Shown: positions 1 to 20,000 of the stretch, one piece after another
How the letters are laid out: each line of letters opens with the position of its first letter
How positions within the stretch are numbered: position 1 is the first letter of the stretch
Virus record (IMG/VR): IMGVR_UViG_3300023237_000001
From: an uncultured virus (IMG/VR IMGVR_UViG_3300023237_000001)
Taxonomy: Duplodnaviria > Heunggongvirae > Uroviricota > Caudoviricetes
Length of the DNA: 20,000 nucleotides
Direction: 5' to 3' (one strand)
Made by a program: the position numbers and the translations under genes
Notes under the pieces: model-generated
Told to the model about the DNA's origin: nothing
What the model saw: the letters and a program-made list of their open reading frames with translations, nothing else
Databases searched by the model: none

Positions 1-1197
1 TACTGGTATGGCAAATACAGAATCTAAATTCCAAGTATTTTTTTCTGCAATAAGCCCATCAGAAGTTTTTAAGGTTTCCGGTAAGTGGCATATGGCAATA
101 AGATCTTTACGAGAAGCAGCATATGTTTGTAATGCCACATTTACCGCTGATGATGAAAGTTCTGGGGTTGATATTAAATACCCATCATCATAATCATCAA
201 AGCAGTGTATACCATTACCAGCAGAAGCATCTCCAACATAATCCACATCTATTATAGCCCCACCCGGTATAGCCCCACCAAAGGTGTAGATAGCATTAAC
301 TGGCCTTAAAGGACCTGTAAGGGTAGAAAGGTCTATGTAAACTGGTTTTATAAAATTAGAATCCAATAATATTCCAGAAAGAAAAGTTGATGTTTCAATG
401 GTTGGAGTATTTAAAATAAGAAGATTTTCATATAGTTCTGTTAAATCAGGTTCTTGGGAATGTCTAAGAGTTAAATTAAATGCATTCCATTGTCCGTTAG
501 AGGCATCAGATATTTCTATGGATAAATAATTACCATCTTTACCTTCTCCTAAAACCTCTATACTAAATAAATCATCAGTACCATCAGTAATGGTAGAAGC
601 TGTATTTACGTTGGTTATGGTTATAACTGGATCAGCTCCCTCACCCTGAATAACCCCAAATACCTCGGCATCATCCGCCATAACAAATAGTAATTCTCCA
701 CCATCTGAATCTGCAGTAAAATCTATAGTTATAGCCGAACCTGCTGCCGTTTGAGCTGTACTAGCCATAGACATCATAGTGGCGGCATGAGTACCATAGA
801 AATAAAATGTTTGGTACCAATCCCCAATAATTAAAGTAAAAGTATCACCAGCTTCCATTGCGGCATCTATACTAAAGGTGGTTGTTTTAATAAATAGGGT
901 TGGTTTAGTTGCGGTTAAAGTAGAAGCATTACCTATAGTGGTATAATGCCCGGCTCTTGCTACCCTAAGTTTTGTTCCTCTATCCAACATTCTTTTACAT
1001 AAGTGAGGAAAATCACTATCTGTACTATAAGATCCATAGATTTTTACAAATTCGGGCCAAGAAGAAATTACTTTATCCGGAGTATTTACTTTACCCCTGA
1101 GGGTTACCCCGGAAACAAATGCAATAAAATCACTTGGATCAGTTTGAGGTGTTAGGTTATTTACAACCCTTATGTTAACTTGTGGTGTTTCTGCCAT
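1..1197 (-). CDS. Contractile tail sheath protein, N-terminal ~399 aa (continues beyond the left edge)
   Basis: Not in the ORF track because no stop falls in the window. ATG at 1197. Hand translation of both ends is in one frame: MAETPQVNIRVVNNLTPQTDPSDFIAFVSGVTLRGKVNTPDKVISSWPEFVKIYGS... and ...ALQTYAASRKDLIAICHLP.... The G.T.RG..N.P..I.SW.EF...YG N-terminus and YA..RKD motif are typical of sheath proteins. The gene follows the tail terminator. Confidence 0.88.
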   Translation of the reverse strand, partial: MAETPQVNIRVVNNLTPQTDPSDFIAFVSGVTLRGKVNTPDKVISSWPEFVKIYGSYSTDSDFPHLCKRMLDRGTKLRVARAGHYTTIGNASTLTATKPTLFIKTTTFSIDAAMEAGDTFTLIIGDWYQTFYFYGTHAATMMSMASTAQTAAGSAITIDFTADSDGGELLFVMADDAEVFGVIQGEGADPVITITNVNTASTITDGTDDLFSIEVLGEGKDGNYLSIEISDASNGQWNAFNLTLRHSQEPDLTELYENLLILNTPTIETSTFLSGILLDSNFIKPVYIDLSTLTGPLRPVNAIYTFGGAIPGGAIIDVDYVGDASAGNGIHCFDDYDDGYLISTPELSSSAVNVALQTYAASRKDLIAICHLPETLKTSDGLIAEKNTWNLDSVFAIPV

Positions 1198-1242
1198 GAT
1201 TATTATCTTAACTATGTTTTATAAAATTGGTTTAGTATTGTA

Positions 1243-1950
1243 TTAAGCGTTACTTATGACCATCTCATCCAAGGTTATTAAATCTTGTAAAGCTAGTTGT
1301 AAGGTTATTTCTTGTATTAATGCTATCTGATTATCTTCATCTACACTACATTCGGTTTCATAAACATCTGGTAGTATATATCTATATACCTTTTCTAAAA
1401 CCCCCTCTTGCCTATCAGTACTATCAAAACTACCTATATTTTCATAAAATATATTACCCGAAGTTTTTAATTCCAGGGTTGGCCAAAAAGGTATATAACC
1501 TCTACGTGACATAGCTTGTGAAAGAATGGCATTTAAAATTACCATATGTATAGCTGATGACCCAGTTACATGAATATTAACCTCATATTCTGAAGATTGA
1601 GTTGGAAAGGTATGATTATGTATTACTCCATTATTTGAAAGGGGTTGTGGTGTTAGGTCTAATCCAATATCCCCAGGTAAAAACCCATAAGGAACAATAA
1701 CAATTCTTGGTGTTTTTTTGTTTCCTTTAAATTGAGTATTAGAATGGCCAAATAAATCTATTCCAAATTTTTCGTCTTGGGAGTCTGTAATAGCTTTTAA
1801 GGCCGCCCGATAAGCAGTTTTACCATTTTGATTAGTAAGATCAAAACTAGACCTATCAGGGGCATAACCATGTACCGTCATAACTCTATCAATTTGATGG
1901 AATATACTTCTATCTAAAAATTGTTGAATAAATGATAATGGTTGCGTCAT
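1243..1950 (-). CDS. Putative tail terminator / tail completion protein
   Basis: 235 aa, between the neck genes and the sheath. ATGA overlap with the upstream gene. Assigned mainly by synteny. Confidence 0.6.
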   Translation of the reverse strand: MTQPLSFIQQFLDRSIFHQIDRVMTVHGYAPDRSSFDLTNQNGKTAYRAALKAITDSQDEKFGIDLFGHSNTQFKGNKKTPRIVIVPYGFLPGDIGLDLTPQPLSNNGVIHNHTFPTQSSEYEVNIHVTGSSAIHMVILNAILSQAMSRRGYIPFWPTLELKTSGNIFYENIGSFDSTDRQEGVLEKVYRYILPDVYETECSVDEDNQIALIQEITLQLALQDLITLDEMVISNA

Positions 1951-2507
1951 AATAGTTTAACTGTTATTTGATGTCTTTTTCTTATTTCATAGGCTATAGA
2001 AGCTATAACCATTTGCTTTATTTTTTTTCTGCCACCCATTTCATTAAAGGTTTTTCTCCATAAAGGTCGTGCGGGTATTTTACCATCTCGGGATCCAGAT
2101 TCTAATACCGAGGCATATTGAGCAATTGTGTAAGAACTACCGGCGGATTTTGTTTTTGGGTTTCTTGATCCTTTTTTTATTCCAACATAATAATTATTAT
2201 TTTTACTAACCATTTGTATGGCTCGGTAATAATAACCATAAAACATAAAAGGGGTGGCTGGTTTTCCCGCTTTCTTTTTTTTATCAATGGTGGATTGTTT
2301 TAAAGGTTCAAATCTAAACTTACCCCCTCCATTACGAATGTTTTGTCTTATAAGGTCAAAATATTTTTTAGCAGCTTTTTTAGAGGCCCTTTGATAACCA
2401 ACTTCTATAGTATGATCTAAACCTACAACTAAACTATGTAATTTAGCCCAATCACCTATTCTTTTAACAGTAACATTAACTCCCCTGTTACGGAATTGTT
2501 GTCTCAT
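1947..2507 (-). CDS. Neck / tail-completion protein (Mu gpG / HK97 gp10-like virion morphogenesis family)
   Basis: Basic 186 aa protein with PLKQSTIDKK and YASVLESGSRDGKIPARPLW, matching the PL..ST..KK and YA..xE.G...IPARP.. signature of this family. Confidence 0.75.
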   Translation of the reverse strand: MRQQFRNRGVNVTVKRIGDWAKLHSLVVGLDHTIEVGYQRASKKAAKKYFDLIRQNIRNGGGKFRFEPLKQSTIDKKKKAGKPATPFMFYGYYYRAIQMVSKNNNYYVGIKKGSRNPKTKSAGSSYTIAQYASVLESGSRDGKIPARPLWRKTFNEMGGRKKIKQMVIASIAYEIRKRHQITVKLL

Positions 2508-2971
2508 AGATATTGATCTTCAACTGTATCTATTTCTTCTCGTTTTAGGATTATAAATTGTAGTAAAGGTTCTTCTGATGCCTGGGCAGTCTGAGATTCA
2601 CCTAATGCTTTATATGTAATCCCTTTTATAATAAACCTATCGGCACCTGGATCAAAGTTTAAAAAACCATCTGAGTTTGCAAAACCATTATCAGATAAAT
2701 ATTTAATGTTTAAATACAGTAATAAATTTTGTTTATCAATTTCACCTGAATCTGTGGTTTTAGTACTTGGCCATGACCTATAATCATTATATTGTATTAA
2801 ACCTAAAAGTTTTGAAGATTTTGGTTTTAATAAAATATCTTCTCCATGGGTTGTGATTCCTTTGTTTATGTATTGCATAAGGGTAACTTCTTGTTTAAAG
2901 GCATCCTCATGGAAGTTATTAATAATATCTTTATAACTATCCCATTCATTTGTGGTTATATAACTTGGCAT
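2504..2971 (-). CDS. Putative head closure / stopper protein (SPP1 gp16-like)
   Basis: 155 aa, beta-rich, with a DRFIIKGITYKAL pattern. It sits directly after the adaptor gene. Confidence 0.6.
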   Translation of the reverse strand: MPSYITTNEWDSYKDIINNFHEDAFKQEVTLMQYINKGITTHGEDILLKPKSSKLLGLIQYNDYRSWPSTKTTDSGEIDKQNLLLYLNIKYLSDNGFANSDGFLNFDPGADRFIIKGITYKALGESQTAQASEEPLLQFIILKREEIDTVEDQYL

Positions 2972-3780
2972 TATCCTTGAGATGATATATTTTGATTGCC
3001 ATTACCCCCACAACAACCTGCTGTATTGGTTTTAGGTATTTGACCAATTAGTGGACCAATTACCACTTTAAATTTATCGCAGATAACTGGGATATGGATA
3101 TTTAATCTTTTTGCCAATGAACACATTGACCTGGATACTGAATCTATAGCACCTCCACTTTTTAAAGATGATGAAGAGGAACCGGCTGTATCATTTTCCC
3201 CATACCATTGTACTTCTGTGGGACCGGTAACAATTTGTTTAATTGCCCTGGATGAAGAGCTGCCTCCATTATTAGCCGCTATAATAGATGAGTTACCTTG
3301 TTGAATAAGTATATCATAGGCTACCATAGATGCCACTAATGAATTTTCTAGTGGTTCATAGTATAACTCATTAAAGATATTAGCAGATGGTATAATGTGG
3401 TTAACTAGAGGATGGATAAATAATTGTTGTTTTTGAATTAACCCGGCAAGTTCTGCCACATCATATACAACGTTTGGTGGGATATATTGATTTACTAAGG
3501 TATAAATGCTTTGAGATAATACTGGCCCAGCAGCTCTTACCCCTACAGGTAATGTTATACTGGTGGTACCTCCGGTATTTGATACAGATAAGGTAACTGT
3601 AAAAAAACCATCTCTTGTAAAATCCTTGGATGGATTTTGTAATGAGGAGGAAGTTCCATCTCCAAAATCCCATTGCCAAGCTGTCGGTCCATTTGATGAT
3701 AAATCTTGAAAGACTACTACAAATGTACCTTCAGTTGGTACGTATGTGAAATTTGAAACTGGTATAGCTGCTGGTGCCAT
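2971..3780 (-). CDS. PKD (Ig-like) domain fused to a putative head-tail adaptor
   Basis: The N-terminal ~80 aa contain the PKD signature FQDLSSNGPTAWQWDFGDGTSSSLQNPS...GFFTVTLSVSN. The C-terminal part has AIKQIVTGPTEVQWY, resembling adaptor beta-hairpin motifs, and lies at the adaptor position after the MCP. Confidence 0.75.
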   Translation of the reverse strand: MAPAAIPVSNFTYVPTEGTFVVVFQDLSSNGPTAWQWDFGDGTSSSLQNPSKDFTRDGFFTVTLSVSNTGGTTSITLPVGVRAAGPVLSQSIYTLVNQYIPPNVVYDVAELAGLIQKQQLFIHPLVNHIIPSANIFNELYYEPLENSLVASMVAYDILIQQGNSSIIAANNGGSSSSRAIKQIVTGPTEVQWYGENDTAGSSSSSLKSGGAIDSVSRSMCSLAKRLNIHIPVICDKFKVVIGPLIGQIPKTNTAGCCGGNGNQNISSQG

Positions 3781-3803
3781 TATTAAAATTATAAAATATT
3801 AGA

Positions 3804-4268
3804 TTAATCAAATAAGCCTTCAGCATATTCCTTTACTGCTGGTTTATTCATTGCATTTAATTCTTCTTCGGATTTATTCATTTCTAAAGCCACAGAGTTT
3901 TCAATTAACCATTGAATCATTGCATCTTTATTACTTGGTAAATCTTCTAAAAGAATATCATCTTCTTCCTCTTCTTCTTCTTCCTCTTCTTCCTCATCTT
4001 CTTCCTCTTCTTCTTCCTCATTAAGGTTAATAACCTTACCAGTTTTATTTTGGGATTTTGTGTATTTATCAAAATCAGCCTTATCAGCGTATTCTAAATG
4101 ACCTCCCTTTAACCCTTCTCTTACCAATTTATTACTTAATTGTTTTGGGGTTAATTTTAATACTGTCCGCTTGTTTAGTTTTAAATTACTAATCGGATCG
4201 TAAAATGAATTTGCGGTTGCCCCTAGACATACATATCTTGGGGTTTTGTTTAATTGACTTTTAGCCAT
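3804..4268 (-). CDS. Hypothetical virion-module protein with a 21-residue Glu/Asp tract and a C-terminal HeH/Rho-N-like motif
   Basis: Basic N-terminus, central EEEEEEEDEEEEEEEEEEEDD, and C-terminal EEELNAMNKPAVKEYAEGL. Located immediately after the MCP terminator. Confidence 0.7.
   Translation of the reverse strand: MAKSQLNKTPRYVCLGATANSFYDPISNLKLNKRTVLKLTPKQLSNKLVREGLKGGHLEYADKADFDKYTKSQNKTGKVINLNEEEEEEEDEEEEEEEEEEEDDILLEDLPSNKDAMIQWLIENSVALEMNKSEEELNAMNKPAVKEYAEGLFD
3957..4019 (-). repeat. Low-complexity GAA/GAG/GAT codon run encoding the poly-acidic tract
   Basis: The plus strand reads atcatcttcttcctcttcttcttc...: 63 nt, 21 consecutive acidic codons. Confidence 0.9.
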
Positions 4269-4304
4269 TACGGTATGGGTTTTAAATTATTTATTATTAA
4301 TAGA

Positions 4305-4339
4305 CAAAAAAGGGCAAGCCTAGATTGGTTTGCCCTTTT
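4305..4339 (-). terminator. Intrinsic terminator downstream of the major capsid gene
   Basis: The minus strand reads AAAAGGGCAAACC-AATCTA-GGCTTGCCCTTTTTTG, a GC-rich stem followed by a U-run, about 27 nt after the MCP stop. The A-run on the other side suggests it may work in both directions. Confidence 0.85.
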
Positions 4340-4365
4340 CTTATAAAGATGTAATGTGATTAATG

Positions 4366-5475
4366 TTAATCAATTAATACATTCTGAGCAGCATCCACAT
4401 CATATTCATCTGGGAAACCATCAGTAGCAAAATCTACGGATTTATCCAAGATTAAAACAGAGTCATCCATAAGCTTAGCAAATCCAGTTGTTAAACTAAC
4501 ATAGAAAGCTTCCGATTGATTTGAAACAATCCTTTCTGATTCAAGCATAAGAGGCCTAGCATTAAATTTAACCAGGGCTTTGGTTGGATCAACCATTACT
4601 TCTTGATCAGCAGGTATATTCCCATGTATATAATAGGATGCAGAGTTTGGAACAGGAGTCTTAAGATCCAGATTGGAATTTGTTGTTCCCTGAGTTTTAA
4701 GCTTGAATTCATCCATGTCCAATGTATCAAGGGCAGAAGCTTCTGACCCAATAATAACATTTGGTATTCTACCCAACCTTGACATTCTAATCCAGATTCT
4801 AAGCATATCTCTATATGCCTTCGTTCCCGGAGTTTCAACCCCAATTATTGGTGCTGAACCTGAACCATCAGCCTGTTCTCCATTGATAAGAGTATTGATT
4901 GCCAATACATCTAACCCATGTCCTAATTTTACCCCAAAATCTCTTAAGAAGATTGCAACCACATCCAATGATACATAATTCTTAACTTCGTCAGTAATCT
5001 TAATACCTCTCCCCATTTTGAATAGAGATATTGATTTTTGACCATAGCTAATAGTACCTAATGAAATTGTTTCACCTTCATTAACTTTCTTAGGAGTTGC
5101 ATCAGACATATTAATATGTGGCATGATAGCTTTTAAACCATCCAACTGTTGTTCAGAAGCAGTTATGGCATTCCAAATCGGAGATGTTCTTAAACCAGTT
5201 AAGATAGCTTCTCTAAAAAGTTCTGGAATGATCCAAGCAACATCTGCTTGCCCATATGTATAAAGATTCTGAATTGTATCAGTAGATGTATCGATTCCTA
5301 TTTCTGCAAGGAAAGAATCCATTGTAACACTTTCATCATCAAATGATTCTTGGACTGTTTCGATAAAGTTGGCATCCACAGGATTATCTTTATCACCTCT
5401 AAATCCATCGGCTAACTTAACGGTTTGTTCTATCTTACCGTTAAATCTTGATTCTTGATATTTTTTAATATCCAT
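4366..5475 (-). CDS. Major capsid protein (HK97 fold)
   Basis: 369 aa after the protease/scaffold and cement genes and followed by a strong terminator. It has WIIPE, KVNEGETI (V.EG..I), KMGRGIKITDE and D...IN.LING motifs typical of HK97-like MCPs. Confidence 0.9.
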   Translation of the reverse strand: MDIKKYQESRFNGKIEQTVKLADGFRGDKDNPVDANFIETVQESFDDESVTMDSFLAEIGIDTSTDTIQNLYTYGQADVAWIIPELFREAILTGLRTSPIWNAITASEQQLDGLKAIMPHINMSDATPKKVNEGETISLGTISYGQKSISLFKMGRGIKITDEVKNYVSLDVVAIFLRDFGVKLGHGLDVLAINTLINGEQADGSGSAPIIGVETPGTKAYRDMLRIWIRMSRLGRIPNVIIGSEASALDTLDMDEFKLKTQGTTNSNLDLKTPVPNSASYYIHGNIPADQEVMVDPTKALVKFNARPLMLESERIVSNQSEAFYVSLTTGFAKLMDDSVLILDKSVDFATDGFPDEYDVDAAQNVLID

Positions 5476-5498
5476 TATTACTAAGGTTTATGCAGTGA

Positions 5499-5936
5499 TT
5501 ATCCTGCGATTATGATTCTACAATTTTCGGTATCGGATACCGCATCCATTGACCAACCCACCATGTTATTTGCAGTGATTGCGTCCCCCTGTGCATATTC
5601 ATGGTATGAGGTATTATTAGGTGCTTGTAATTCTGTACCTAAATGTACTGGACCAGCAGTGATTGCACCTTCGGCAGTTCCGAATACTACGCAATATCCT
5701 TTAGCCATATACGTGCATACATCTCCTGCAGCTGCATTATGGTTAGATATTCCTACCATTAACCTAACATTATCTGCTGGGAGTAATGGAGTAAGTTCTC
5801 CGGTTGCACCATCTAACTTTACTGGCTGGCCCCTTTTTATAGAAGCGCCAGTAAGCACAGTAGCCGCGTTATGCAGTTTATGTGACTCGGATTTAAAGAT
5901 TACCTCTTTATCCGTACTTGAAATTGAATTAGCCAT
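5499..5936 (-). CDS. Capsid decoration / cement protein (DUF2190-like)
   Basis: Small Ala/Gly-rich 145 aa protein between scaffold and MCP, with IKRGQPVKL...VGISNHNAAAGD...AEGAITAG motifs typical of cement proteins. Confidence 0.75.
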   Translation of the reverse strand: MANSISSTDKEVIFKSESHKLHNAATVLTGASIKRGQPVKLDGATGELTPLLPADNVRLMVGISNHNAAAGDVCTYMAKGYCVVFGTAEGAITAGPVHLGTELQAPNNTSYHEYAQGDAITANNMVGWSMDAVSDTENCRIIIAG

Positions 5937-5966
5937 TTCTTCTGTTGTTATTTATTATTATATGAT

Positions 5967-7499
5967 TTATTTCTTGTTTTTTAATTTCTTATCCCTAAGC
6001 CTTGACTTAATCTCAGCTGCAGATAAAGGGGTATCATCATTACCCCCTGGTGGAGTATCACTTGGATTAATAATACCATCAGCATTTAAAGATATAGAAG
6101 CTCTACTTATATCAGTACCTTTGCAGGTATTACAAGAAGCTTGGAATTTACCTTCCGCTTGTTTTTCAAAACTTGCAAGTAAAGAAGTAGCCGTTGTGTA
6201 ATTACCCTCGGCAATAATGGCAAGCATAGAGTCATCTTCTTTAGCATCATCACCCTGTAGTGCTGTGTAAAGTTCAGTAGCTCTAGATTTAACTGCCGCC
6301 AAAGCCTTATCTGCAATAGGAGCTTTTTCTAAAAGAGATTGATTCTCTGTTGTTAAATCTCCTACCTGAGTGGTAAGTTCGGTTACTTGTGTTTGAGCAT
6401 CAGTAACATCTGCTTCTAATTTTACAGCCTTATCAGCAACTTCTTTTAATGAGGTAAGATGATTTCCAAATTTTTCTTGGAAATTTTCCTCTGTAATTTC
6501 ATTGTCTGTGTCTAGAGTAAAACCAATTAGAGCCGCTAAGGCTATGATATCTTTCATACTTGTTGTTTTATGATTTTCTGGTTTGTTATTACTTATTGAA
6601 TTAGGTGTTGTGTTATCTGATAATGAGGTTGTATCATTTTTCCAATCCCAGGCAAAAGCTTTCTTTCCCTTGGTGTTTTCGGTTTGGGTTGCTGATAAAT
6701 TATATACTGCATCAGAATATTTAGGATTAACAATCATTCCATTGTCTCCAATTTTTTGGGCAAAGACATCAGCACCGTGAGATACAAGTGAAGTTTCATG
6801 ATAAGATAATACGGAAGTAACTATTCTTCTTATTAATACCCCATCCGCATCATAAGTAGCAAGTTTAGACCAAAATTCGTTGTCATCCATATCACTATGT
6901 GACTTTGTCCATTTAAACCTAACAGTTACAGAATTAGAATGTATAGAAGGGGGATCCATTAAAATACCCCTGGCAATTCTGGGATTAGATTTAGCGTCTA
7001 TCTTTAATATACCATTAATACCCGCAGGTATAATAATTTCTTTTCCTTCATTTACTGTGGTTAATTCTTTTTGCCAAAATACATCCTTTACAGCCCCCAG
7101 TGCATTACCTACTGGAGTTTCATGGTCTGGGTTAACAGTTTGACCAACTAATAAATTCATAGTGGATTTTAATACACCCTTACCACCAAAATCAATTGGG
7201 TTCCATTGTTTATGTACGATGGCAGCTGATATTAACCTAAAAGTTGGTTCTATAAACTCGTCATCTGTAGGATTTAAATCCGCTGCCGTAACATCTGGGT
7301 AGTATGTGGTATAATTCGGAGAAGACATATCAAATAAACCCAATCGCTGTAAATCCATATTTTTAACATGGTCAGCAAGCTTTTCTGATATTTGAGTAGG
7401 AGTTAAAATACTGGGTTTAAATCCCGCTATTAAAGAATGTCCGGAAGCTAAATCAATCTGATCAACAAACTCCCTGTTTTTTAAATTATCTTTAGCCAT
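5967..7499 (-). CDS. Prohead maturation protease fused to a scaffolding domain
   Basis: The N-terminal half has herpes/HK97-type protease motifs (VNPDHETPV His, HSNSVTV Ser, ETSLVSHGAD). A polar linker precedes a helical/coiled-coil C-terminus (VTDAQTQVTELTTQVGDLTTENQSL). Located between portal and capsid genes. Confidence 0.8.
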   Translation of the reverse strand: MAKDNLKNREFVDQIDLASGHSLIAGFKPSILTPTQISEKLADHVKNMDLQRLGLFDMSSPNYTTYYPDVTAADLNPTDDEFIEPTFRLISAAIVHKQWNPIDFGGKGVLKSTMNLLVGQTVNPDHETPVGNALGAVKDVFWQKELTTVNEGKEIIIPAGINGILKIDAKSNPRIARGILMDPPSIHSNSVTVRFKWTKSHSDMDDNEFWSKLATYDADGVLIRRIVTSVLSYHETSLVSHGADVFAQKIGDNGMIVNPKYSDAVYNLSATQTENTKGKKAFAWDWKNDTTSLSDNTTPNSISNNKPENHKTTSMKDIIALAALIGFTLDTDNEITEENFQEKFGNHLTSLKEVADKAVKLEADVTDAQTQVTELTTQVGDLTTENQSLLEKAPIADKALAAVKSRATELYTALQGDDAKEDDSMLAIIAEGNYTTATSLLASFEKQAEGKFQASCNTCKGTDISRASISLNADGIINPSDTPPGGNDDTPLSAAEIKSRLRDKKLKNKK

Positions 7500-8971
7500 T
7501 ATGCTTTTTTATTATCTTTGCGTTTTGGTTGTTCTTTCTTTTTATCCCTAGACCCCCTATCTGATTTACCAGCCTTCTTATTAGCATCTTCCTTTTTAGA
7601 AGCTGGAGCCATAACATTTTTATCTCGGCTTACCCTAGGTTTTTCCTGATTGGGTTTTTCATAGTTGGTTTCTTCAGAAAATTGTTCTTGTCCTATTATA
7701 CCTTGGTCATACAAGGCTTGTAGATTACGTATTTTTATTTCTCGAGCTTGTTGAGATTTAAGATCATCCGTTATAGTGGATGGTTTAAATTCTGTTCTTA
7801 ACCCCTTAGGTCTAAATCCTGATAATGTTAATTCCAAAATATAAAGGTCATCAAAGAAATCTGCCACCATTCCTTGAACATTGGATAGTTGAGATAACAT
7901 TTTGGTAAATACAATAGATAAGGCAGTTTCAGAACCAGAGCCTTCTCCTAAGAAAGCCACGTTATGTTTTAAACCATTTGCTACTTGTTGTTTTGAATTC
8001 TTTACTAATACATCTACCCCTTGTATATTAGAGGTGGTTGAATGAAAGTCGTATTCATGGTCATCTTTATAACCAACTGAAATACCTTCTTTAAAACCCG
8101 CGGCAACATTTTCTTTGGTTTCATTTAATAACCCCTTTAATCTGTCTTTATATTGGGCAACGCTTTCTTGACCCTCCATATCTGGCTTTTCTAAACCAAC
8201 CTGTAGGAAACCTAGTACCCCCAGCAATTCAAGTACGTTATCTATATTCTCATTCATTTTACCTTGACTAGCAATAGCTTTTAAAGAGGCTAAAAATGGA
8301 GGAACCCCATAAGGAATTTCTTCATCAGTTAATAAGGCATTATAATGATAAGTTTCTGTGTTTAGCTTTAAATACCCAGAACTATTAACCCCATTTCTAT
8401 CTGGAGAATATTTTACGGCTTGATAAGGTACATATCTACCTTTTTGTATTGCAAATTTAATAAGCTCTGGATTAACCATACCTATTTTTTCTATCCCTTT
8501 TAAATTCATCTTAACAATGTTTTCAGCAGAGATAGCACCACCTACCCAAATTTGAGCAATTAGTTTTGATGCTATACCATTAACCCCAGAAGTTCCATCC
8601 ATCCATTTTTTAGATACCTTCTTAAGGTGTTTACGCATTTTATCTTGAACATCAGCTGGAGTATCTTGATCAAATCTTATATGGTGACCGGTGTTTGTTA
8701 ATTGAACAATGTCCATTAACGCTAACCCCATATCCTCATTTACCTTATATAAATCCCGTATTACAGGAATACATTCTTGGTTAAATTTAGGGTTTACATA
8801 TTTAACTTGATCTTTTAATACTGATAAAGGGTTATGCCCTTCATTAATTTGAGAAGATCTTCCCTTGGGTATATTAATTACCGGCTTTCTTTTATTCTCA
8901 ACTGTAGCGGGCGTTTCTTCCTTCCTATTGAGGAAGTAGTTTAATATTTTATTATTATTTATTTTGGCCAT
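7499..8971 (-). CDS. Portal protein
   Basis: 490 aa immediately after TerL, with a PYGVPPFLASL motif, late LYDQGII, and a basic disordered C-terminal tail. Confidence 0.85.
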   Translation of the reverse strand: MAKINNNKILNYFLNRKEETPATVENKRKPVINIPKGRSSQINEGHNPLSVLKDQVKYVNPKFNQECIPVIRDLYKVNEDMGLALMDIVQLTNTGHHIRFDQDTPADVQDKMRKHLKKVSKKWMDGTSGVNGIASKLIAQIWVGGAISAENIVKMNLKGIEKIGMVNPELIKFAIQKGRYVPYQAVKYSPDRNGVNSSGYLKLNTETYHYNALLTDEEIPYGVPPFLASLKAIASQGKMNENIDNVLELLGVLGFLQVGLEKPDMEGQESVAQYKDRLKGLLNETKENVAAGFKEGISVGYKDDHEYDFHSTTSNIQGVDVLVKNSKQQVANGLKHNVAFLGEGSGSETALSIVFTKMLSQLSNVQGMVADFFDDLYILELTLSGFRPKGLRTEFKPSTITDDLKSQQAREIKIRNLQALYDQGIIGQEQFSEETNYEKPNQEKPRVSRDKNVMAPASKKEDANKKAGKSDRGSRDKKKEQPKRKDNKKA

Positions 8972-10474
8972 TTATTGAGGTGCTATAACGATTTGTTTAA
9001 GTTTTCCTTTACGGATAAAATTGGTTATACATTTACCAATGATTGCATCATCATGGTAAGTATTTTCTTCATCTTCATCTCCAGATGATCTTCCTTCTTT
9101 ACCTAATGCCACAGCTTTATTTCTTTCGTTATAAATAAAGGTATAAGCTTCTTGTACAAAGAAAGGATCTTTAACTATAATTTCTTCATTCCTTATATCG
9201 GTTTCTAATTCATCTATAATAACCGGCCTATTTTTACTTGTGGTTAACCAACCGGGAATTTTTTGAATTTTACCTTTCTTTTTTCCCTTCTCTTTTACAA
9301 TCTGCTCCGAGTAGTAAAGGTTTTTATATCCGTTTGATTGAAGTTGTGAGGTTACTGCTAAACCTATATCATTAGCTTCGGGGCCTACTAGGGCATTATT
9401 ATATTTTTTTCCCCAGCTTGCAAGTAAGTCTGAAAGCTTATCCACAGGTATCTTACCTTTGAATACCGCAACCTCTTCGCCGAATTTATCCATTATTGTA
9501 AATGCGGAATAATCTCGTGACCTACCAGTTGATACATCTGAACCTATAGCATATAACATATTTTCTTTAGGTTTATTAAATACCAATAATTGACCATTTT
9601 CATGTTTACTTATTACTGGGTAGTCGGGTAATAAATCTTCAATTGCTTTAATATTTTCAAGGTCAAATACAGAATAACCAGATGTTAAGAAATCACCATC
9701 TATTTCTTGGGCTGTTCTTCTTGGGCCTAATGCTTGGGCCATAGCTATATACCAGGCATCATCCCTTTCGGGGTGCATCTGCCATCTTAATCTTATGGGG
9801 TAAAACCCTGAACCCCCGGCACAAGCATCTACCCATTCTTTATGAAAGAAATTACCAATTCCGTAAGGGGTGGAATTTAATATTGCGGAACCCCCTGTTG
9901 ATAAAGTAGGGAATGCTGCAGCCCAAATTTGGTTAGCCCATCTTACTATAGCCGCTTCATCAATTACTAAAAGTGATACAGCCTCTGATCTACCAGCATC
10001 TTCTGTTGTTGGTATAGATGTAATTGATGAACCATTAGAAAATATCATTTCTTCGGCAGTTCCAAACTCCCCTGTTCTACCATTAACTATCTTTACCATT
10101 AAATGCTCCGGTAAATTCTTATACATATATTTAATCTTACGTAAAACCTTTTTAGCAACCCTATCTTTAATTGAAATTATTTGTATGTTTTTATTGGGGT
10201 GCATCATGGCCAACCATAAAGAATACATGGCAATTAATTCTGTAAGGCCAGCTTGTCTAAATTTTAATACAATATTAAATCGGTTTTTTAAGAAAGCATA
10301 TAATACCTTCTTTTGGTAATCATAAAGTTTAAATTGAGTTTTCCCGAGTATTGGGTGAATTACATAAATAAAGGAAGAGAAAAAGAAAGGATCCTTACTC
10401 GCTTGTAATAATTCATTGAATTGCCTTGTGGTTAAAGCCTTCTTAATTATGTTTTTTAAATTGTCTCTTGCCAT
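8972..10474 (-). CDS. terL: Terminase large subunit (Terminase_6 / T4 gp17-like ATPase-nuclease)
   Basis: Adenine-binding LYDYQK, Walker A variant KFRQAGLT, Walker B LLVIDEAA, coupling motif STPYG, and RNase H-like nuclease motifs IGSDVSTGRSRDYS and HDDAII. Confidence 0.95.
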   Translation of the reverse strand: MARDNLKNIIKKALTTRQFNELLQASKDPFFFSSFIYVIHPILGKTQFKLYDYQKKVLYAFLKNRFNIVLKFRQAGLTELIAMYSLWLAMMHPNKNIQIISIKDRVAKKVLRKIKYMYKNLPEHLMVKIVNGRTGEFGTAEEMIFSNGSSITSIPTTEDAGRSEAVSLLVIDEAAIVRWANQIWAAAFPTLSTGGSAILNSTPYGIGNFFHKEWVDACAGGSGFYPIRLRWQMHPERDDAWYIAMAQALGPRRTAQEIDGDFLTSGYSVFDLENIKAIEDLLPDYPVISKHENGQLLVFNKPKENMLYAIGSDVSTGRSRDYSAFTIMDKFGEEVAVFKGKIPVDKLSDLLASWGKKYNNALVGPEANDIGLAVTSQLQSNGYKNLYYSEQIVKEKGKKKGKIQKIPGWLTTSKNRPVIIDELETDIRNEEIIVKDPFFVQEAYTFIYNERNKAVALGKEGRSSGDEDEENTYHDDAIIGKCITNFIRKGKLKQIVIAPQ

Positions 10475-11160
10475 TATTTAATCCTTAAAGCTGCTCCTAT
10501 GGTTAAAAATAGATCGGGGTTGGATTTAACTGTTACTATGGAGTTAGCCTCAACCAAAATTGTTTTATAATTTACCTGATACCTTAACCCAATGTAGGGA
10601 TTTTTATTAAGTATGGAATAACCAGCGGTACCATAGAGTTCGCTTATTAAATTTGGATCAGGATTTTTGGCTTTATCATATATTAAACTATCCCCGGTAT
10701 GGGTGTAGTCATACTTATTTAAAAATAAAGGGTATTTACTTGTTTCTATACCCCCAGATATATTCAAAAGGGTTAATTCTAGCTCGTTTTGGGTAAGTCC
10801 TAGAGTAATTAACTTTGGTTTATTAGGGAAATTAACCAGATAGTTTTTTGCAATTTCTAGAGAATCTTTAAGTTCATCCACTAAAAGAAGGATTGAATCA
10901 GGGGTAATTTCTATCCGGGTTGGTATATACTCTGGTAAGTATTTTATAACCTGACTGGGTGGGGCGTATTGACCTTCCCTAATAATTTTTTCCATCTTAA
11001 CCAGAAAGTCGGGTGAAAATTCTTTGGGAAGGTAAATGGTATCTGTGGTATTGCTATGGTCTTTTACCTTTACTTCCTTAATTCTTGGGTTATTATAAAA
11101 CCAATATAATAAGATGATGATAAGGATAAACTGTATTAGCATTATTACCTTTAATTTCAT
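10474..11160 (-). CDS. N-terminally membrane-anchored protein, candidate spanin-like lysis accessory
   Basis: N-terminal hydrophobic helix VIMLIQFILIIILLYWFY, a TTDTIY motif, and C-terminal alternating beta-strands (LYGTAGYS, PYIGLRYQV, LFLTIGAALRI). Adjacent to the endolysin. The function is inferred. Confidence 0.55.
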   Translation of the reverse strand: MKLKVIMLIQFILIIILLYWFYNNPRIKEVKVKDHSNTTDTIYLPKEFSPDFLVKMEKIIREGQYAPPSQVIKYLPEYIPTRIEITPDSILLLVDELKDSLEIAKNYLVNFPNKPKLITLGLTQNELELTLLNISGGIETSKYPLFLNKYDYTHTGDSLIYDKAKNPDPNLISELYGTAGYSILNKNPYIGLRYQVNYKTILVEANSIVTVKSNPDLFLTIGAALRIK

Positions 11161-11191
11161 GGATTCAGTATTAGGGTTATTAGGATTAATG

Positions 11192-11318
11192 AAACCCTTA
11201 TGCGTGTGTGCGTAAAGGTTTAAGGGTAAAGGTTATAATAGGTTAGAATAATATATTATAATAAGAATACCCCCCTTAAAGGGGGTATATATTATGATGT
11301 ATTATTATTAAACCCTTA
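11192..11318. other. Intergenic structured element with two long hairpins
   Basis: Hairpin 1: AAACCCTTATGCG (11192-11204) / TGCGTAAAGGTTT (11209-11221). Hairpin 2: AATAATATATTATAAT (11247-11262) + ATACCCCC (11267-11274) / GGGGGTAT (11281-11288) + ATTATGATGTATTATT (11291-11306). Confidence 0.7.
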
Positions 11319-11374
11319 TATAGCCAAATACCAATATAGAGTTCTGTGTTGTTGTGTGCGTGTATACGAGGGAT

Positions 11375-12052
11375 TTATCTCCTATGTTTTTCTTTAGGGT
11401 TAGAATGGTTAACCGTTCTTTTTTTAACAGGCTTTATAAAATGATTATTCAAGGCCTTTATAAAATCAGGTTGAGGGAATATATCATCTTTATCCTTTCT
11501 AACTTTTGAATGAGCATAAATACCTGGCTTTCTATAATCAATTACAGATTGATCAAAATCAAATATCTTATCAAAATTATCCGGTAGAGTTATTCCTGGA
11601 AATCTAATTAATAATTCTTCTGTTAATTTAACCACAGCTATTATCTGGGCCTTAGTTATTTTTTGGTAATATCGGTTACCTCTAAATAATTTTTTCAACT
11701 TACATACTTCAACCTCAGGTACTATTTGTTTATAGGCATCATAAAACTTATTTCCTTTTTTGGTTAACCTACCCATAGAAACAACCTCAATTCCAACCCC
11801 ATGCCTTTCATGGAAATTATCATCTCCTTTAATTCCTAAATGATAAGCAAAGGCTTCAGGATTAAAACATTCTACCACTTGTCCTTTTCTACCCACTAAA
11901 TAAGCGGTACCGACTCTAGTCTTAGTTTGATTCCACCAATTCCATGAAGATAACCAGGAAGATGATACTGTATGATGATACCATAAAGAAAATTTATTTC
12001 GAGTAGCCGGTAAATACTGACCCTTATCCAGGTATTTTTTAATTATTTTCAT
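11375..12052 (-). CDS. Endolysin, N-acetylmuramoyl-L-alanine amidase (Amidase_2 / PGRP fold)
   Basis: Zn-amidase motifs YHHT, AYLVGRKG, AYHLG, GIEV and AHSKVRKDKDDIFP. Confidence 0.88.
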   Translation of the reverse strand: MKIIKKYLDKGQYLPATRNKFSLWYHHTVSSSWLSSWNWWNQTKTRVGTAYLVGRKGQVVECFNPEAFAYHLGIKGDDNFHERHGVGIEVVSMGRLTKKGNKFYDAYKQIVPEVEVCKLKKLFRGNRYYQKITKAQIIAVVKLTEELLIRFPGITLPDNFDKIFDFDQSVIDYRKPGIYAHSKVRKDKDDIFPQPDFIKALNNHFIKPVKKRTVNHSNPKEKHRR

Positions 12053-13055
12053 ATTCCTTTATTTTGTTTTTAAACCATAATCCAATCTCGTAAGGCGGGC
12101 ATTTAGTTACTGTTACTCTTGCTTTATTTAACCAGTAATTCCATTGTTCATCATCATAATGTAATTTAAACTTTTCGGGTATACCCTGTATAGTGGCTAA
12201 TTGCCTTGGTGATAATGCATTACCTTTATGATCAAATTGTCGGGTTTCCTTACGGGCGGTCATTGGTGGTTCATCCCTCATATTACGATATACCCCCGGT
12301 AAATTTTTCATTTTAGTACCCGGCATTGCCCAGCGTTTTTCACCCTTATACTGTTTATTCCAAACCTTTTTTGTTTGTTTTAAGGTTAATTGTTTACCAT
12401 CAATATACATAGGTACCAATTTATCGGGGTCTTCTCTATAATTATTATCAAATGCCAAAGCCGCTTCAATCATTAATTCCCCCGCAGTGGTAGGCCTGGT
12501 TACTAAAGGTACAAACTTAAAAATTTTATCTGCTTTTTTACCTTGATCTTTTCTTATACCAATTAATACCAACCTAATTCTGTTTACCTGTGAATTACCG
12601 AATTCTTTAACAGAACCTTCTATAGTTTTAAACCTATATTCAGAAGATAATAATTCAATCATTTGAGTATAGGTATTTGTTTCTTTAAACTTAATTAGGT
12701 TTTCCATTAAAAACACTTTAGGTTTAAAATGTTGAACAGATGATATATATTGAGCTATTGAAACATTATCTTTGGGATCATGGGTCTTTTTTGCCCGGGA
12801 ATAAGATAATATTGAACTATGCCCACAATCGGGTGCGCCTATTATATAATCTATGCTACTGGGCATATCCATAGCTTCTTTGTAGTTATTTAAAGTCTTA
12901 TAATAGGGGATATTATAAAAATTGGTAAACCATTGTTCTAAATGCTTAGTATGGAATGCCACCCGCGGTTCAATATTCCCAATAACATATTTCTTTTTAA
13001 AGGGGTGTAATAAAACTCCATTACCAGCACAAACCCCTAGGACGGTATACTTCAT
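12039..13055 (-). CDS. Divergent C5-cytosine DNA methyltransferase-fold protein
   Basis: Motifs occur in canonical order: I VCAGNG, II NIE, IV GAPDC (C77), VI FLMENL, VIII QVNRIRLVLIG, IX LSPRQLATIQGIP, X VTKCPP. The gene overlaps the endolysin start by 14 nt. Confidence 0.85.
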   Translation of the reverse strand: MKYTVLGVCAGNGVLLHPFKKKYVIGNIEPRVAFHTKHLEQWFTNFYNIPYYKTLNNYKEAMDMPSSIDYIIGAPDCGHSSILSYSRAKKTHDPKDNVSIAQYISSVQHFKPKVFLMENLIKFKETNTYTQMIELLSSEYRFKTIEGSVKEFGNSQVNRIRLVLIGIRKDQGKKADKIFKFVPLVTRPTTAGELMIEAALAFDNNYREDPDKLVPMYIDGKQLTLKQTKKVWNKQYKGEKRWAMPGTKMKNLPGVYRNMRDEPPMTARKETRQFDHKGNALSPRQLATIQGIPEKFKLHYDDEQWNYWLNKARVTVTKCPPYEIGLWFKNKIKEYENN

Positions 13056-13082
13056 ATACTATTTATTTTTAAATTTTTTATC

Positions 13083-13469
13083 ATGGATAAGACAGAATTA
13101 TTAAAGAACCAAGCTAAAGCTATTATTGGCCGAGATCAAGTTAACCTTATTGTGTTTAGGTATAATTTAGAAAGGTTAATAAAAAACCTGGATATTTTTA
13201 AAACCTCTAAAATTAAAAAGGGGCCATTAAAAATTGCAGCTGATTCATTACATGGCCAAATATCCAGGCAAGTGGTGGATATTAAGAACAACCTTAATAA
13301 AGATACTTTAGGTACCTTTAAATATATAACCGCTAATCAAGAGCTTTTTACGGAATGTTTTGATAATATTTATCAATGTACCTCTGCCAAGGAATTAGTG
13401 GATATTAACCGAGTATTAAAAGCCTTACTTAATGGTCAAACAATCCATATTCAGGAAAAAGAAGACTAG
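13083..13469 (+). CDS. Hypothetical helical protein
   Basis: 128 aa ORF divergent from the MTase, followed by a terminator-like hairpin. No recognised motif. Confidence 0.7.
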   Translation: MDKTELLKNQAKAIIGRDQVNLIVFRYNLERLIKNLDIFKTSKIKKGPLKIAADSLHGQISRQVVDIKNNLNKDTLGTFKYITANQELFTECFDNIYQCTSAKELVDINRVLKALLNGQTIHIQEKED

Positions 13470-13523
13470 CATACTATTATTAACTATATCCTGATAATGA
13501 TATAGTAGGTTTTTTTAAATTAT

Positions 13524-13560
13524 ACAATTGGGAGGAAGAGATTCCTCCTAAGTTGTTTTA
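13524..13560 (+). terminator. Putative intrinsic terminator with a GNRA loop
   Basis: ACAA-TTGGGAGGAA-GAGA-TTCCTCCTAA-G-TTGT-TTTA, downstream of the 13083-13469 ORF. Confidence 0.7.
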
Positions 13561-13597
13561 AATGATCTTGCAGCACCTTACTTAAAATTAATAAATT

Positions 13598-13813
13598 ATG
13601 AAAGAATATTTCAAATGGTTAATAACCAACACCAAAATTAAAAAAGCTACCTTTAGGCTTTTTTGGTTCTTTATGTATCTTACCTTTCTTTTTCTTATTA
13701 TACGAGAGGCAATTAGAGATACACCAAAGGCCTTATTTTTACTCCCCTTTATAGGGGCCATGATGTATTATCAATGGAGGCATTTTAAAACAGAAAAAAA
13801 TAAAAACAAATAA
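13598..13813 (+). CDS. Small membrane protein (2 predicted TM helices)
   Basis: Hydrophobic segments LFWFFMYLTFLFLII and ALFLLPFIGAMMYY, with basic termini and an A-rich leader. Confidence 0.7.
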   Translation: MKEYFKWLITNTKIKKATFRLFWFFMYLTFLFLIIREAIRDTPKALFLLPFIGAMMYYQWRHFKTEKNKNK

Positions 13814-13815
13814 AA

Positions 13816-14367
13816 ATGAGAAACAGAACAAATTTATTAGCCCCTTTGGTTGTTATGATAACAGCCTTACTTATTAATATGCTTCCCCTGGATTGGATGA
13901 AAGGAGTAGCTTTTATGTTAGGTTGTTTAGCCTACATTATTTATATTCTTTCTTTACCCAAAGAAGATGATTCTATACCCCACTTTGATTTAAAAGCAAA
14001 GGATAGGTTTAAAAAAATATATAAGACCACGGTTAAACGTTGGGCCTTTGAAAAATTTATCTTTGATTATATCTTTAGTTTAGGTAGGTCAATATCTTAT
14101 TCACCAAAAGATAGAATTGGGTATTTATATAAAAAGGTAATCTTTTTTACGGTTATTATTATGGCTTTAGGATTTTTATTCTTTTTTATAACCGCAGTAT
14201 GGGTAAGTATTTTGTTAACCATCATAGGAGGTATATGTTGGTTACTAATATTTCTTTATATGGTGGGTAGAATTAGAAATACCATACAACTTGCAACCTT
14301 AGCCAAGGAATTGGAATTAACTTTAAGTACTGTAATGTATTATGCCGAAAAGTTAAATTTGCAATAA
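13816..14367 (+). CDS. Membrane protein (about 4 predicted TM helices)
   Basis: Two pairs of hydrophobic helices flank a basic soluble loop. The ORF starts 2 nt after the previous stop. Confidence 0.7.
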   Translation: MRNRTNLLAPLVVMITALLINMLPLDWMKGVAFMLGCLAYIIYILSLPKEDDSIPHFDLKAKDRFKKIYKTTVKRWAFEKFIFDYIFSLGRSISYSPKDRIGYLYKKVIFFTVIIMALGFLFFFITAVWVSILLTIIGGICWLLIFLYMVGRIRNTIQLATLAKELELTLSTVMYYAEKLNLQ

Positions 14368-14429
14368 TCTCAACACTTCACAATGTTATATAGGTACGAA
14401 TAAATACCTGCTTTTGTGGAACAATGGGT

Positions 14430-14465
14430 AAGAAGGGGTCAGTCAGTAGGCCCCTTTTTATTTGT
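14430..14465 (+). terminator. Putative (possibly bidirectional) intrinsic terminator between convergent genes
   Basis: AAGAAGGGGTC-AGTCAGTA-GGCCCCTTTTTATTTG, located between the convergent stops at 14367 (+) and 14521 (-). Confidence 0.75.
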
Positions 14466-14520
14466 GTTATCCTAGAATACTCCATTATCAAGTTATATAT
14501 ATTCCCCTCTAATTAGCTTA

Positions 14521-14742
14521 TTATTTGCTAGATTCATCTATATTATTGCAAATTTGAGCGATTATCTCTTTATCTGTTAATTGCAATTTTAGTGTAGTTA
14601 TAGATTCATCCAATTCCTTTAAATATCCATCTTCAAGTGCCCGAACTGTTCTGGCAATCCTTTCCTCACTTAATTCATTCGAGGATTTAGTATTAAAGAT
14701 ACTAACAATTATTTTTTTATTAATCACTTCAGACCATTTCAT
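14521..14742 (-). CDS. Hypothetical protein
   Basis: 73 aa ORF with an A-rich leader (GTAAAACAAAAGAAAGATG), bracketed by hairpins. Confidence 0.6.
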   Translation of the reverse strand: MKWSEVINKKIIVSIFNTKSSNELSEERIARTVRALEDGYLKELDESITTLKLQLTDKEIIAQICNNIDESSK

Positions 14743-14756
14743 CTTTCTTTGTTTTA

Positions 14757-14790
14757 CACAAATATAGGGGTATTGCTAGTACCCCTATAT
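14757..14790 (-). terminator. Hairpin / terminator after the thymidylate synthase-like gene
   Basis: Perfect 11-bp inverted repeat ATATAGGGGTA (14762-14772) / TACCCCTATAT (14780-14790), followed on the minus strand by TTGTG. The U-tail is weak. Confidence 0.65.
14759..14766 (-). promoter_or_regulatory. Candidate Bacteroidota housekeeping -7 promoter element TATATTTG
   Basis: Matches the TAnnTTTG consensus, 16 nt upstream of the ATG at 14742. No clear -33 TTTG element is seen. Confidence 0.4.
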
Positions 14791-14804
14791 AACAGTTGGT
14801 TAGG

Positions 14805-15590
14805 TTAGGTATTATGTTGTTTAAGCATACCCCTTTCATTGTAAAATACATGTAGTGATGTTATATGCATATATAATTTACCAGGAGGTATGCCAGTGGT
14901 TTGACCTACATACTGGGTTAATCGTGATGCTAGGTAAACATCATCTCTAAAATGCCTTAAGTAATCGCATGACCTAATATAATAATGGCAATCTAATTTT
15001 CCTCTTACATTATAAAAATGGTAACCCAAAGTACAAGGCACCCTTTCATTCATAACATTACCCGTATCTTCTGGAAACCATATAGGTAAATATGCTTGCC
15101 GAGTAGTTGGGTCATTCCTTAATAATTCTATTATATCACCAAGATCACCAAGATTATATCTTATACCCTTATTTATGGAAATATTCAATCCTATTTTTAG
15201 CATTTGTAATGATAAATGTTTATCATCAAACCTACCGGCAAGCTTAGGCCAAATTCTTTCCATATAAGAATGAGAGAATTGATTATTGGTATTTCTAAAT
15301 TTATCGTCTTCTGGTTTACGTTGGTAAAACCTCCAATTTTTATATTCATTACCTGGGTTTAAAGGTAAACCGCCAATTCTTTCTTCGAAATGATTTTCTG
15401 CCCAAGGTAATTGGGGTTTTAGTAAGTGTAATTCATCAACGGTTTCGGGAATTGGAAATTCGAATAACACTGGAGATAATTCAAATGTATCATCTGGGCT
15501 TTGTATTGATTGCCATGTTTTTTGTTTTACTTTAATACCATGTTTTACAAATGTGTTTTTCAAATTTGCTATGTTACCTTCTCTATACAT
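14805..15590 (-). CDS. Thymidylate synthase-superfamily enzyme, probably dCMP-specific (hydroxymethylase/methylase-like)
   Basis: DPTTRQ, catalytic VPC (C186), RSCD (206-209), Asp217 at the E. coli ThyA Asn177 position, and SLHVF. The N-terminus (HFEERIGGLPLNPG) is unlike canonical ThyA. Confidence 0.85.
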   Translation of the reverse strand: MYREGNIANLKNTFVKHGIKVKQKTWQSIQSPDDTFELSPVLFEFPIPETVDELHLLKPQLPWAENHFEERIGGLPLNPGNEYKNWRFYQRKPEDDKFRNTNNQFSHSYMERIWPKLAGRFDDKHLSLQMLKIGLNISINKGIRYNLGDLGDIIELLRNDPTTRQAYLPIWFPEDTGNVMNERVPCTLGYHFYNVRGKLDCHYYIRSCDYLRHFRDDVYLASRLTQYVGQTTGIPPGKLYMHITSLHVFYNERGMLKQHNT

Positions 15591-15613
15591 TTTAAGGGGT
15601 TTATCTATATGTA

Positions 15614-15793
15614 TTAATAGTTATTAAGCTTGTGTAAGGTATGATATAATTGTCTGTTTAATCTATTAAGAACTTTACCTCCAAAACACCAGTTTTTAGG
15701 TTGTAATTTGCTCTCTTCTAGTTTAATAAGAATAAGAAGTTTATTATATCTAAGCAAATCTTCTTGGGAATTACTATGATTTTCTTTAGGCAT
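15614..15793 (-). CDS. Small hypothetical protein (59 aa), below the ORF-track cutoff
   Basis: Hand translation MPKENHSNSQEDLLRYNKLLILIKLEESKLQPKNWCFGGKVLNRLNRQLYHTLHKLNNY*. The ATG lies 1 nt after the stop of 15795-16049, and the ORF fills the gap. Confidence 0.6.
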   Translation of the reverse strand: MPKENHSNSQEDLLRYNKLLILIKLEESKLQPKNWCFGGKVLNRLNRQLYHTLHKLNNY

Positions 15794-15794
15794 A

Positions 15795-16049
15795 TTAATA
15801 AGGGGGTTCTGCTATATATTGGGGGGAATTCTTTTGTAATACAGCTAAGGCATTATCTAAATGAGTATACCGTTGTAGGTGAGCAGCTATAATAGGAATA
15901 TAGATCTGAATATCAACAGCTTTAATGGGAATAACTATATCCATAAACCCATTAAAAAAACGGAATTTATAGATATAGTTATTGTAATAAAATACAGGAT
16001 CATGTAGAGCTATATTTATTAGTTGATCCTGCATAAAGGTATGATACAT
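15795..16049 (-). CDS. Hypothetical protein
   Basis: 84 aa, with a TAATG overlap with the upstream ORF. Confidence 0.6.
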   Translation of the reverse strand: MYHTFMQDQLINIALHDPVFYYNNYIYKFRFFNGFMDIVIPIKAVDIQIYIPIIAAHLQRYTHLDNALAVLQKNSPQYIAEPPY

Positions 16050-16645
16050 TAAATTCCCAGAATAGGTAGTAATGCACCAAGATCCATTACCGTAACATTA
16101 CCATCATTATCCATATCAAATAATAACTTAGTTTCGGTTAATACATTTTTCGTTAATGATTGATTGTTAACCGGTATAGTAACATCAGTACCTTCTTCAA
16201 ATAAATCTACCGGTAAATAAAGGGTTGGTACTTCTTCAATATTGGTATGCCAGTTATATTGAATATAACACCAGCTGGAATATCTATATACGATTCCCAG
16301 ATTATGGTTATATAAAAACGAATCCATCCATATCCTTTCATCTGAAAATCCAGGATCCATATCACCCAATGTGGGGTTAAGTTGTTGAGACATAAGCTCA
16401 CCATTTAAAAAATTAAATTGAGTCATATCCGCCATACCTGATATATCTTGTATCCAAGAAGTAGTTCTAACTCCCATACCAAATTTTTGGGTTTTATTGC
16501 TAAAATCTTGATTATGATTATTCATGGTAAATACGGTAATATCATTTAGATTAGTAAGCTTTTTACCGAATTGTTTTTGTAGGGCTTCTAAAATAGCTGG
16601 ATTATTTTTAATCAGGTATTCTTCTATAAAATGATCTGTTGTCAT
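16049..16645 (-). CDS. Hypothetical protein with a C-terminal dockerin/EF-hand-like Ca-binding loop
   Basis: 198 aa ending in FDMDNDGNVTVMDLGALL (DxDxDGxVxxxDL). Confidence 0.65.
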   Translation of the reverse strand: MTTDHFIEEYLIKNNPAILEALQKQFGKKLTNLNDITVFTMNNHNQDFSNKTQKFGMGVRTTSWIQDISGMADMTQFNFLNGELMSQQLNPTLGDMDPGFSDERIWMDSFLYNHNLGIVYRYSSWCYIQYNWHTNIEEVPTLYLPVDLFEEGTDVTIPVNNQSLTKNVLTETKLLFDMDNDGNVTVMDLGALLPILGI

Positions 16646-16648
16646 GGT

Positions 16649-16813
16649 TTATTTATTATTAAGGTTATATTCTTTATATTCTTTAACCCACTCTGGGTTT
16701 ATTTGATATGTGGATATTGCATATATACATATAGCTCTCCTGAGGTTAATATACCGTAATTCGTCATGTAAAAGCTTAGGCATGATCCCTAAAGGTGGTT
16801 TTTTTACCGCCAT
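16649..16813 (-). CDS. Small phage protein (54 aa), below the ORF-track cutoff
   Basis: Hand translation MAVKKPPLGIMPKLLHDELRYINLRRAICIYAISTYQINPEWVKEYKEYNLNNK*. It fills the gap between neighbours on the same strand. The KPPLG.MP...EW..EY pattern is one I recall from other phage hypotheticals. Confidence 0.7.
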   Translation of the reverse strand: MAVKKPPLGIMPKLLHDELRYINLRRAICIYAISTYQINPEWVKEYKEYNLNNK

Positions 16814-17259
16814 GGGAAAGCAAATAGGTGTTGGACTATATTTCCGTTGTGAAAATCCCTATATACCTCTATTAATGGTAATCGCTTATTGTTCGATAAA
16901 TCCTCGATATCCATGTGTAAAGCTTCGCCTTGTTGTATTTTTTCGATGAATACCAGTAGTTTAGGTAAGTTTTCAAATACAAGTAAGTGTGGATTAGCAG
17001 TAAGGGTTGGATAGGATATTTCTGGAGATGTTAGGTGAACCTTATATAAATAATGGCCCTCGGGTTTTGAAACTATAAATTTAGATAATGTATCATCATC
17101 CCCAAGTATGGCAGTTCTTATATTACGTAAAAGTAAATCTGAATAGTCTTTTAATATAATACACAAATCATGGTCATCACCATTAGCCAGGGTTATAATA
17201 AGTTTTTTATGGTCTTTGGGTATTAACCCCAATTCTTTTAAATAGTTTTCAGGTGTCAT
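16804..17259 (-). CDS. Hypothetical protein
   Basis: 151 aa, with an ATGA overlap with the upstream ORF. Confidence 0.65.
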   Translation of the reverse strand: MTPENYLKELGLIPKDHKKLIITLANGDDHDLCIILKDYSDLLLRNIRTAILGDDDTLSKFIVSKPEGHYLYKVHLTSPEISYPTLTANPHLLVFENLPKLLVFIEKIQQGEALHMDIEDLSNNKRLPLIEVYRDFHNGNIVQHLFAFPWR

Positions 17260-17459
17260 TTGTTTAAGGATTTGTATTTTGCTATAATAAATAATATATA
17301 AATAAGGATTAGTACAACCGATATGTATCTACCTATTTCATTACCTTCTCCAATAAATCCATAGGTTATCATTACCACATAAAATAAGGTTAATAATAAT
17401 GTGGTTATCCAGTTGTTGCCTTTAATAAAAGCCTTGTGTAATTTTTCTTTTGTTATCAT
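17256..17459 (-). CDS. Small membrane protein (2 TM)
   Basis: Hydrophobic WITTLLLTLFYVVMITYGFI and YISVVLILIYILFII segments. ATGA overlaps. Confidence 0.65.
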   Translation of the reverse strand: MITKEKLHKAFIKGNNWITTLLLTLFYVVMITYGFIGEGNEIGRYISVVLILIYILFIIAKYKSLNK

Positions 17460-17875
17460 GATAAGATTAATATAATGGTTGATAATGTAAAGTAGAACGC
17501 CCGTATTTGAAAATATAGTCTTTCTCCAATTCTTTTTTTAACCCAACCATCAGATCCATTGTTACTAAGGTAGGTCATACCTTTACCCCGAATATGATTT
17601 AAATAGGTTGAGAATATAAACCCTCTTGCGGATATTAAAACGTTGAGGTAGAATATACAACGCCATTTAATTAATGGGTTATGGTATAATAAAGATATTA
17701 TTAAAAGGTATAACAAACCCCAAATCATAAAAGAATATAAGTGCCATCGATTGTTATAATGTTGGTGTATTCTTTTATCATTACCTTCGCAATTCTTTAT
17801 AACATAATAATCATGCTTAGCCTCCATAACATTAATTATGGTTATGGCCATTAGAAATAGAAATTTTAATATCAT
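17456..17875 (-). CDS. Multi-pass membrane protein
   Basis: 139 aa with several hydrophobic segments and an NNRWH motif. ATGA overlaps. Confidence 0.65.
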   Translation of the reverse strand: MILKFLFLMAITIINVMEAKHDYYVIKNCEGNDKRIHQHYNNRWHLYSFMIWGLLYLLIISLLYHNPLIKWRCIFYLNVLISARGFIFSTYLNHIRGKGMTYLSNNGSDGWVKKRIGERLYFQIRAFYFTLSTIILILS

Positions 17876-18087
17876 GGCTTTAGTTCTAAAATAAAACCCG
17901 TTGTGGTTAAATATCGTTTACCCTCAAAAGTAAGAATATAGATTTGATGGGAATTTGATACCCTTATCATTTCTAATGGTTCTTCACTAAGCCTTACGGG
18001 TGGTTTAGCTTTAACTTTTATTATTAGTAACCAACCTACCGCTATACATAACAATAGGCATATACCCAAAAAAATCTTATTATTCAT
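17872..18087 (-). CDS. Small protein with an N-terminal membrane anchor / signal
   Basis: IFLGICLLLCIAVGWLLII followed by a short beta-rich domain (YILTFEGKRYL). Confidence 0.6.
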   Translation of the reverse strand: MNNKIFLGICLLLCIAVGWLLIIKVKAKPPVRLSEEPLEMIRVSNSHQIYILTFEGKRYLTTTGFILELKP

Positions 18088-18103
18088 GTGGTTTAATTTA
18101 TTA

Positions 18104-18286
18104 TTAATAGTATTTCCTAGAATCCTTATTTTCGTTTAATCTCTTAATAAAGGCATACCAAAGCAAAGGAATACCTATCAAACCTAGTCTAACAAACCAA
18201 TTAAGTATTATGTATATTAGGAATATTACAGTAATATATACTAGATATAGTAAGGTTGTTCCCAGAATAGCCTGTATATCAATCAT
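18104..18286 (-). CDS. Small hydrophobic membrane protein
   Basis: 60 aa, almost entirely hydrophobic. ATGA overlap with the upstream ORF. Confidence 0.55.
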   Translation of the reverse strand: MIDIQAILGTTLLYLVYITVIFLIYIILNWFVRLGLIGIPLLWYAFIKRLNENKDSRKYY

Positions 18287-18513
18287 GGAGTATACATTTT
18301 AGTTATAACATAATTTTCCCGGGCCATATCTTTTTTAAGCAAAGAATACTCAGCCTTGGTTATGTCCAGCATATATTTTTTGTTCTGGGTTTTTAAATAA
18401 TTATTAGGTGATGAGTTTAGAAATTCGGGTGTGCGGGTATACCTGTAAATAAGGTTCATTGCCCTTGTATGATGGGGATGCCCAAAGGGTATGGTGACGG
18501 AAACTTTAATCAT
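18283..18513 (-). CDS. Hypothetical protein
   Basis: 76 aa in a tightly packed, overlapping minus-strand run. Confidence 0.6.
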   Translation of the reverse strand: MIKVSVTIPFGHPHHTRAMNLIYRYTRTPEFLNSSPNNYLKTQNKKYMLDITKAEYSLLKKDMARENYVITKMYTP

Positions 18514-18748
18514 TAATTATGGATTTAAATGCTTTTAATCCTTTCTTCGAAACTTTATAACCCATACATCGAATTGTATAATTGGGCGCTGGGTATATTA
18601 GATTATGATGTCTAAATTCTATAAGCTGGGTTTTATATTTAGACCTGAATTCATCATTTTCTGATGTCACCCTATAAGCGTTACCCATCTTATTAAGTTC
18701 TTCAATGAGTTCCTTTTCCTCATCGGTAAAATGGTAGGTTACTGTCAT
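18506..18748 (-). CDS. Hypothetical protein (possible winged-helix-like C-terminus)
   Basis: 80 aa. The C-terminal LIY...GYKVSKKGLKAF resembles the wing/final helix pattern Y.lT.kG of wHTH proteins, which is weak evidence. Confidence 0.55.
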   Translation of the reverse strand: MTVTYHFTDEEKELIEELNKMGNAYRVTSENDEFRSKYKTQLIEFRHHNLIYPAPNYTIRCMGYKVSKKGLKAFKSIIND

Positions 18749-19011
18749 AGTTTTATCTTATTTGGATCCCAGGTTACTATATTGGCATACTGGCCTTTGA
18801 ATTGATCGGTGGTTGATAAGATTGCGGTGTAACCCAGTTCGTATAGTTTACTTCGGATATTATCACTCATATTACCATAATATTTTAAACTACCCTCACC
18901 TCGGTTCATATGGAATTCTATTATCTTCATCATATATTGCAGGGGCCCTGATAAAGTCCACTTATCAGATACCTGTTTTGCTTCTTCAGCTGTGTAAATT
19001 CTTTGAGTCAT
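18745..19011 (-). CDS. Hypothetical phage protein
   Basis: 88 aa with a TAEEAK...L.ELGY...I.W pattern seen in small phage hypotheticals. ATGA overlap. Confidence 0.65.
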   Translation of the reverse strand: MTQRIYTAEEAKQVSDKWTLSGPLQYMMKIIEFHMNRGEGSLKYYGNMSDNIRSKLYELGYTAILSTTDQFKGQYANIVTWDPNKIKL

Positions 19012-19028
19012 GTTTATATAAATTCAGG

Positions 19029-19232
19029 TTAGTCGTTTTTATAATATAATTTTATTTCTAGGATTGCCACGTAAAATGGATGTTGTGATGTTGAGGTTGA
19101 TGATCTTTGTCTGTTATGTATTTGACCATTGGGTTGTATAGAAACCACTTTTACGGAATTACCTCCACCCTCTAATCCGGCTATCTGTTCGTTTAAATCA
19201 TCCTTAGTACCTTCTGCTATAAGTGTTTTCAT
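19029..19232 (-). CDS. Hypothetical protein
   Basis: 67 aa, with an ATGA overlap with the upstream ORF. Confidence 0.6.
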   Translation of the reverse strand: MKTLIAEGTKDDLNEQIAGLEGGGNSVKVVSIQPNGQIHNRQRSSTSTSQHPFYVAILEIKLYYKND

Positions 19233-19549
19233 TGGTAAGGTTGTTGGATTAGATCTTGGAATGGTGTAAAATAATTAAAGGTAAAAGGATAGGTATACCT
19301 AATGGTTCTATGTTTAGTATAGGTAAGGTATGTCTGAATAACGTTCAGATCCATCTTGGATTCAAAATCCCTAAGGGCTTGGTTTGAAGTATTGGATTTC
19401 TGTATATCACCATCACCATCATCCCAACAATGATCCGAACTCTGTTGATGTACCAGTTTAATCCAAGCCATAATGGTTTCGTTGTATAAGGCTGAGAAAT
19501 CATTAAAGGCTTCTTCTCCTATTTCCTTTATTATCGTTTCCTTTTCCAT
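19229..19549 (-). CDS. Hypothetical protein, first gene of the leftward small-gene run
   Basis: 106 aa, preceded by TACTATTATAATAT and a long non-coding region. Confidence 0.65.
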   Translation of the reverse strand: MEKETIIKEIGEEAFNDFSALYNETIMAWIKLVHQQSSDHCWDDGDGDIQKSNTSNQALRDFESKMDLNVIQTYLTYTKHRTIRYTYPFTFNYFTPFQDLIQQPYQ

Positions 19550-19735
19550 ATATTATAATAGTACTTTTCCTAGAATCCTGTTAATCCTTAATCCGAAATA
19601 CTATGTAAAACTAAATATTCCAAAAATTTTTTTATTGGCCTGAAGATCCTGATAAGGATCTGAAAGGGGGTATGAGCTCAGGGGGTGAAAGGTATGTAGG
19701 ACAGGGAAGTAGGTATATAAAGGGCCTTATGGGAA

Positions 19736-19813
19736 TAGGCTGTAGGCTGTAGGATGTGGGATGTAGGTAATCAGGAATAAGGTTGTAGGTAATCAGGAAT
19801 AAGGTTGTAGGTA
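19736..19813 (+). repeat. Tandem repeats: degenerate 7-mer TGTAGGN array followed by a perfect 22-bp direct repeat (about 2.4 copies)
   Basis: taggc-tgtaggc-tgtagga-tgtggga (19736-19761), then TGTAGGTAATCAGGAATAAGGT at 19762-19783 and 19784-19805, then TGTAGGTA at 19806-19813. Confidence 0.9.
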
Positions 19814-19881
19814 GGATTTACAAAGCTGCAGGTACAAAAGTTGTGGTAGTGGATTAGGGGGCTGGTTGCCTATAATATGCA

Positions 19882-19911
19882 AAATTAACCCTTTTTTATG
19901 GGGGTTAATTT
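19882..19911. other. 10-bp inverted repeat / hairpin in the non-coding region
   Basis: AAATTAACCC (19882-19891) / GGGTTAATTT (19902-19911). Confidence 0.7.
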
Positions 19912-20000
19912 GTTAGTAACTTTTATTTATTTCTTGGGATAAAATAAATCTTTTAAAATTGCTTTACCTAATGATAAAATTATATAGGATAAGAAAAGAA

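Follow-up and report, generated by a model that had tools for sequence, protein, structure and literature searches.

A phage protein of the cytosine-C5 methyltransferase fold with a predicted lysine at the motif X asparagine site and a gp42-like partner: a possible late modifier of 5-hydroxymethylcytosine DNA

INTRODUCTION

Natural 5-carboxymethylcytosine and the CmoX enzymes were described only in December 2025 (PMC12783734). In that description CmoX is defined by an S-P-P-C motif together with an Arg at the position of M.HhaI N304, and the enzyme of Synechococcus phage S-B43, SpCmoX (PDB 8YF3), binds the carboxylate through Arg350, which the paper equates with N304 on the basis of the crystal structure, and the cofactor ribose through Glu47; the host CmoA of E. 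coli was sufficient in vivo (PMC12783734). The enzyme is further characterized there by carboxy-SAM rather than SAM as donor, by a co-encoded carboxy-SAM synthase CmoA and by an AMP-forming amide ligase of the CmoY type encoded nearby. Engineered carboxymethyltransferases (CxMTases) have a Lys at the equivalent pocket position, as in M.MpeI N374K and M.CviPI Y205K/R (PMC13288465; PMC12783734), the wild-type residue of M.CviPI being a Tyr (PMC13288465). A basic side chain here does not by itself change the donor, since Arg occurs naturally in mouse DNMT3A (R887) and DNMT3B (R839), animal methylases that are described as proven AdoMet users and have no phage context (PMC13594970).

Other described systems start from 5-hydroxymethylcytosine (5hmC). 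For T4 gp42 and the post-replicative decoration of 5hmC (PMC8670742; PMC13326640), late transfer of a group onto a pre-made hydroxyl is presented as the way in which hypermodified pyrimidines are usually made (PMC13326640), and Asp177 in the thymidylate-synthase homologue is reported to mark cytosine-modified phage contigs (PMC8670742). C5-methyltransferases (C5-MTases) are described as forming covalent complexes with 5hmC DNA and as removing or replacing the hydroxymethyl group, and engineered M.SssI couples thiols to 5hmC (PMC7176277); dehydroxymethylation has been reported as well (PMC11347137). Our searches of the open-access literature turned up neither a natural enzyme of the Lys type nor a pairing of a C5-MTase-fold enzyme with gp42-like genes.

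Here we analyze such a protein, encoded in a stretch of 20 000 nt (in the following, the window) from an uncultured Caudoviricetes virus (IMG/VR record IMGVR_UViG_3300023237_000001). An earlier note made from the sequence had proposed that the enzyme transfers something other than a methyl group, with carboxy-SAM as the candidate donor.

RESULTS

A C5-MTase fold with altered cofactor-side motifs

The protein of 338 aa is encoded on the minus strand by an open reading frame with an ATG start (12039..13055). It matches PF00145 with an E-value of 2.1e-18 and 67.3 bits, which passes the Pfam cut-off of 22, and scores 45.1 bits against the NCBIfam dcm profile TIGR00675, which is under the cut-off of 100.65. 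The AF2 model (pLDDT 91.9, pTM 0.90) predicts a two-domain C5-MTase fold over the full length, and structure comparison with VIA gave Z values of 25.4 against DNMT1 (rmsd 2.9, 305 aligned), 23.4 against M.HhaI and 23.1 against SpCmoX (8YF3; rmsd 3.4, 289 aligned). The best Foldseek match was 8YF3 with an E-value of 5.7e-14, ordinary MTases being nearly tied.

Conservation was counted in 152 aligned sequences, namely the query and the 151 proteins of P0001-P0160 with at least 300 aa. The cytosine-activating residues, which the earlier note had listed as intact, are invariant: the catalytic Cys77, both residues of motif VI (E118-N119, 12699..12704, minus strand) and both arginines of motif VIII (R159-x-R161, 12573..12581, minus strand) are each found in all 152 sequences, as is the motif II acid Glu29 (12969..12971, minus strand). 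The rewriting of motifs I and IV was likewise confirmed when the numbering was checked. Motif I reads VCAGNG (V8 to G13; 13017..13034, minus strand), a Gly-rich loop in which G11 is kept in 151, N12 in 140 and G13 in all 152 sequences, while Val or Ile stands in place of the usual Phe. Motif IV reads PDCG (P75 to G78; 12822..12833, minus strand), so that an acid precedes the catalytic Cys and Gly replaces Gln; besides C77, G78 is present in 151/152 and D76 in 137/152, and His79 flanks Cys77 on the side opposite to Asp76.

With the PF00145 enzymes M.HhaI and M.HaeIII (bacterial) and DNMT1 (eukaryotic) the protein shares the full-length fold (Z 23-25 for DNMT1 and M.HhaI), the catalytic Cys, the E-N-(V/L) and R-x-R motifs and the motif IX helix, but it differs from them by Lys instead of the motif X Asn, by D-C-G instead of P-C-Q and by a motif I without Phe. 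The pocket is altered at two sites, with G78 in place of the P-C-Q Gln in 151/152 and Lys318 in place of the motif X Asn in 144/152 sequences. Because Glu29, whose equivalent in sister-clade relatives (see below) aligns with SpCmoX Glu47 in hhalign, and the Gly-rich loop are kept, a SAM-type cofactor is probably still bound, which would fit ordinary alkyl transfer equally well. We tentatively regard the product as a functional enzyme acting on DNA, with a cytosine-C5 MTase fold whose pocket around the transferred group has been rebuilt, and with similar reserve we regard its clade as restricted to phages. Fused forms of 593-2000 aa were not found, which carries little weight.

Lys318 aligns with the motif X asparagine

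The codon of Lys318 lies at 12102..12104 on the minus strand. In hhalign the family aligns to distant relatives carrying the sequence QTGK with a probability of 100% (E 1.7e-52), K318 falling on the Lys of QTGK, and these relatives align to SpCmoX with a probability of 98.5%, the same Lys falling on R350. In the AF2 model K318-C-P-P occupies the loop that joins the two C-terminal helices (302-317 and 322-337). The VIA comparison equates residues 1-338 of the model with M.HhaI 10-324 and ends at 1600 of mouse DNMT1, and these offsets, which come from ranges and not from a residue-level superposition, place 318 on N304 and N1580, respectively. When the family is aligned directly to SpCmoX by hhalign, the alignment stops at residue 301 and is uninformative on motif X, and direct pairwise searches against solved structures were too weak for fixing it. 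A HMMER profile alignment to M.HaeIII paired the GN of motif X with K311-G312; this register was overruled by the hhalign chain and the secondary structure, and its probable cause is a helix before motif X that is longer by about 7 residues. As two chained profile alignments, secondary structure and range offsets agree, Lys318 is assigned by sequence comparison to the motif X Asn site, where the earlier note had put it.

Residue 318 is Lys in 144 of the 152 family members, the exceptions being four with Ser, two with Gln and two with Asn, and it was invariant in an earlier alignment of 54 sequences; this conservation is far beyond chance. The comparison with M.MpeI N374K and with the natural CmoX Arg350 is apt (PMC12783734; PMC13288465), although M.MpeI N374K and M.CviPI Y205K/R are single-site laboratory mutants, whereas in the window protein the Lys occurs naturally, together with changes in motifs I and IV, and no source of carboxy-SAM was found in the window phage. 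SpCmoX resembles the window protein in being a phage-encoded C5-MTase fold with a cationic motif X residue and a small residue after the catalytic Cys (Ser in SpCmoX, Gly here, both replacing Gln). It differs in having Arg instead of Lys and S-P-P-C-S instead of A-P-D-C-G, and the two proteins are only about 16-18% identical.

The gene stands before an endolysin and the packaging module

The MTase-like gene is followed on the same strand by an Amidase_2 endolysin gene (11375..12052; PF01510, E 7.7e-10), whose first 14 nt overlap the end of the MTase-like gene and which has a homologue in 23 of 52 related loci. A terminator-like G+C-rich hairpin followed by a T-run (11267..11288, minus strand) lies after this pair; 9 terminator-like sites were counted, compared to 4.1 +/- 1.8 in shuffled sequences, and a promoter scan was not above chance (29 sites, 29.5 expected). 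Further downstream, also on the minus strand, are a conserved ORF of 228 aa without assigned function (10474..11160; homologue in 34/52 loci, no family match in Pfam, PHROGs or NCBIfam) and, directly after it, the gene for the terminase large subunit TerL (8972..10474; phrog_2, E 7e-38; homologue in 51/52 loci), which heads the downstream packaging/head module. On the other side, the small ORFs that separate the MTase-like gene from the gp42-like gene described below were left unnamed by PHROGs, Pfam and NCBIfam, and no dCTPase is recognizable in the window. No cultured close relative was found for TerL; among the GenBank phages there are only 2 relatives, both uncultured, and the matches in the genome collection are 2 MAG contigs resembling binned phage DNA. 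From this arrangement the MTase-like gene would be the first of a late lysis/packaging operon, and because of this position the enzyme may act on replicated phage DNA just prior to packaging.

A gp42-like thymidylate-synthase homologue accompanies the Lys-bearing enzymes

At 14805..15590 on the minus strand the window encodes a T4 gp42-like thymidylate-synthase homologue of 261 aa (PF00303, E 7.7e-14) with the catalytic Cys186. In a MAFFT alignment it has Asp217 (codon 14940-14942, minus strand) at the specificity site that corresponds to E. coli N177 and Thr/Ser at the H147 site, as has T4 gp42, while SPO1, Vi01 and canonical ThyA have Asn at the N177 site. Asp217 predicts that the enzyme is dCMP-specific, and as D169 is kept it should not belong to the 5-hydroxy-dCMP synthase type described in PMC13326640. 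Since such a homologue is encoded, the cytosines of the phage are probably already 5-hydroxymethylated.

To describe the distribution of this gene we distinguish the clade of the window protein from a sister clade, the QTGK relatives, which has Lys/Arg at the motif X site and P-(E/D)-C-G as motif IV, is about 28% identical to the window clade and was gathered with a 6-sequence alignment as query. PF00303 under-detects divergent gp42-like genes; it missed 9/25 and 1/19, all of which came up in a search with the protein of the window. By PF00303 the gene was found in 15 of the 19 window-clade genomes, and the protein query added G004, which gives 16/19; it is present in all 11 genomes that are at least 90% complete, and the 3 misses are 54-63% complete. 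The sister clade has it in 16/25 genomes by Pfam and in the other 9 by protein query (25/25), in most cases (41/49 loci) no further than about 2.5 kb from the MTase-like gene. Across both clades it occurs in 22/22 genomes of at least 90% completeness. The window itself shows the three features by which we delimit a Lys-pocket phage clade, namely P-(D/E)-C-G as motif IV, Lys/Arg at the motif X site and a gp42-like homologue in the same genome. In the complete relative G002 genes for a ThyA-like protein, PolA and a dNK-like kinase stand together and a MazZ-like NTP pyrophosphatase gene adjoins the MTase-like gene; the gp42-like gene of the sister clade is followed by a dCMP deaminase gene, and MTase-like members of this clade are seen next to, or fused with, a standard N6/N4 DNA methylase.

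cmoA is absent and a ligase is restricted to the sister clade

A profile search found no cmoA-like gene in the window, in agreement with the earlier note. The note had also suggested looking for cmoA-like or amide-ligase genes beside homologues. For cmoA (TIGR00740) no co-occurrence was observed, with 0/19 window-clade genomes, none in G001 and 0/25 sister-clade genomes, while S-B43 as a control matches at E 2.5e-34; of 14 control genomes, that of E. coli alone passed the CmoA cut-off. The partners of the two enzyme types are complementary: at true CmoX loci the enzyme is accompanied by SpCmoA-like genes in 96/121 cases and by gp42-like genes in 0/121, with no gp42-like gene found in the S-B43 genome either, and in the Lys clades cmoA occurs in 0/44 genomes.

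For the amide ligase the suggestion holds in the sister clade, where an AsnB-like Gln-amidotransferase ligase adjoins the gene in 43/49 loci, as a Gln-dependent ligase of the same type neighbours true CmoX, and fails in the window clade (PF00733 in 0/19 genomes). More is learned from the 465-aa ligase encoded next to other CmoX genes, to which the sister-clade ligase is 29% identical over the full length (151 bits), compared to 73 bits against E. coli AsnB; with SpCmoY it has only the PP-loop in common.

DISCUSSION

The best reading of these data, which we hold with somewhat less than even confidence, is that of a late-expressed enzyme further modifying the 5hmC DNA of the phage. It can be built on what is directly supported, namely the fold, the conserved catalytic residues, the position of Lys318, the gene order, the co-occurrence of the gp42-like gene and the absence of cmoA. 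Addition of the catalytic Cys to C6 is common to every C5-MTase. In the scheme that we propose the gp42-like enzyme would supply the 5-hydroxymethyl group on the cytosines, the late enzyme would flip out 5hmC, Cys77 would add to its C6, and the set of Asp76, His79 and Lys318 may then activate or alkylate the 5-CH2OH group, so that the product would carry a larger, probably acid-bearing, non-methyl substituent, which in the sister clade the Gln-dependent ligase could amidate. The likeness to T4-type decoration lies in a gp42-like enzyme whose N177 site is occupied by Asp, in the kinase and NTP-pyrophosphatase context of the relatives and in a presumed late-expressed enzyme acting at the DNA level; the difference is that the latter has a C5-MTase fold and is not a glucosyl-, arabinosyl- or carbamoyl-transferase.

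Several points count against this reading. We know of no natural C5-MTase-fold enzyme that has 5hmC as its substrate. Cytosine may be replaced only in part, and common ancestry of two related phage lineages, instead of a functional coupling, may be the reason why the gp42-like genes co-occur. The dCMP deaminase of the sister clade implies that the product of the gp42-like enzyme could go to uracil derivatives, leaving the cytosines free. As the window clade is without the ligase, an acid-bearing product is only extrapolated to it from the sister clade. The complete pathway, in which the Lys-pocket clade would perform the DNA-level step of an undescribed hypermodification starting from gp42-made 5hmC, with a C6-Cys adduct, displacement or alkylation of the 5-CH2OH by way of Asp76, His79 and Lys318 to attach an acid-bearing group, and amidation by the sister-clade ligase, is rather doubtful as a whole.

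Carboxymethylation, as suggested in the earlier note, would have Lys318 pair with the carboxylate of carboxy-SAM from the host CmoA and convert cytosine into 5-carboxymethylcytosine, which would stay un-amidated in the window clade. The cationic pocket residue speaks for this, as such residues at the motif X Asn site make CxMTases and SpCmoX Arg350 working with E. coli CmoA is a natural precedent (PMC12783734); so do the small residue after Cys, parallel to the Ser of SpCmoX, the Foldseek match to 8YF3, near-tied as it is, and the sister-clade ligase with its relationship to the one beside true CmoX. However, cmoA is missing from all genomes of both clades, 22 of which are at least 90% complete, any supply of carboxy-SAM by the host would be presumed, and the CmoA cut-off was rarely passed in control genomes. 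The gp42-like partner would occupy C5 before any carboxymethylation at the DNA level, the S-P-P-C motif and the Arg that define CmoX are absent (PMC12783734), the acidic Asp76 beside Cys77 could neutralize Lys318, and the window clade lacks the ligase. Of the earlier proposal the C5-MTase fold with its intact cytosine-activating residues, the cationic pocket residue and, in the sister clade, the co-occurrence with a ligase are thus supported. A supply of carboxy-SAM and a ligase in the window clade are not supported, a basic residue is not sufficient evidence, as DNMT3A and DNMT3B combine it with SAM, and we consider carboxymethylation improbable, if worth keeping in view.

An ordinary SAM-dependent 5mC DNA methyltransferase, in which Lys318 and the motif changes are lineage-specific and the donor is the same, and which protects residual unmodified cytosines or has a regulatory role, appears less probable still. 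All residues for methyl transfer are intact and the fold matches at Z 23-25; the motif X site is not universally Asn, given R887 of DNMT3A, R839 of DNMT3B (PMC13594970) and the Tyr of M.CviPI (PMC13288465), and 8 of the 152 family members themselves have Ser, Gln or Asn at residue 318. Moreover, the window clade has no gene for donor synthesis or a follow-up step, and the sister clade has its standard N6/N4 methylase neighbours. Yet Lys/Arg, G78 and the acid before Cys are held across two deep clades, the amide ligase would have no role if the product were a methyl group, little substrate would remain with a gp42-like partner always present, and the score against the NCBIfam dcm profile is far below its cut-off. 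Very unlikely, finally, is that SAM donates a non-methyl group such as 3-amino-3-carboxypropyl to C5 or to the 5-CH2OH oxygen, its carboxylate being held by Lys318 and amidated in the sister clade: it needs no cmoA, accounts for the ligase and the conserved adenosine-side residues (Glu29, Gly loop), and enzymes of other families are known to transfer the aminocarboxypropyl group of SAM to N, C and O acceptors, but nothing in the sequence specifically points there and we know of no precedent in the C5-MTase fold.

The gene partners suggest a non-methyl mark on the phage DNA, and the published definition of CmoX by S-P-P-C and Arg misses a Lys-bearing superclade. If 5hmC is the substrate, as in the reading that we prefer, the family would bring to light a new enzymatic way of making hypermodified cytosines and, with it, a new DNA base, and the reaction would be one known until now only as an in vitro side activity of MTases. 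If instead carboxy-SAM is used, the natural carboxymethyltransferase family would be widened, and ready-made Lys-type enzymes with new sequence specificities would become available for DM-Seq-type sequencing chemistry. The gene set, consisting of the Lys-pocket enzyme, the gp42-like enzyme and, in some lineages, the ligase, is small enough for reconstitution in E. coli, and both outcomes bear on DNA-labelling tools and on the escape of phages from restriction.

A conserved cytosine-directed enzyme with a rebuilt pocket

The window, about 33% G+C, is part of an uncultured tailed phage and includes genes for the terminase large subunit (TerL), portal, protease and major head protein; at 2971-3780 (minus strand) lies a gene of the structural module whose 269-aa product has a PKD domain. 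The methyltransferase-like ORF (12039-13055, minus strand, ATG start) encodes 338 aa that matched the Pfam DNA_methylase profile (PF00145) with an E-value of 2.1e-18. The match stops short of motif X, at residue 304, which corresponds to position 301 of the 324 in the profile, and the score of 45 bits for the NCBIfam dcm model lies below its cut-off of 100.65. An AlphaFold2 model built from an alignment of 54 sequences reached a pLDDT of 91.9 and a pTM of 0.90; only residues 80-92, directly C-terminal of motif IV, were uncertain, a stretch that forms the flexible catalytic loop in C5-MTases. VIA-align matched the model to mouse DNMT1 (Z 25.4, rmsd 2.9, 305 aligned), M.HhaI (Z 23.4) and the carboxymethyltransferase SpCmoX of phage S-B43 (PDB 8YF3; Z 23.1), and 8YF3 was the top Foldseek match (E 5.7e-14), with ordinary methylases barely behind.

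A word-indexed search returned 404 relatives at E <= 1e-3, one with 72% identity and the others with at most 50%, and in an exhaustive representative search 45 clusters scored E <= 1e-30, beyond which the matches fell off steeply to ordinary C5-MTases. Among GenBank phages only two relatives occur, both uncultured (41-42% identity), and the genome collection contained two MAG contigs with relatives that have the appearance of binned phage DNA. The MAG contig L143, 83,107 bases long and recorded as 'uncultured archaeon', corresponds in length and in genes to a whole phage genome of the clade and was probably mis-binned. A search for fused forms of 593-2000 aa found none, which is weak evidence.

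We aligned the query with the 151 proteins of at least 300 aa among P0001-P0160, the related proteins. C77, E118, N119, R159, R161, E29 and K311 are invariant in all 152 sequences, which bears out the earlier note's claim that the cytosine-activating residues are intact, and G78 (151/152), D76 (137/152) and H79 (133/152) are strongly conserved. Position 318 is Lys in 144 sequences, Ser in four, Gln in two and Asn in two, so that Lys318 is indeed conserved in homologues. Since the catalytic residues that attack C6 covalently are all conserved, the protein is, judged from its residues, an active cytosine-directed enzyme; by the same alignment two sites of its donor-side pocket, G78 and K318, are rebuilt, with D76 and H79 as new ionisable neighbours.

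Lys318 had been proposed to occupy the site of the motif X Asn, a register in need of a test because a HMMER profile alignment to M.HaeIII placed the motif X G-N pair on K311-G312. Distant relatives forming a sister clade (QTGK clade) show motif X clearly, as Q-T-G-K-x-M-P (the fourth position is Arg in one and Asn in one), and their Pfam alignment reaches the end of the model. With hhalign, K318 of the family fell on the Lys of 15 QTGK relatives (probability 100%, E 1.7e-52), and this Lys on Arg350 of SpCmoX (probability 98.5%, E 3.6e-15), which is described as the equivalent of M.HhaI Asn304 and contacts the carboxymethyl group of carboxy-SAM in the crystal structure (PMC12783734). In the AlphaFold2 model K318-C-P-P lies in the loop joining helices 302-317 and 322-337, and the VIA ranges (model 1-338 to M.HhaI 10-324; DNMT1 end at 1600) place residue 318 at N304 and at N1580, the latter named as the motif X residue of DNMT1 (PMC13594970). 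From the hhalign chain, the loop position and the VIA ranges we therefore accept the proposed register, and K311-G312 was set aside.

Gene order around the enzyme

The methyltransferase-like gene heads a rightward late module in 51 of 52 related loci, a set that includes the window's own phage (L003, 100% identity). Next come an endolysin or other small gene, a conserved ORF (about 230 aa) and the genes for TerL, the portal, the protease and the major head protein, and small divergent genes lie upstream. In the window the last 14 nt of the methyltransferase-like gene are shared with the start of the amidase gene. A perfect, strong hairpin (11267-11288), rich in G+C and flanked by T-runs on either strand, lies 3' of this pair, before the 228-aa ORF, and may be a terminator parting the pair from the packaging genes; promoter-like matches in the window were not above chance. 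The 228-aa ORF (10474-11160, minus strand) has a hydrophobic N-terminus and stands where a small terminase is expected; homologues occur in 34 of the 52 loci, no family match was obtained, and no recognisable TerS is present. TerL measures 818-1170 aa (cluster c15, versus c5) instead of the usual ~500 aa in thirteen loci (L005, L008, L027, L029, L031, L037, L039, L042, L043, L045, L046, L051 and L053), where the extra length may be an intein or inserted domain.

Partner genes in the two clades

The earlier note had proposed a test for co-occurring cmoA-like or amide-ligase genes; for cmoA the outcome was negative in both clades. CmoA (TIGR00740) was found neither in the nearest record (G001) nor in any of the 19 genomes of the window's clade or the 25 QTGK-clade genomes (11 at least 90% complete in each), while the positive control S-B43 was recovered with E 2.5e-34. 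Around true CmoX genes 96 of 121 loci, mostly short fragments with flanks of at most 8 kb, carry an SpCmoA-like ORF. Carboxy-SAM use by the window's enzyme would therefore need a host-made donor.

Co-occurrence with an amide ligase held for the QTGK clade and not for the window's: an AsnB-like ligase (PF00733) was found in 3/3 QTGK genomes tested, in S-B43 and, with a glutamine-amidotransferase domain, in 43 of 49 QTGK loci, versus 0/19 genomes of the window's clade. The conserved order in the 49 loci is AsnB-like ligase, dUTPase_2-like protein, C5-MTase-like gene, ThyA-like gene (41/49), dCMP deaminase and family A DNA polymerase; some loci have an N6/N4 DNA methylase between the C5-MTase-like and ThyA-like genes. 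The N6/N4 methylase is fused to the C5-MTase-like enzyme in proteins P0209 and P0218 (also loci L091, L092 and L100), and most sister-clade enzymes end in a Cys-rich C-terminal tail, which is missing from the window's protein. Along its whole length the QTGK ligase shares 29% identity (151 bits, E 2e-45) with the 465-aa ligase directly upstream of true CmoX genes, versus 73 bits with E. coli AsnB. This ligase co-occurrence argues that the Lys-pocket enzymes of the QTGK clade make a carboxyl-bearing product.

A divergent thymidylate-synthase homologue (14805-15590, minus strand; PF00303, E 7.7e-14) was aligned with T4 gp42, its SPO1 and Vi01 homologues, canonical ThyA of the relatives and homologues of both clades. 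The window's homologue shares with gp42 both an Asp at the specificity site N177 (E. coli numbering) and a Thr at H147; the first of these positions is Asn in SPO1, Vi01 and canonical ThyA. Asp177 is described as a mark of cytosine-modified phage contigs (PMC8670742). A 5-hydroxy-dCMP synthase type was ruled out, D169 being kept (PMC13326640). The Asp/Thr signature together with D169 thus predicts C5-hydroxymethylation (or methylation) of dCMP, and hence pre-modified cytosines in this phage.

The gp42-like gene occurs in 16 of the 19 window-clade genomes (15 by Pfam, G004 by protein query; the other three are 54-63% complete), in 25/25 QTGK-clade genomes (16 by Pfam, nine by protein query) and in every one of the 22 genomes with a completeness of at least 90%, counts that represent two phage lineages of possibly shared descent. 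It was found in none of the 121 true CmoX loci within flanks of at most 8 kb, nor in the whole S-B43 genome. Four matches contain one in-frame TAA each (G008:C1:82599-83096, G011:C1:66463-66951, G012:C1:48905-49402 and G013:C1:24475-24963), as might arise if the gene is broken, if sequencing introduced an artefact or if the stop codon is read through. In the complete relative G002 the ThyA-like gene adjoins PolA and a dNK-like kinase, and a divergently oriented PF04447 gene for a MazZ-like NTP (dATP/dGTP) pyrophosphohydrolase beside the methyltransferase-like gene (L144:2055-2918, minus strand) may be a nucleotide-pool cleaner for base replacement.

Possible reactions of the enzyme

The partner genes are complementary: CmoX goes with CmoA, and the Lys-pocket enzymes go with the gp42-like enzyme. 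Because of this pattern and the sister-clade ligase we tentatively favour a non-methyl reaction on 5-hydroxymethylcytosine. Since C5-MTases are described in vitro to add covalently to this base, release its hydroxymethyl group and couple thiols (PMC7176277, PMC11347137), such chemistry is plausible by analogy, and without precedent in nature.

The earlier note had read Lys318 as a possible sign of carboxy-SAM use or other non-methyl transfer. Engineered M.MpeI N374K and M.CviPI Y205K/R are reported to gain carboxy-SAM activity (PMC13288465), the natural residue of M.CviPI being Tyr where the window's protein has Lys, and natural CmoX relies on Arg350, the R350N mutant being dead (PMC12783734). 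Carboxymethylation of free cytosines with host carboxy-SAM is nevertheless rather doubtful, as CmoA is absent from the searched genomes of both clades and the donor would have to come from the host. The same site in motif X is taken by R887 in mouse DNMT3A and R839 in DNMT3B, yet both enzymes are described as AdoMet methylases (PMC13594970); the basic residue is thus a suggestive hint of an altered donor and not diagnostic. Plain 5mC methylation is unlikely. Transfer of another SAM-derived group is highly improbable. In the 5-hydroxymethylcytosine-directed reading that we prefer, the enzyme would act late in infection on the phage's own modified DNA, and its product would be a non-methyl adduct.

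Follow-up and report, generated by a model that had tools for sequence, protein, structure and literature searches.

A thymidylate synthase homologue with a cytosine-selecting aspartate, predicted to modify dCMP, in an uncultured tailed phage

The locus and its thymidylate synthase fold

The window, i.e., the whole 20,000-nucleotide stretch of DNA analyzed here, belongs to a 76,139-bp contig of an uncultured virus (IMG/VR IMGVR_UViG_3300023237_000001) and carries on its minus strand, at positions 14805..15590, a gene with an ATG start that encodes a 261 aa protein of the thymidylate synthase (TS) fold. Residues 149-257 of this protein match positions 111-219 of the 266 in the Pfam profile PF00303 (E 7.7e-14), phrog_160, annotated as thymidylate synthase, is matched at E 1.3e-32, and 4109 homologues were found. 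The AlphaFold2 model (pLDDT 93.5) retrieved 396 PDB matches at E<=0.001 with Foldseek, and all of the matches listed belong to the TS superfamily. When compared using VIA-align, residues 4-261 align with residues 1-221 of the E. coli and M. tuberculosis ThyA structures (Z 19, rmsd 2.7-2.8 A, 214-216 residues aligned). The TS alpha/beta fold is accompanied by the other marks of the PF00303 superfamily, namely a Cys in a P-C motif and equivalents of Arg166-Ser167-x-Asp169 and His207, and the starting point of the original prediction, that a TS homologue lies here, holds over residues 4-261. The same prediction called the N-terminus non-canonical, which is true of its sequence, since the N-terminal half has diverged beyond recognition by Pfam, but not of its structure, which in the AlphaFold2 model is the same TS fold. 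All TS-superfamily chains are tied at Z 18.7-19.3, and T4 gp42 is not among the matches listed for the model; because the scores tie, the fold is no guide to the nearest enzyme. A megablast search of the whole window against phage records returned 0 matches.

The active site and the pyrimidine selector

The residue of greatest interest is Asp217 (codon 14940..14942, minus strand), which had been placed without gaps at E. coli ThyA Asn177, the pyrimidine selector that in T4 gp42 is Asp179. In the HMMER comparison to solved TS chains, 'yirscdylrhfrddvylas' pairs gaplessly with 'yqrscdlglgvpfniasys', so that the Asn of 'PFN' is matched by the second Asp of 'RDD', and the same pairing was produced by MAFFT with E. 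coli ThyA and by an hhalign comparison of ThyA with the family profile (prob 95.2, E 2.8e-8). We examined 268 family sequences, of which 12 are fragments gapped at this column; Asp is present in 256/256 of those covering the site and in 80/80 TS ORFs of the window and 79 viral loci, and so Asp217 is not a chance substitution. The rule that Asn at this position selects dUMP and Asp selects dCMP, given as established in the original prediction, is already well known and is experimentally grounded in PMC13326640, PMC8670742, PMC6400193, and PMC5175136, with N177D yielding dCMP specificity.

The remaining active-site codons, all on the minus strand, were located in the window translation by counting off the ORF start. 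Cys186 (15033..15035), the catalytic nucleophile that was said to be kept, indeed aligns with ThyA Cys146 by HMMER, MAFFT, and hhalign and is Cys in 261/262 family sequences; it is followed by Thr187 in place of ThyA His147, a position that is Thr in 181/262 and Ser in 80/262. Three residues N-terminal of the Cys, Arg183 (15042..15044; Arg in 262/263) takes the place of ThyA Leu143 and T4 gp42 Asp145 in both MAFFT and hhalign, a position to which the literature assigns control of the product. The codons of His107-Ser108-Tyr109 lie at 15264..15272, with His107 (230/257) at T4 Ser94/ThyA Val93 and Tyr109 (243/257) at ThyA Tyr94/T4 Tyr96. Those running from Arg206-Ser207-Cys208-Asp209 (ThyA Arg166-Ser167-Cys168-Asp169) to His213 (ThyA Gly173) lie at 14952..14975, and here conservation is 256/256 for Arg206, 241/256 for Ser207, 254/256 for Asp209, and 244/256 for His213. 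His247-Val248-Phe249 (14844..14852, with His247 at 14850-14852 and Phe249 at 14844-14846) corresponds to ThyA His207-x-Tyr209, i.e., the HxY motif reads HVF, as had been noted. The protein ends 12 residues past Phe249, and the TS C-terminal folate lid is absent.

Trp86, the equivalent of ThyA Trp80, is kept, and the phosphate ligands Arg21 (N-terminal) and Arg127 are unconserved; Arg183 may merely stand in for these two lost ligands. The position aligned with the catalytic Glu58/Glu60 of ThyA/T4 gp42 is Gln60, in an alignment region of low confidence where the clade has N, D, Q, and S in 175, 39, 14, and 6 of 249 sequences, respectively. In the AlphaFold2 model, Gln60 lies in a coil ahead of helix 63-71, and this helix bears an invariant Glu70.

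An ordinary thymidylate synthase, converting dUMP to dTMP, is what the records of this clade are labelled as, and 103 full-length phage matches are mostly annotated in this way. The window protein also shares with E. coli ThyA and phage td (EC 2.1.1.45) the fold (Z 19) and, with the former, the equivalents of Cys146, Arg166, Ser167, Cys168, Asp169, Tyr94, Trp80, and His207. However, database labels are automatic transfers and not tests, and the differences from E. coli ThyA fall at Asn177 (Asp here, and Asp in every covering member), His147 (Thr), Leu143 (Arg in place of a hydrophobic residue), Gly173 (His), Gln165 (Ile), and Tyr209 (Phe). In addition, the N-terminal half is unrecognizable to Pfam, and the final ~43 residues are missing, such that the model aligns only to residues 1-221 of the 264 in ThyA. 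The scores for all 7 NCBIfam thymidylate-synthase equivalog models fall far under their cut-offs, the best being 41.2 bits vs 174.55. An ordinary TS is therefore very improbable, and by its sequence the gene is not a housekeeping thyA, just as the original prediction maintained.

The clade and its gene neighborhoods

The viral clade to which the window protein belongs comprises 206 clusters when grouped at 50% identity (E<=1e-30) and includes Mycobacterium phage Muddy gp46 and proteins of Gordonia, Microbacterium, Brevundimonas, Pseudomonas (PMBT14), and Serratia phages. The TS copies of the clade loci have the same 17-position active-site signature as the window protein, the Muddy gp46 group among them, and this group falls into one clade with it in the tree (support 100/99; 38-48% identity over 75-97% of the query). 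The clade is parted by a long branch with full support from ThyA, T4 gp42, the RB69 5-hydroxy-dCMP synthase, the PaMx74/Xp12-like dCMP methylases, and SPO1 gp29. The phylogeny proposed as a check thus separates the window clade from ThyA, but also sets it apart from T4 gp42, the PaMx74/Xp12-like methylases, and SPO1 gp29. Judged by its sequences, the clade is a large group of phage proteins that are labelled 'thymidylate synthase' and fit none of the three assayed product classes. The literature searched, which did not extend to the supplement of bioRxiv 10.1101/2024.12.05.627091 with its possible list of tested TS sequences, contained no assay of Muddy gp46 or of related proteins; three clade motifs are absent from 4 supplement files of PMC8670742.

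In the phages Muddy, PMBT14, and Dre3, the gene is part of a cassette with the order dNMP kinase, dUTPase/NTP-pyrophosphatase, TS-fold paralogue, TS, dCMP deaminase, and PolA. In Polewnik the order is NTP pyrophosphohydrolase, hypothetical protein, TS, and DNA polymerase, and neither a kinase nor a deaminase is annotated; in phage DP SC_6_H4_2017 an IspD-like and a LicD-like gene stand between TS and PolA. A dNMP kinase, a dCTPase/dUTPase, and a DNA polymerase are found beside the clade members of Muddy, PMBT14, Dre3, and DP SC_6_H4_2017. Across the window and 79 viral loci, a deaminase gene lies within 6 kb of the TS in 31/80 and immediately follows it in 29. In 3 loci, the start of a GT1 glycosyltransferase gene lies 7-8 bp past the TS, and GT2 genes occur within ~2 kb. 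According to published work, metavirome contigs with modified cytosine are enriched in TS homologues bearing Asp177, along with domains of the PRA-PH, deaminase, and PolA types. We also considered UDG-PolA neighbors as a tie to the 'T-modified genome' polymerases of PMC13697223, but that source treats SP15-like phages, whose TS homologues are of the dUMP type, and shows no connection to the clade.

The window gene, unlike those of the Muddy gp46 group, lies amid small unknown ORFs. The original prediction had proposed a search for a dNMP kinase, a dCTPase, glycosyltransferases, and a phage DNA polymerase, and this search came up empty: no dNMP kinase, dCTPase/dUTPase, dCMP deaminase, glycosyltransferase, or DNA polymerase was detected in 30 kb (the window and 10 kb past its end) of the 76,139-bp contig. 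None of the 20 ORFs in the 10 kb past the window end had a Pfam match (0/20). Queries from the clade loci and Muddy (deaminase, MazG-like, TMP kinase, dUTPase, Metallophos, PolA, and hyp306) were run by tblastn against the window, L097, and L004 without any of these genes being found (best E 0.032), and L004, a 71%-identical relative, has no deaminase either. The hyp306 profile gave prob <0.1 in hhalign against window positions 16049-16645 and L097 positions 7591-8664, and by sequence it matched nothing in the PDB. The predicted base-modified genome thus draws partial support from the clade relatives in kinase/dNTP-pyrophosphatase/deaminase/polymerase cassettes, some of them by glycosyltransferases, but not from any such partner in these 30 kb.

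A C5 DNA-methyltransferase-like gene lies 1.75 kb from the TS and is also kept in L004. Such a gene would be pointless if every C were replaced before replication, which counts against full replacement. Its adjacency to the TS was considered as a functional link and set aside, given that the distant relative DP SC_6_H4_2017 keeps the methylase-terminase synteny with its TS 43 kb away. For restriction-site avoidance, sixteen 4-bp palindromes were counted in the 30 kb, and all have |z|<3.

Whether a phage withstands restriction, CRISPR, or modification-dependent defences is decided by cytosine modifications, and all those known to be made before replication in phages (5hmC, 5mC, 5hoC) begin, to our knowledge, with an Asp177 TS homologue. 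A large and widespread clade labelled 'thymidylate synthase', with members in cultured Mycobacterium, Gordonia, Pseudomonas, Serratia, and Brevundimonas phages, bears this cytosine selector, and a product assignment for one member would extend to thousands of genes. Modified cytosine in phages such as the therapeutic phage Muddy, if present, would bear on host range, sequencing, and engineering. For the window alone, the gain is modest, namely a re-annotation and a testable prediction.

Substrate, product, and alternative chemistries

We put at roughly 0.6 the probability that the window protein is, as predicted, a dCMP C5-modifying enzyme, most likely a hydroxymethylase. Considered separately, a cytosine deoxynucleotide is quite probably its substrate, the chance of a hydroxymethyl product falls slightly short of even, and the odds that the product reaches virion DNA are about even. 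The best explanation by homology is a folate-dependent pyrimidine-C5 transferase of the TS superfamily that would act on dCMP and not dUMP. Asp217 would hydrogen-bond to and protonate cytosine N3/N4, thereby selecting dCMP, with the deoxyribose phosphate held by Ser207 and Arg164 (a deoxy-type pair), Arg206, and His247. Cys186 would attack C6, and C5 would then attack the iminium of 5,10-methylene-tetrahydrofolate, bound by Asp209, Trp86, and Arg215 (at T4 Arg177). Tyr109 would aid removal of the C5 proton, and the departing folate would leave an exocyclic methylene, to which water would most likely add to yield 5-hydroxymethyl-dCMP; His107 and His213, both specific to the clade, may activate this water, with Arg183 in the vicinity. 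Incorporation of the altered C into phage DNA would then fall to kinases and the phage replicase.

Water addition is favored at the last catalytic step because the protein lacks the C-terminal lid that would close off the site for hydride transfer. The C-terminal tail is absent in T4 gp42 and RB69 gp42h as well, whereas the methyl-forming enzymes (ThyA, td, and the PaMx74/Xp12-like proteins) keep ~55 further residues. A tblastn search of low sensitivity with PaMx74 and RB69 frd queries recovered no DHFR in 1.32 Mb around 79 clade members, which speaks weakly for folate being used without oxidation.

T4 gp42 (PDB 1b5d, 6a9a), the type dCMP hydroxymethylase, shares with the window protein the TS fold, the combination of a selector Asp (T4 Asp179) with no C-terminal folate lid, the Cys-Thr at the nucleophile, the equivalents of Tyr96 and Trp82, and the 'FR(N/D)D' helix, 'FRDD' here resembling T4 'FRND'. 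Arg177 of gp42 holds the folate glutamate tail, according to the literature. In contrast, T4 Asp145 is replaced by Arg183 and T4 Ser94 by His107, and both T4 residues are needed for activity, with even D145N abolishing it, per PMC6400193. The hydroxymethylase signature proposed there, Asp/Glu 3 residues before the Cys with Ser/Thr 2 before the Tyr, is accordingly not what the family carries (Arg in 262/263 and His in 230/257). Moreover, Glu60 aligns with Gln/Asn, a Gly with His213, and Arg124 with Gln165, the profile match to gp42 reaches only prob 77.9 and E 1.8e-5 (hhalign), and the tree does not place the two proteins together.

A dCMP methylase (5-methyl-dCMP synthase), as in Xanthomonas phage Xp12 and Pseudomonas phage PaMx74, would serve either to replace C with 5mC or, followed by deamination, to supply thymidine nucleotides without a dUMP-dependent TS; a methylase would be in keeping with an AT-rich phage (31-36% GC) with a high need for dTTP. 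These enzymes also have Asp at position 177, and a non-acidic residue 3 before the Cys, as in the window protein, is tied to methyl and not hydroxymethyl products by the published rules. Many clade members have the deaminase directly downstream and an NTP pyrophosphatase upstream, as PaMx74 and DoCa10 do, and in bioRxiv 10.1101/2024.12.05.627091, 5/7 deaminase-linked Asp177 TS homologues gave 5mdCMP. That gene order is not present in the window, however, and no deaminase was found in the 30 kb of contig read. PaMx74 gp52 and DoCa10 gp58 (Xp12-like) keep the long ThyA-like C-terminal region, and with it the lid that seals the ThyA site for hydride transfer; they have Asn where Arg183 stands here, with Pro following the Cys, and fall into a separate tree clade with ThyA/td. 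Identity between PaMx74 gp52 and the window protein is 26% over 98 residues, and PaMx74 has a DHFR two genes from its TS, in contrast to the 79 clade members near which none was found. The C5 pocket here would, by alignment, be polar (Arg183, His107, and His213) and not hydrophobic. We therefore regard a methylase as unlikely.

Other enzymes of the superfamily were also compared with the window protein. The flavin-dependent 5-hydroxy-dCMP synthases (RB69 gp48, DLP3 gp80, and AfhB of phage HY126; PDB 9iqc, 9iqu) have the TS fold and a short C-terminus in common with the window protein and align with its model at Z 18.8 (VIA-align). Their mark, per PMC13326640, is D169N, and the residue ahead of the Cys is Glu where the window protein has Arg. 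Asp209, at ThyA 169 and conserved in 254/256 sequences, argues against this class. The CMP hydroxymethylase MilA/BcmA has Ala at ThyA Ser167 and Lys at Arg126 for its ribose preference, as described in PMC5175136, whereas the window protein has the deoxyribose-type pair Ser207 and Arg164.

The residues around C5 raise the further possibility of a chemistry undescribed for the superfamily, in which a different nucleophile would add to the exocyclic methylene, or a different cofactor would be used, giving a new modified cytosine nucleotide; the TS fold has been put to a new use in a similar way by the flavin-dependent 5-hydroxy-dCMP synthases. What is said here of the pocket follows from aligning the sequence with positions that the literature describes. 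PMC13326640 gives 12 ThyA residues within 6 A of C5, of which 6 are kept and 6 differ, and the changes Leu143 to Arg183 (262/263), Gly173 to His213 (244/256), and Asn177 to Asp217 (256/256) together match no assayed class. His107 replaces T4 Ser94, the position aligned with Glu58 (within the low-confidence region) lacks a Glu, many members have the second, very divergent TS-fold gene directly upstream, and some have odd neighbors, namely IspD/LicD, Asn-synthase-like, and ATP-grasp/GlnS-like genes. Against this, Asp169, Trp80, and the T4-like folate-tail Arg are kept, as ordinary folate chemistry expects, the protein does not carry the D169N change of the flavin enzymes, and Arg183 may have only the phosphate-binding role mentioned above. 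We consider such chemistry in the clade distinctly improbable. It is also rather improbable, though slightly less so, that the clade, with its several thousand phage proteins, makes an undescribed C5-substituted dCMP as neither hydroxymethylase nor methylase, with Arg183/His107/His213 in place of the T4 Asp/Ser water-activating pair and, in many phages, perhaps with the tandem paralogue (Muddy gp47-like). If true, this would mean a new DNA base of wide occurrence among phages that infect Actinobacteria, Proteobacteria, or uncultured hosts.

The loss of phosphate and sugar contacts could also point to a cytosine substrate other than dCMP (CMP, dCTP, or a polynucleotide) or to a non-catalytic partner. 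Arg21 and Arg127 are unconserved, and Phe249 in place of Tyr209 would lose a 3'-OH hydrogen bond, a role described for Tyr209 in the literature. Both versions are nonetheless very unlikely, as the Ser207/Arg164 pair is of the deoxy type where MilA, per PMC5175136, requires Ala/Lys for CMP, the catalytic residues are strictly conserved, and the usual clade neighbors (dNMP kinase, dUTPase, and deaminase) are genes of the mononucleotide pool.

The selector aspartate in a divergent TS fold

The open reading frame (ORF) at 14805-15590 on the minus strand starts with ATG and encodes a 261 aa protein that matches PHROG 160, "thymidylate synthase" (E 1.3e-32). The Pfam Thymidylat_synt model (PF00303) matches residues 149-257 only (E 7.7e-14), and all seven NCBIfam thymidylate synthase (TS) equivalog models score far under cut-off, the best reaching 41.2 bits vs. 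174.55. The original prediction had called the N-terminus non-canonical; the N-terminal half is divergent, but it retains the TS fold in an AlphaFold2 model generated with 119 homologues as input (pLDDT 93.5, pTM 0.91). Foldseek retrieved 396 matches to this model at E<=0.001 with TMq up to 0.70, and the matches listed all belong to the TS superfamily. VIA-align superposed model residues 4-261 on residues 1-221 of E. coli ThyA (Z 19); the folate-closing tail of ThyA (the last ~43 residues) has no counterpart in the window protein.

The predicted pairing of Asp217 with ThyA Asn177 was recovered in three independent alignments, each of which places the second Asp of "RSCDYLRHFRDD" at that position: a HMMER alignment to TS chains of solved structure, a MAFFT alignment that includes E. 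coli ThyA from NC_000913, and an hhalign comparison between the family profile and ThyA (probability 95.2, E 2.8e-8). Translation of the window's minus strand locates the codons of Asp217 (14940-14942), the catalytic Cys186 (15033-15035), His247 (14850-14852), and Phe249 (14844-14846), so that the retained cysteine and the reading of HxY as HVF also hold. Conservation was counted in 268 sequences of the clade, i.e., the viral TS-fold family that holds the window protein, Muddy gp46, and their relatives, aligned to the family HMM. Asp217 is present in 256/256 (12 fragments lack the column), Arg206 (ThyA Arg166) in 256/256, His247 (His207) in 252/252, Cys186 (Cys146) in 261/262, Arg164 (Arg126) in 265/266, Asp209 (Asp169) in 254/256, Trp86 (Trp80) in 249/253, Tyr109 (Tyr94) in 243/257, and Ser207 (Ser167) in 241/256. 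A 17-position active-site signature is identical in all 80 TS ORFs from the window and 79 viral loci.

The rule that Asn selects dUMP and Asp selects dCMP is backed by PMC13326640, PMC8670742, and PMC6400193, in which an Asn177-to-Asp change turns TS to dCMP and T4 gp42 needs Asp179. By this rule, Asp217 would give the window enzyme a cytosine substrate. Ser207 and Arg164 would likewise give a deoxyribose substrate, as PMC5175136 assigns Ser167/Arg126 to deoxyribose enzymes and Ala/Lys to the CMP enzyme MilA. Asp209 would set the enzyme apart from the flavin-dependent 5-hydroxy-dCMP synthases, which are marked by D169N (section 28 of PMC13326640). These experimentally backed residue rules, together with the clade context, make it well supported that the gene is not a housekeeping thyA and acts on dCMP; the product and the base-modified genome that the original prediction attached to this are what we infer.

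The residue rules give no answer as to the product because the product positions are Arg183 (262/263 clade sequences) and His107 (230/257), the same by MAFFT and by hhalign to T4 gp42. In the literature, methyl vs. hydroxymethyl formation correlates with Leu143 vs. Asp/Glu, and the proposed hydroxymethylase signature is an Asp145-Ser94 pair, with D145N inactive (PMC6400193). His213, kept in 244/256 clade sequences, replaces ThyA Gly173, one of 12 ThyA residues within 6 Å of C5. Aligned to the catalytic Glu58/Glu60, in a low-confidence stretch of the alignment, are Gln60 in the window protein and Asn/Asp/Gln/Ser across the clade; an invariant Glu70 sits one helix after. The Asn-to-Asp principle is already known; what is new is a widespread clade with a conserved Arg/His/His pocket that, judged from its residues, fits none of the assayed classes. 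Our literature searches found no paper assaying any clade member. With such a pocket, a product of a new kind can be given a slim chance.

T4 gp42 shares with the window protein the missing C-terminal tail, the Thr after Cys, and a similar motif, "FRND" in T4 and "FRDD" in the window protein; Arg177 of "FRND" holds the folate glutamate tail. Unlike the window protein, PaMx74 and the Xp12-like methyl-forming enzymes retain a long C-terminus, and PaMx74 gp52 shares just 26% identity with it over 98 residues. We consider a methyl product unlikely, though less so than a new one. We commit to a dCMP C5-hydroxymethylase-like mechanism for the window enzyme, with a hydroxymethyl product at a probability of about 0.45.

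A separate and widespread clade

At E<=1e-5, a word-indexed search with the window protein retrieved 4109 proteins; the top hit other than the protein itself is 71% identical, and most others fall at 45-55%. When the family profile was run against 1.84 billion cluster representatives, the number of matching clusters was 206 at E<=1e-30, 812 at <=1e-10, and 4109 at <=0.001. At least 550 IMG/VR stretches encode a clade TS. In GenBank, 230 phage records match, 103 of them covering >=80% of the query, all at <60% identity. Members include the Brevundimonas phages Polewnik and Strzyga, the Mycobacterium phages Muddy, FF47, JacoRen57, and NoShow, 68 Gordonia phage records, Microbacterium phages, the Pseudomonas phages PMBT14 and Lebethron, and Serratia phages, nearly all annotated as "thymidylate synthase".

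An IQ-TREE tree was built from 28 clade members and nine reference enzymes (E. coli ThyA, RB69 td, T4 gp42, the RB69 gp42 homologue, SPO1 gp29, PaMx74 gp52, Xp12-like DoCa10 gp58, and two Bacteroides phage BF503P2 genes). The phylogeny proposed in the original prediction places the clade apart from ThyA, T4 gp42, and PaMx74/DoCa10: it is split from all nine references by a branch 5.65+1.1 long that has 100/99 support. Because the branches are long, the tree shows separateness and not a sister group. Among the members found by profile search, P0123 carries an in-frame intein (Hint/Intein_splicing), and LAGLIDADG domains are inserted in-frame in clade proteins of ~390-415 aa; the insertion-bearing members are P0123, P0162, P0178, and P0199.

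Gene neighbourhoods and the likely product

ORFs within 6 kb of TS were clustered in 79 IMG/VR loci plus the window, and cluster representatives were scanned; the resulting counts, out of 80, are not independent, since many loci are near-duplicates. Three arrangements recur. Type A runs helicase, MazG-like, hyp306 (a "hypothetical protein" of ~260-330 aa), TS, dCMP deaminase, UDG/PolA, TMP kinase, gp32, and RecA. The deaminase cluster lies within 6 kb of TS in 31/80 loci, directly downstream in 29, with UDG-PolA in 26, hyp306 in 21, MazG-like in 18, and the kinase in 10. Type B runs c13, MGS-like, metallophosphoesterase (28/80), TS, and three small conserved ORFs (the first in 40/80). Type C, seen in six loci, runs dUTPase, DUF6378, TS, deaminase, C5 methyltransferase, and Asn-synthase-like. 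Some type B loci also carry, 0.5-4 kb from TS, R2K ATP-grasp genes (L015, L020, L026, L031) or GlnS-like and NUDIX genes (L033, L035, L058, L070); the R2K ATP-grasp and glutamine-synthetase-like genes are of amidoligase type.

Type A is seen in cultured phages. Muddy has the order gp49 kinase, gp48 dUTPase, gp47, gp46 TS, gp45, a dCMP deaminase according to phrog_174 (E 5e-53), and gp44 Pol I. This gene set recurs in PMBT14 and Gordonia phage Dre3, and Polewnik's is similar. The type A set is the one with which T4 replaces cytosine (dNTPase, dCMP-modifying enzyme, deaminase, dNMP kinase). It also matches the domains reported in bioRxiv 10.1101/2024.12.05.627091 (thymidylat_synt, PRA-PH, DNA_pol_A, and exo1), which are found together with deaminases on metavirome contigs whose cytosine is modified.

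In three loci, a GT1 glycosyltransferase begins 7-8 bp past TS, with GT2 genes within about 2 kb. The portal of phage DP SC_6_H4_2017 (75.5 kb) and that of the window are 40% identical, and this phage has the same methylase-terminase-portal order and a clade TS 32% identical to the window's. Upstream of that TS, a hyp306 homologue (hhalign probability 99.85) is accompanied by two dUTPase-like genes; downstream, between TS and an intein-bearing PolA, genes for an IspD-like cytidylyltransferase (E 1.4e-26) and for a phosphotransferase of the LicD family (E 8e-39) occupy 9427-11047 of the locus (record 49427-51047), with a P-loop kinase 10 kb on. The two enzymes may couple a phospho-alcohol to a base that carries a hydroxyl; our literature search turned up no report that ties LicD to the modification of phage DNA. 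Since transferases beside TS need a hydroxyl acceptor, they favour a hydroxymethyl product, if circumstantially. The PolA intein carries an HNH domain.

The hyp306 gene directly upstream of TS, which occurs in Muddy and DP SC_6_H4_2017 besides the counted loci and was not found in the window, encodes a very divergent TS-fold protein (L002, i.e., Muddy, 11291-12184, gp47; L071 8765-9736; L105, i.e., DP SC_6_H4_2017, 7255-8040). Its AF2 model (pLDDT 70.5) matches only MilA, AfhB, T4 gp42, and TS chains, with E values from 4e-7 to 3e-4, and the protein's invariant Cys, Arg, and Asp line up with Cys146, Arg166, and position 177. HMMER against the PDB found no relative, and hhalign against the TS clade gave a probability of only 10%. 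The two are a tandem pair of TS-fold genes, possibly forming a heterodimer. Candidate counterparts, unannotated and of similar size, occupy this position in PMBT14, Dre3, and Polewnik.

Surroundings of the window's TS gene

The window is part of a tailed-phage genome of 31-36% GC, with major capsid (4366-5475), protease/scaffold (5967-7499), portal (7499-8971), terminase (8972-10474), and amidase (11375-12052) genes; on the far side of TS lies an extended series of small ORFs, none with a family match. The window, the next 10 kb of its 76,139-bp contig, and 20.5 kb around the 71%-identical relative yielded no kinase, pyrophosphatase, glycosyltransferase, or polymerase of the kinds that the original prediction suggested seeking, and no deaminase.

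The only shared neighbour of the window's TS is a C5 DNA-methyltransferase-like gene at 12039-13055 on the minus strand (PF00145, E 2e-18), 1750 bp away; homologues lie 3-1750 bp from clade TS in 8/80 loci. Motifs I, VI, and VIII are recognisable, and motif IV, usually P-C-Q, is P-[D/E]-C-G in six aligned homologues. An active C5 DNA methylase would argue against complete pre-replicative cytosine replacement, not against partial replacement. In the distant relative DP SC_6_H4_2017, the methylase neighbours the terminase, with TS 43 kb off, so the closeness of the two in the window may reflect a module boundary.

A structural-module protein at 2971-3780 on the minus strand has a PKD domain (PF18911, E 5e-14), probably an Ig-like domain that decorates the capsid or tail. 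The stretch just upstream of the TS start codon (15591-15613) lacks a Shine-Dalgarno-like purine run. Initiation of this SD-poor kind is associated with Bacteroidota, and, with the 31-36% GC, may hint at such a host. Two tandem 22-nt repeats (GG[A/T]TGTAGGTAATCAGGAATAA) at 19759-19802 and further GTAGG-rich repeats sit in a ~500-bp gene-free stretch (19550-20000) between same-strand early genes, which may be a regulatory or origin-like iteron region.
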